Source: Carcharhinus amblyrhynchos (Eukaryota). From it: 64,000 nt of DNA. The stretch is taken from NCBI GenBank assembly GCA_965287045.1, contig OZ336872.1:93682001-93746000 (forward strand), given 5' to 3'. Under the pieces are notes generated by a model. The model ran no database searches, had not been told where the DNA came from, and was given only the letters and a program-made list of their open reading frames with translations. Made by a program: the position numbers and the translations under genes. How positions within the stretch are numbered: position 1 is the stretch's first letter; every line of letters starts with the position of its first letter. Below are positions 1-64,000 of this stretch, piece after piece.

Positions 1-979
1 CAGTCAACATGTCATAATTAGTTTCACTGAAGACCATTCCAACAATCTGCTTCTATTCTTCTTGCATCATTGTCCGCAGCTAGGCAAATAGCCAGAGGAC
101 AAAAGAAATCAAGTTCTGACAAAACATGAAAGAGTAAAAAGATTTAACTGCTTTTATCAAAGAAACTGAGAAGGACTTTGTGTAAATAAAGTGAATAACT
201 TGCCATCAATATTTCAGCAATTGCCGTTTTTCAGTGCAATGTACAGTTGACATATTAAAAACTTGGTCAAACTTTTAGCAAGATTTAATTGTCTTTTTAA
301 AAATTAAATCAATGACCAGATCAGTACAAACAGTATAGCAACTTTATAATTATTTATTAGTTCACAGGATGCAAGGTAGTAGTTGTATATGATTTTATGA
401 AACTGATTGCACCAAACCCACAGGTGCTTTACGAAGCTACTTACTATTCAGTGTTTCTAAGTTAAACTATTTGATTTTGAAGGGAAAAATAAGTTTGCTT
501 GTATGAAAGAAGTAACCTTACAAACTGATGTGCAACTGTTTTATAATGTGTTCAGGTTTAATATTATGGAAAATAAATTACTATAAAAGGGATGGATAGA
601 ATTGGAAATAAAAAAGAAACAGCAGTAGGTATAAAGAAAATGAATTTTAAAGCCAAGTGCATTTTAAATTGTAAGAAGGAATTTGTACTTAAAATGAAGC
701 CTTTACCACTTTTTTGGTAGAAACAATAATGGTTAATTTAGCTTATGGTAAGAATTCTGTACTATACTTAAATACTAAGACTAATGAAAGTAGTACAGCA
801 TTGTTGCATTTATTAAGATAATATATTAATTTAAATAAAGTACAGAACTAAGTAACACCTAACTTAAGCAAGTCTATTGTTCCCCTGCACCTCATAGTGA
901 CAGAAAGTTGTTGTGCCATTGTGACTTGAACTGAATAGCACTATTTCGTAGTAGTATATTTATGTTGGTTTTCCCTTGT

Positions 980-1400
980 TTGTTTACAGTACAAATTACC
1001 ATTAGAGCAAAGCTTCTTCAACTCTTTCTGCCTCCCCCTTCATGAGGCCTTCAGCATGGTGACCATCCAAGCATAAAAACATGCTTATCTGCAAATGAAT
1101 GGCAGCTCTATGCTTCATTAAAGCTTCTTTCTCTTTTGGCACTCGCATTGTGACCCTTTGATATTAATTCAAAGGGCAATTAATGAATGCGGCTTGTCTT
1201 TGAAGTGAGGTATTCAGGGCAGGGAATAGGATGAACCTGAGGCTGCAATGGACTATATTCATTCAGTAGCCCTTCATAAGGGGTACATCCAGTTCAGGGA
1301 GTTTTGTTTCAGCTTGTGGTTAATGTAGCGCAGCTGATTCTGTGTTTGTTAATTGCGTTATATTGGCGTTGAGTACTGGCAGTGTTGCTTGCAGCCAGTT
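980..1400. promoter_or_regulatory. Candidate intronic enhancer with clustered TCF/LEF, SOX and homeodomain motifs
   Basis: Unique, non-repetitive segment. CCCTTTGA (1154-1161) and TCAAAGGG (1169-1176) are inverted around TATTAAT; third CTTTGAA at 1198-1204; CATTGT at 1146-1151. Function is inferred. Confidence 0.5.
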
Positions 1401-3617
1401 GCATCTAGAGATTTATTTAAACATCTCCACCTATTTCTAGGTTTACAGACCAGGTTGCAAAGTGATTTATTTATATTTCATAACTTATTGCACTACATTG
1501 ACTGTGCTCAAATTGCATTAAACATTGGGAGTTTCTAAGCGGAATAAGCACTAATTTGGCTGCACTCAGTTAACTATATGCACTGAATTGGGATTCACTC
1601 TACTGTGACCAAATCCTTCATAAGGCAGTTTGAATTGACTAAAAGAAAATGGACAAGAGAAGGTCAAGGAGAAAGGGCTAAAGAAGCACTCTATTTGTTA
1701 GAAGTATTAGCCAAGCAAAACTCCAAATAGCAACAATATGACCACAGTTAATAGACAAGCCAGACAGAGGCATGTCAATCACTAATCTTGGAAAGCAATA
1801 GACTGTAGCCCACTGTTTTATCCAATTAGCTTGGTAAACTCAGCATCTGTGATGATAATGTGCTCATTCCAGATTGCTGAGTTTGTTAATTAATTACAAG
1901 GGTAATATCCAGTGAGCTATCAACATCTTCCTGCCGATATATAAACATTTTCTTCTCATATTCATTGATTTCTTCCTCCCAGAATGTTTCAGTGAAACAG
2001 TGCGTGTTCAACTTTGTAACTTTTTCACACGATAGAGTAAATTACACCTTGAGAGTTTTAATCTCAATTGTTTATAATTATGAGAGTGACGCAGATCCTG
2101 TTTTCTACAAAGCTGTAATTTAAGTCTTACTAATGTTTCAATACTAGCAAAGGACTGGATTAAAGCTCACTGCCAGGTTTATGAGCTTCAAGCTGCCTTC
2201 ACACTATTATCTCTTGGGAGTAAAATACTCTGAGAAACTGCTGTAGGATCCTACCAGCCTTTGTGGTTTCCCTGGTAACCATACAATAAAGTAAAATTAC
2301 ATCTATTTGCATAGAACTACACACACAGACCCATGCGTGTGTGCCCTTATGTAATAACTATGATGTATCATCAACAAAAACTAGTAATACATACCCATGT
2401 GAGGCACAATTAGTTTATAATATTTTGGTTTGCTAACTTGGACCTTTTTCAGTTATAAGCCACTGCATGTTAAAGGTAATGAATTGAATCTTGTGATCAT
2501 GCTCCATGGAAGACTAAGAGGAACATTAGTACCACGGAAGTGATCAGTACAGAGACAGGTTTCCGAACGCCCTAAACAAATATACATGTATGAACTGTTC
2601 TAGTACATGAACTTTTCTGTTTGTGCCAAGATCTGAAGTAATTAGATCTCTGAAAGCAAAGACTAGATTTGGATTTCTTAGCTATAAACTATTGATATAG
2701 CACCAACTGAGTGGATAGAAGTGGCATCTGGAGATTGAATTGTTTTAACTGGATTAACACTGAAAGATTCAAATTGATCTGATTTGGGCCAGATTGTATT
2801 AGATTTAGAACGATACAGTCAATTCACCCCTGTAAGATTGGATGGATGATGAATAGAAATACAGTGACCAGAATAAAATTTATCAGTACTAAGAGCTGGC
2901 CTTTAAGTACAATATTAACAAACTAAGCTGATCTCACCTGCACAGTAACTGGATTAGAAGATACTTATAATATTTTTTCTGTTATTTATATCCAGAACCA
3001 TTGACTGTAAAACCCAGATGGTGTTATTGTGGTTAAAGCAGATAAATGCATCTGAGAATATTTCAAGGAGGTAGCCAAGAGTTGTTATGTCTCGTGAATA
3101 ATGATATTTGCTGGTGTAAAGCTCAGCTTTTTCTATTGCATTCCATTAACATCTCCAGCGTGTGATTTGTATTTTTATAACATGTGCTAACCAAAGAATT
3201 TCATTATTGCACTTGGCATCCAGGAAAAATACTTACTTCTGACAAGAGGATTCCGCGCATATCTATTATGTAATTTTCTGTTATACAGGAATTGACAATT
3301 ATTGAATGAAAGCTGCAGTGTTACAACAGGACAACTCTAGCCAGATGTCAGGTCCTCGCCTGGTGTTTGATGTGCATGTTAATTTCCACATGTATTTGTC
3401 GCACAAAGAATCCCAACAGTTGTGACCTGTCCTTTTACCCCATTACTGAAATATGGATATTAAATGAACTATGTAGGGTTGCATGAGTGCTTTAACATAA
3501 ACTCTGAAGCTAAATGTCTGAAGGAGCTCTTTGTCTATAGTCAGCGATTGTTGACCTGTTGGACGTATACGAGAAAAGAAGCGCTGACTGAGTGAGTGAA
3601 AGAAGGTTCTTGACCAT

Positions 3618-3633
3618 TGCCCTCTTGTGGTCA
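3618..3633 (-). promoter_or_regulatory. CTCF-like motif
   Basis: Minus strand reads TGACCACAAGAGGGCA, a close match to the CTCF core CCASYAGRKGGCR. Confidence 0.4.
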
Positions 3634-6600
3634 TGTGACATGGTTACTTCAGGCTGTTCACCTTTGAGAATAACTTGGAAGCAGGTTCTGCGACACTTAT
3701 ATGTCTACAGATGCTTAAAAACATTTAAAAACCTACCAACTAAAACCTCGGTCTGAAAGTGAGAATTTGGAGTCTGAAATGTGTAGAAGTCAAAGGTGAA
3801 GAAATTGGGTTAAAGGGTCAAATGTTTTCCCTTGTTTATTCTTCCTTTCAAGTAAAGTAAACAAAAGCAAAAAAGAAATAGGGAATAGAAAAAAGAAATT
3901 ACTTAGTCACATTAACATTTTTTAAAGATACTTATGCAATGCCCTAAGAGTAATATTGCTAAGTTTTAAATTGTTCCATCTTAACACAACATACAATGAA
4001 ACTCGTTAATTTAGATAACTTTTAATCTTCTGATGCTCTCACAAAGAATTATGAGCAAAGAATTATTAAATTCTTACATATGAGAAGAAATAGCATTAAA
4101 ATATAAAAAAATCAATTTTAATTCCAGGATGAAATGGAGGCAACTTGCTCATCCAAATTGAAGGCAGGAAATCTTTCAGCACAACTTAGGAAGGCACATT
4201 TGTAACATACTGCCAGGTCAAAGTTTATCATAAGGTCAATGTCTACTAGTGTTTCCCTGTTTGAGTTTTAATTAGCTGATCATTTACTTTAAACTGACAG
4301 TGTAAATCAGGGCCTGCCAGAATTTAATCCTTGAAATGTACTCTATGAGATTTCTGTAATTACAATCAACAGTTATAACACTGTAATAAGCAGATTCTTT
4401 GTGTGAAGAGTGTGGATAACAACGCAATTACTTCCATAGTTAGAGCGTACAAACTGTGGGGAAGCTGTTTTTGATGTTAGCACCCCAGGCCAGCATACAG
4501 AACTTTCATGGTAGATTTGCAGTTTCCACAGCAAGAGAAATATTCAGTGTTCCTACGTTTAAAAAGTAAATGTTTTCACGGTTCATTAATTCACATCAGA
4601 ATACAAAATCAAAGAACAAGGGGAAAAGGTTGGAATCAGTGTCATAATGAAACAGAATTCTATGGTGTCATTAGAGGGATCAGTTTTGCATGTTTTAAGT
4701 AATTAAAATTCAACATTCATATGGCCCCTAGTGGCCATAAAAGTGCCCATTTTATGCTTTTCAACATGGCTTTTTCTAATTGTTCTGTTTTCTGGCATGA
4801 CAAAAACAAACTTTCCTGGGGTGATGCCAATTGGAAATTTGTTCCTGGTTTCACACTAGTGAAACATGTGTCCCAACTCCACATGTGACTATGATTATTA
4901 TTGTGATCGTATCCATTAGGAATCGTGCTTACCAATTGATTCACTTTTTTAAAAGTTGACCATGAAAGGTAACAATTAGATGCAGTTGAATAAACTTTAT
5001 ACTACTGTTTTAATTTAAAACATTTTGGTAACAATGGCTCAATAGTTTCAAAAGTAAATTGGGTCCTAGTGGAGAGGAGTAACTTGGTTAAGGATAAAGG
5101 GTCAATAATCAAATCCTCTCTGTCTACTGTAGCCATGAATTTACTTAAATTTACAAATTCTGAAACCCAGCACGCTTTTTCAACTTCCTACAGAAATAGT
5201 TTGAATTTAAAAGTAATTATGCAGTTATTTGAACAAAATGGTTTATAAGACAGCTCTGTTTAAAAAATGTTCAGTATCTTAAATTTGGAATTTGGTAGAT
5301 AAACTTCTCTGATACACCTTCCTTTTAAATAGCCATTCTCCATATATTGGAGGATGAGTTTCTTTCAGTGATGAAGGCGTGAAGAATTGACAAATTTTAT
5401 CCCTAGCCAAAATACTATTCCCCCCCCCCCACTGATGTTTGGTTACTCTTGAATTAATCTTAATGAGTTTAACTTTAAACTAACATATGATTAGGAACTG
5501 GATGCATGACATAAAGTGCAATGATCCTAAAAAGTCCAATTTTAATTATTTTGCATGTATTGGACAGTGGAGATGATAGATCTTCAGTTAATAGTTGATG
5601 GTCTTTATTGTGGTCTATATAAAGTAGTTTTGCTAATGATTTATCTATTTTACAGACAATTTAGGCAGGTGTAAAATGAATCTCTTTAGTAGATCACGTA
5701 GTCATACCAGCAGAACGATAGGCACAGATGGGCCAGAAGCTGTCATCCCATCATTGCCATGAGTACATCTGCTTTACTTCAATGTACTGTTATATGTACT
5801 CAGTCAATCACTTTGTCCCATTTGCTGAGAAGCTAAACTGGTCTGATCTGCAAATAAATTGTTCATTTGTCTTTTTTCCCTTTTGTTTTGTTTTGGTAAC
5901 ACATGTCGACAGCTCAATTACCCAGTTCATTAACAGCTCCCAAAAGACTTCGTGGCCGGCCTATGATAGGAACACTGCTTGGAGCACATATGGTCTGTAA
6001 AGGCCCTTCGCTTGATAGTTATATAAACGAAAATGACTGCTGCCTTTATCTTCGATGTTTCCTTTGCCAGCACTACACCTCACAATGCAAGCAACTGTTT
6101 CTAATTGTATTGATCGGGTTGGATTTTCTTCACAAAGATACAAGTGCCATATTCTAAGCATACTTGTTTAACTGTGTTTGCTAGGGTTAATATATTTGGT
6201 TAAAATGATTTTAAAAGTTTGCTTTTTGAGGTGTTACACGTAGATAAATGAAGATGTAATTTGAAATTTTTTCGTTTGATGCAATATAAACTTTGAAATG
6301 GTGATTTTCTATTGCTCCTGAATCTTTTTCTGAAAAATCCTTACATCTTGACCATCTTAATTCAAGAGATAGAAATGAATTTACATTTAAACAGAATGTC
6401 AAAAAGACAGCTGAAGGTGGTAAACCTAGGTAGTTTTTTGGCTGATATCATTTTACACAATTGGATGGACTTTTAAAAAGAAACTGCATGTCTGTCAAAA
6501 TATAGTCACAGTAACATCACATACAGTTCTGCAATATTTTGAGTTTCCCAAAGAAATACAACTGTGCTGTAAAGTAATTTGTTAAAATTATCTGATTGGA

Positions 6601-8329
6601 AGTGAATTCTCTTGAATTAAATATGTGGGTGCTTTTAATCATGTACACTTCCAAAGAGCAGTCAGCATGAAACAGACAGCACCAAAAAGGTCTTTCACGG
6701 ACATAGGTTAAAGATGAAGGCACTCTTTAGTAACATGCACTTGGATTTAATCATTGAAATTGGTTTAAAAAATGTTTGTTCTCAGTTAACCATCAACCTG
6801 TATGCAGTAATAAGGCAAAAAGCTTGAGGGGAGCTCCTGGCTGACTTTAGACCTTCTGAACTTGTCTCCTGCTGTTTACTATATTCATATTTAATCTGTA
6901 TTCTCCACCCACAGCAAAACCACTGTGGGAGTTGTTGCATGTCAGAGTTTATTTGTACCATTTTGGTTAGCACAGAGCTGTCAGGGGCTTATTTTGTTAT
7001 CAATGACCCCTTGCTGTGGAGCTGAGAGTCAGGAAAATGGAGGAGGGGAAAGTTGGTTGGGGGGATGGCAGGAATTAAATGCATCTTCATGGAAGAGAAA
7101 CTCGCCTAAAAAAGCTTGAAAGCACACCAATAGATTATATCAAGCTGCTGCTCTTCCCCCTCACAAAATAACAGAAGACCAAATAATAGACAACAAAAAA
7201 TTAAACCTTTGCTATGTTACAAGTTAAAAGATTATTCACCTTCTTAAAAAAGAACCTTTTGCAGTGCATACATGTTGTTTCCAGTAACATATTAAACTAA
7301 CATTTACTGCCGATCAGGTTTAATACAATAAGTTGCTTAATGTATAGAAACATTGTATGACAGGAGTACCTCCAGGTGCTACAGGCTCCTAAAACAGAGA
7401 GCTGGATTAACCCCTGCCGAGTTTCCTTCTCCAGCCCTCAACTGCTCTACTCCATTCCTCTTAAGTGTCTCTTTGTGCCAGGCAGGTGTCAGAATGCTGA
7501 CTGTGAGGAAGGGCCTGTTGATGTATACCACAGATGGAGCGTGGAAATTGGCAGAATAGGCTTCTGCCATAGGCCACTTCTTAGGCCCCAACAAAAGGAG
7601 CCAAATATGTCAACAAAAAATCCTGAGAACCACAAAGAGGAAAGTGTCATTTGTCATTAACTCTGATCCAGTGATGGGGTATCAGAGTTACTAAAGCATG
7701 CCTAGTTTTCAAGCAAGTAAAAATGATAGTTCTGGTTCTTTAGAATGAGAAGTTTGGTTTAGTTTAGGGAACAGGTGGCTGGTGGCACGCTGCAATTTAT
7801 TTGCAGCATTTTCAGCTGCAAATATTGTACTACCTTGTGTTTGTTGGATTGTTAAAAAAACATTTATTAAATTAAATTTATTGTTAGTGAGCAAAGCCTT
7901 TTAGGTTTTGAATTTATATTTGATAATCAGTCACAAGAAACTAAAACTGGACAAAAAGATTCACAAAGCACAATGATTGTGATAAACCAGACAGCCCAAT
8001 GGAAAGCCACAAAATATAAATTTTAGTCCCCACCATGTGCCTAACTGGGTTAGTCTTGCATATCAAAGGGAAAGAATCAAGTCCACGAGTTAGATTAAAT
8101 CATACTTCATGAGTAGGCACTGAGTATCTTGTTTGAAGTTTGTTTTGTTATTTTAAGAATGGCACAACTAACTGAAAGCTGCAGCAGCTGTGGAAATACA
8201 GAAGATGTCATTTTTAAAAAATCTTAACTTGCTTCCCTTGGACAATAGCGTGGAGTAATGGAGGGATTTGCAGGCTGATTAATAAACAGTCTGACAAGCC
8301 ACAGTGTGAATGCTGAGCCATAACTCATC

Positions 8330-8495
8330 TTTACATCAGCAGGTAGTGTTTGGGATTCCATACGGTGGTAAAGGGGAATTACCGGCACCCATTGGATGGC
8401 ACTGGACATTAACCCAGAATTCTGTCTCCAGCCTGAAATGGGTTTTGAACCCTTCACCTTCTGATTCAGAAGCAGATTGCTACCACAAAGCCAAA
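8330..8495 (-). mobile_element. Degenerate tRNA-headed SINE 5' part (SacSINE1/DeuSINE-like)
   Basis: ttgaacccttcaccttctgattcagaagcagattgctaccacaaagcca is the reverse complement of a tRNA-like head with A and B boxes. Confidence 0.45.
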
Positions 8496-8673
8496 GGCTT
8501 ACTCCATGTGGATAATCTTTCTGTAGCTTCAAACACAAATGAGTGTGGCTGAAACATTTTAACTACAATGGGCCAGAATTTCCTCGATTAGCATACTCGT
8601 ATTGTGTGTAGCAAATTTTGTTGTTTGTGTATCTAACATCCTGTTGAGAATTTATATTGAAATTTCCTGGAAA

Positions 8674-8971
8674 GGCAATGTGATGGTGGAGCATAATAGT
8701 GAAAGTACTGAGACCTGGAGGTTCGATTCCCGGTTTGGGTCACTGCCTGTGCAGAATCTGCATGTTCTCCCCATGTCTGCGTGAATTTTCTCCAATTTCT
8801 CCCCACAATCCGAAAGACGTGCTGGTTAGGTGCATTGACCATGCTAAATTCTCACTCAGTGTATCCGGACAGGTACTGGAGTGTGGCGACTAGGGGAATT
8901 TCACAGTAACTTCATTGCTGTGGTAATATAAGCCTACTTGTGACACTAATAAATAAACTTTAAACTTTAAA
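8674..8971 (+). mobile_element. HE1-related V-SINE, alternative (non-CR1) tail type
   Basis: B box ggttcgattccc, V-domain gggtcactg.ctgtgcagaatctgcatgttctccccatgtctgcgtg, tail ...cacagtaacttcattgc...cctacttgtgacactaataaataaac(tttaaac)n. Confidence 0.85.
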
Positions 8972-9984
8972 ACATGGTGCAGCCAATCCTTTCATCATCT
9001 GTGTCAATGAACTGCATAAACAAATCTTTCTTGGTATAACTTGAGTCATAGAATTCTGAATTTGAAATTCTTTCACTATGCTGATCTTGATCACCAGTTG
9101 AAAATTATCTGAGTTACCAGCTGCTGTAATCAGTTTTCAAGAATATTCAAATTTGGAGTTTTTTTTATTTGTACCATTTATTCAGAAGATAACATTAGTA
9201 ATTTAAGTTAGCTAAAAAGGTCTCTGATTAAGATGAAATCCTCACTTTCATCAAAGGACCTATAGGCACAGGACTGGTAATATCTATTAAATCCAGCATG
9301 TGCCAACAAAGAAAGACTCGAATGAGTTTTAGATCAGAAATAAATATGTCTGGAAATAGCAATCATTTTGTACAGAAATTCAAAGGCATTCACAGAACAA
9401 ATAAATGGATTGAATTACTTTGTGGCCCAAGAGCTCTACTCCCGAATGAGTTCGCGAGCACCTAGTTTTGATAGTGAAATGCCACATTCTGTTCACATGA
9501 TTCCAGGTTGCAGGGCTGAAGTTCCACAGTTTTTCTGGCCCTTTTCAACTGAGAACTCATGCGAAGCGTAAATCATGCAAATACCAGGTGACCAAAGGCT
9601 CACCTCCACCAATATTGCTCAGTCTAAGTGCGTAAATTGTAAGTATAAATCTGGGATTTCAATGGGAACTGTGTAATGATCAATACCTAAAGATGTTGGC
9701 AAGTAATTTTGTCATGGGATAATTGTTTAATATCATAGCTTATTCTCCTAGTTGATTAATGTATTTTATTGAGGCAATTTAATAGTGGGATACTGTAGCC
9801 AGGTGATAATGCAATATGTTTAGACTGTGCTTCTCTTGTTTTATTGATTCAGTCTTTAATAATTGAAAGGGTGCAACAAATAGAATTCATTGAATTTTGT
9901 TTTTTTAATTTTATGTTGTCAAGATTCATTTACTGCAAGTATCATCAGCCCTAATAATGATTGTGGAAGAAACAGTGTGAGATG

Positions 9985-10268
9985 GGGGAATAATGCACAG
10001 TGGTTAGCACTGCTCCAGGGACACAGGTTCAATTCCCAGCTTGGATGACTGTCTGCGTGGAGTCTGCACATTCTCCTCGTGTCTGTGTGGATTTCTGCTG
10101 AGTGTTTCAGTTTTCCCCCAAAAGATATGCTGGTTAGGTGCATTGGCCATGCTGAATCCTCCCTCAGTGTACCAGAACAGGTGCTAGAGTGTGGTGACTA
10201 GAGGATTTTCATTGCAATGTCAGTGTAAACCTACTTGTGACTAATAAATAAACTAAAGTAAACTAAAC
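9985..10268 (+). mobile_element. HE1-related V-SINE, alternative tail type
   Basis: gcacagtggttagcactgct head, ggttcaattccc B box, V-domain, tail cctacttgtgactaataaataaactaaag. Confidence 0.85.
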
Positions 10269-11920
10269 ACACAAAAATAACAGATTGGCGTCCTTTTCTT
10301 TCACTGAGAACCATTGATTCCTTTGACTTCTCTGAACTTTGCTCAGGAATAGCCTTGTTTCTAGGTGAAAGATTAAATATTCAAAATTTGAGGCAACCCT
10401 TAAATTATAATTTGAAAGCTCACTGCTTATGTAGTTGTTAACTCATATTTGTGTTCATATCAATTGCTGCAGTTCCATAATCAGCCAATTTGTGTGAAGT
10501 GAAAGAAATCTCGATGAAGTGCTATGTACCTGAATGCCATGCTGTGTTTAGTTCCCTGTGATAATGGCCTGAAGTGTTCATATATCACCGTCCGAACAAA
10601 GGCAAATATTTCCTGAAGTCACAGTAAAGGTCAGAGTAGAAAGAACTGCTTCTAATTCCATAATTCCTTGTTTAATTAAACTTCACGGTTTGTCCAGTGG
10701 TGGTACTTATGTTTCCCCTCCCTTTTTTATTTGTTCCTATAGTGAGGAATTTGTAATCCCATGGAGTGTTATTGCTTCCCTATTCTTGATCCCTTTGCTA
10801 ATTGCTGTCTTTCCTACTTTCCCCCAGTTTCATTACTCTGAAGCAGGGTTCTCTCCACAAAAAGAAGCTTCAGTAAGCCTTACTATGAAGTAATATCATG
10901 GATACATTAATGAGCTTGTTAGTGTTCTTTTGATGGTTAAATTTGACAAAGTTACTTCTAATACTTCATGTTTATAATGTTATATTAATAATGTTCAGTG
11001 ACTTTAAAAATGAATATATTTCATAGGAAATTTCTGATTGATGTTCAAATAGATTTGACTTATTTTCTTAAACAATGACTGCTATATTGAACTTTAACAA
11101 TTGGCTGCACCATTTACTAAAATTATGATCAGAAGTAATATGTTCACTTTCTAATTTGTAACTATGGCATGCTTGTGCAGGAATATGCTGAGGAGAAGTA
11201 ATTGTGAGTTACATTATAGTTGTACTTCATCAAAGAAGAAATACAATAGTCAAAATCCTCTTCCAAAACTAAAATACAAATGATTTGTTTCTAAACAGAA
11301 TAGGTGCTGATTAAGTGAAGCCAATGTAGTTTGCCAGATACTGTCTGAGTGTTGAATAACTGCAAATCAGTTTGGGTATGGACTGTGTACACCTGAGAAT
11401 GCATAATGTAGTGATGTACTACATTATACATTCTCAGGTGTACACAGTCCAGATAGCCTTCTAAAGTTTGCTGATGCATTCTGTAGCAATCCATAACTTT
11501 GCAGTAACTTTGTAAAAAAAATCACAAGGCCACTGGTCAAAACTTCTGAAATTTGATAATCAATAGAATAAATCCAGTAAAGTAATTCCAGGATTAATGT
11601 AACTTGCATACTCATCAGTTAAGTGTGTTAAATTTGTATTTGATCAGATTGAATGCTGGCTCTTTTTAGGAGGGTAAATTTCCCAAGACCAGGAACAAAA
11701 TAATACATGCATGCTATTGTAAATACTTGATGCAATAACCATGGCTGTGAAAACGAGATATCTAAACTGCTTAGAATTTGTTTTAGTTCAAAAATGTTTT
11801 GAAGCAAATACAGTGGTAATCATGCAAAAATCTAATTGTTGAATGTACCTTTTTGATGTCTCAATTTTTGTTGACATTTATAATATTTTTGTTCTGAAAG
11901 TGTTGATACAACATTGAGAA

Positions 11921-12165
11921 CTTTTTTTATTTATTCATGGGGTGTGGGCATCGCTGGCTGGGTCAGCATTTATTCCCCGTCTCTGATTGCCCTTGAACTG
12001 AATGGCTGGCTAAGCCATTTCAGGAGACATTTAAGATCCATTGTTGTGGTTTCATGTCAACACTGAAGTTTCAATTCTTGATTTTCTTTGGTGGAATTCA
12101 CATTTGGTGGAATTCAAAACCCAGTGTCTGGATTCCTAGTCTAGTGACAATACTATTACTGCCCT
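11921..12165 (-). mobile_element. tRNA-derived SINE with a LINE-derived 3' tail
   Basis: ttcatggggtgtgggcatcgctggctgggtcagcatttattccc...ttgcccttgaa resembles the reverse complement of the LINE 3' end at about 60010-60085. The head-like end is ctggattcctagtctagtgacaatac. Confidence 0.6.
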
Positions 12166-12580
12166 AGAGGAACTGAACTGGACAGTTGCATTAATATCTG
12201 TGAATATAATCACATTTTAACTGAGTGCCAATGCAACATGTATACATTTGAGTATTGCTGCCAAATGACTATGCATTGGCAATTTGCCAAATCTTGAAAT
12301 CAGTAACTATCATCTCAACAAAATAGATAGAAAGTACAGGACATTAATAAAAACTTCTGTAGCTGCATTTTAAAAGAAAAAAAAACAAACAGTATTGCTT
12401 TACCTTTTTATTGATTTCACAAAAATGTACACATACAGTTACACTTTTATGCAGGATTGCTACATCACTATCAATAGCCTTTCAAATCAGAGAATAGGAT
12501 CTTAAATATCATAAATCAAGAATTTAACAGTGATTTGAAGGACCCTTTTACTATTATGTTATCAGAAGATATTACATGTT

Positions 12581-12909
12581 CACAGAATCATAGAATCCCC
12601 ACAATACACAAGGAGGCCATTTGGCCCATCGAATCTGCACTGACCATAATCCCACCTAGGCCCTACTCCTGTAACCTCACATATTTACCCTGCTAATCCC
12701 CTAGACACTAGGGTCAATTTAGCATGGCCAATCCACCTAACCCGCACATCTTTGGGCTGTGGGAGGACACCAGAGCACCTGGAGGAAACTCACACAGACA
12801 CGGGGAAAATGTGCAAATTTCACTCAAGCAGTGACCCGAGGCCAGAATTGAACCTGAGCCCCTGGCACTGCAAGGCAGCAGTACTAACCAATGTGCCATC
12901 GTGCTGCCC
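12581..12909 (-). mobile_element. HE1 SINE (V-SINE with CR1/HER1-type tail), full length
   Basis: Reverse complement reads gggcagcacgatggcacattggttagtactgctgcc...ggttcaattc...V-domain...gatgggccaaatggcctccttg...gattctatgattctg. Confidence 0.9.
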
Positions 12910-12955
12910 TGCAACCATAGCAATGCAAACTAACACATCCAGCAGTGGAAAGATG

Positions 12956-13146
12956 TAAGTTTAAGTTTATTTATTATTGTCACAAGTAGGCTTACATTAA
13001 TACTGCAATGAAGTTACTTTGAAAATCCCCTAGTCGCCACACTCCGGCATCTGTTCGGGTACACTGAGGGAGAATTTAATACGGCCAATGCACCTAACCA
13101 GCATGTCTTTCGGACTAGTGGGAATTGGAACAGACATGGGGAGACA
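12956..13146 (-). mobile_element. HE1-related V-SINE 3' half, alternative tail type
   Basis: tttatttattattgtcacaagtaggcttacattaatactgcaatgaagttac...cccctagtcgccacactccgg matches the tail of the copies at 8674 and 9985. Confidence 0.85.
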
Positions 13147-13639
13147 AGTTTGGGTGCATGCAAATAGTTAAGTCTCCTAAAAGTGACCTTAACTTGGGAT
13201 CCTTAACCTGGTTTCACCTGGAAAGTTTCGCAAGTGAGCCTGGAATCTCCTTGCAGCTTTTGGGTAACATGTTATAGACAAATAGTACTTTTTTAATCAT
13301 GGATTTTGGCTTTAACAGCCAGTAGACCTGTTTCTAGGATTGTCAACAATTTGGCAGGGTTAATGAAGTGAATGCATGTGGGGACTACTACTTGAGTGAA
13401 ATTGACAGGCTGGGGAGCCTTTTATTAAACAAGCTGAAAAGTTCCATCCATGGCCAGATGTGTGGTTGCTGCTCATAGCAGTCCTACTCAGTGAGTGTCT
13501 TCAGTGCTCGATACGTGATTACCTGCTTCTCAGAAGTCAGTTTACCCAAATTGTATTTCACTCGCCTTCAGCTGCACTTGTCTGTTGCCAGCCCTTGTCA
13601 TGGAATAGAAACAACATCCGCAATTCTACCTTGCACCTC

Positions 13640-13862
13640 TGAGGAGGAACAAGAAGAACACCGCAATGGTCATGTCAACCTCCTTCTCACCTGCCACAGG
13701 AAGAAGGGAGTGGACACAGATTTAGTTCAAAGGAGGCGAGACCCTCAGCACAGGGGGATCAGCAGTCCTGACATACATGAGCATCAGTGCCATAGGAGGC
13801 TCAGGTTTTCACTGTAGGTTGTTGCTGACTTCTGCAGCCTCCTGGAACAAGGTCTCCTTAGT
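13640..13862 (+). mobile_element. PIF/Harbinger-like transposase N-terminal remnant
   Basis: Translation RRRDPQHRG...EHQCHRRLRFSL*VVADFCSLLEQGLL resembles the Harbinger/HARBI1 N-terminal C..RLRFSR..V.D.C.LL..DL motif. A homologous peptide occurs at about 52690-52770. Confidence 0.5.
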
Positions 13863-14149
13863 TCTGTGCTCTCTTCCTCTGTAAGGAGAGAAATAGGAGA
13901 ATTGAGTGTTGGAAATGGCTTGTGTAGATAGCAGGGAAGAAAAATATTTGCTGAGGGTGACTGTGAGACTTGGAAATGAGAGAGGGATAGGAGGAGAGTG
14001 AATGAAATATTGGCTGTTGATGGGAATGAGAGGTACCTGGAGAGAGAGGAATGAATGGAACTGTGAAGTGAGTTATTCTGAGCAGTGATGTGCAGGAGAA
14101 TTCTGGGAATCCTCTTGAGGTCACAGATGCTGGTTTTCAGCCAATTTGA

Positions 14150-14850
14150 TTCACTCCATGTGATATCAAGAAATGACTGAAGGCACTGTGTACTGCAAAG
14201 GTTATAGGCCCTGACAACATTCAAGCCATATACTGAAGACTGTGTTCAAGATTATTAGCTGTCCCATGAGTCAACTGTTCCAGTACAGCCACAACACTAG
14301 CATCTACCCAGCAATGTGGAAATTTTCCCACTATTTCTTGTCCACGAAAATCAGGTCTATTCCCAGGCTAATTACTGCCCTATCAGTTTACCCTTGATCA
14401 TCAGTAACATGATGGTAGATGTCCTTGACAGCAATTTCAAATGACACTTACTACAATAATCTGTTCGCTGATGCTCACTTTGGGTTTTGCCAGTGTCGCT
14501 CAGCTCCTGATCTCATTACAGCTTTGGTTCAAGAATGGACAAAAGAACTGAACTCAAGGTGAGGTGAGAGTGACTGCCCTGGACATCAAGGCAGCATTTG
14601 GTCGAGTATGGCATCAAAGAGCTCGAGCCAAATTTGTCAATGACAATTGTGTAGAAAACTCTTCACTGTTGGAATCATATCTAGCAAAAAGGAAGATAGT
14701 TGTTGTTGTTGGGCGTGTCATCACAGACCTAGGACTCCATCAAGGTAGTGTCCTAGGCCCAAACATCTTCAGCTGCTTCATCGATAGCCTTCTCTCTATC
14801 CTAAGATCAGAATTGGGGATGTTTGTGGATGATTGCACAATGTTCAGTAT
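14150..14850 (+). mobile_element. Old CR1-group LINE reverse transcriptase fragment (5' part)
   Basis: Degenerate RT motifs: GPDNI, NYCPISL, ALDIKAAFGRVWH, QGSVLGP, MFVDDCTM (YADD-equivalent). Stops and frameshifts occur upstream of 14564. Confidence 0.85.
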
Positions 14851-15576
14851 TGTCCTTGTGCATGAGTCGCAAAAACCCAGCTTGCAGGTGCAGCAGGTGG
14901 TCAGGAAGGCGAATGGGATGCTGGCCTTCATAGCGAGGGGGATTGAATATAAAAGTAGGGAGGTCTTGCTGCAGCTGTATAGGGCATTGGTGAGGCCGCA
15001 GCTGGAGTACTGTGTGCAGTTTTGGGCGCCGCACCTGCGCAAGGATATTTTGGCCCTGGAGGGAGTGCAGAGGAGGTTTACTAGGCTGATACCGGAGTTG
15101 AGGGGGTTGAGCTATGAGGAGAGGCTGAATAAACTAGGCTTGTACTCGTTAGAGTTTAGAAGAATGAGGGGAGATCTCATTGAGACGTATAAGATGATGA
15201 ATGGGATGGATAGGATAGAGGTGGAGAGACTCTTCCCGCTCAAAAAAGACAGTAGGACTAGGGGGCACAGCCTCAAGATAAAGGGGAGGCGGTTTAGAAC
15301 GGAGTTGAGGAGGAACTTCTTCACTCAAAGGGTGGTGAATCTCTGGAATTCTCTGCCCGTTGAAGTGGTGGAGGCTGCCTCGCTAAATATTTTTAAGAAG
15401 CGGGTTGATGGGTTCTTGATAAAAGAGGGGATTAAGGGTTATGGGGAGAGGGCGGGAAAGTGGAACTGAGCCACGACAGATCAGCCATGATCTTATTGAA
15501 TGGCGGGGCAGGCTCGAAGGGCTAGATGGCCTACTCCTGCTCCTATTTCTTATGTTCTTATGTTGTTCTTATGTTC
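14851..15576 (+). mobile_element. Young 5'-truncated CR1 (HER1-like) LINE 3' end nested in the older LINE
   Basis: Uninterrupted CR1 ORF2 C-terminus (KANGMLAFIARGIEYKS...LVRPQLEYCVQFW...RRMRGDLIETYK...FFTQRVVNLWNSLP), 3' UTR gatggcctactcctgctcct and (TTCTTATG)n terminal repeats. The host LINE resumes at about 15577. Confidence 0.92.
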
Positions 15577-16060
15577 ATGACTTGTCAGATACTGGAGTAG
15601 TCAGTTTCTGTATGCAACAAGATCTGGACAACATTCAGGCTTCAGTTGATAAATGACTAGTTACTATCACACCAAACAAGTGCCATGCAAATACCACCTC
15701 CAACAAGAGAATCTAACTGTTGCAGCAACAAGGGCGGCACGGTGGCACAAAGGGACATGGGTTCAATTTCTGGCTTGGGTCGCTGTCTGTGCAGAGTCTA
15801 CATGTTCTCCCTGTGTGTCCATGGGTTTCGTCTGGGTGCTCCGGTTTCCTCCCAAAGTCCGAAAGACGTGCTGGTTAAGTGCATTGGCCATGTTAAATTC
15901 TCCTTCAGTGTACCTGAGCAGGTGCAAGAATGTGATGATGAGGGGATTTTCACAGTAACTTCATTGCAGTTTTAATGTAAGCCTACTTGTGACACTAATA
16001 AAAAAAAACTCAGCAAGAGTCCTTCAACAGCACCTTTCAAAGCAGCAGCCTTTACCACGA
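15577..16060 (+). mobile_element. Continuation of the old CR1-group LINE (split again by a SINE)
   Basis: MQQDLDNIQASVDK follows the YADD region in LINE RTs. cagcaagagtccttcaacagcacc after 16010 is a further piece of the same family. Confidence 0.65.
15732..16009 (+). mobile_element. HE1-related V-SINE, alternative tail type
   Basis: gggcggcacggtggcaca head, V-domain, tail ...gcctacttgtgacactaataaaaaaaaa. Confidence 0.88.
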
Positions 16061-16519
16061 TTATAATCCTGCCTGGTTTCCTTTGACTTTATGAGAAAGG
16101 AAAAGCAGGCCGGTGTATAATAGATGGACTACTGGCTGCTGACAAGTTTTGTGCCTCCATGAGTGTTGACAATTGTTTAACCCCATACAGAATCCTGAAC
16201 AATTGAACATCTTCCCAAGTCTTCTCGACTTCATGTTCAACAATCTCAGAATTTTTAGTGTCGCCTCACAGCTTAGATGTTTTCAAGCTAGGTATCCATT
16301 TGGTTGCACTCCCTTCAATGTCCAGAAAGATAGTTATTTTTGTCCAGTATTTATATCTACAGTTTAAATTTACCCCCCCCCCCAAGGCCCGTGATCTGGT
16401 ACAGTATACAGGAATTTTGTAACATTTGTACATTTAAAATTAAACTATATTGAGCAACAATTTGAAAATCATCACAGCTACGTTCTGCAGTGAAAGTGTG
16501 GGCTGGGGTCATTACGTTA

Positions 16520-17000
16520 ATTTTGGGCAGGAAGGATGTCAAAGCCTTGGAAAGGGTATAGAAGAGACTTACTATGATGGTACCAGGCATGAGAGATATC
16601 AGTTATGCGGAGAGATTGGAGAAGCTGGGGTTGTTTTCTCTGGAGCAGGGAAGCCTAAGGGGGAAATTTAACGGAAGCATTTAAAATCATGAATGGTTTT
16701 GAGACAATAAATAAGGTGAAGCTGTTTCTGCATGACAGAAAACTCAGAAGCGGAGGACAAAGATTTAAAGAGATTGGCAAAGGAACCAGAGGCGCCATGA
16801 GGAAATAATTTTTATACAGTGAGTCGCTGTAATCTGGAATGCATTGCTCGAACGGTGGTGTAGAGAGCTTTAATAGTAATATTCAAAACAGATTGATAAA
16901 TACTCAGTAGAAAAGAAAAAGCTGTGGAATACAGAGAAAGAGCATGGATGTGGGATTAATTGGATCGTCTTGCTAAAAAGCTGGCATAGCACCATGGCTA
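16520..17000 (+). mobile_element. Degenerate CR1 LINE 3' fragment
   Basis: aaggatgtcaaagccttggaaagggta, gagagattggagaagctggggttgttttctctggagc and tggaatgcattgc correspond to CR1 ORF2 C-terminal motifs (ERLEKLGLFSLE, WNAL). Confidence 0.8.
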
Positions 17001-17794
17001 AATGTGAGTAATCATTCCATAATTATTTAGAATTTTGAAGACTGCAGTGATTCCAGTTATAAACTAGTTAAAATTCATCATGATTCAAAGAAATGCCTGC
17101 CAACCTAAACAAACTGATAATTCTTTTCTTAAAGTAAGCAAGCATCATTTACACTTATGTTCACCCTGCATCAATAATCAGATAGAGTCCAGGAATACTT
17201 ATTCCAGATTCACTAACTTGAAACTGAAGGGCTAGATTTTTTCATATTTCCATATTGAGACTTGCCCCAAAGGGAACCCAGGTAGTATTTTTAGCCCCTG
17301 ATTGGGCGCGAAGATTTGCGCTGCTGGTTGGTGTTTCAGCTTGCCAGCATCATCCTGTCTCTGAGCTATTTTCCTGGAGGTTAGCTGGGGTGGAAAATGA
17401 TAGGGCTACCTATAGGCAAGTGGTAAGCAGATAATTAATCGGAACGAAAATCCAATAAAGGCTATTGACAGAGGCTGGTTCCGACATCCACCCCAGCCAT
17501 CTAAGGCATTGGATACTAGGTCAATTGCCTATTGACATCCTCCTGGTGCTAGACTGGCAGTGAGGAGAGGGACTACTTTTCAGGTAGGCTTTGACATCCC
17601 ATTTGTCTAGCTGCAGCCCGAAGCCTTCCTCTATAATGGTGGCCCAGCTGCTGTGCCTATTTTTTTATGTAAAAGTTTAAAAAATTAGGGAGAGGTAACC
17701 TCCGTTCTGAGGCATTCTTTTTTCCATTCTGAGCCCCCCTCTCTCCATCTTAACTGAAGAGGCAGCCTACTACTACTTTATTTACTTTGTTCTT

Positions 17795-18117
17795 TCAAGG
17801 CCAGCATTTATTGCCCAAATCTATTTGCATTTGAAATAAATGGCTTGCTGGGCCATTTCAGAGGACAGTTTACAGTTGACCTATGGATTTGGAGTCATAT
17901 GTCGATCTCGCTGGGTACAGCTGGCAGATTTCCTCCCCAGAGGACATCAGTGAAATATCAATGATACCTTAATGGTCGTTATTTCCCAGACTAGCTTTCA
18001 ATTCTAGATATATTTATTGAATTTAAATTCAAACAGAAGCCATGGTGGACACATGTTCCCATCTTGGCCTTCTGTATTACTCGCCCAGTGACATTACTGC
18101 TACCCCACAGTCTCCCA
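17795..18117 (-). mobile_element. tRNA-derived SINE, same family as 11921-12165
   Basis: Shares aggccagcatttattgccc...tggcttgctgggccatttcagagg...ccagtgacattac with the 11.9 kb copy. Confidence 0.6.
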
Positions 18118-19027
18118 TTATTGTGTCCAATTGGTCCTCCAGCTTTGAAAATCCACCCACCATCCTTTGATGGCCAATTCTGGAAAAACCACTGCTGGGT
18201 TACTTATCTCCACCCTGTGTCAGGTTGAGACCCCCATTTAATGCTGACATTGAGGCCCCAATACAAAATCTCAAGTCCTGTTTCTGGTCAATAACGAGTC
18301 CCAGGATTTTTAAACTATCCATTACGGGACAATTAGTTATTTACTTGTATGTCCCCTCTGTGAGTAAAATATTTATTGCATTGTTAATAAATCTTATGGA
18401 CAAGGAGTTAGAATGGATTTTTAAAAACAGCAGGGATATAGATCATGTCTTCTTAAATATATTTCTACACAACTGCAGGAGATGCAACATCTACCACTTT
18501 ACCTCCTCCCTTCTCACTTTCCAAAGCCCCATACAATCCTTTCAGGTGAAAGAGTGATTTACTTTGTGCTTCTTTCAATTTAGTCTACAGTATTCATTGA
18601 TCATCCTTTACTTTGGGGACACCAACATAGTCTGGATGACTGCTCCACAGATCACCTCTGTTCAGTCAACCAACATGACACTGAGCTTCCTGTTGCCTGC
18701 CATTTTAATTCTCCACCTTGCTCTTACTTTAACCTTTCTTTCCTTGGCCTGCTGTATTGTAAAAAGTCTGACAACACCAGGTTTTAGTCCAACCGATTTA
18801 TTTGATAGTAAACGCACAAGCTTTCGAGGTTTCCCTCTTCGACAGGTGAATGGAGAGTTCTGGCCTCAGACAGAGCATATAAAGCACAGACAGTTTAGAG
18901 ATTACTGATTAGAATGCGAATCTTTACACCTAACCTGCTGTTCAAGTCCTAAAGTGGCCGACAATGTGAGTGGAAGGAGCACTGATCACAGGTTAAAGAG
19001 ATGTGTATTGTCTCCAGACAGCACAGT

Positions 19028-19487
19028 GACGCGGGCCATCTTCAAGTTTATCTGGACATCAAAGATGGATCGCGTCCGGAGGGAAGCGATGCACAAATCT
19101 CCAGAGAATGGAGGGAAAAACGTTCCCGACGCTGCCCTCATCCTGATGGCTACCTTTGTGTGCAGCTGCATCAAGCTGTGCATAGATCCTCGGTACACTA
19201 ACAGCAAGTGCCACTTTTTTTTGAGGTTCTACCTGTCCCGAGTGTTGCGAAGGATGGGTCTGGCCACACTGCCGCGGAACGCTCCGAGTAGTTGGACCGT
19301 ACTGCAGCACCTGTCCTTCGTGGAGAAATTTTTCTGCAAACACACCTTTGACCACACGGCGATTAAGCAGTGGTCAGCGCATAACGTCCTTGGGGCCCTG
19401 AGAGAAAAGGAGACGGCGGATCCTGTCGGATGGTTCCCTGAGCAGACTGTCAGTGTCATCTGGCAGAATGCCTCATCACCAGAACTG
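19028..19487 (+). mobile_element. Tx1/L1-clade LINE ORF2 internal fragment (post-RT region)
   Basis: Open frame TRAIFKFIWTSKMDRVRREAMHKSPENGGKNVPD...IWQNASSPEL. F.F.W...V.....GG..VPD is the L1/Tx1 post-RT signature. The segment is rich in GC and CpG and has no LINE 3' end. Confidence 0.8.
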
Positions 19488-19666
19488 ACTGTGCTGTCTG
19501 GAGACAATACACATCTCTTTAACCTGTGATCAGTGCTCCTTCCACTCACATTGTCGGCCACTTTAGGACTTGAACAGCAGGTTAGGTGTAAAGATTCGCA
19601 TTCTAATCAGTAATCTCTAAACTGTCTGTGCTTTATATGCTCTGTCTGAGGCCAGAACTCTCCATT

Positions 19667-19700
19667 CACCTGACGAAGAGGGAAACCTCGAAAGCTTGTG
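19667..19700 (+). ncRNA. Minimal (Penelope-type) hammerhead ribozyme motif
   Basis: CAC-CTGACGA-A-GAGG gaaa CCTC-GAAA-GC-TT-GTG: intact CUGANGA and GAAA cores, 4-bp stem II with GAAA loop, palindromic AGCT stem III, CAC/GTG stem I. Activity is untested. Confidence 0.8.
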
Positions 19701-20245
19701 CGTTTACTATCAAATAAATCGGTTGGACTAAAACCTGGTGTTGTCAGACTTTTTACCATGTTTACCCCAGTCCAACGCCGGCACATCCACATCATGACTG
19801 CTGTATTGTTGCAGTGAAGCTCAGCACAAGTTCAATGAACAGTATCTCATCCTTTGGGCACTTCGCAGTCTTCTGGACTCAATGTTCATTTCAACATTAT
19901 TAGATTATAATGTCAGCATACCTTCTGTCTTTTAATTTTCTTTGCTGTTTCTGTTGTGCTTGATTCGCTCTGATTTTCGTCAATTTCCTTTCAACCAACA
20001 GTTATTCAATTTGTTGCCATTCACACCTCCTCTAAAGGACATTACTTGACGTGTTACCATTCCTTTAGATCTTGCACCATGAAACCTTGTGTCACTGAAT
20101 CTCTCTTGCCTTCAATCTATTACAGATTTTCCCTTCTGTTCTTCTTCCCACTTGCATCTCCCTTCAACATCTTCCATTTGCTCAAGACCTATTATATTTT
20201 TTAACAACTGCCAGTTCTGATGAGAGATCACAAACCTGAAACCTT

Positions 20246-20913
20246 GGGCCAAATTTTCTGAGGAGTGGCATTCACTGTTGGTTTGCTATCCCACTCCTGT
20301 TTATTTTTGCACTAAAATGGAACTGTGCATTTCTAGCTTGGACTTCCAAACTTGGCCTCTTCAGAAATGTGAAGCGTACTTATTCTTGGAGCCCTTCCTC
20401 ATGATGCAGAATAATCAGGGGAAGCCAAGCTATGCCCCTCTTTAATAGCACTAGCTGAAAAACATTTGGACATTTAAATAACCTTTCAATGTGTTAGTGA
20501 ATGAGTGTGAATGAAGTTAAGTGGGTCAGGTAGCAGGGTGGGTAGGGTGGCAGCATGGTTGTTAGGTTAGGTCAAGGTGAGTTGGAGGGTTGGGGAGGGG
20601 AGGGAGCCGTGAAGGGCATTTGGGCTTTGGGGCCAGCTGTCCAGTTTCCCAGAGGTTAGACTCAATTTTTTCCTAATATTTCCTGGATAACTATCCAGGT
20701 AAGTAAGTCAGAACCCTCTGAAGTCTTCAACTCTAACTCAAGGGTAGAAAACTTTTTTGGAGGTCCCCAGAGAAGCAGGAGAATTGCCCATCAGAAGTTG
20801 AAATTTCCAGGCAATTCACATAGAGTTCTTGCATTGGGACTTGCGAGCACTCTGGCAGTGCATCCTCTGGGGTATGACCTGCCAAGTGTTTCCAGCGTTC
20901 TCTGATTTTAGCC
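20246..20913. mobile_element. Probable Harbinger-type non-autonomous DNA transposon remnant
   Basis: Degenerate termini gggccaaattttc and gattttagccc resemble other GGGC..ATTT / AAAT..GCCC elements in the window. Confidence 0.35.
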
Positions 20914-21605
20914 CAATGTAAATTGTTCATTCATGGTGATTCTCCCTCTACAAATTCTTTGGTCTGAATGAAGCTTCCACTCATTTTTAGTCAATATGTA
21001 TAATCTGTACAAAACATGCCCATTTACAATGAGCTCTCCATAAAAGGAGTGGAATCCAAACATTCTGGCTTGGTGTACTACTTTGTTTCTTTGAACCATG
21101 TGTAAAAATGGCAATGCTATCACCTTTGACAGGCGACAGGAAGCTCGGGATCATGTTTGCAGACTGAGCGGGGGAGATGTTTTGGCTGATGCAAAACCAT
21201 TGTCCGAACTGATAATCTCGACTAAATTAAAATCTTGTGTAGTTAAATGGACTCACAAAAGCTTATCTCCAGTTAAGATTCTGACTTAAATTTAATTACG
21301 CTTTTTTTTAACGTTGGAATGTATAAAGGTATCCCTTATCAATTTAAGCTGTTGAATTTGGCAGGTCTGCTAAATTAATTTGCTTTCTTTATATATTTTA
21401 ATACTACAGAATGCACTTGTTTAAACTTGGCAGATCAGGGAACAGATTTTTCAGAATCCTGGCCTCTCCAAATTCAGACAGCAGCATGCAATTTATAACT
21501 GGAAACAGAAGTGGGTGGATAACTGTTAAAGGAGAGCAGGTCAGCAGGCTTTTATGCGTTAATTTGCTGAAGTTCAGGTGGCATATCTGGGACATCCTGG
21601 ACTAA

Positions 21606-23190
21606 AGTAAATCCTTCGGCATAAAGTGTCTACTTACAGGGAGTCTCTTTCATATTCTGTGTTTACAGTAATCCACAACTGCAAAATATTCTATTAAAGG
21701 TCAGCTCCTTGTATAAAGCTTATTCACAGTAAATCCCCTTAAATAATGTGCCAATTCAGTGAATCTGCCTGTTATAAGAAGAGTCCATTTACAATGAAGT
21801 TGGCAACCCATGTACAATAAACCGATTCCCTCTCTCCCATATAACTAAAGAAAACAGCTGTCCATACAGTCCGCTACAGTTGATTCTCTATCGTGTTAAC
21901 TGCGAATCCCAGTGCCACATTGAATCTTCTGGCAACAGAATGTAAATTGGAAATCCCATGTGTAAGTATCCATTTACACTGAGCTTTTCTTCTGTGTTAA
22001 GTCCCTGTTTATGTGAATTTCCCGTGTAAAGGCTCACTATGGGTGAATCCCTATTGAAAATGTTGAATTATTGAATCTTCCTATTCAGTGCCCACTTAGC
22101 AGTGAGTTTGATTTGCACTGTTTATTTACAGTAAACCTCCTCTCAATGAAACATTTTCTTAAAATGCATCTTGACAGTGTATCTCCCTGTATAAAATAGC
22201 ATGTTTATATTGAGCCTCCCTGCTTAATTTGGATAGGGTGTGTCTGCTGATTGTGAGGCTTCCTTCAATAAAATATCTCTGTGTACCCCTGTATAGTATA
22301 CTGAATAAGTGAATCTCCATGCCATATAAAGTATCTATTCACAGTGAGTTCACTTTATATTGAGTGCCCATTTATAAAACATTCTTCCCATAAGCACCCC
22401 AGTAAAGTGAATTGCTCCTGTATAAATGGTCTATTTGCAGCAAACCTCCTGTGGAAATTGTCAATTTATAATAAATTGCCTGTATAACTTGCCCACATAC
22501 AATAACTTGCATGGGTTATTACGTGTGCATGCCAGGAGATTTGCTGTAAACTGACACTTTATGCCAAGGGATAAACTCTCTATAAATGAGCATTTTATGT
22601 AGGGAAGTTTTACAATGAATGCACACTTCAGGCAGAGAGGGAAACTGTAAATGAAGAGTGCAGTTTTGTTGAAACTCCTCCTTGTAAAGTTACTATTTAT
22701 AGTGATTTTCCCTCCTTGCTTGTATCCTCTTGTGGAGAAGAGCGTTACTGGAGGACATCAATTTAGGATAGTCACCAACAAATCCAACAGGGAATTCAGA
22801 AGAAACTTCTTCATGAAAAGAGTAATAAGAGTGTGGAATTTCAAGCACACAAAGTGGTTGCAATGAATCAAAGCATTTAAGGGGAAGGCAGACAAGCAAG
22901 TAATGGGGTAGGAATTGAGGGTTCCAATGGTAGATTTAGATGAGAAGAGATTTAATTGGAGCATAAACAACGACATGGACTGGTTGAGTTGACAGCCCAA
23001 TATCCAATGTAATCTTATGTAATTAAGTAAGCTTATTAATATTCTTTAATGTAAACTGCCTGCTCACAGTAAATTCTTGTGCTGTATTAAATATCCTTTT
23101 CCAAAAAGTTTCCCTTTATAAATTGTCCATTTGCTGTGAATTCCAGTGTGCAAAATTGCACATGCTAAATGTCATCCACTGTATGTAGGT
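21606..23190. repeat. Highly diverged minisatellite of about 30-33 bp period, interrupted by a CR1 fragment
   Basis: Recurrent unit approximating AGTGAATCTCCCTGTATAAAGTGTCCATTTAC, e.g. at 21606, 21728, 21758, 22308, 22406 and 23068. Confidence 0.7.
22718..23025 (+). mobile_element. CR1 LINE 3' end fragment
   Basis: LYPLVEKSVTGGHQFRI..REFRRNFFMKRVIRVWN, followed by a CR1-like 3' UTR ending aatcttatgtaat. Confidence 0.8.
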
Positions 23191-23779
23191 TTGAGAGGAA
23201 TGTATTTGCTCTATTTTAAAATTGTGCACCACAGGCTGGATTTTAGTGGCATGTTCTCCGCTGGGGGAGTGGGTGGGGCCATGTAAAATCTGAAGGGTAG
23301 CAAGTTCACTATCTTTGTACCCCTTTCCGAGCTTCTCCCTATGTTATGATAGGTGGGGGATTGGGAGGTGCTGGAAATAGGCAGCCCACCAGGGCATTTT
23401 AAAAAATAAATAACTAATGGTTAATTGAATGTTACCAGGCCAATAGACTGGAATAATATGCTGCCCATGCCATAAAACAGTTAGTGTGGGCAGTCTTTTT
23501 AAAAAGGTAGGCCATGGATGTGGGAGTTGGGGGTTTGGGGAATATTCTTCATAGGATGTGCTGTGAATTGGAGTAACCCCCTCACCCTTAAAATGGTAAC
23601 CCATCTTTGTTCCTCCTTTCCCAGCTTCCAAGAGCTGCTCCTCCATTGCCCCCCTTCCAGCAGCTGCCCAATTTGTCCTTGCCCTATAAAACAAGGAACC
23701 TACCTGGTTCCAGGATCTACATGGGCCTGCTTGTCGTCCCAGCAGCTTCTGCCACTGAGCTCTGGTACTGCCCTTGGCT

Positions 23780-23990
23780 CAGTAAGAAGTCTCACAACAC
23801 GAGGTTAGAGTCCAACAAGTTTATTTGATAGTAAACCCACAAGCTTTCAGGGTTTGCCCCTTCTTCAGTTGAGAGTCAACCCCGAAAGCTTGTGGGTTTA
23901 CTATCAAATAAACTTGTTGGATTATAACTTGGTGTTGTGAGACTCCTTACTGTGTTTACCCCGGTCCAACGCTGGCACTTCCACTTCATG
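23780..23990 (+). mobile_element. Short Penelope-type inverted-repeat element, same family as 18759-19797
   Basis: About 75-bp inverted arms (from 23780; to 23952), 38-nt tail tgtttaccccggtccaacgctggcacttccacttcatg, 13-bp TSD ACTGCCCTTGGCT at 23767-23779 and 23991-24003. Confidence 0.88.
23838..23871 (-). ncRNA. Minimal hammerhead ribozyme motif (antisense arm)
   Basis: Minus strand reads CAA-CTGAAGA-A-GGGG caaa CCCT-GAAA-GCTT-GTG. The cores are intact and stem I has a mismatch. Confidence 0.6.
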
Positions 23991-24925
23991 ACTGCCCTTG
24001 GCTGGGAGATCTTGTGGGCAGGACCTTCTCCCACTGAGAGGCTAACTGCCTGTTACTGCCTGTTTAGTCCACTAGTGGTGTGTTATGGTTGCAGGGCGGG
24101 CTTTTTATTTAAAGAAAGGTGCGTCAGCTGCCGGCTGTTTCTTGCAAGGGGATGGGAGAGTGGTCAGATAATGTGCCCACCCTTGTGAAATCCAGCCCCA
24201 TAAGCGTGCTTCATGTTCAGTAAAGTTACAGGCCTTGAAAATCAATAGGGCCATTTATATTGCTGTTGTGCCTGGAGGCAAACATTTTGTTCACTGATCC
24301 TCTCCAGCATTGACCCTGCCATAAATTGTGGGGTCAGTTAATTTAAATATCCATTTTCAGTTTAGAAGTGTAACCCATGGGGAGGTGGCTTGCAAATTAG
24401 GAGCATCACCTTCAAAAAGGCAATAAATAACAGAGATTTTAAACAGCTGGCTGGAGGAACAGCAGATAAGGAGGAAAGTGTTTGACACAGTTCAGTTAAC
24501 TTTCAGGTAGCTGTAATGGATGGTTCATATGTAATTATATGACATTTTTAAAGCATGTCTTCAAGTGGAAGATGCAGAGGTCACACAAAAGGAGGGAGCA
24601 AGTCAGTGAAAAGGATGATGTCAGCTTTTGTTCAATGATAGCACACGCTTTAAAAAAGTCTTGCATTTATATAGCACTTTCAAGACCACAACCCAAGTCA
24701 ATAGGTTCTGGATTCAAATCCACTTTAAGAGACTTAAACACATATTAATGCTGTTATGATCTCAGTAGACACCTGTAATGTGTTTATCTATTTTTAAGAG
24801 CCTGAGAACGCTGTGTTTACTGAAAGAATGAAGCCACGAGAGTCACAGGTTAAATTAAAATAAATTTGCTAACCAAAAACATTAAGGATCATGAACATTT
24901 ACAACGACACCACATTTTTTTAAAC

Positions 24926-25197
24926 ATTTATTTATTAGTCACAAGCAAAACTTACATTAACACTGCAATGAAGTTACTGTGAAATTCCCCTAGTTGTCAC
25001 ACTCTGGCGCCTGCTTGGTCAATGCACCTAACAGCACACTTTTCAAACTGTGGGGAGGAAACCTGAGCACCTGGAGGAAACCCACAGAGACACAGGGAGA
25101 ATGTACAGATTCTGCACAGGCAGTGACCCAAGCTGCAATTGAATCTGGGCCCCTAGCGCTGTGAGGCAGCAGTGCTAACCATTGTGGCACTGTGCCA
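24926..25197 (-). mobile_element. HE1-related V-SINE, alternative tail type
   Basis: tttatttattagtcacaag...gaagttactgtgaaattcccctag...gcgctgtgaggcagcagtgctaaccattgtggcactgtgcc. Confidence 0.88.
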
Positions 25198-25606
25198 TAT
25201 TTTAAATGATCAGTTACAAAAAAGGACGGAATTTTTTGGCCATGCACTGTAAAATTACACTCAAAGGTCAATGGCCTTCTTCATGGTGCATGTCCCGCCT
25301 GCTACAATTTCTGTGGAGGCAGGATGGCAAAATTCCGCTCAAAGATATTAAAAGTACAGTGAACAGTTATTTATTTTCTAACTGAACTTTACTCAAATTC
25401 CCTTCCACAACCATTTGATTTGCACCCTCAGAACCCAAGACACTTATCAAAACTTGAAGAGTTAACCACTTGGTCTGAGTACTACTTCAAAGGTTTGAGT
25501 AAGGATTGAGATTTCTTAGGTCTTCTCTTACTTCCAGTGAAGTTTTCCCTTTAAATCTCCTCCAATTGTATCTACGTCTCAGTCTCTCTTCTCAGCTTTG
25601 CTTTCC

Positions 25607-28440
25607 CATAGGACATAGGAGCAGAATTCGGCCACTCGGCCCATCGAGTCTGCTCCACCATTCAATCATGGCTGATACTTTTCTCATCCCCATTCTGCTC
25701 CCTTTTCCCCATAATCCCTGATCCCTTATTAATCAAGAACCTATCTATCTCTGTCTTAAAGACGCTCAATGACTGACCTTCACAGCTTTCTATGGCAAAG
25801 TGTCCAACAGATTCACCACTCTCTGGCTGAAGCAATTCCTTCTTATTTTTGTTTTAAAGGATTATCACTTTAACCTGAGGTTGTGCCCTCTGGTTCTTGT
25901 TTTTCCTGCTCGTGGAACCATCCTCTCCACATCCACTCTATCCAGGCCCCACAGTATCCTGTAAGTTTCAATAAGATCCGCCCTCATCCTTCAAACCTCC
26001 AGTGAGTACAGACCCAGAGTCCTTAACCGTTCCTCATACGACGAGCTCTTCATTTCAGGGATCATTCTTGTGAACCTCCTCTGGATCCTTTCCAAGGCCA
26101 GGACACCCTTCCTTAGTTACAGGGCCCAAAACTGCTCACAATACTCCAAATGGGGTCTGACCAGAGCCTTATACAGCCTCAGAAGTACGTCTCTGTTCTT
26201 GTATTCCAGTCCTTGTGACATGAATGTTAACATTGCATTTGCCTTCCTAACTGCCGACTGAATCTGCACATTAGCCCTAAGAAAATCTTGAACAATGACC
26301 CCCAAGTCCCTTTGTGCTTCTGATTTCCTAAGCATTTTCCCATTTAGAAAATAGTCTATGCCTCCATTTCTCCTTCCAAAGTGCATGACCTCATACTTTT
26401 CCACATTGTATTCCATCTGCCACTTCTTTTCCCACTGTCTTAATCTGTCCAAGTCCTTCTGCAGCCCCCCTGCTTCCTCAATACCAGCTGTCCCTCTATA
26501 TATCTTTGTGTCATCTGCAAACTTAGCAATAGTGCCTTCAGTTCCTTTCTCCGAATCGTTAATGTATATTGTGAAAAGTTGTGGTCCCAGCACTGAGGCA
26601 CACCACTAGTCACTAGCTGCCATCCTGAAAAAGACTCCTTTATCCCCACTCTCTGCCTTTTGCCAGTCAGCCAATCCTCTATTCATGCCAGGATCTTACC
26701 CTTAACGTCATGGGTACTTAACTTATTTAACAGCCTGCTATGCGGGACCTTGTCAAAGGCCTTCTGGAAATCTAAATAAATCACGTCCATTGGGTTTCCT
26801 TTATCTAACTTCCTTGTTACTTCCTCAAAGAACTGTAACAGATTTGCCAGACATGACCTCCCCTTGACAAAGCCATGCTGACTCAGTCTTATTTTCTCAT
26901 GCACTTCCAAGTACTCTGCAATCTCATCTTTAATAATGGACTCAAAATTCTTGCCAATGACCAAAGTCAGGCTAACTGGCCTATGATTTCCCGTCTGCTG
27001 CCCCCCACCCTTCTTAAACAGTGATGTTACATTAGGTACTTTCTACTCCTCTAGTACCCTCCCTGCCTCCAGTAATTCCTGAAAGATCAACACCAATGCC
27101 TCCACAATTTCCTCAGCTATCTCTTTTAGAACCCTAGTGTGTAATCCATCTGGTCCAGGTGAATTATCCATTTTCAGACCTTTCAGATTCCCCTGGATTT
27201 TCTCCTTCGTGATGGCCATTACACTCACCTGTCCCCCCAGACTATCCTGGAGCTCTGACATCCCACTGGTGACTTTCACTATGAAGACTGATGTAACTAT
27301 TCAGTTCCTCTGCTATTGCTTTGTTTCCTATTGTTACTTCTCCAGCCTCATTTTCCAGTGGCCCAATCTCTTACCTTTCATATATTGAAAAAAAGTTCTA
27401 TCTTCTTTTATATTATTAGCTAGCTTATACTCATATTTCATGTTCTCCCATCTTATTGCTTTTTTAGTTGTTCTCTGCTCACTTTTAAAGCTTCCCAATC
27501 CTCTCACTTCCCACTAATCCTTGTCACTTTGTACGCTTTTTCTTTTACTTTTATGCTGTCCTAGAATGTACGCTTTTTCTTTTGCTTTTATGCTGTCCTA
27601 GACTTCCCTCAGCAGTCATGGATGCCTTGTCTTCCCCTTTAGCATGTTTTCTCCTCCTTGGGATGAACTTCTGTTATGCCTCCCAAATAACTCTCAAAAA
27701 CTCTAGCTATTGCTGTTCTGCTGTCTTCCCTACTAGGCTCCCTTTCCAATCTACTCTGGCCAGCTCCTCCCTCATGTCTTTGTAGTTACCCTTATTTAAT
27801 TATAATCCACTAAATCTGATTCCAGCTTCTCCCCCTCAAACTACAGGGTAAACTCTATCGTATTGTGGTCACTGATCCCTCAGGGTTCTTTCACCTTAAG
27901 TTCCCTAATCAAGTCTGCCTCATTACACATCACCAAATCCAGAATTGCCTGTTCCCTAGTAGACTCTGTCACAAGCCGCTCCAAAAAAAGTCTTAGATAT
28001 TCCACAAATTCCTTTTCTTGGGATCCACTACCTTCCTGATTTTCCCAGTCCATCTACATATTGAAGTACCCCATGATTATTGTAATATTGCATTTTTTAT
28101 GTTGCCTGATTTATTTTCTGCCCCACATCCTGACTACTGCTAGGGGACCTGTACATAATTCCCATCAAGGTTTTTTTACCTTTGCAATTCCTCAACTCTA
28201 CCCACAGAGATTCTATGCTTTCTGATCCTATACTGCTTCTTGCGATTGATTTAACTTCATTCTTTACTAACAATGCAACCCCACCCCATTTGCCCATCCG
28301 CCTGTCCTTCCCATAGGACACATATCCTTGGAATCTCCTCGCAGCCACGTCTCTGTGATGTTTAAAACATCATACCAGCCAATTTCAGTGTGCACAACAA
28401 CCTCATTTACCTTGTTTGGAATACTGCACACATTTAGTAC
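25607..28440 (-). mobile_element. CR1 (HER1-like) LINE, near-complete but disrupted ORF2 (APE endonuclease plus RT)
   Basis: Minus-strand ORFs contain GGVALLVK..ESLWVEL..GIMYRSP (endonuclease), SPGPDGLH.RVLKE, SQHGFVKGRSCL.NL..FF..DVIYLDFQKAFDKVPH, LGPQLFTIYIND..FADDTK, LVRPHLEYC. The CR1 3' UTR lies at 25607-25700. Confidence 0.95.
27530..27602. repeat. 37-bp tandem duplication inside the CR1
   Basis: tgtacgctttttctttt(a/g)cttttatgctgtcctaga occurs twice, at 27530 and 27567. Confidence 0.85.
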
Positions 28441-28984
28441 AACACTGTCAATCCTGAATGACCACCTCCTTTCTCATTCTTATCACCGTTTCTGCTCTAC
28501 CTGGGGTTAGATGCTTGCCACCTTCTATATTCTCTGTTCTATTACGTATATTCTTAGACATCCAAATCATTGTCATGAATCCTTTAGTTAACAAGAAGTT
28601 TAAGCTCTTTAAGCCAATGCACCAAATTTCAAATGAATTCTGCAGGAAATATATGTTCCTTGCTGTGCAGCCAGATTGATCTAAAAATACTGCTCCAGAC
28701 CAGAGTCACTCATAATCTACTCAACTCTATAGTTAACTTCTTGTTGACCCTTTGATGTTCTATTATTTATCTCCCAGGCAACTTGGTCACCTGATCATTT
28801 ATTGAGAACTAGATGCTTTACTAGAAATCAACCCATAGTGAAATCTATGAGCATCCCAAAAATAAATTATAGGCTGGGATTCACCGGCCTCTTCCACCAG
28901 TAAGATCTTCTGGTTCACCCAAAGTCAACAGACATTTGAATGGCTCATCACATCCTGGCCATAGGTTTTTTCACTCAAAAGTAG

Positions 28985-29240
28985 ATGAGCCATTATATTT
29001 CTGATATTTTAGCATGGTATTGAGGGAGCAATTTTCTGGTCAATATATATCCTCAAATACTATTACTAAAATAGCTTATCTAATTATATATACTTTGGAT
29101 GTTAATGGGAGCTTGCTTTGTGAGAAACATCTGCCATATTTTCTTACATTACAGTAGAGACTTCAGAAGTACATCATTGGCTTCAAAGGGCTTTGTGATG
29201 TCCTGAGGTCATAAATAGCACTGTATAAGTGCAAGTTATC
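28985..29240 (+). mobile_element. SacSINE1/DeuSINE-like SINE body and tail
   Basis: ggtcaatatatatcctcaa...tgggagcttgctttgtg...tacattacag...cttcagaagtacatcattggct...gatgtcctgaggtcat...tataagtgcaag resembles the DeuSINE core and tail. Confidence 0.6.
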
Positions 29241-31819
29241 TCCATCTAAGAGCACTCTGCTCTCATTGTGAAACATAGTGGGAGTGGTCATATAGCATAG
29301 GTATCAGATAAGTGTGTGAACATTTGCAGAGTAGCCATGGCAATTTATGGAACAACGCATAGGCAAATGCTTCCCTACCCTTCTCTGTTTTCCTTTTCCC
29401 AAGGAGGTTATGCTCATATATTCTTAGTTTATGCCCTCAATTGCCTTGAGGTCCATCAAAGCAACAGGAGGCAGAAGATGAAGAAGAGAAGGACAGTGAT
29501 GATAATGCTGAGGAGGAGGATCAGGAGGGAGGAAAATCCTTGCTGGGATACTTTGATGATGATGATAAGGACAAGGGTATTGAAAGCTTGACTGGACAGG
29601 AGTACCAACTGTAAGATCTGACCCCACGTTTCCTGCCACAAATTTCTCCATTTCTTTGCAATGCAGTTATTTCCATGCACCATCTCAGTGACGTTCACCA
29701 TTATAGGGCCACTTACACAGTGTCAATGAAAGTTTGGCAATGGGTAACCGATACAGCATAAAGCCTGGTGACCTGGCAGAACTTTGATAAAGCAACTTGA
29801 AAAGTTTATAATTCTAATTCAGGAGAACTGCTGCTCAATTGATCTTGTTACTTCCTTTCATGTAAATCTGGGCAAGTGAGTTAGTACACACTTGTGAAGA
29901 TAGTTTGACTGAGATTGAATTTGTAGAAAAGGTGCAATCATACAGCAGCCCTTCAGCAACTGCTAAAATGAAACTGTTGGGTTGGGAGTCTTAGTTAAAG
30001 CCATTGCTGTGGTTTGAATTTAATCTTCTGTGGAGTCCGTTAAAATTTCATTTCGAATAATGTGCTTCCATTACTGGCACAAAATGTCATCTTTATTTTT
30101 CATTGCATTAATTAAAATTATATCTCATTAGAATTACCATCAGCTAAGAAAGATGTTCAGCATAAAATCATAGTTCATTTTATTGTTCATACATAATGTT
30201 GAAGTGTTATTGTATACAGGCAGAAATGCCCAGACTGAGTGACTGTAAAATGCGTTCTGAATGTTACTGTGGAAGTCAATTCTGTGAAGATTTAACTTGT
30301 ATCCTTACTCCACTAAAACTGTGGTTCCTAGAGCCAGGGGTCAAAGAGCAGAGGTCAGTTGGCGAGACTTACAAAGCACACCTTCCTGGAATTGACCATC
30401 TCTGTTAAAGTATTTTCATTGACAGGTGGGATTAGTGTTGGACTGCTCAGTCCCTGTTTACACAAAGGACCCACATTTTATTGACGGTATAGTATACAGG
30501 GAACAAAAATAATTTTTTCATAAAGCAAGTTTTCTAAAGCTTGCTGATATAAAATTACTTTTAACACATCACATGCTTCTGGGTTTACAGAGGCTTTTTG
30601 CATCAGACTACTTCAGTAATTCTGGGATTGATATTTTCCTTTAATTACAGAGTACAGAGAATGTCAGCAATGGCACTCGAGCTAGTAGGTTGTGGAATGA
30701 AGGCTATTGCAAACATTTTATCAGATAATCTAGGTTGGCACTCCTGTGCAATATGAAAATTCTCTGTTCTGAGCTTTTCGGGAACTTTCCTGAATAGTAC
30801 TGCCACCCACCTGTCCTCAGGTTTCAGTTTATCATGGTTATTCTGCATGGGTCAAGAAATGTGTTTGATCATCATAACAAATGGTCCACAGTTGCTCCCA
30901 ACTTCCAATGCATTCCCACATCCCCACTTTGAGTGACATCTCCAAGTACCTTTCTCAGTTTTCAGAGTTTCTTAAATCCTTCACCAACAGTAAAGCCTGT
31001 TCTGATGATTCTCCTTCCCACCTCAACACTAGCCATGCTGGAACAAAATCTCCCAGACTCTGCAAAAGGCTACTAGTTGCACCTCTTTGACTAATGACCG
31101 TCTCCCTCCCACATCCAGCTGTGGAAGCTCACAAAGCCCAGTGGTCCCTCTGCTGACCATGCAGAACTTCTGATGGCTGAAATTTTCATTGATTTGTAGG
31201 GGAGCCTGTAATCTGATCTCTAAAATAGCTTCCTCTGCCTTCTTCCCCATGACAATGCGAAACACATTAAGAAATGCTAATTAGCTATCCTTAATCCCAA
31301 CTCTATTTCCTTTTAGAAGTGAATGGGCCGCCTATAGCACAAAATGTTACCTTCATCACCGTTCTGAAACTCTGGGAGATTGAAAGTACTCATTGCAAAC
31401 CCAGAGACAGTTGCTATTGCCTGCAAATGTAACTATATTGCACCTCCTTCTCAGTGGAACAATCTAAGCCTTCTTTTGATTTTTGATTATCAAACTATCC
31501 AGGTTTACAGTCAAGCAGACTTCAGAACAGATTATTCCTTCAATTACCTTAAATTTAAAGCTACAGTTCCAACATATAATAATCTCACAAACCTCATAGT
31601 TGTAAAATACATTAAGTCAATACATAAAATATTATATGAGGCAGGAAATTCACGTTTTCCCTCAACGTGCTTTTTTGGAACACATCAGGTGTGCAAAATG
31701 AAGGATAGCTGTACGGAGAGAAGATGCCATTTTTCAGATTGACATCAAAGGAAAGCTTTGTCTACATTCTCAAGTAGATGTACAAGATTTCATGGCTTTT
31801 TTTTAAGAAAATGTGATTT

Positions 31820-32285
31820 CTTCCCTGTGTCCTGACAAATATTTATTCCTCAATCAATAGGATGGCATGGTGGCACAGTGGTTAGCACTGCTGCCTCACA
31901 GTGCCAGGGACCCAGGCTCGATTCCTGGCTTGGGTCACTGTCTGTGCGGAGTTTGCATGTTCTCCCCATGTCTACGGGGGTTTCATCCTAAAGTCCAAAG
32001 ATGTGTTGGTTAGGTGCATTCGCCATGCTAAATTCTTCCTCTGTGTACCTGCACAGGTACTGGAGTGTGGCATCTAGGGGTTTTTCACAGTGGCTTCATT
32101 GCAGTGTTAATGTAAGTCTACTTGTGACACTGATAAGTAAACTTAAAAAGCAGATTTTGGGAACTTGTTGTGATTGAATTGGCTACTGCCTTTTCTACAT
32201 TACAGTAATGACTACATTATTTCATTAGTCATAAAGTATTCTGGAATACACTGAGATTATGAGAGGCACAATGCGCATGCAATGA
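31820..32285 (+). mobile_element. DeuSINE-like remnant split by a V-SINE
   Basis: gtcctgacaaatatttattcctcaatcaa before the V-SINE and gcagatt...attggctactgccttttctacattacag after it are contiguous parts of the family seen at 28985. Confidence 0.5.
31859..32146 (+). mobile_element. HE1-related V-SINE, alternative tail type
   Basis: ggcatggtggcacagtggttagcactgctgcctcacagtgccagggacccagg...V-domain...ctacttgtgacactgataagtaaac. Confidence 0.9.
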
Positions 32286-32506
32286 AGTTACCTAAAGCAA
32301 AATTCTTGCTCATGGATGTTTTGCCATTGGTGGCACACTTCCTTTCTGCTACAACTCAAAGCGTATATGATGTACAAATTCATTTGTGAATGGACATCTT
32401 GTGAAGGGCCTGCATGCAAACACAAATCAGGCTATAAACATTTGCTTTTGTGAATTAACCCAACTGTGAAATTGTTGTCACATGTCTCTGTACTACAGAT
32501 CATTAA

Positions 32507-32746
<240 letters not shown>

Positions 32747-35700
32747 TGAAAATGTACATTATCTGTGCACTATGCTCCAAAGAGCAATACTAAATTCTAA
32801 ACACTAATCATTTGTGAAATTTCACAGAAGGCATTATTTCAAAACAAATTTGATTTGTTCATTATATGAAAAATCCAGTTTAGTCAGTTTAGTTCATTGA
32901 ATGTATTTAGAAGTACTTTTGTTGGATTTCAAAAATCTCGGGCTGATTTAATAAATACACTGATTTATTGCATTACTGAACACAGTGCTCTGTGATAAAC
33001 CAATCCCCTGTTTATTAAGATTTTTTGGATGCAATGTAATAAGTTTGGAGCTTTCAAGCATTTTAAAGCAGATTGATCTGATATATACACCTGTGCTCAG
33101 ATGCACACAGTACCTAAAATGAAATGATATTAAGTGTGTGACTGAGTGTAGATGAGTACACAGTAATCATAGAGTGGCTTCTTTGCTGCTGATAAACGTA
33201 GCCAAGAGCATTTATCATTAGGCCTTATCAACGACATAAATGAAACTGCTCTACTAATAATGTGGGTTACGATCTGAACTGGAGAAATTACTGCACATTA
33301 ATATCTACTCGTTATAGCACAGATTTAACCTACTCGCAGACAATTTATGTTATGGATTATTGTTCTTAACTACCCTTTTACATGGGAACAAATTTGAAGT
33401 ATCAGAGCATTATTTCACAATATATTAATGTAGAATGAAAGTTGTTCACTCATATTGCCCAAAACTTATAGGGGATAATTTTTAAGTTGCAACTATCATT
33501 GTAGAAATCATCCAATTTTGCTTTCCACATTGCTCCAGCAGCGAGTTGGAAATGATCCCATGACAATTAGAACTTCAATACTATAGGAGAACAATGTCAT
33601 GCTGTCTCTGTCTGTGTCATTGCCAATTTCCTCCTCTGGAGCCTTTTGCTCTATTTCCACTCTCCATCTCTTTTCCTGAAAATATCAAAGATTTTCCTGT
33701 TCATTTTGCCTAGGAAAGAGAAAGGGGAGGCAGAAACTGCAGTGGCAGTTATGTGTTCCCAGTCCTCCAGGATTCTTAGTACTTCTGAAATTCAGCATCA
33801 CTGGATTTGCATTCTCTCAAGCACAAGCCCAGCAATAGCCTTCAAATGAAGTGGGAGACCATTTCTGGCCTCTTGTTGGATCCACCAGTGGAGGGGTGAC
33901 CCAAGCAAGTTAGATGCGGGGATTGTGCTGAAGTCTTTTTAGGACAGTCTATCTGCAGGGGCCCAAGAGTAGAAAGCTGGGAGTAGTAAGAATATTTCTC
34001 CACCCAAAGCACAACATTGAGGCTATCTCACTGCTATCTGTAAACTGGTATCATATGACGTACATAACATCCTACAACAATTTTGAAGGGTAGTTACATT
34101 GCATTTGCACCTTCCATTTGCAAGATTAGGAAGCAGCCTTGAAGGGATTTCTGGAGATGAAATGGCTGCTACATTCTTTCAGGTGCATTTTCCAAGACCA
34201 ACCTAAATGTAATAACATTTAGCTGTACAACAAAAATTTTCTTGCCTGCTTACTTATTCAATTATCATCACTCCTTGCCCCTTCTGAAGCAGCCTGGATC
34301 TCACCTATAGTGCAGAATTCCCCAGATCTGTCTCAGTGACTGAGTTGATGGATTTCTCACGAGTCCACCATGCCAAATCAGTAAGTTGCATTTCAGATTT
34401 GGGAAAGCATGGACAGCGCTTCTATCAAATATTTTTAAGTGAAGCCTAGCCATTAAAATGGTCATGCCTTCCACTCACTGCCTGCTGAACCTAGGCTCCA
34501 TATCAAAGTAGGGATCACTATTTCTCCCTAATGGCATGGCTGATCTTGAAAATTAAGCAAGTCAGTAATAATGAACAAGAGTCAATGACTTGTTTCCTCT
34601 TGGACTGTACCTCATCACCCCGATGACATTAAACATTAATAATTTTGGATAGCTGCCCTGAAGGCTTTTCGTGCACTCCCTAAGAAGATCCTAATTAATA
34701 TGGACCGGAATGGTGTCAGGTTCGATCCCCATATTTTGTTGACCTTGGTTAGAAACTACAAATGGACCTCAAAGCCGTTTGGTTAAAAGGAGGAGCAATT
34801 AACCAGGCTTCTATTCTCAATCATTATCCTGGCACTCAGTTAGAAAATGTGCATGAATGAGCATCAGATAAGAACCCTGTCAGACTCAACTGCAATAATC
34901 CCAAATTGAATAGTCCACCAATTCCAACACTAAAGCAATATCCAACATTCTGGCTGCTCTGCTGAGACACTAGAGGGCTATCTGTGGGATCACATGACAA
35001 GGAAGGAAAAGTGCTGTGGTTATGGGGCTGGGTAAAGTAATTTAGGGTATTTGCCTCTCTCTATAGATGTATTATCTCACATGTGTTCGGGCATTTGTCT
35101 AACTTCACAAAGGAGTGCTGGAAAATAACAAGAGCTGCAACACATAATGTAATTGCTGTTCACCATCAAAATCTTTATTATCTACACAAACATTCAACTT
35201 TCAGAGCTCCAGGAGTGATTGTGAGTGAAGTATGAGTACTAACACTTTCTAAGTACTTGCCCTTCAGTGCATGCAGGAGCCACATTAATGCAGCAGCTGC
35301 CACAATGTAGCTTTAACCCTGTGACTTCTCTGCATTCCTCACAGCTTCATTTGGTCTCATGAGGCCTATCATCTTTTATGTGGCTTGCTGTGATCTACTT
35401 CCCTGCTAAATTCCCCAGAACAACTAACATATGGATCTTTTACTAAACCCAGCATGAATGACAGATTTAAGTCAATCAGTGACTTCTTCACGATGGTTCA
35501 GTGTTGGGAATTTAACTTTTCTCAAACAGTAGGAATACTAAGTCTGCCAACTTTTATTTCTTGTAATAAATTTTAACACTTTAAAAAAATGACAGCTATA
35601 TGATGGTTCTTTGCTCCTTTTAGATCGAGACCGTTATCCCAAAACATCTGTACTGCAATAAAACACCTGATGACAGTTAACTGCTTAAGAACCTGGACAT

Positions 35701-36387
35701 GTTTAATTCCACACAATTATCATTTGTGCAAAAATAAATTAGGAGCTGTACATCTTTTTGAAAATAAAAGGAATAGATGTTGGATTTGTTCAGGAAGTGT
35801 TCAGGTTCTGTACAGACACCTTCACATGAACTGGAACATGCCCAGATTTATACCAGATTATTGGAAGTCTTACTTCCTTGAAAATTCCTAATTCCTAGTG
35901 AGTCTGAGCATGCCCTATGGTCACTGATTGCAGCAATATTTGGGTAAAGATAGAGGAGACTTTTGCACTTGGCATTTACTTTGGCGTCATCCTGGAGAGT
36001 TTTAGATCATTTTTGATAGCTTAATTTCTATAATCTTTGCCATCAGGATTGCTGCAAATAATTGCCTAATCATGTAAATCTTCAATGCATCACTAATACC
36101 GGTATACGAATATATATTTGGCTCAATTACAGTATTTTGAGTTACATCATGTTAATTTTCAATAGGCTCAATGCAGTCTTAAGTAAACATATTTCAAAAT
36201 TGAATTAGTATATTGGAATATTTCACTTTTTAGTGGGCGTTTTTTTTGCACATGAGCTATGAATTACTCTGCTCATCCTCGTTTATTTTCATTTTATTAT
36301 TCATACTTTAATTATAGTGATAATTGTGCTAAAATAAATTCAATTCAATTAAAACTGTCCTGGAAGTGATCCTGTTTAATTTATTAG

Positions 36388-36553
36388 GTTTGGTTCAGCA
36401 ATCGCCGTGCTCGTTGGAGGAAACAAGCAGGAGCCAATCAACTATTGGCATTTAATCACCTGATCCCTGGAGGATTCCCACCTACAGCAATGCCAGCGTT
36501 GTCTCCTTATCAGCTGTCTGATGCCAGTTATCCTCCTACATCCATACCACAGG
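36388..36553 (+). CDS. PAX3: PAX3 coding exon (exon 6 equivalent): homeodomain helix 3 and downstream region
   Basis: Acceptor tttaatttattAG at 36387, donor GTaaaac at 36554, 166 bp. Translates [55 protein letters not shown]. Ser50 (WFSNRR) is diagnostic of Pax homeodomains and the frame continues from the previous exon. Missed by the ORF track. Confidence 0.97.
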
Positions 36554-36843
36554 GTAAAACAAATCCTCCTATTTAAGCTATGTGAACATTTGATGTCTGT
36601 ATCTCTTACAGCACGAAATTTTGGAATTGTCAATTCAAAGCATCTGCCCAGATCTGTGTGCTCCTGAATTATTTAGAATAAGCCAAAAAACTTTCAGAAA
36701 AAAAGCCCTAGAATTTAGCATTGGCTTTTATCTTTACTGCAGTAAAAAAAGTGAACTGTTCCAGAAGGAAAGAAAAAGGAAATAATTTCACAATAGCTAC
36801 AGCATCTGATGTGATATTTCCTTCAGCTTGGGAGATTAAAGAT

Positions 36844-37019
36844 AGGGGTAGAAAATCTTCTTGAGTGGTGGTGTTAATGATAATTATGGTTTAGGCTGCC
36901 TGTAATATTACAATCTGATGTTTCATCCCACTGAGTTCAGTAGAACTAAATAAAAATATCAAGTGAGACATAACAATTGGCTCATCCAGTGCTAATGCCT
37001 CTAAGACAAAATTTTCCCC
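36844..37019. mobile_element. Short palindromic MITE (Harbinger/Chompy-like)
   Basis: Termini ggggtagaaaat and aaaattttcccc with central cccactgagttcagtag. Related remnants lie at about 37653-37785 and 46768-46875 (core TTCCACTGA-CT-TCAGTGGAA at 46854-46873). Confidence 0.5.
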
Positions 37020-39677
37020 AATGCTATTTAAATATTGGAGATCCCCTATTCTGATGGTAAAGATGGTTGTTCTGCAAAATTATTTAAGAATATCACAATT
37101 ATTTTTAAAATTGTGGGGCAACTAAACAAAATTTTAATAATTTTTATTAATTTGTTTTCTACCCTCCAGTAGTAAAGTTTTTCCATTTGTTTTGATCTCT
37201 GTGCCTACAAGGCTTTTCTGTATGATCCCTAAAAGCGGTTTGACATTTCTACTGCAGTCATTTTTTCCAGATGTTGCATGGCATTGAAATAACCTCCAGT
37301 TATGCTAAATAGCTATCAAACAAGTTTAGTGTGTAGATTTAAGGAAACATTTTGGGGTGAATTTTTATCCTCAAGATGTCGGCACGAGGAAATGGAAAAC
37401 TTACCAGTTTGGGACCTAATGCTATCAATCACACTCAATGTGAAGTTAAACTCACTTTACACTTTCCCACATGGTAAAAGATTGCCTCCACAATCCGTGT
37501 GTAACAAAATCATAAACTTTTGCATAAACAGTGCTGAGCATTTCACTATAGCATAGTCCATGAAGGAAATATTTCCATTCACAGACGCTTACCTAATTGT
37601 ACCTTTCTACTGCTCTCATTTATCTTTTCCATCTTAAATAAGGAATGAAGGGTGGGGTGAAATTCTTCTTTGGTTGGAGTATAAAATGAGTGACAGCAAA
37701 TCAGCAGCCCATTTTACACTGCACTTTTTTTTTTCCTATTGAAGTTGCTCATTCCAAACCACAACCGAAAACCTATTTCCACCTTGAAATGTCCAATTTA
37801 GCTCAAATTAGTGAATGGATCCACATTCACTAGGGACTGATTACAAGAAGGCTTACCATTATTATATGGGACCCTTGCAGCCAACAGACACTGGAGACTT
37901 TCATCCCATCAACATGGGCAGGACATTAAACCAGGCCCCAGAGTGGAAAGAACTGAGAGCTAATGCACGTTAAGAGGAACTGATGCTAAAATAGGTAGTG
38001 ATGCATAATGGTGGAAAAGAATGAAATTGAGCTCCAATCTCCAGAATTTCGAGGCAGACATGATGCATGGGCTCAATTTTAATGCTGTGCAAGTGAATGG
38101 GTTTTGAATAGTCAAAAGTCAGGCTTTTTGAACCCTTCTACACCTGCGCTCTTCATGCAAATAGAAAATGACAAGGGGATGTAAAATATATCCATACATT
38201 TCTCAGTACAGGTGAAGTCCAATAATATTCATAAATATTTAAGAGAACATTTATTGTGCTAAATGTCCTGTTTATAGTGTGGAGTGATCAATCCAACAAT
38301 ATATAATGCAAGACATTATAATGCATCTCTTTTAATCATATTGAGGCTGTCTTTAATGTAACATGTATTTGGTATGTTAAATGAGGTGCAACTACTATTG
38401 TAATAGTAAGAAAGGTGAAATTATTTCTTTCTGAGAGAGCATTTAGCAAATACTACTTTTGCTCGAGAGGAAAAAAGCTAAAAAAAGATGGGTTTTGCAA
38501 GATTATCCCAATATACACCCTTACTTGATTGAACACAGATTTAAGATTTGGGATAGGCTACATTGAGCAGAATTTGTGGGTGACAAGCTGGGAGGTGGAT
38601 TCCTCCTAAAATGCTGGAGCCATGGCAAAAGGGATCCTCTTGCAGTCCCTGGGCTATGCTATGGGCTATGTTGCCAACCTGCTGCCCACCTGGAGGTGGT
38701 CAGTGAATTCAAATAACTAATGACCTCTGGGGGGCCAGTTTGAGAGGGGCTGCTGGCATTTTGCCATTGGTGAATGGGCTCTGCCATTTAAGCCAATTGC
38801 CAGGTACAAGGAGGGTGAGGGGGCGGCAGGCATCAGAGCCACAGGATCCAAGCCTCATTGCAAAGGCCATCTCCATGGCCAATGGGTTTAGAGAAACTAC
38901 CACTCTAACTGTTGTCGTCTAATTGCCTGACTCTGACGAGAAGAAAAAAAAGTTCTTACTCCCCAGTAAGGGTGCCTCAAAATGGAGGTGGCCTTTCATT
39001 CTCCCTGCAACCTCAGTGTTGGCCATCGCTCTTGGTGCTGCCATGAGAGGCACTGATCAGATTGGCAGTGGAGAACCATTCTGCCATCCTTCAGTGCGAG
39101 CTCTGCGGTGGCCGATTAGAAGCTGCCTCCTGCCACTGCCGTCTGGCTGCCTACGTTATGCGCTTGGGACCCACATATGGTCCTGACATCAGGATTTACT
39201 CTGTTCAGAGAAAATCTAGACCAGTGTGTCCAATTTGTAGCACTCTAGGTTTTCCAGCTTTTAAATCAATCACTGAAAATTTGGAGGGTTGCTAATCAGG
39301 TATGATGATGAATCAGATCCTCTGACCTGCTTTCCTGTCTAGTGAGGCTCCATGCCAACACTGTACTTTGCCTTCAAATCATTTTGTTCACTGTAACATG
39401 AAATGCAAGGGACACTTGACAATGATGGCATTTACATTACCACAACATGTGTTTATAAAAAGTAAAAATAGACTTTCCAGTCACTTTTTTCTGCAGGCAG
39501 TGCTTTATCAAACTATAATTCTGAAATTTTAAATGTTTTCATAATCACCATTTTAAAGTATTTTTTGACAATTTAGCAGTTACATAAGCAAATTGCCTTT
39601 GGACCCAACTGAACTGTTTCTTACGAAATGAAAATGATGCAGCATTACTGATACAATAAATGTTATTGTGCTTTCAG

Positions 39678-39892
39678 CAATCTCAGATCCAAGCAACACA
39701 GTTCACAGGCCACAGCCTCTGCCTCCGACATCAGTTCACCAGAGCAGCCTCCCTTCTACTCCAGACAGCAGTTCAGCTTACTGCTTATCCACCAGCAGGC
39801 ATGGATTTTCAGGGTATACAGACAGCTTTGTGTCTCCTACAGGCTCTACCAATCCCATGAACCCAACAGTTAGCAACGGCCTCTCACCTCAG
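39678..39892 (+). CDS. PAX3: PAX3 coding exon (exon 7 equivalent): Pro/Ser/Thr-rich transactivation region
   Basis: Acceptor gtgctttcAG at 39677, donor GTcagt at 39893, 215 bp. Translates (A)[71 protein letters not shown], closely matching vertebrate PAX3 [17 protein letters not shown]...NGLSPQ. Confidence 0.96.
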
Positions 39893-41651
39893 GTCAGTTT
39901 TGTGATTCAAAACAGGGTGTCTACTGTATCTGTGAACCAAATAGTTTACTACCCAAGGCAAAACTGAAGAAGCATTTTCTAAACTTAAATCATTACACAA
40001 ATCTGACTGTGCAGCTCATGTGACCGCGAATTTGTGGCTACTCGTTGTTCAAACTAATCTTTCAGACACTTGCTTCCCTTGACACTTCAGAAGATAAACA
40101 TTTTGCTGCATCTATCATTTTTTTAGAAAAAAAATAAAATTCAGTCACACAGTGGAAAAATAATTGAAACATGATATTTAGAATAGCTACTAAGAAGTAT
40201 TGACAAATGGAACTAAAACCATTATCCAATGTGAAATTCAAAGTTACTGTAACAGCAGTATTGATAAATGTTCCCTACCTTGCAATTCACATTTTTATTT
40301 CAGTTGCTTCATGCATGTTTTTTTTCTGTTATTGTGCCTAACAGGTATATTTTACCATTCTTCATTTTGATTCAGACATAGACTGATATATGCAGCATAC
40401 AGTGTTTACGGTGTGATTCGAAAGTGCTACTTTATATATAGTAAATCTATAGACTGAATAGCAAATTTCAAGAGACAATTGATAAAAAGCATAAGAGTAA
40501 TTGACAAACAATATGCCCAGGGAGCTGTTTCTACAAGGACCTCTTTAGATGAGATTGTACTGATTCTACATGATTAATAGCCACTCTATTTGCTGAATGT
40601 AGCTCAGGAAATAATATTAGGTGCACAAATAGGAACTGTCAATATTGACTTGCCCTTTTGATTAAAATGTATGGGTTATCTTTCAATGCTTTGTTAAGCG
40701 ATTTTAACATTTAATATCGGAATGTTACTACTCTGCAGAACATCCATTTTGTTACCAGTGGGTCAGTAAATTATCCTCAGATGGAATGATTGCAGATAGC
40801 ATTGGAAAGGCCTTAAACTTTTTAAATGTATTACCAGCTGGTGGAAAGTTGACATTATCGTTTTATTAAAATATACTGTCTCCATTTGTCAGCGTAAGTT
40901 GGACACAGGTGTCATCTGATATGTACACCAGTTAATTTTTAATATTGGTCACAAGGGACCGGAATCTATAATTAAAAGTGAGTCATTTCAAAGCTAGGAG
41001 ATAGAGTGTTAAAGGTAGGATTTTCTTGAAAATCTTTCTATAAATTGAAGAACAGAAGGAAGCACGGAATGACATAAATGAAAAGTGAAAAGACAATTAT
41101 AGTCAATTACACACCAATCATTGGCTACTGCTACCGCCTGAATAGTAAGGGACATTTTAATAGGCAGAAAATTAGATTCTAATGGCACAAAGGGTGGCCA
41201 AAATGACTCCTTGCATCTGTGGCTTTTTATTCTTTATTTAATGTGCAGTTGCATCACACAATGTTGTTTCTGCTTTCTGCAGCGCACTGATAACTCAGAG
41301 ACCCAACAGTTCAGAGTATTGTAAAACTATAAAGACTGAATAAACAAATTTCCCCTTAAGGCAAATAGAAACCTTCCTGGTTTATTTTCACATTGAGCAC
41401 ACAATTAATTGACATCTTATTTTCTTTTTCCACAAGAAATTGATTAAGCGTGTAGCTGCATCAAACACCACGGAATGAGAAATTCTAAATGTCTTATGTT
41501 GAAAATACTCAAAAGCTCTTCACGTTGCCATCTCATTTATTGGTTCTGTTGTCATGAATATTGTGACCTCTGTATGCGACAAATATGTCATTGCAATGGA
41601 GGTGCTTTGATATTGTCATTTCCTGAGAAGTTTGCCCTTGAGGTAAAATAA

Positions 41652-41850
41652 TCATACAATCCCTAAAATGGGGAAAAAGGCCATTTGGCCCATTGAGTCT
41701 GCACCGATTCTCTGACAGAGCATTTTACCCAGGCCCACCCCTGGCCCTATCTCCATAACCTCACATTTACCCCACTAATCCCCCTAAGGGGACATTAAGA
41801 GACAATTTAGCATGGCCAATCCACGTAACTCGCACATCTTTGGACAGCGG
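41652..41850 (-). mobile_element. HE1 SINE 3' half (CR1-type tail)
   Basis: aggccatttggcccattgagtctgcaccg...caatttagcatggccaatccac.taac.cgcacatctttggac matches the copy at 12581-12909. Confidence 0.85.
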
Positions 41851-42099
41851 CACCATCATCTATTGCTATTTTTCAGTTCTATTAAGGAAACTGTTGGTTT
41901 GCAATGAAGAATAATTCTTGACAAGTTGCAGTTCAGCATTCAGAAATTATTTATATTTGTGCACTTTTGCCCTGCGCCTATCTTGACACTGCATGATTCA
42001 AGAACGAGAAAGTGTACTCATAGGCTGATTTTAACTCTTTGCAAGTGGAATGGTTTTGAATGGGTTAAAATCAGGCTCAAAAGTTATGTAAAATTATAG

Positions 42100-42590
42100 C
42101 ACAAAGGAACATGAATAGGATATTCTGCCCTCAATCATGTTGCATCATTCAGTTAGATCAAGGCTGATCTGCATTTCCTCCCCATTTACTCATATTCCTT
42201 GATAATCACACCCAGGAAAGATTTATCTCATTTTAAGATTTTGTCCTTTTGTTCTGACTTCCCCACCTAGAGTAAATAGATGATTGCTTTTGTCTGCCCC
42301 ATCAAATCCTTTTATCGTTTTAAGCACCTCAATTAGATTATGTTCTCCCCCTACTCCTCTCTATGTGACAGGAAATAAAAGATAAATTTGTGCAACCTGT
42401 TCACACAATTTAATCCTTTAAGCCCTGCTATGACTCTGGAAACTTTACACCCCACCCTTTCCCAAAGCTGATATATCCTTCCAGAGGTTGGTGGCCCAAA
42501 CTAATACAGTTCTCCAGATTTGGTCTGACCAAGTCCATGGCTGAAGCCTAAGTCCTTTGTATTCCAGTCCTTGTCAGAAAAAAAATCCAG
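42100..42590 (-). mobile_element. Degenerate CR1 LINE 3' fragment
   Basis: ttcagttagatcaaggctgatctg (CR1 3' UTR, reverse complement) and ggtggcccaaactaatacagttctccagatttggtctgaccaag (LVRP.LE.C..FW, reverse complement). Confidence 0.7.
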
Positions 42591-45500
42591 ATTTGTTTTC
42601 AAAAAGCTTGCGATATTTCAATTCTGACTTTTTTTTGGCTGTTTTTTCTTATTTCGTATTTTGCACTCCCTTTCACTCTGGCATACATTTAACCTGCTGG
42701 AAGTGCAGAATGAGGTACCGTTCAGCACATGTGAATGTCATGGTCAAGCTAAAATCAAGTGTGATGGGAATATTGAATCATACACCAACACATTCACAAT
42801 CAATACAAATTTCAAATCTTGGGGAATTTCTATGCCAATAGACCAGTTATGCCAGAACGATACTGGTAACTCCATAAATGTTGTGAACCCAAGTCATCGT
42901 ATTTCAAAGGAACTCATCAGTATCACAAATATCACCAGGGAACCAGTTAGAAAAAAAATGGTTTCTGAACCAAGCTGCTCTTTCTACTCTAGCTAATTTT
43001 ATAAGAACACAGAAATATATAAGATGAGAAATGGCCATTTGGCCTGTCACCTCCACATTCAAAATACTGGCATCTGAAACATCTTTTCCCCTAATGATTT
43101 TATTTATTCACCATTTATTACAATGTCTGTATCAAAAATCAATAAATATTAGTGTGGTTTTAGTTAGAGGATAAATAAAGAATTAACTCAGTTGCACATC
43201 TGTAGATGTTATCAGCCAGTGTCTACTCAAAGGTGACAGGCTGAAAGTCTCTGATCTACTTTCATCCTTAGCTTCTGAGGAAAGACCTTTGTTTTTATGA
43301 CCCAGGGCTTTAGAACACAGGAAGGATGAGTGAAACCAGGGTTGTTATAGCATCACTGACTCATGGGACGAATATGGTATATAAATTGTGTAATCGCAGC
43401 AGGCCCCATTCTTCATTTTAATACATCATTTACACTTGCTAATCATTTTCTTTCAAATGGTGCTTTCTTGGAATAAATTTAATAGATGCAAGCTAATAGC
43501 ATTGTTGAAGGCATTTTTTAAAAGATCATTCTATGTCTTAGAACTTCTCATTTTTTCTCATGTTTACTTCTCCGTCGTTCGATACTTTCAGTGAATCCCA
43601 ACATTTCAATTACAATTAAAGAACATTACTTGATCATTCCACAGGGTGCTTTAATGCATTTTCTTTCCAAACTAGTTTAACTTTTGAGAATTGTTCTGCA
43701 AGCTGCATTTCCCCATTGATAATAATATAAGCAGTTGTTAAAATATGTATACTGCAGTAATATTGCAGAAGTCTTTGATCAAAATCCTCTTTTGGTATGT
43801 AATCCATCAAGTTCAGTTTTACTACTGTATGGATTAAATGTCTTTCACTGTTTTGAAACCATGAAGGAATCTAGAATTTATGTCCATATTGGTGTGGGAA
43901 CTAAGTGCCCTTTCATTCTAAGCAGTGATATTATAGGTAATAAGATCTAGTTCAACTCCATGTGATGCATAAAGAATCATGGATACACAGGAATGAGTTA
44001 CAAAGCACACACAGTATCGAAGCATTTAGATCATGTCGTAAACCACAAGACCAAAGCTGGAACAATTTATCTGCATCATCTGAAATTCAAAGTTATGCTA
44101 ATGTATTTAACTTTGTTAGAGGTCTCTTTAAAGTATTTTAAAAATAGATTTAAAGTATATATCACTATATACTTTCATAAACTCAAAATCATTACCTCTG
44201 CAACATCTCATTGTTTATGACTCTTAATATAAGAACAAGTAAAATAACTTCTTTGTACTTCGTCCCTGACTAACGTACTTTTTGTGTAGCTTCCAAAGAC
44301 CGCCTTATTGAGAGTGTCATGTGAATGCAGTTTTTATGTGTGAAAGGTTAAGACTCTCAATGACTTCCCAGTCTTGGAGTCCCTGGAGTTTGTTATTGCT
44401 GATCTGTTGCCTTTTGATCTGTGTTTTGAATGAATGCATATTTCAAGCCATTGTGACAAAAATATTACAACACATGATACAAAATGGCAAAATTTGGTAG
44501 AAGAATGTTGTACATTTTCTTTAGTAAGGAGCCGCTGTTATGTATTGGATTATCCAGAATATGCTACAAGGTTAATACATTATGGAAAATCTCAATAGTT
44601 TCTTTATGAACATGTATTAATATTTAAACACTTACATCAACCTTCTATTCATTAAAAGTATAAGTCAAAAATAAAAAAGTTATTTCCTATCAATTCTTTC
44701 TGACCTGATATCCTGCCTCTTCACAACAGCAGGAGTTACCAATCTCCAATAATTACGCTGCAAATGAGCTTATTTAGGCGATCTCACAAGGAATACCTGA
44801 GAAATAGTCTTAAAGGGACATGATAATTTAAATACAATGCTACCTTATCAGTGAAATTTTAATGCCGGACTGCAGATTACCTTGACTAATATCACAAGAG
44901 ACTGGTTGGCATATTAAAACTTATCTGACACACATTGGCTTATAAATACTGTAATGTAAAAGGCTGTAACAAGGAGATATATAAAACCTGCCTGGAATAC
45001 TTTCCCAATGATTCTCCTCTCCCAACAATGCTGCAAATATTGTTCAACTAGTGCATCTCTTGAGGTACAGACAATGTTGCAAAACCCTATCCTGCCTTTG
45101 TATCAGAATGCATCGAAACATCAACTCAACCGTTTGTTGTTTGATTGTTAAGATCTCGGTTTTTGAAAGATTACAGGTAACAAGTTTCTTCTTGCTTTCT
45201 GGCTGCCTTTCATTAAAATGTAAGGCATGTTCTTGAAATTAAAAAGCTCAATGCGATATCAGTGTAAAGTTTCAACTGGATGTGCAGGAGAGAACATTAC
45301 ACCACAGAATGTAGTATTTGTAGCTTTGTACATTCTGAATTCAAATGGAAGTATTTTCAACCGGTAGGATAAACAAAATAGTTATTCAATATGTCCTGTT
45401 TCTTATTTATTGGAAATCTATTTATCAAATCAAGAGTTCTGTTTTTTTTAACTAAATAGTGAGTCCCAGGTACTGGGCCAAACAAATTTTTCACTTCTGA

Positions 45501-45879
45501 TTGAGTAACAATGCAGTTGAGACACATTATTTCATGCACTTTTTTTCTAATTTACATATCATTTAGCCATATGTCAGTGGGTAAGGAAAGGAGTCATAGA
45601 CATCTGAGAATATGTCCATTGAAAGTAAAATGCAATATTGGCAGTATTTACACTACGAAGTTTTGTAAATTTATTGTCTCATCTTTTCATTTCTTGGTTT
45701 TGTGACTTTTATAATGTTTAATTTTAATCTCAAAAAGCATTGATGCAATACTACTTACACTGTAAACTAAACCCTGAAGACAGGTAATGGCAAAGAACCT
45801 GATAAGTAACATCAGCAAAAATGTATAGAAAATCAGAATACTTCTGAAACTTCATGCAAAACTATGGGTAATTTATTTT

Positions 45880-46745
45880 GTTAGATTAAGTAGCTAGTCT
45901 GGCAAGTGGCAAATGCATTTAATATAATGGAATAGTACAAATGATCAGATTGGGGAAAGTTGAATTCGGAGACTAAATTCACTGGCCCACTCTGAAAGGG
46001 AGTACTGGTCAGAGAATCAATACTATATGTTAATACTCAAATTTATCCAAAAGTGAGGACATTGAAATAACCTGACAAAGTAAAAGGGATTTATGTACAA
46101 CATAGAGCATAGAAGAACTATTTGGGGGTACTCATAGATAACTCGCTGAAAACATTAGCACAGTGTGTGGCAGTTTTCAAAAAAGGGAAAAACAAGATGT
46201 TTGAACTGCATAGATGGAGGGATGAGTTTAAAAGCAGAGAAAGTGACAATGAACTTGTTCAAAACCATTCCCCTTCCACTATACAAGTAGCGTAAAGTTC
46301 CGATCATTGTATTAACTGAACATTTTGCAGCAAAGAGAGGTCAATAAGGGAAAAAAGACTGACTGACATCTTAGGCACCAGAGCTGTATGGAAAAGCTAT
46401 GGAAAATGGGAATGTGAACATCGGAGACCTTGCTGAAACATTCAACGACCATAGAGAAGTTAAATCTAAAAATACCTTTGGCGTAATCACACGATCCATT
46501 AAAAAATAACAGAAAAAGATGATCAGGAAAGCAGTGGATAGCATCCTGAAGGAACCTAGAGAAACACAGCAATATAATAGGGAGCCAGTATGGCTTTATA
46601 AGAGGGAGATCATGCCTGACGAATCTGTTAGAGTTCTTTGAGGAGATAACAAACTCCTTGGAAGGGGGAACACAGTGGATGTTGTTTAATCAGCTTGCAG
46701 CAAAGCTTTTGATAAAGTGCCACATAAACGACTAGTCCGCAAGGA
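45880..46745 (+). mobile_element. Degenerate CR1 RT fragments
   Basis: aagtggcaaatgcatttaat (KWQM.FN); agccagtatggctttataagagggagatcatgcctgacgaatctgttagagttctttgag (SQ.GF..GRSCLTNLLEFFE); aaagcttttgataaagtgccacat (KAFDKVPH). Confidence 0.75.
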
Positions 46746-49700
46746 CACCCACAGAAAGAAAACTCTCTGGGGATATTTTTAACCTAACCCGACCAAAAAG
46801 AAATTGACGGGATTGGGTCAGGCTGCCTGTTTTACATGTTGACCAATTTTATTTTCCACTGACTTCAGTGGAAGTGCTGAGATTATATAAAGTGAAAAAA
46901 AAACAAGATAAATGTCAAAATATTTAACAGATTTTTAAAAAGGAAATGGCCTTAAACCATATACAAAGTGCAGTTTTGGAAATCAGTTGTGCTTTCTTTC
47001 CTCCTATTATTTTGACTTGTCAAAGTTTGGTCTGACATTAACAGCTTGTAAAGTAATAAAAAAGATGAAACTACCCACATTGGTGATTAATCCAGGGCAA
47101 TGGAGAATCCCACTCCAAATACTCCTGTCAGAAATAGTAAATGAAAGGGTTAATTGCTTTTGACCATCAATGATCCAGCAGTAGCTTGACCCTCTTCTTG
47201 ATGATGAATGGAGGGTTACTGACCCGCATGTGTTTCGCATTAAGGCCAAGCTTTGCTGTGACATCTTCAAGAGCATTTATCAGGATTCCACTGACAGCAT
47301 GTTCTGTAAATGACAGAAAGCAAATGTGTAAGGGTCAGAAAGGAGTATGTCATCAGCTCCTGTATAATACATTTCTGAATCTAAAAACTGTCAGTAGAGT
47401 TTGAAACAAGAATGTTAATTCGCTGCAAGAAAATATGTATGAGGAAGACCTTATTTAGCTTGAGAATAATGAAATACGGTATAGCTTTTGCTAGCAATTT
47501 GATTCTCGAGATGATGCACCACAGTGGCAAAAGATGGATTATTAATCTGTGAATAAAATGTATTTTTTTTTAATACAGTGCAGTTTTCTGGTTCAGAGGA
47601 AAGAGAAATGAAATATAATCGTCCATCAGAAAATTTGATTCACTTAACATGGTCTATGGTTTTCACAGATGGGCTTTGGTATTAAAGGCAGCATTCCTTC
47701 ACTGACTTTACCAGTACCATGGGCTTTTTGTGTGATATCTAGCTGTGAAATATTTTACTGTTTATTCACATCAAATTACTCTTAACGGCTGCGATTTTAA
47801 TGATGTCAGGAGCAATTTAATTCAACACTCCCTCACAGAATCTGTGCGGGCATTGCAATACTGTTTCATTTACTTCAAATTAGAACTTGATTTCACAAAT
47901 TTTATGCTAAGAGCCCTTTGTTTCTCTGTCACTATTAAAATGCTGCTCAGTCTCAACCCTGAATATTGTTAAATTGGCACCACCAGAAGTGAATTATGTG
48001 ATGGTTGTGCATTTTACTTAGATATATATCTAGACACCGAATCTAAATATAGAGAAAGTATCTTAGCCTCACCATCTTCAAAACACTTTTCTACAAATCA
48101 CCAATGTACAAAATATTAGCAGTAGTAAGCAAAAGAGCATTTATTTGAATAAATAGCATAGTGATTCTTTAGTTTACATTCCTGTTGACGTATTAAATTC
48201 AGGTTTTTCTACTGCTAGTTGTTTTTAGTTTGCTTATTTGGTATTGATTCTAACTATCAATTACTAGTTACTAGTAGGAAAAGATAAAATAATCTGGGTA
48301 AAAGAATCAGGCAAAGTGCAAAATGTGCTACTGATTCTTAATCAGCTGTTTTGAAAATTATTGCCAAAGACCCAATTTCACACCCTAGATCCTTCCAATG
48401 ATTTCTCGTTATTTCGGAAGAATTTTCTGATTTATGATATTTATGAAATTTTACTTCCAGGAAACGAACAACATCCTTAGGTCATCAAATATTAGGTTGC
48501 ATTCTAGCATCAGCTGATGGCAATTGAAAAGTGTACATGAGAAATCCTTGTGTATTTTTGGGGATGAGAGCCAAGGATTTCCATTTTTATTTTCATTTAA
48601 TTAAGTTTAGAAGAGTTACATTTATTGCTTATGCCTGCCTATTCAGATCAACACCGTCTCCTTTGCAGAAATCTGAATTGTCCTAGTTTTCAAATGTAAA
48701 TGTAAAGGATACTAATTTGGCTAGGAGGAAATGAATGACACTTCGCTGGATCTTTTTCCGTACTTATGCTAATAAAAATTGTTAGTATCCTTGTTTACTG
48801 ATTTTCCAGCTTTTGTTTGTATCTATCGAATGCCACTTGCCTGACAGTAATTCAAGGAGCCAAGTTAACAATTTAATTTGCTCTGAAATTACACTGCAGG
48901 CCATGAGGCCCAAGACACAGAGTTTGTCTGAAATTCCTTTCCCTGTTCTTTTAGAGAAAAACCTAATCCATTTATTTTAACTGTGTTAGTGCCTGTGCTA
49001 AATTAGCAGGAGAATTTCAGAGTTAAACAGTCATGTTTCAGTATCTCACAGCATAATGTAAGGGCCTTTGTTTCCAGCTATTTTTTGCAGTTGTACTTTA
49101 TTTTCTGAATTTTCAAAAAATATGGAAATATTTCAATATAAGATTTAAAGGTCATGGATTTAAAAATAAAAAAAAGTTTTTTTACTTCCTCCTTTCGATG
49201 TTCAAAGTTAAAAAGCATATGGGTGGGATTTTTTGGCTACACTCACCCCAAGTCTGGAAAATCTCTCCTGAGGTCAACAGATCTTTGCATAGTCAGTGTC
49301 CTGCTTGCTACGATTCCTTTGGTAGGTGTATAATTCTGGTGTATAACTTTTTAAATAAAAGTCTTGGAAATCACACCACCGTTCACAGCCAACGGGATTT
49401 TCCCATCCTGCCGCAGTGAACAGAGATTTGGCTGGCCGTCAAATTCTCCAACTTGGCTGCAGCGGGAGTGTGGCGTGAATGGCCCCATAGTAAAATATTT
49501 ATGCTACATTGTTTCAAGTTCACTTATTAAAACACAGTTAAAACTAGAACTACAGGTAGCTGCTTTCTTACCCAGGGCTGGATTTTACATGCTCCTGCAG
49601 GGCATGTTTTTGATAAGATAGGGTAAGGAAAAGCATATAAAATAGATCAGGAAGTCCAACATTTTTCTGCCCACCTTCAACAGTTGGCAGGTGGGCACAA

Positions 49701-50923
49701 GAATTGGCAGCCCACCCACCCAACAATAGGCTTGCTAGCAAGTCTATTGATCTGGATATAATGCTCCTCATGCCATAGTATGGCTGGCATGGGCAGGCAG
49801 GGCGGGAGTGGGCAGGCTGTTCCTAATGACCTAAATGATAAAGGTCAGGAAAGAATGGGGAACCTCATTTGGGGGGCTGACCTGCGTGCATCAGGGCAAC
49901 CCTCCAGATGTCAGCCCCCACTTTCTTATTGCATCACCTGGCGGGGCAGGAGTGGAGCAGTCCACAACCCACAACCCCCTGTACAATGTTTCCCATTTAT
50001 CAAGCTTTAAGTTTTTCTATAATGTGGCTGACTGCTGTGCAAATCATTCTTTAAATTTATAGATAAACAAAATGCGGTAAAATCTGTAATGAATGTCTTC
50101 AATCCATCAAAAACAAATATTTTACACTTCTTTTATCACGTTAAAAGGAACCAAGTGAAAAACGAGAAAAAAAATTTCAACACCTTTTAACTATTTATCT
50201 TTGCCAGAGAATTTGGTGAAGAAAATGGAATTTTCAGCGAATAAATTGCTCCAATTGCTATGAATTGATATTTAAGTTATTTGGCTAATGTTAAGACATT
50301 CTGCATCTGTTGATAGTACAGTATTCTTATAATATTCCAAAAATGATTAACACAGCCGTGGAGTGTGTCCAAATTATAGTTCTCATTCAAAGCTACAACC
50401 ATCTCATTATAGTATTGAACTATTACTGAGCCACTTACCATAGGCCAGTTGAATGACACAGATCTGATAGGCACATCATATCTGAGATTAATTTTAACAC
50501 TTGGTGGCAAGTTGTGTAGTTGTTGATTACATTTTCCATGGAGTTGAAGTCATTCAAGGCAGGTTTGTTGATGATGTTCAACATAGACTTTAAATATTGG
50601 AAAATATGTCAGGGTAATTATTGCAGTGTGTGGTGACTTAAAACAAGATTGTTGATTTTTATAGAAATTACAGCATGGAAGGAGGCCAGTTGTTCTGTCG
50701 TGTTCAGCTAGTGTGAACTGATGAACTGGAGCTCACTACTGCAATTTCATTATCTTACATTTTATTCTGTCATTGTAAAATGTTTAAACCATTATTTTTT
50801 TTAAATGGTGCCACAGGACAGAGATTTAATTGTCAAGGGGAGATGTATTTGGGTGTAGGCAGTGGAATGGGTTAAAGCTCCAAAGAGTGGCATTCGTTTA
50901 TGAATCCAAGATGGGTTCAACCT

Positions 50924-51131
50924 AGGGAGAATTCTCTGGCCTCCCCTCCACATGTTTCTTGTGGCAGGAGGCAGGGCGCCATTCACTGGCGACTAAATCT
51001 TCTGGTCCTGACACCGTCAATAGGATTTCCCATTGACTGCACCCCACACCGCCAGGAAACCCGCAACAGGGATGCGCCATCGGCGGGACCAGAAGATCCT
51101 GCTGGTGTGATCAGTTGAAGAATTCCAGCCC
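50924..51131. mobile_element. GC-rich MITE (Harbinger-like)
   Basis: Termini agggagaattct and agaattccagccc; CpG-rich interior with a cccattgac core similar to other short elements (28871, 49219, 59280). Confidence 0.5.
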
Positions 51132-51249
51132 TGGGTCAGTTGCAGGTGAGTGGGAAATCCCTGGCGAGCTATGGAATAGGCAATTACAATATAACACGTC
51201 TGAAATTTGCTCCCAGGTTGGGAACACGGAGTTAAGTCATTTTCTGATC

Positions 51250-53530
51250 TCCAAATCTGACACTTGAGAGAGTGCACCGGAAGTTGGAATTTTGGTTCTG
51301 GGCTGGTGGAGTTCTCTGGGAGTGGGGCTAGTGGCCCCAGAATGAGTGTGGAGTCTGCTGGGTGTGGAGGCAAAAAGCCTGCCTCTGGGTTCCGGCATTG
51401 TACTGAAATTAAAAACAAAAAGTAGAACATTAAATGTCTTTCCAACCTCACCCCTCATCCCCACACACTTCCCATGCTCCATCCATGCAAATCCAATCTC
51501 TCCACACATGCCATAGCTCTTTATGGCTCCTATGTTACCGCAAATGCCCTTCTTATTCCAATAGCACTTTATAGCCCCTATGCCAACTTAATAGCAACTC
51601 ATACCAACACTTAGATCTATCAAACTGCGAAATGGCAGGCACCCTACTGTGATAATGGAAGGTTGTGAAATTCCTCATGCAGCACTAATATAGTAAAGGC
51701 AAACCTCAAGCTTATGTCAACAAAGTGAAAAGACAAGCATTTTTAAAAACACTCCTGACATTTTGTCAAAGATTAAAAGGCAGATATTGTAAATAGCTTG
51801 ACAGTTTGATAGTTGCTTTTGACATTTTTCTTTAACAGTTTGTTTCAACACATGTGACAGTTCCAAGGACCTTGACAGTTAATGAGCTTATGCACTTAAA
51901 ATACATTTTCAAATCTACATTTAATAATTCCAAGAAGCACCTTATCTCTCCCAAGAGGGACCTGACTTCTGTGAAAGGTGTTCTGGGACCAAATCAAAAT
52001 AGATACCCTATCTCCTCAAAATGGTAGCCCACCTCCCAAAGAACTCCACAAATTTTAGACATGCTGCTACTCAGTCTAATCTGTGCACATGATGTTTCAT
52101 ATACCTGGGTCACCAAAGTTAGACATGAGTGGATGCACTGGCAACTTATAAATGCAGCTGTCTCTGTGAAATGTGCGTGTGCAATTCCCAACCCAGGTCC
52201 ATTCCTGTCATGTGAAAACAGTAGGTGCCATTGTTGGGAATAGGAGATCTAGATTTCAGCTGCTGCCACTGCTTCCAAATGCTCTATGTTATTGTGAAAA
52301 TCCAAGCCAGTCAATTCCTTATAATTTAATCCAGCATTCTGCCTTTACCAACTTGGGTTTCCTGAGCTGTGTCAGGGCCACAATGTGAAGTTGATGGTCT
52401 GGGAAGCCTACAAACAGTGAAAGTGAGTAGCTGCAACCATGCCTCGGTGAATGGCTACTGCACACCACACTCCTCCTCAGAGTGTGCAGTTAGCACTTGA
52501 GAGGTGATTTCCAATTTCTTGGATGTCAGTTCACCTGTCTGGGACTTAACTTTATCTTCACTTCCCTTCACTGTGGCATGGGAGCAGTCTATGTAGCCAC
52601 ATGTTGTTATACAGGGCAGTGGAGATGGGCACTGAGATATGGCCAAATGCTCAACGCAGGATCTAAAGACAGTGGAACATGCTTTTCAACATATCAGCTC
52701 AGGTTCTCAAGGCAGATCATTTCTGACATCTCCAGCATCTTGGAACAGGACCTCTTTCCTACTGGACTGGATTAGATGGGCAAGCACTTTGGTGGCTGCC
52801 AAGATAGCCACTATTGAAGGGCCTTGTCCTCCCATTCTTGGTCTCTGCCTCTGTGTGCTCTCTTCTCTTCCAAGGCATGTTCAGATCATGAGTGAGGCAT
52901 GAATATGAAATGACACAAATCTGAAGATAAATCTGCCCATTGACTGCACAGATGGGGCTCTATGGAGCTGCCTGGGCAGACAGGAATGAGTGGAGCTGTG
53001 AGATGTAATCGTTTGAGGAGTACTGTGTAGGAAAATGGTGGGAAAGTCAGGGTGTGGAGCTTGACACCTGGGATTTGTTGCTGCACTTACCTTTTTTGGC
53101 CTCCTGAACCCTCTGAATACAATGTCTCCAGGTTGTAGGGACCAATGATCACTTCCTCAATCAATTCCATCCTCTTTCTTTTACTCCATCCTTAAAGTTA
53201 CAAAGCCAATGCTCAGAGTGGATCAAGATCCAAATCCATTCCTCGCTTGCTCCATAAATCAAATTCACAATCTAATTGAATCCAATAAGGGAGACAAGCA
53301 AGATTCAAGCTGGCAAGATCAGGCACTTCACCCCATCTTGGGCTTGATCTGATGCTTGATCTTAGTCAAAAGACCGTAAATTGGACAGGATGGCCCATTC
53401 TTCCCATCCATGGCAAACATTAACTCATTCACCTCTACAAATCCTGCAGCAGGACCTCCAGGTAAGAGTGGGAGACTAGGAGCAGACATCCTAAGCCTCC
53501 TTTCCATTGTGGTAGCCAATGCAGCCTCAG
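51250..53530. mobile_element. Fragmented PIF/Harbinger-like DNA transposon sequence
   Basis: QLRFSRQIISDISSILEQDLFP at about 52690-52770 is homologous to the peptide at 13790-13860. The surrounding sequence is GC-elevated and degenerate. Boundaries are very approximate. Confidence 0.35.
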
Positions 53531-56500
53531 GTATCAGTCAATAGTTCAGCCATTCTGGTCCTTGCCATGGTTCCTTTAACTAAAAAAATCCCTTTATCAT
53601 CCTGCATGCCCTCTGATTGTTGGTGAAACCCAGAAGTAGGATTCTTTGCTGTGAATAGGGTTAAAGAAGCAAAGTAAAACAGACTGACAGCACAAACAGA
53701 TTTCCAGCCTGCTACTGTCCTCCTCATTGTATGCATGTTTGCTTGGAAAAAAATTTGCACAAAGTCTCTTGGTAATAACCTCATTTGATAAAGTGTTCCA
53801 TGTTCTATTAAGCGGCTTTGTGAAAATAATACTTTTAACTTCTCCTTTTATTTTGCAAGGAACTATGCAATCTATACCCACTTGTTACTAATTCATCAGC
53901 TAGTTGAAACGGTCTCCTTTGTTACATTTTAGTTGGGTTTTAGCCTTTATTGTTTGGATAAAGATTGCCGAAGAAGAATGGCTTCCATACCACTGACAGA
54001 ATCTATCCCATTTATTATCTGCTGCATTACCTGGAACTCAATCCAGGACTGCATCTTTCTTTACTGAATGCATAATATAGTAATTAAGGTAACAATTCTG
54101 GATGAATTCCAAGAGCACCTCCTTCTTTTAGTCTGAACTTTTGTCTTATCATAGTCTGTCTTAGGATAAGTAAAATCTCATTTATCCAAATATTCTTTTC
54201 TGTTTTGCTCATTTATCGATACCTCACATTAAATGATCAGGTGATTTGTTAGCTTATTAAATTGATACACTTTGATTCGGAATACAAACTAATGACTGGA
54301 AAGCTGAAAGTGGGTTTTGCAACTATATTATGTAAAATATAATACACACAAAAAAATTCAGCATGTTATATACCTTTTTGGTAAGATTATCAAGTTAAAT
54401 CATTGTTTTTCAAAATTTAGTGATTACAATGCATTATAGTATTGATTTTTATTTATGTAATTCTATCTAATTTTGAATTGGAATTTATGCCTATATAGAT
54501 CTAAATTTCATCCTAACAATTGCCCTCTTTAGCTTTCTTTGACATAGAATTGATACAATTTTTTATGTAGACATATTTTGACTTATTCCAAACAGGTACG
54601 CATTCAAGTTATGTAAAGGCCATAATGGATATATTAAAAATGTAAAATGATACAATGGTTAAAAAAAAGATTGTCCTGCATTGTATAGTCATAGTTCATT
54701 GTAATTTTTTTTCATATGAAAATATTATGAAGGTTGATGATTGAAAACATATGAGCAGAAGAGAGAAAAATGCCACTGATAAGAAACTGAAAAACTTCAA
54801 TTTACCAGTAACTTATTTGGGTTTACTCATGCACAATCAGATATGTACACTTTAAATTTAAAGTTACAAAAGGTCACAGAGCAGATTTCATTTCAATCCT
54901 CAGATTTACATATAACTCAAGCTTTTAGAAGTTCTGTTACAAACTGGAGACAAAATAATATGGTATCAGATATTTAAAAAAAACACATAAAACTTGCAGT
55001 TGACAAAAGCACTGTTTCACAGAATCGCAAAAAGTTTATGCTATGTGAGTTGATGGTGACTGCACCTAAGGCGCTGTTAACATCAAAGTATTTTGTTACT
55101 GTACCAGTGATGACGAGAATGTTACCTAGGTTCAGTGAGAGTTGATCCTTGTTGGTCAACTACACTTGAAGGTTTACACATTTGTTATGTAGATTCGGAT
55201 TGTTTAAGTTTAACATGCTGATCTTTGTCTAATTTTTGGAATTTAAGTGTGGATTTGTTTTCTGGTTATTGTCCTAGCCAGTAGCAGCTGGAATAAGTTT
55301 GCATAGATGATCAATTTTGTGAACCATGACGACAAATATTACAGTTCATGCACCGGGAGCAGTTTGTGATGTTTTCAAGTTTATTTGCTTATTTACTTTA
55401 ATCCAGCTGTAGGGCCAGTCCAGAATATTGGCCAGGAAAAGAGAAATTGTATACTTCTTCTTTGGTGTTGTCAGTCCCCATTCAGTTCTGGGTCAATTGT
55501 TAATTAGGGAGAATTTATAACGCTTATTTGAAGAGTTCCATAGTTCAGTTTTCAGGTGTTTTTCCCTTGTTATAATGGAGGTTTGGATATAATTAAGTCA
55601 AATGACTAAATTTAATACTCATATCATTTCAGCTTTTACTGCTTCACCTCCCAGCAATCAGTACACTTGCAGCATTAAGGCTTAGCCAGTGGAACTTGCT
55701 TAAAGTGAACTCAATACAGTGAATTTCCATTTAGAGTGAAACAATTCCAGTCTTTCAATTCACTTATCATTTAAATGAATTTGGAAATATAGCTCTTAAT
55801 ATAATGAAGTGACTACCTACCATGGTAGAGCTAATCCTCCACTGTTAGCCTATAAGTGGAGTTGACCTATCTCACAGCTCAATGGACACTAGTGTTTTGA
55901 ATCTTAAAGCATGTAATCTGTACTCTCACTGAATCTTATATTGAAGATATACTGTAGCAAGCAATCTACAATTTGTTGCATTTTGATCAGTAATATGTTC
56001 AGGGAGGTGAAGGTAAGTTGTGCAGTTCTACTGTGACAGAGTAGCGGAAATGCCTTAAGTACACAAATACATATGCATTACTGACTTCTGGCTACCAGAA
56101 AGACTTCGAAGTAATTAGAAAAAGTTGACAAGGAATCTTAGAAATGAAATCATGAAGGAAGCTAGTGGAGATCTCTTAAAAGCATGCTGTGATGCAGCAT
56201 CATCTTTTACAAGCATTGTCGCATATACTAAACATGACCAAAACTCTAGATTGCGGGAATAATTTCTACAGATCAGCTGTGATGTAGGTCCCAAAGTATA
56301 TTTATGGTATTTGTGACACATTTTAAAACATTTTGATTCTATTCCAGCCACAAAAAAATACTTTCATGGTTGTATATACAGGCTACAGATGTAGTCAGTT
56401 TCAGGTTAAGCTTGGATTATTCCAAGCTGACACACTTGATTCTGAGTTGTCACAGGCCACCATCCCAGCAGTTACCCAATGAGTGCTGCCAGAATGACTT

Positions 56501-58939
56501 AGATTGGCGGAAGAGCACCAAATTAACATCGGGTTAGCAGGAGAAGCAGAAATTCCCATTCCTTGCCTTCCCTCTGCTTTGCAAGAGACCACACGTAGAG
56601 ATCTCAGGAGAATTTCCCAAAGTCTACAGGGAAGGCTGTGGCTGGCATATTTTGTGGGACCTCTTGCTGAACTCAAGCTGAAGTTATGAAAGAATTTGCC
56701 AAAAGACCTGCATGTTTTTGGGGCCAATGTTCTTTAATGCTGTGCTTCAGAACAGTTGTGGAGTGAGTAAATAGGTCAGAATTAGACTGACCTCTGATTG
56801 CTCATGCAATTTTTCCTTGTTGAAACAAGCCAAGTAGGTAGTCACTCTCTGGAATACTAAAAATAGAATAGAAAGCAAGCTGTGTGAGCAATAACTTTTT
56901 TATTAACACACTCAAATTCCTGACTAGGTACAGTTGCCAAAGTTGCAGCATTATAGTATAGTTTTGCTCAATCTCAAGCTGAGATGTTAACCATAATTGA
57001 ACATGAATTTGTTCCTGCCTTCAGTTTAAGTAATGCTCAGTCACTTCCTGATATGAAATGCAGTATAGGTTCATGTAAACAAGGGTTCTTTTGGAACAGG
57101 AACCTCTAGCCTTTCGCCAGAAGATACATTTAATGTGACACAATGAGTAAACGAAGGTTTAGCTTTTGCAAAAGCATTTCAACTGATTCCGACAGTGTTT
57201 TCCTTGCACACAAGCTACAGCACTTACAGATAGGAAACATTGTTTTGCTAATGCTTTCTAGTATAGATCTCAAATTTCCCTTGTAGTCACAGTTAAACAA
57301 TAATGAACAGACTCAAATATCACATTTTAAAGAAGGCAAATCATAGGCTATTTTTGTCAGAAATGCAAATTCCTTTGCAATTGGAATGTGCATTGAGGCT
57401 TGCCGTTTTATAATATACCAAAGATCAATGCAATTCATCCCATATCATAATAAAAGTACATATCTCATTCTTTTCTCATTAATGCAATTTAATAAGTAGA
57501 TAATGTATTTCCAAGATTTCTTTCAGAATGTCATACAAGCAGATTATGAAATTATTAGTGTTTTTTAAAAAGATCTGAGGTTAAATTGCCATAAAATTGA
57601 AAACCAATACAGTCTTTCAACTATTCAGAGGGTTTTAGTTTCTTTCCCATTCACTATAAATTTCACCATGAATTTATGAATTCATCTCAGCACTTAATAC
57701 CAAGTTAAATTAGTTTTTGCCGTCTTAACTTTGTTCCCAGTGGACGTTAGTCTATGGAATAAAATGGTGCTTTCTTAGTAATCTCATCTGAGAGAGGCCA
57801 GAGGTTGAAAATGTTGGAAAGGTTCTTTTTTCAGAGAGAAGCAGTAATGACTGCACTGTTGATTGAATGCCAACATACATACTTAGTTATTTTGTCTGTA
57901 CCCTGTCTCATAAAGCTTTTGCAAATTTCAAAACTGAAAGTTGTCAATTCTTCAGGAAATCCAACTTTTACTCTCGGGCATATGAGAATCATCTCTTTAC
58001 GGATGGAAACACCCTGGTACCACAGGCAGGGGGTGGATGCTGTCCACTAGTCCTGCTTTCATTCAGAACTTGCAGTATGATTTTCTGCAGACTAGTTCTG
58101 CCCTTCCTGTAACTCCATGCTTTAAGTGAGAAGGTCACATTGAAATACCTTAACTGACACACTGTGCCTCGAGGCTACTTTCTTTTTCTTGTTCTCAAAG
58201 AGCCATGCAGAAATTACTAAAATCTAATTATTTTGCTGTTAATCAACTGCAGGTTGATTCCTGGAGCATTCTTATCAGCAGTAAACCACTCAGGGCATAA
58301 AACGTTACTCAATAGACATGTACGAGTTTATCACAAATTGTTCCAAAAGAATTGATTTTTTCTGAATTTTTATGCTAAAATATTATTGGAAATCAATGTA
58401 AACAGTTAATGGACTCCATGGTCAACATGCATTTGAAATGGCTATCACTGGTAGATGGTTAACTTGTGATAATATGGCCCAGGCACAACCACCATCTTAA
58501 AACACACAATAAGTGCATTTAATCCTGAAAAAAACTTTTATGATCTGATTGTATAAAATTCTGCATTAAATTGTGGAAATTAATCTGAGTTTGTTTTCAG
58601 AAAAAAAAGCTCTGTGACAAATTCAGCAAATGATGTTTCCAAACTTATTCAACAAAACCCAAACATAAAAAATGCTACTCGTTTCTAAAAGTTTTCAAAC
58701 ATTTTCCACCTACCCACAAACTATGTTCTCCTCCTGAAGGTGCTGACTCGAAGTTGACTGTAGTTCCTCAGGGACTAATCACTCTTCAGAACCTTGTCCG
58801 AAATGGCACTCTAAGTGTGGGTTTACATTGTGAGTGTTAACAAGTTATTTAACTTTTGGTTATATTTAAGCTGAGTTTCACATTGTACTCCACCATACAC
58901 CTGTAGACAGACATTTTCCAAATAACAGTTATGTAACAC

Positions 58940-60090
58940 AAGGGTCAGGCAATGACTGTCTCCCACCAGAGGGAGCCTCATCTCCTTTTGATTTTCAGTG
59001 TCACTACCATCACCTAATCCCCAAATCACTACATCCAGAAGGCCACCATTGACTAGAAACCTAACTAGGTCTCCAACATCAATACTGAGCCTCCAAGAGC
59101 AAGTCAGAGGTTGGAAGTTCTGCAATGAGCAACTAACCTTCAGCCTCTCGAAACCTTTTCGTGAATGCAGGCCCGACAACACTCAAGATCTCAACACCAG
59201 CCAGGATAAAGCAGTCTATTTGACCAGTAACTTATCCATCATCTTATTTATTCACTGACTCCCCTACCATCGGACCATGGCTGGAATTTGCTGCTCCCCC
59301 CACTGTGGCGGGACCCGCTGTGGGGGATGCAGCGGACTTTCTGAAGAAGCAGATGATTCCAAGGTGGGCTAAGCTGGAAAGTCTTGGCCCATGTCTGCAT
59401 AGTGTATCAACTATGAAATGTCCTGCAGCAACTCATCAAGGTTCCTCCTCCAGCTGTTGAAACAGACACTTTATCTCCAAAGGGATAAGAACAGCTGCAT
59501 GGGAATGCTACTACCTTCAAGCTCCCACTCAAGTCATGATCCATCCTAACTTGGAAATAAATCACTGTTCCTTCATTGTTGCTAAATCAAAATCCTGGAA
59601 GTCCCTACCTAACTAATCAGGGTGGCACAGTGGTTAGCACTGCTGCCTTACAACGCGAGGGACCCAGGTTCAATTCTGGCCTCAGCTGATTGTTGGTCTG
59701 GAGTTTATAGATTCTGCTCATGTCTGCTTGGGTTTCCTCTGTGTGCTCCAGTTTCCTTCTACAGTCCAAAGATGTATGGATTAGGTTGATTGGCCAGGCT
59801 AAATTGGCCTTTAGTATCAGGAAGATTAGCAGGGTAAGTACATGGGGTTATGGGATAGGGTCTGAGTGTGATTGTTGTTGATGCAGGCTTGATGGGCTCA
59901 ATGGCTTCTTTCTGCACAGTAGGGAATCAGTGCTTCCACTCTCTGATTCTAACATATCTATGGGAGCAAATTCACTGTCTGTGACAGTTTTAAAATGGCA
60001 ACTTACCACCACCTTCTGGAGGGCAATTAGGAATTGTAAATAAGTGTTGACCTTTCCAGTGCTGGCAACATCCTGTGACTGAATATACAA
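58940..60090 (+). mobile_element. Old CR1-group LINE 3' region (probably the family at 14150-16060), interrupted by a MITE (about 59280-59390) and an HE1 SINE
   Basis: accattgactagaaacctaact, ccaggataaagcag, gcagcaactcatcaagg, aaaatcctggaagtccctacc (SW.SLP) and the terminus caccaccttctggagggcaattagg...aaataagtg. Confidence 0.7.
59619..59928 (+). mobile_element. HE1 SINE (CR1-type tail), full length
   Basis: ggtggcacagtggttagcactgctgcc...ggttcaattc...V-domain...gatgggctcaatggcttctttctgcacagtagggaatc. Confidence 0.88.
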
Positions 60091-60119
60091 AAGGACCGAT
60101 GAGAAATGATAGGATCAAA

Positions 60120-60287
60120 GTACCTTCTCTTGACCGTACCAGCCGCCCCTAATCTCTTATCTATTCCAGTGGCACAGTGGACAATTATAATGCACAACTT
60201 CCCTGCTGAGATCAGTTAACCAAATAAACACCAAAGATCAAAGATCTTGCTGATCTGTATTGGGTAGTGTATTTATCAATTGAGCCC
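60120..60287 (-). mobile_element. Ancient SINE remnant (LF-SINE-like)
   Basis: gctgagatcagttaac...gatcaaagatcttgctgatctgtat...tatcaattgagcc resembles the reverse complement of an LF-SINE-type head. Recognised from memory only. Confidence 0.3.
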
Positions 60288-61805
60288 AAGGGGGTGTAAA
60301 AACATCAACTGCTAAAAGTATTAAAAATTAAGAGTGCAAAATCAGCTCCGGGGAGATTCATCTCACCTTATGAGTAAAATCCTCATTCAAACGTTGAATT
60401 TCAACATAGGAAGTCAGCTCCAATTGACTGCTTAATTTGGTATCTAGACTCCAAACGCGACACTTAAATATACAATCCTCCTCTGAGCATCAAAGTTTCC
60501 CATTTTATCTCATTTTAATCCTCAGCAAACTAAATATGTTTAATCCACTATCAAAACTGTGCCTGGAGGGAGTGGTTCAATTTAAAAGTTCAAACAATTT
60601 TGTGTAAATATGTAATTTTGTTTAACATTCACTTCAATTGAATGATCTGATTGTAGTACAAAGATTCTGAATTTTTTTAAATTGAATTTTTAGTTTATAG
60701 AAAGCCAAATGCACATATTTTGGTCTAACTGCGCTGATTAGGAAACAGAGACACGTTTAAAATTGAATGTGTTGATTTTACAATCAGTCACTTAAATATC
60801 CAGGCCGCAAGGTAGGACGTTTATGCAGCAGCATTTAACAACTTGCACAGAAATTGAGGTTGCGAAGTCTTCCTTGCAAGTTTTCCCTGCTTGAACAATG
60901 CCAAAGAACAATTAGCACTTAATAAATTGCGCTGGTGGACATTCAGGGCCACAAACTAACTTTTTTAAGCAACAGGAAACTTTAAAATATTTAATCCTTT
61001 CGCTGGCATTCCTCCAAACATATTAAGGTTTTGCCTGTGGGTAGATTCATACAATTGAAAGAATACCACCAACGCCTTAGGTTATAGAAATATTAAGTGG
61101 AGTGTATCGAGTTCCTGTTTAGAAAAAGTAGCATTGTTCCTTCTGGAGCAAAAAACTTACTCTCAATTAAAGTTATTCTTATGAAGATTTCACCTTTTCA
61201 CTGTTATTTGATCCCAAAATTGGTCCACAGATGTAAATTGCCTTTGACAAGGAATTAGTCTTCAGCAGACTGCCCTGTATGTATCTATAAGCTGTAGAAA
61301 TTTTATTTTTGAGTGCTGCTTTTTATGTTAATGCAAGATGATACTGTGCAAAGTTAAAGCAAAAAAAAATCCACTGTAATTGTTCAAAAATTGATGGAAA
61401 ACTGTAGGAGTTCTCTTTTACTTTTGTGTCTGAAAGTTTCACCTGAAACTAGGATTTCTTTTAAAAAATATGCAATTTGAAAAGTGTTTTCTAAAGTCAG
61501 CAATTTGAACCACAGAAGTTGACCTTGAATACAAACCAATCATGTATTATCCAACAGTCTTTCTTAAATTATCAACATCTGGAAAATATAGAAACATTAG
61601 TTTAGTTCAAGTGGCGATTCTTCCTTGTTATTGGTGAGTTTGGGATGGAGGTGGGGGAGGGTTGATAGGGTGATGTGTGTCAAAGTCAAACGAACAAGTT
61701 TGATGGATCAGCTCGTCTTTTTTCTTCACTTTTGTGTGTACTCCTGGCTTCAACATCCTGGCACGACGACATGGATACCTGCCAAAATTCCAAGTCACTC
61801 ATTGC

Positions 61806-62004
61806 TGTAAAGTTGTATGTTGCCTCATAAAGTAGTCTGGAGTCTTGTATGATTGAACAATAACTGTTCATTAAAAGCACAACCACATGGTCCTGACTCG
61901 GTGTTATCTCTATGCTGGTTTCTACCAGACTCTCCATTACACTCTACTACTCCCTTATGACTTTCTACATCATAATGCGAACACCAGTGCACTTTAATAC
62001 TACA
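61806..62004 (-). mobile_element. 3' LTR of a Gypsy element
   Basis: TGTA...TACA termini (about 199 bp), directly adjacent to cctttccct (62005-62013), which is a polypurine tract AGGGAAAGG on the minus strand. Confidence 0.7.
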
Positions 62005-64000
62005 CCTTTCCCTCAAGTCTTTACACAAATGTATTTACAATAATATTTACATACAACCACTTCCCTTTCAAAGTCTTGGATTTTACAGGTTCAGAAAGTC
62101 TAGAGGCTTTATGGCTCTTCCAGATCTTGTTCTTTTCAAGTTTGCAGTTGTGGTTGTTTAGGGCTGATTCTGTTGATCTGGAGTTGAAGTTATAGTACTT
62201 GGTGTTTCAGGTGTCAATATGTGATTTGTATCTTCTTGCGCTCCTTAATGTTGTATTTTTCTGCCTTCCTTGGTAAGATACCTTGGATTTAATCCTCTCC
62301 TTCCAGAGGGAATGTTCCACTCTGTTCATTCATAGAGTGGCACAGGTATTCAATAGGGTCCATGTTCTTCCTGGAAGTTGAAAGTTTACCTCATTTTTCT
62401 TTGTATATTCCTTAACCTGCAATTTAGTTTCTAATGCTGTGCTCTGTTTCTCCATGTGTACTTATGCATCCTTGAGTTTTGTTTTGGTGTGATGATGGTT
62501 GCTTCTCTCCTGCTACAGGATTGACATCATGTTGTGGACAGATTTTTAATCAGTAAGGGAATTAAGAGTTATGGGGATAAGGCAGGAAAGTGGAGTTGAG
62601 GAGAGTCCTATCCAATCAGTCGTGATCTGATTGACTGGTGGAACAGACTCAGTGGGCCAAATGGCCTCCTTCCACTCCTACATCTTATGGTCTTATGGTA
62701 CCTGTCAGCTTGAAGCTTCAGCTTTGTTGCTGTAGTTTTTCCTCGTTCTGTGGTTGCAGCTGTTTGACTTTGAAATTCAGACGCAACCTTCTAATGTTCC
62801 TCTTTCTCCTCTATATCTTCTCTTTTAAGCATTTTGGTGCTCATCTGGAGGTTTGGCTGGTCTAACCAAAGAAAAATATTTTCTGCCAAGTGCAAAGGAG
62901 TTGGAATAATTGCCAAGAGCGAGTCCCAGACTGAAGACCCAGTTGAGATCATCCACACTAGTGGACCTTTGGGGAGTCTCCATTTCAGTGCTGTTGACCA
63001 CATGGCTGTTTTGGTGTCTTCTGCTGTTTTGAGGAGGTTGAGGGAACACAGGCATCTCTGTTCTGAAGAGAAAAGGATTGAATGTGGATGACTTAGAGAA
63101 TTTTAAATTAATTGCTTATTGCCATACCAGAGTGGCTCTTGAATCATGCCAATGACAGGTAGTTGAATTCCTCCAGACCCATACAGTGGTGTGTCTGTCA
63201 TCTTTAGCCAGAGGTCTTTTAGTCATGGTTCCTGACCTGACGGGACCATCATACTGGCTCCTGTGTTTAACTTGAAATTTGTCATTGAAATTTACAGATA
63301 CGTCAACATTTCAAAATGTGAATCTGGGTCCTTAACTTCTCCTGTGAAGTATTGTTGGATGGCTTGATAGGGATCCCCTGAACATTTTGAAATTTTGGAT
63401 TGGCACATCTTTCTAAAAATATCCCAGGTGGTTGCAGCGAAAGCTTTGAACAGTGAATGCTCCTGTGAGGTCTTTTGATGCCAAAAGTGCTGACATGTTC
63501 TGCCACCATCTTGTGTTTTGCTTCAGTATTGCCTTCCTTAAAGTGGAGTCTTCCTGTCCTTTTGCTTTATGAGCTGGACTGCTGGCATTGCTCTGTGCCA
63601 TGGTTTAACTTCACCATGCAAAATGGATTGGTTTTGCTGGCAGACTTTCGATTGTCTGGCCATTTGGATGACATTTTCCAAAATCAGAACTTCCTTAGAT
63701 TGAAGTACATCTGAAGAGTATCGTCGTCCATCCCCATTATTATTCGACCTCTTATGAGCTCCAGCTAAAGGTCACCGTAGTCACAGTCTTAAAACAAATA
63801 TAATTTTATAACTCATTTATAAAAGAGTCTACTGCTTCCCCTGGTTTTTGGAGTCCCTTGTTAAATTTTGCTTGCTCCAAAATTTTTTTACTTCTTAGTT
63901 TAAAGTAGGTGTCAAAGGACTTCATGACCTCTTCAAAGTTATTGGAAGATTAATTTATTCCTCATTTGGCAATTATGTCATTGGCTATTCAACTTATTGA
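62005..64000 (-). mobile_element. Decayed, internally deleted Gypsy (Mag-like) LTR retrotransposon: gag, protease and integrase end
   Basis: Minus strand: FEEVMKSFDTYF..ILEQAKFNK..QKPGEAVDSFINEL..CDYGDL..ELIRGRII.G (Gag capsid, about 63700-63945); NFKLNTGASMMV (aspartic protease with D to N, about 63244-63279); LALGNY and PRY..TLR-like integrase C-terminal remnants. Runs off the window end. Confidence 0.8.
62530..62700 (+). mobile_element. CR1 3' terminal fragment inserted in the Gypsy remnant
   Basis: agttatggggataaggcaggaaagtggagttgagg...gggccaaatggcctccttccactcctacatcttatggtcttatgg (CR1 3' UTR plus 8-bp terminal repeat). Confidence 0.85.

What the first reader, a model, noticed from the sequence alone, without database searches (positions are those of the whole stretch)
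18749..19809. Ribozyme-bearing Penelope fold-back element carrying an open fragment of an unrelated Tx1/L1 LINE as cargo
Seen: TSD CTGCTGTATTGT, then a 269-bp arm (18759-19027), a 460-bp insert (19028-19487), the 269-bp inverted arm (19488-19756, 268/269 matched), a 41-nt tail and the second TSD. The insert has no stops and encodes the L1/Tx1 post-RT signature. It lacks a LINE 3' end or poly(A), so ordinary target-primed LINE insertion does not explain it. Established: Penelope-like elements have direct or inverted pseudo-LTRs with a short 3' extension and minimal hammerhead ribozymes. Inference: the Penelope RT template-switched onto a foreign LINE RNA during insertion, giving a composite cassette. 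If cassettes with varied cargo recur, this is a Penelope-driven sequence-capture system in sharks. I cannot tell from the window whether it has been described.
Basis: partly seen in the sequence, partly recalled or inferred. Interest (0 to 1): 0.8.

Follow-up and report, generated by a model that had tools for sequence, protein, structure and literature searches.

The report
Penelope fold-back insertion carrying LINE fragment
A retrotransposon family whose copies normally sit as small palindromes has one copy holding a 460-base piece of an unrelated LINE in its middle, likely picked up during insertion; a second copy carries host DNA from another chromosome, so such capture recurs but is rare, and it is a behaviour already described in rotifers.

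Summary
The structure is in the assembly as described: 12-bp TSD, 269-bp inverted arms (268/269), 41-nt tail, minimal hammerhead, 460-bp stop-free insert. The arms are the 3' end of an abundant Neptune-type Penelope family (6,698 tail-less ends in three partitions). Fold-back insertion is its normal form: 150 TSD-bounded inverted pairs in 228 sampled loci. The insert comes from a U2-associated, Keno-like Tx1 LINE, is joined by 2-6-nt microhomologies and looks older than the arms (P 0.01-0.04). No donor above 97% was found, and both junctions are unique, so the cassette has not amplified. Only 1 of 150 sampled pairs carried foreign captured DNA (L298): 445 bp of single-copy host sequence, in both arms, traced to another chromosome directly upstream of a truncated Penelope copy, i.e. 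a 5' transduction. Best reading: capture during the Penelope insertion by its own RT (0.55); a DNA-repair patch is the main rival (0.28). Capture between pLTRs with TSDs is published (PMC3846280). Public short-read contigs confirmed the flank-arm junction but did not settle the cargo junctions. Verdict: a rare by-product of a known kind, not a dedicated capture system; the family is a useful resource for Penelope integration mechanism.

The parts
18749..18760 (.). left target-site duplication, 12 bp (last 2 nt shared with the arm end)
   Evidence: family TSDs are mostly 11-14 bp
18759..19027 (-). tail-less arm: 3' non-coding end (pLTR) of a Neptune-type Penelope element, family positions p269 to p1 (p1 = window 19488), reversed
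18815..18848 (-). minimal hammerhead copy with a changed core base (position 18842, core A6), likely inactive
   Evidence: sequence, arm difference; inactivity inferred from the conserved core
19024..19029 (+). left junction microhomology CAGTGA, shared by Penelope (antisense) and the LINE
19024..19489 (+). 466-nt internal ORF2 fragment (between RT and zf-RVT) of a Keno-like Tx1 LINE; best other copy 96.6%
19484..19491 (+). right junction microhomology: 2 nt perfect with the common LINE allele, 4 nt with a minor allele, 5 of 6 imperfect
19488..19756 (+). tailed arm: same Penelope 3' end, sense
19667..19700 (+). minimal type I hammerhead motif: stem I 3 bp, CUGACGA, extra A, stem II 4 bp with G10.1-C11.1, GAAA, palindromic AGCU, predicted cut after 19697
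   Evidence: sequence; fold; features as listed in PMC4209133; no Rfam hit
19757..19797 (+). 41-nt Penelope 'tail', present on one arm only; in tandem copies it leads into the ORF start
   Evidence: L261 shows tail followed by ORF start
19798..19809 (.). right target-site duplication

Best explanation
This is a single-copy fold-back insertion of a Neptune-type Penelope element whose centre holds a fragment of an aged Keno-like Tx1 LINE, likely captured by the Penelope reverse transcriptase during the insertion itself. Inferred steps: the GIY-YIG endonuclease nicks both strands 12 nt apart; two cDNAs start at the two initiation sites that bracket the tail (giving one tailed and one tail-less arm) and run to about the same 5' point of one truncated template; one of them continues onto LINE-containing RNA, either by a microhomology jump or because the RNA was already a LINE-Penelope read-through; the two ends are then joined by microhomology. 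Shown: the anatomy, the family's fold-back habit, coupled arm lengths, the filler-symmetry link, microhomologies, uniqueness, and one traced 5' transduction elsewhere (L298). The cargo has no evident function; it is a by-product seen in under about 4% of insertions.
For: One TSD bounds the whole cassette and the cargo sits exactly where the two arms are normally joined. 150 of 228 partition-sampled loci are TSD-bounded inverted pairs. Arms end within 6 nt of each other in 28 of 101 simple pairs, against 6.7 in shuffles (max 17 of 5000 shuffles). Fillers of 13 nt or more occur in 9 of 29 symmetric and 6 of 75 asymmetric pairs (Fisher p 0.005). L261 has the same layout (arms p161/p162) with a non-duplicated filler from the element's own tail/ORF-start region. 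L298 carries 445 bp of host DNA in both arms, 99% identical to a single locus on C4 lying directly 5' of a truncated Penelope copy; its p212-299 differs from that source at 9 sites against 3 substitutions and one indel in the host part, consistent with a template switch. The cargo has 8 CpG and 6 other differences from column majorities of 28 copies against 1 arm-arm difference; P 0.009-0.041 for equal age, so the donor was likely already aged, not an active LINE mRNA. Two adjacent RT start sites that explain the tail and nicking of both strands were shown in vitro for a Poseidon element (PMC11167929, parts 1-2 read).
Against: No donor locus and no second copy of either junction in the assembly; an aged donor should be present unless it is unassembled or lost, and DNA searches score only the best 40 candidates. 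Orientation cannot distinguish RNA from DNA templates in an inverted structure. Microhomology-flanked inserts are also the signature of host end joining. L298 differs from the focal locus in having cargo in both arms, so it proves capture by the family, not this route for this locus. The age test uses a guessed CpG rate (6-15x) and small counts.
Confidence: 0.55

Rival explanations
1. Host DNA repair (polymerase-theta-type or synthesis-dependent annealing) copied 460 nt from a genomic LINE copy to bridge the two cDNA ends during integration, or to patch a later break at the centre of the palindrome.
For: Microhomology at both ends; aged, CpG-decayed cargo fits a genomic DNA template; the short fillers in 17 of 150 pairs are mostly local templated duplications; perfect palindromes are break-prone (established knowledge, recalled).
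Against: Other fillers are at most 46 nt and local; the two long cases other than secondary insertions (L261, L298) both trace to RNA-like templates continuous with Penelope. The donor is missing under this model too. A later centre break would not by itself keep both arms ending within 2-6 nt.
Confidence: 0.28
2. The LINE's own ORF2p patched the break with its RNA, endonuclease-independently (non-classical L1 insertion type).
For: 3' truncation, no poly(A), no own TSD and microhomology match the criteria in PMC1920257 (passages); this LINE is young and abundant (1,552 candidates).
Against: Cargo carries 8 CpG changes against 1-2 in the youngest copies and looks older than the arms, unlike RNA from an active element acting in cis.
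Confidence: 0.07
3. An ordinary target-primed LINE insertion landed at the centre and a later microhomology deletion removed its 3' end and one TSD.
For: This LINE does insert into Penelope arms (L053); the left junction looks like a typical 5' truncation joint.
Against: Needs two rare events that both end within a few bases of the centre; the cargo should then be younger than the arms, and it looks older.
Confidence: 0.05
4. Assembly artefact joining repeats.
For: No independent read support for the two cargo junctions was obtained.
Against: Single TSD around the whole unit; contigs of three public runs cross the left flank into the arm; the cargo has its own unique variant combination, which a mis-join of existing copies would not create.
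Confidence: 0.05

Closest known systems
Neptune clade of endonuclease-containing Penelope-like elements (inverted 5'-truncated copy, one-sided 30-40-bp tail, minimal hammerhead; PMC8557442 and PMC4209133 passages)
   Same: RT + Cys linker + GIY-YIG ORF in sister copies, inverted head-to-head arrangement, tail on one arm, TSD, minimal hammerhead.
   Different: Here most copies are short near-symmetric fold-backs of the 3' end alone; this copy has foreign sequence at the centre.
pLTR-mediated capture of host DNA in Adineta vaga Penelope elements (Arkhipova, Yushenova, Rodriguez 2013, PMC3846280; parts 1-4 of 5 read)
   Same: Unrelated sequence between pLTRs, bounded by a TSD, mobilised in trans; authors also invoke read-through transcripts and template jumps.
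   Different: There the NRPS gene lies between two direct pLTRs; here the cargo is between inverted arms, is a LINE fragment, and in L298 is duplicated into a palindrome with an identified donor.
Keno (U2-snRNA-targeting Tx1 clade LINE; PMC4640811 passages)
   Same: Donor family has RT and zf-RVT domains, a poly(A) end, and copies that end directly before U2 snRNA sequence.
   Different: Most sampled copies are dispersed, so specificity is relaxed; the cargo is an internal fragment only.
Non-classical (endonuclease-independent) L1 insertions (Sen et al. 2007, PMC1920257 passages)
   Same: Internal LINE piece, no poly(A), no own TSD, microhomology.
   Different: Sits inside a fresh insertion of another element; donor looks aged.
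Non-LTR retrozymes (bioRxiv 10.64898/2026.07.22.740005, part 1 of 5; PMC7761336 passages)
   Same: Hammerhead-bearing non-autonomous Penelope derivatives.
   Different: Retrozymes are tandem direct repeats; this is an inverted pair that has not amplified as a unit.

Membership tests
Neptune-type PLE | single ORF with RT and C-terminal GIY-YIG endonuclease | tested here: met
   sister copy L023: RVT_1 E 7.7e-4 and GIY-YIG E 3.8e-4, both below Pfam's curated cut-offs; ORF text. The focal copy holds no ORF.
Neptune-type PLE | CX2-5CxxC linker between RT and EN | tested here: met
   C-x4-C-x2-C just before the endonuclease in L023 and others; feature from PMC8557442
Neptune-type PLE | placement in the Neptune clade by RT phylogeny | not tested
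   no named reference sequences held
PLE (general) | inverted truncated copy, one-sided 30-40-bp tail, TSD | tested here: met
PLE minimal hammerhead | core motifs, extra base between 9 and 10.1, G10.1-C11.1, palindromic 15.2-16.2 | tested here: met
   right arm 19667-19700 (features); left arm fails at core A6
PLE minimal hammerhead | self-cleavage (as dimer or protein-assisted) | not testable with these tools
   needs in vitro transcription; no Rfam hit
Keno (Tx1 clade), donor family | 3' end inserted in U2 snRNA genes | tested here: inconclusive
   L061 and L062 end directly before U2 sequence; 6 of 6 loci chosen for looking U2-like gave Rfam U2 hits; most of the other 24 LINE loci have unrelated flanks
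Keno (Tx1 clade), donor family | APE-type endonuclease; Tx1 clade phylogeny | not tested
   only RT and zf-RVT region scanned
Ordinary TPRT LINE insertion | poly(A) 3' end and own TSD | tested here: not met
   contrast L053
Amplifying composite non-autonomous element (capture system) | several copies of the same arm-cargo junction | tested here: not met
   1 match each for left junction (40 of 487 candidates scored), right junction with up to 2 mismatches and a cargo 33-mer
Amplifying composite non-autonomous element (capture system) | varied foreign cargo recurring among arm pairs | tested here: inconclusive
   1 of 150 unbiased pairs (0.7%, 95% interval 0.02-3.7%), plus the focal locus
Non-LTR retrozyme | tandem direct repeats each with a hammerhead | tested here: not met

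The most novel reading that the evidence does not exclude
This vertebrate Neptune family routinely performs 5' transduction and template switching: any transcript that runs into, or can be jumped to from, a Penelope 3' end is reverse-transcribed in trans and, because both arms copy one template, host sequence is written into new kilobase palindromes (L298) or into loop cargo (focal locus). With more than ten thousand insertions and a rate near 1%, tens to a few hundred such cassettes would exist, each a potential hairpin-RNA source, and together they would map the two-primer integration mechanism of Penelope elements in vivo.
Probability: 0.45. Interest if true: 0.58.

Novelty: new member of a known kind. 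Interest (0 to 1): 0.36.

Why it matters
The focal cassette alone is a molecular fossil of one insertion accident. Its value is as a pointer: how Penelope elements make inverted pLTRs and the one-sided tail is still open, and this genome holds thousands of resolved events. Coupled arm lengths, fillers where arms are symmetric, and a transduced host segment present in both arms with a known donor (L298) fit two primers on one sense template and are harder to fit to independent templates. They make a clear in vitro and genome-wide test possible. If the rate near 1% holds, the family also scatters palindromic copies of host sequence.

Tried and rejected
Rfam scan of the window: no match. Pfam on the insert: only a sub-threshold thioredoxin-like hit, ignored. 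Idea that p1 is a fixed 5' end or transcription start: 200 matches depart from the family within 8 nt of p1, but many are small internal deletions and in the unbiased sample only 2 of 208 arm ends fall at p0-19; rejected. Idea that this LINE targets the Penelope hammerhead (L008, L004): 3' flanks of the LINE loci are U2-like or unrelated; L008's start near the cargo's start was selected by my query; rejected. Idea that hammerhead cleavage at p210 is a general recombination point: linkage between sites upstream and downstream of p210 stays high in 259 arms; rejected. Donor hunt: three DNA searches and one exact pattern found none above 97%. A genome-wide arm-gap-arm pattern could not be run, so pairs were sampled: 228 loci, all from contig C1, anchored on tail-less ends, 1.5-2.5 kb inward; one fetch (L229) was mis-oriented; 78 loci gave no TSD-bounded inverted pair (solo copies, very short partners, off-edge or no TSD), so cargo longer than about 2 kb or in solo copies is not excluded. 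Short-read contigs (4 of 23 listed runs laid): X1, X2 and X5 cross the left flank 20-28 nt into the arm; the X19 contig leaves at 18757 (a likely empty site, far side not seen). No listed piece bridged either cargo junction, although pieces of about 50-58 nt might have been expected, and the best runs held 0.79-0.83 of the words; the tool warns that records are filtered, so this is left undecided. Literature searches for a shark Neptune description and for Penelope 5' transduction (where the prime sign may defeat the match) returned 0, 0 and 1 unrelated listing; two searches gave listings only; subscription papers are not covered. Earlier-finding look-ups returned nothing.

Full report
Observation. 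The sequence shows a 12-bp duplication at 18749-18760 and 19798-19809, inverted arms at 18759-19027 and 19488-19756 that differ at one base, a 41-nt extension on the right arm, and 460 nt between the arms. The insert is in a stop-free frame. The window lies on G000 contig C3 in a 2.92-Gb assembly; the species was not determined.

The arms. A genome search with the right arm gave 949 candidates; in 28 of the 29 other top loci the sequence continues upstream into an ORF with RT, a C-x4-C-x2-C linker and a GIY-YIG domain that stops about 40 nt before the arm start (Pfam scores below curated cut-offs). This fits a Neptune-type Penelope-like element as described in PMC8557442 (passages). The right arm holds a minimal type I hammerhead motif with the features listed in PMC4209133 (passages): extra base after A9, G10.1-C11.1, palindromic AGCU, predicted cut after 19697. 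The left copy has a changed core base. Rfam does not detect it and its folding energy is ordinary, so activity is untested.

Fold-back is the family's normal form. Three partition patterns on the tail-less 3' end counted 2,288, 1,957 and 2,453 matches, covering 7 of 16 flanking dinucleotides, so more than ten thousand ends are likely (inference). Of 228 loci sampled from these lists (all on C1), 150 are distinct TSD-bounded inverted pairs. In 11 of the 29 top arm loci with two full arms in view the centre is Penelope sequence only. In the first 179 sampled loci, arm ends lie within 6 nt of each other in 28 of 101 simple pairs against 6.7 expected from shuffling (maximum 17 in 5,000); ends come from BLAST boundaries and are approximate. 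Fillers of 13 nt or more are enriched in symmetric pairs (9 of 29 against 6 of 75, p 0.005). Plain centres overlap by a median of 2 nt (56 pairs). So the symmetry of the focal locus is a family trait, and symmetric joins tend to need filler.

The cargo. It matches a LINE with at least 1,552 candidates; intact copies have RVT_1 and zf-RVT domains and a poly(A) end. L061 and L062 end directly before U2 snRNA sequence and all six loci chosen for U2-like flanks gave Rfam U2 hits, as for Keno (PMC4640811 passages); most other copies are dispersed. Junctions show microhomology: CAGTGA on the left; AC, or ACTG with a minor allele, on the right. The best other copy is 96.6% identical; further searches found nothing closer. 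Both junctions are unique. Against column majorities of 28 copies the cargo has 8 CpG and 6 other differences, the youngest copies 1-2 CpG changes, while the arms differ at one site. A weighted binomial test gives P 0.009-0.041 for equal age. The donor was therefore probably aged, yet it is not in the assembly as far as these searches reach; this is unexplained.

Does capture recur? Of the 150 pairs, 129 have 12 nt or less of non-Penelope sequence, 17 have 13-50 nt, and 4 have more. L242 and L283 are later insertions of another LINE with its 3' microsatellite end (CR1-like by recall). L261 has arms at p161/p162 and a filler from the element's own tail and ORF start. L298 is a 1.24-kb palindrome with arms at p125/p125 and about 445 bp of host DNA in both halves, 99.7% identical to each other. 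That DNA has one full-length source, C4:112777944-112778392, 99% identical, lying directly 5' of a solo Penelope copy truncated at p125; no partner arm or TSD for that source copy was found within 9.9 kb upstream. This is a 5' transduction. The daughter's p212-299 is of another subfamily haplotype than the source's (9 differences), which suggests a homology-guided switch between p130 and p211, though later conversion of the source is not excluded. Foreign capture is thus 1 of 150 (0.7%, 95% interval 0.02-3.7%). Across all loci, biased ones included, 180 pairs gave the focal locus and L298 as the only such cases, and L053 as an ordinary insertion of the same LINE, with poly(A), 5' inversion and 17-nt TSD, into a Penelope arm.

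Independent samples. Of 23 listed runs four were laid. Contigs of X1, X2 and X5 cross from the left flank into the arm. The cargo junctions were not settled (see Tried and rejected).

Mechanism. In vitro, a Poseidon protein nicks both strands and starts reverse transcription at two sites that bracket the tail (PMC11167929, parts 1-2 of 4 read). Two such primers on one truncated template explain one tailed arm, one tail-less arm, near-identical arms and coupled lengths. The cargo is then most simply sequence that one RT went on to copy before the ends were joined (0.55: microhomology jump about 0.3, pre-existing chimeric read-through about 0.25). A DNA-templated repair patch gives the same junctions (0.28). 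LINE-driven patching (0.07), ordinary insertion plus deletion (0.05) and artefact (0.05) are less likely. Orientation does not help, since either strand's cDNA can carry sense cargo.

Comparison with what is known. PMC3846280 (parts 1-4 of 5 read) reports an intron-containing gene and other unrelated sequences captured between pLTRs with TSDs, and proposes read-through transcripts and template jumps; its supplements were not read. PMC1920257 (passages) describes 3'-truncated, TSD-less L1 pieces at breaks. The retrozyme preprint (part 1 of 5) and PMC7761336 (passages) concern tandem derivatives. Searches for a shark Neptune description or for Penelope 5' transduction returned nothing relevant, within an open-access library only.

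Verdict. Real in the assembly, correctly identified, single-copy, a rare by-product of a known behaviour. New member of a known kind; interest 0.36, carried mainly by the family-level mechanism data and by L298.

Noticed in passing
L298 (G000:C1:118653600-118656200), source L336 (G000:C4:112777944-112778392): 1.24-kb TSD-bounded palindrome with 445 bp of single-copy host DNA in both arms, traced to a locus 5' of a truncated Penelope copy; daughter's 3' end is of another subfamily. Clearest case of Penelope 5' transduction found.
   Followed up: yes
L261 (G000:C1:59655500-59658100): Symmetric arms (p161/p162) with about 140 nt of filler from the element's own tail and ORF start, same layout as the focal locus.
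   Followed up: partly
L109 (G000:C5:73065000-73068000), 915-1541: About 320 nt inverted duplication of the right flank placed between the tail and the arm, i.e. local DNA copied during insertion.
   Followed up: partly
L053 (G000:C35:19099079-19102468): Keno-like LINE with 5' inversion, poly(A) and 17-nt TSD inserted in the arm of a Penelope fold-back.
   Followed up: partly
L008 (G000:C34:8857529-8860605): Older Penelope fold-back cut off in the hammerhead region and joined to a 5'-truncated Keno-like copy; the rest of the arm is not in view.
   Followed up: partly
family positions p192-201 (window 19679-19688), 259 arms: Hammerhead stem II variants show almost no linkage (r2 mostly 0-5%) to subfamily haplotypes on either side, which are linked to each other: recurrent change or conversion of the stem, or alignment noise.
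   Followed up: no
family positions p160-179 (window 19647-19666): 49 of 208 arm 5' ends fall in this 20-nt stretch just 5' of the hammerhead: a truncation hotspot, cause unknown.
   Followed up: no
L061, L062; contigs C334 and C98: Arrays of the Keno-like LINE inside U2 snRNA gene clusters, spaced 4-22 kb apart.
   Followed up: partly
window 23767-24005: A second, older short Penelope fold-back (arms p179/p197, 13-bp TSD) with a plain centre.
   Followed up: partly
window 14552-15466: 305-codon open frame of a multi-copy LINE RT fragment (CR1-like by recall).
   Followed up: no
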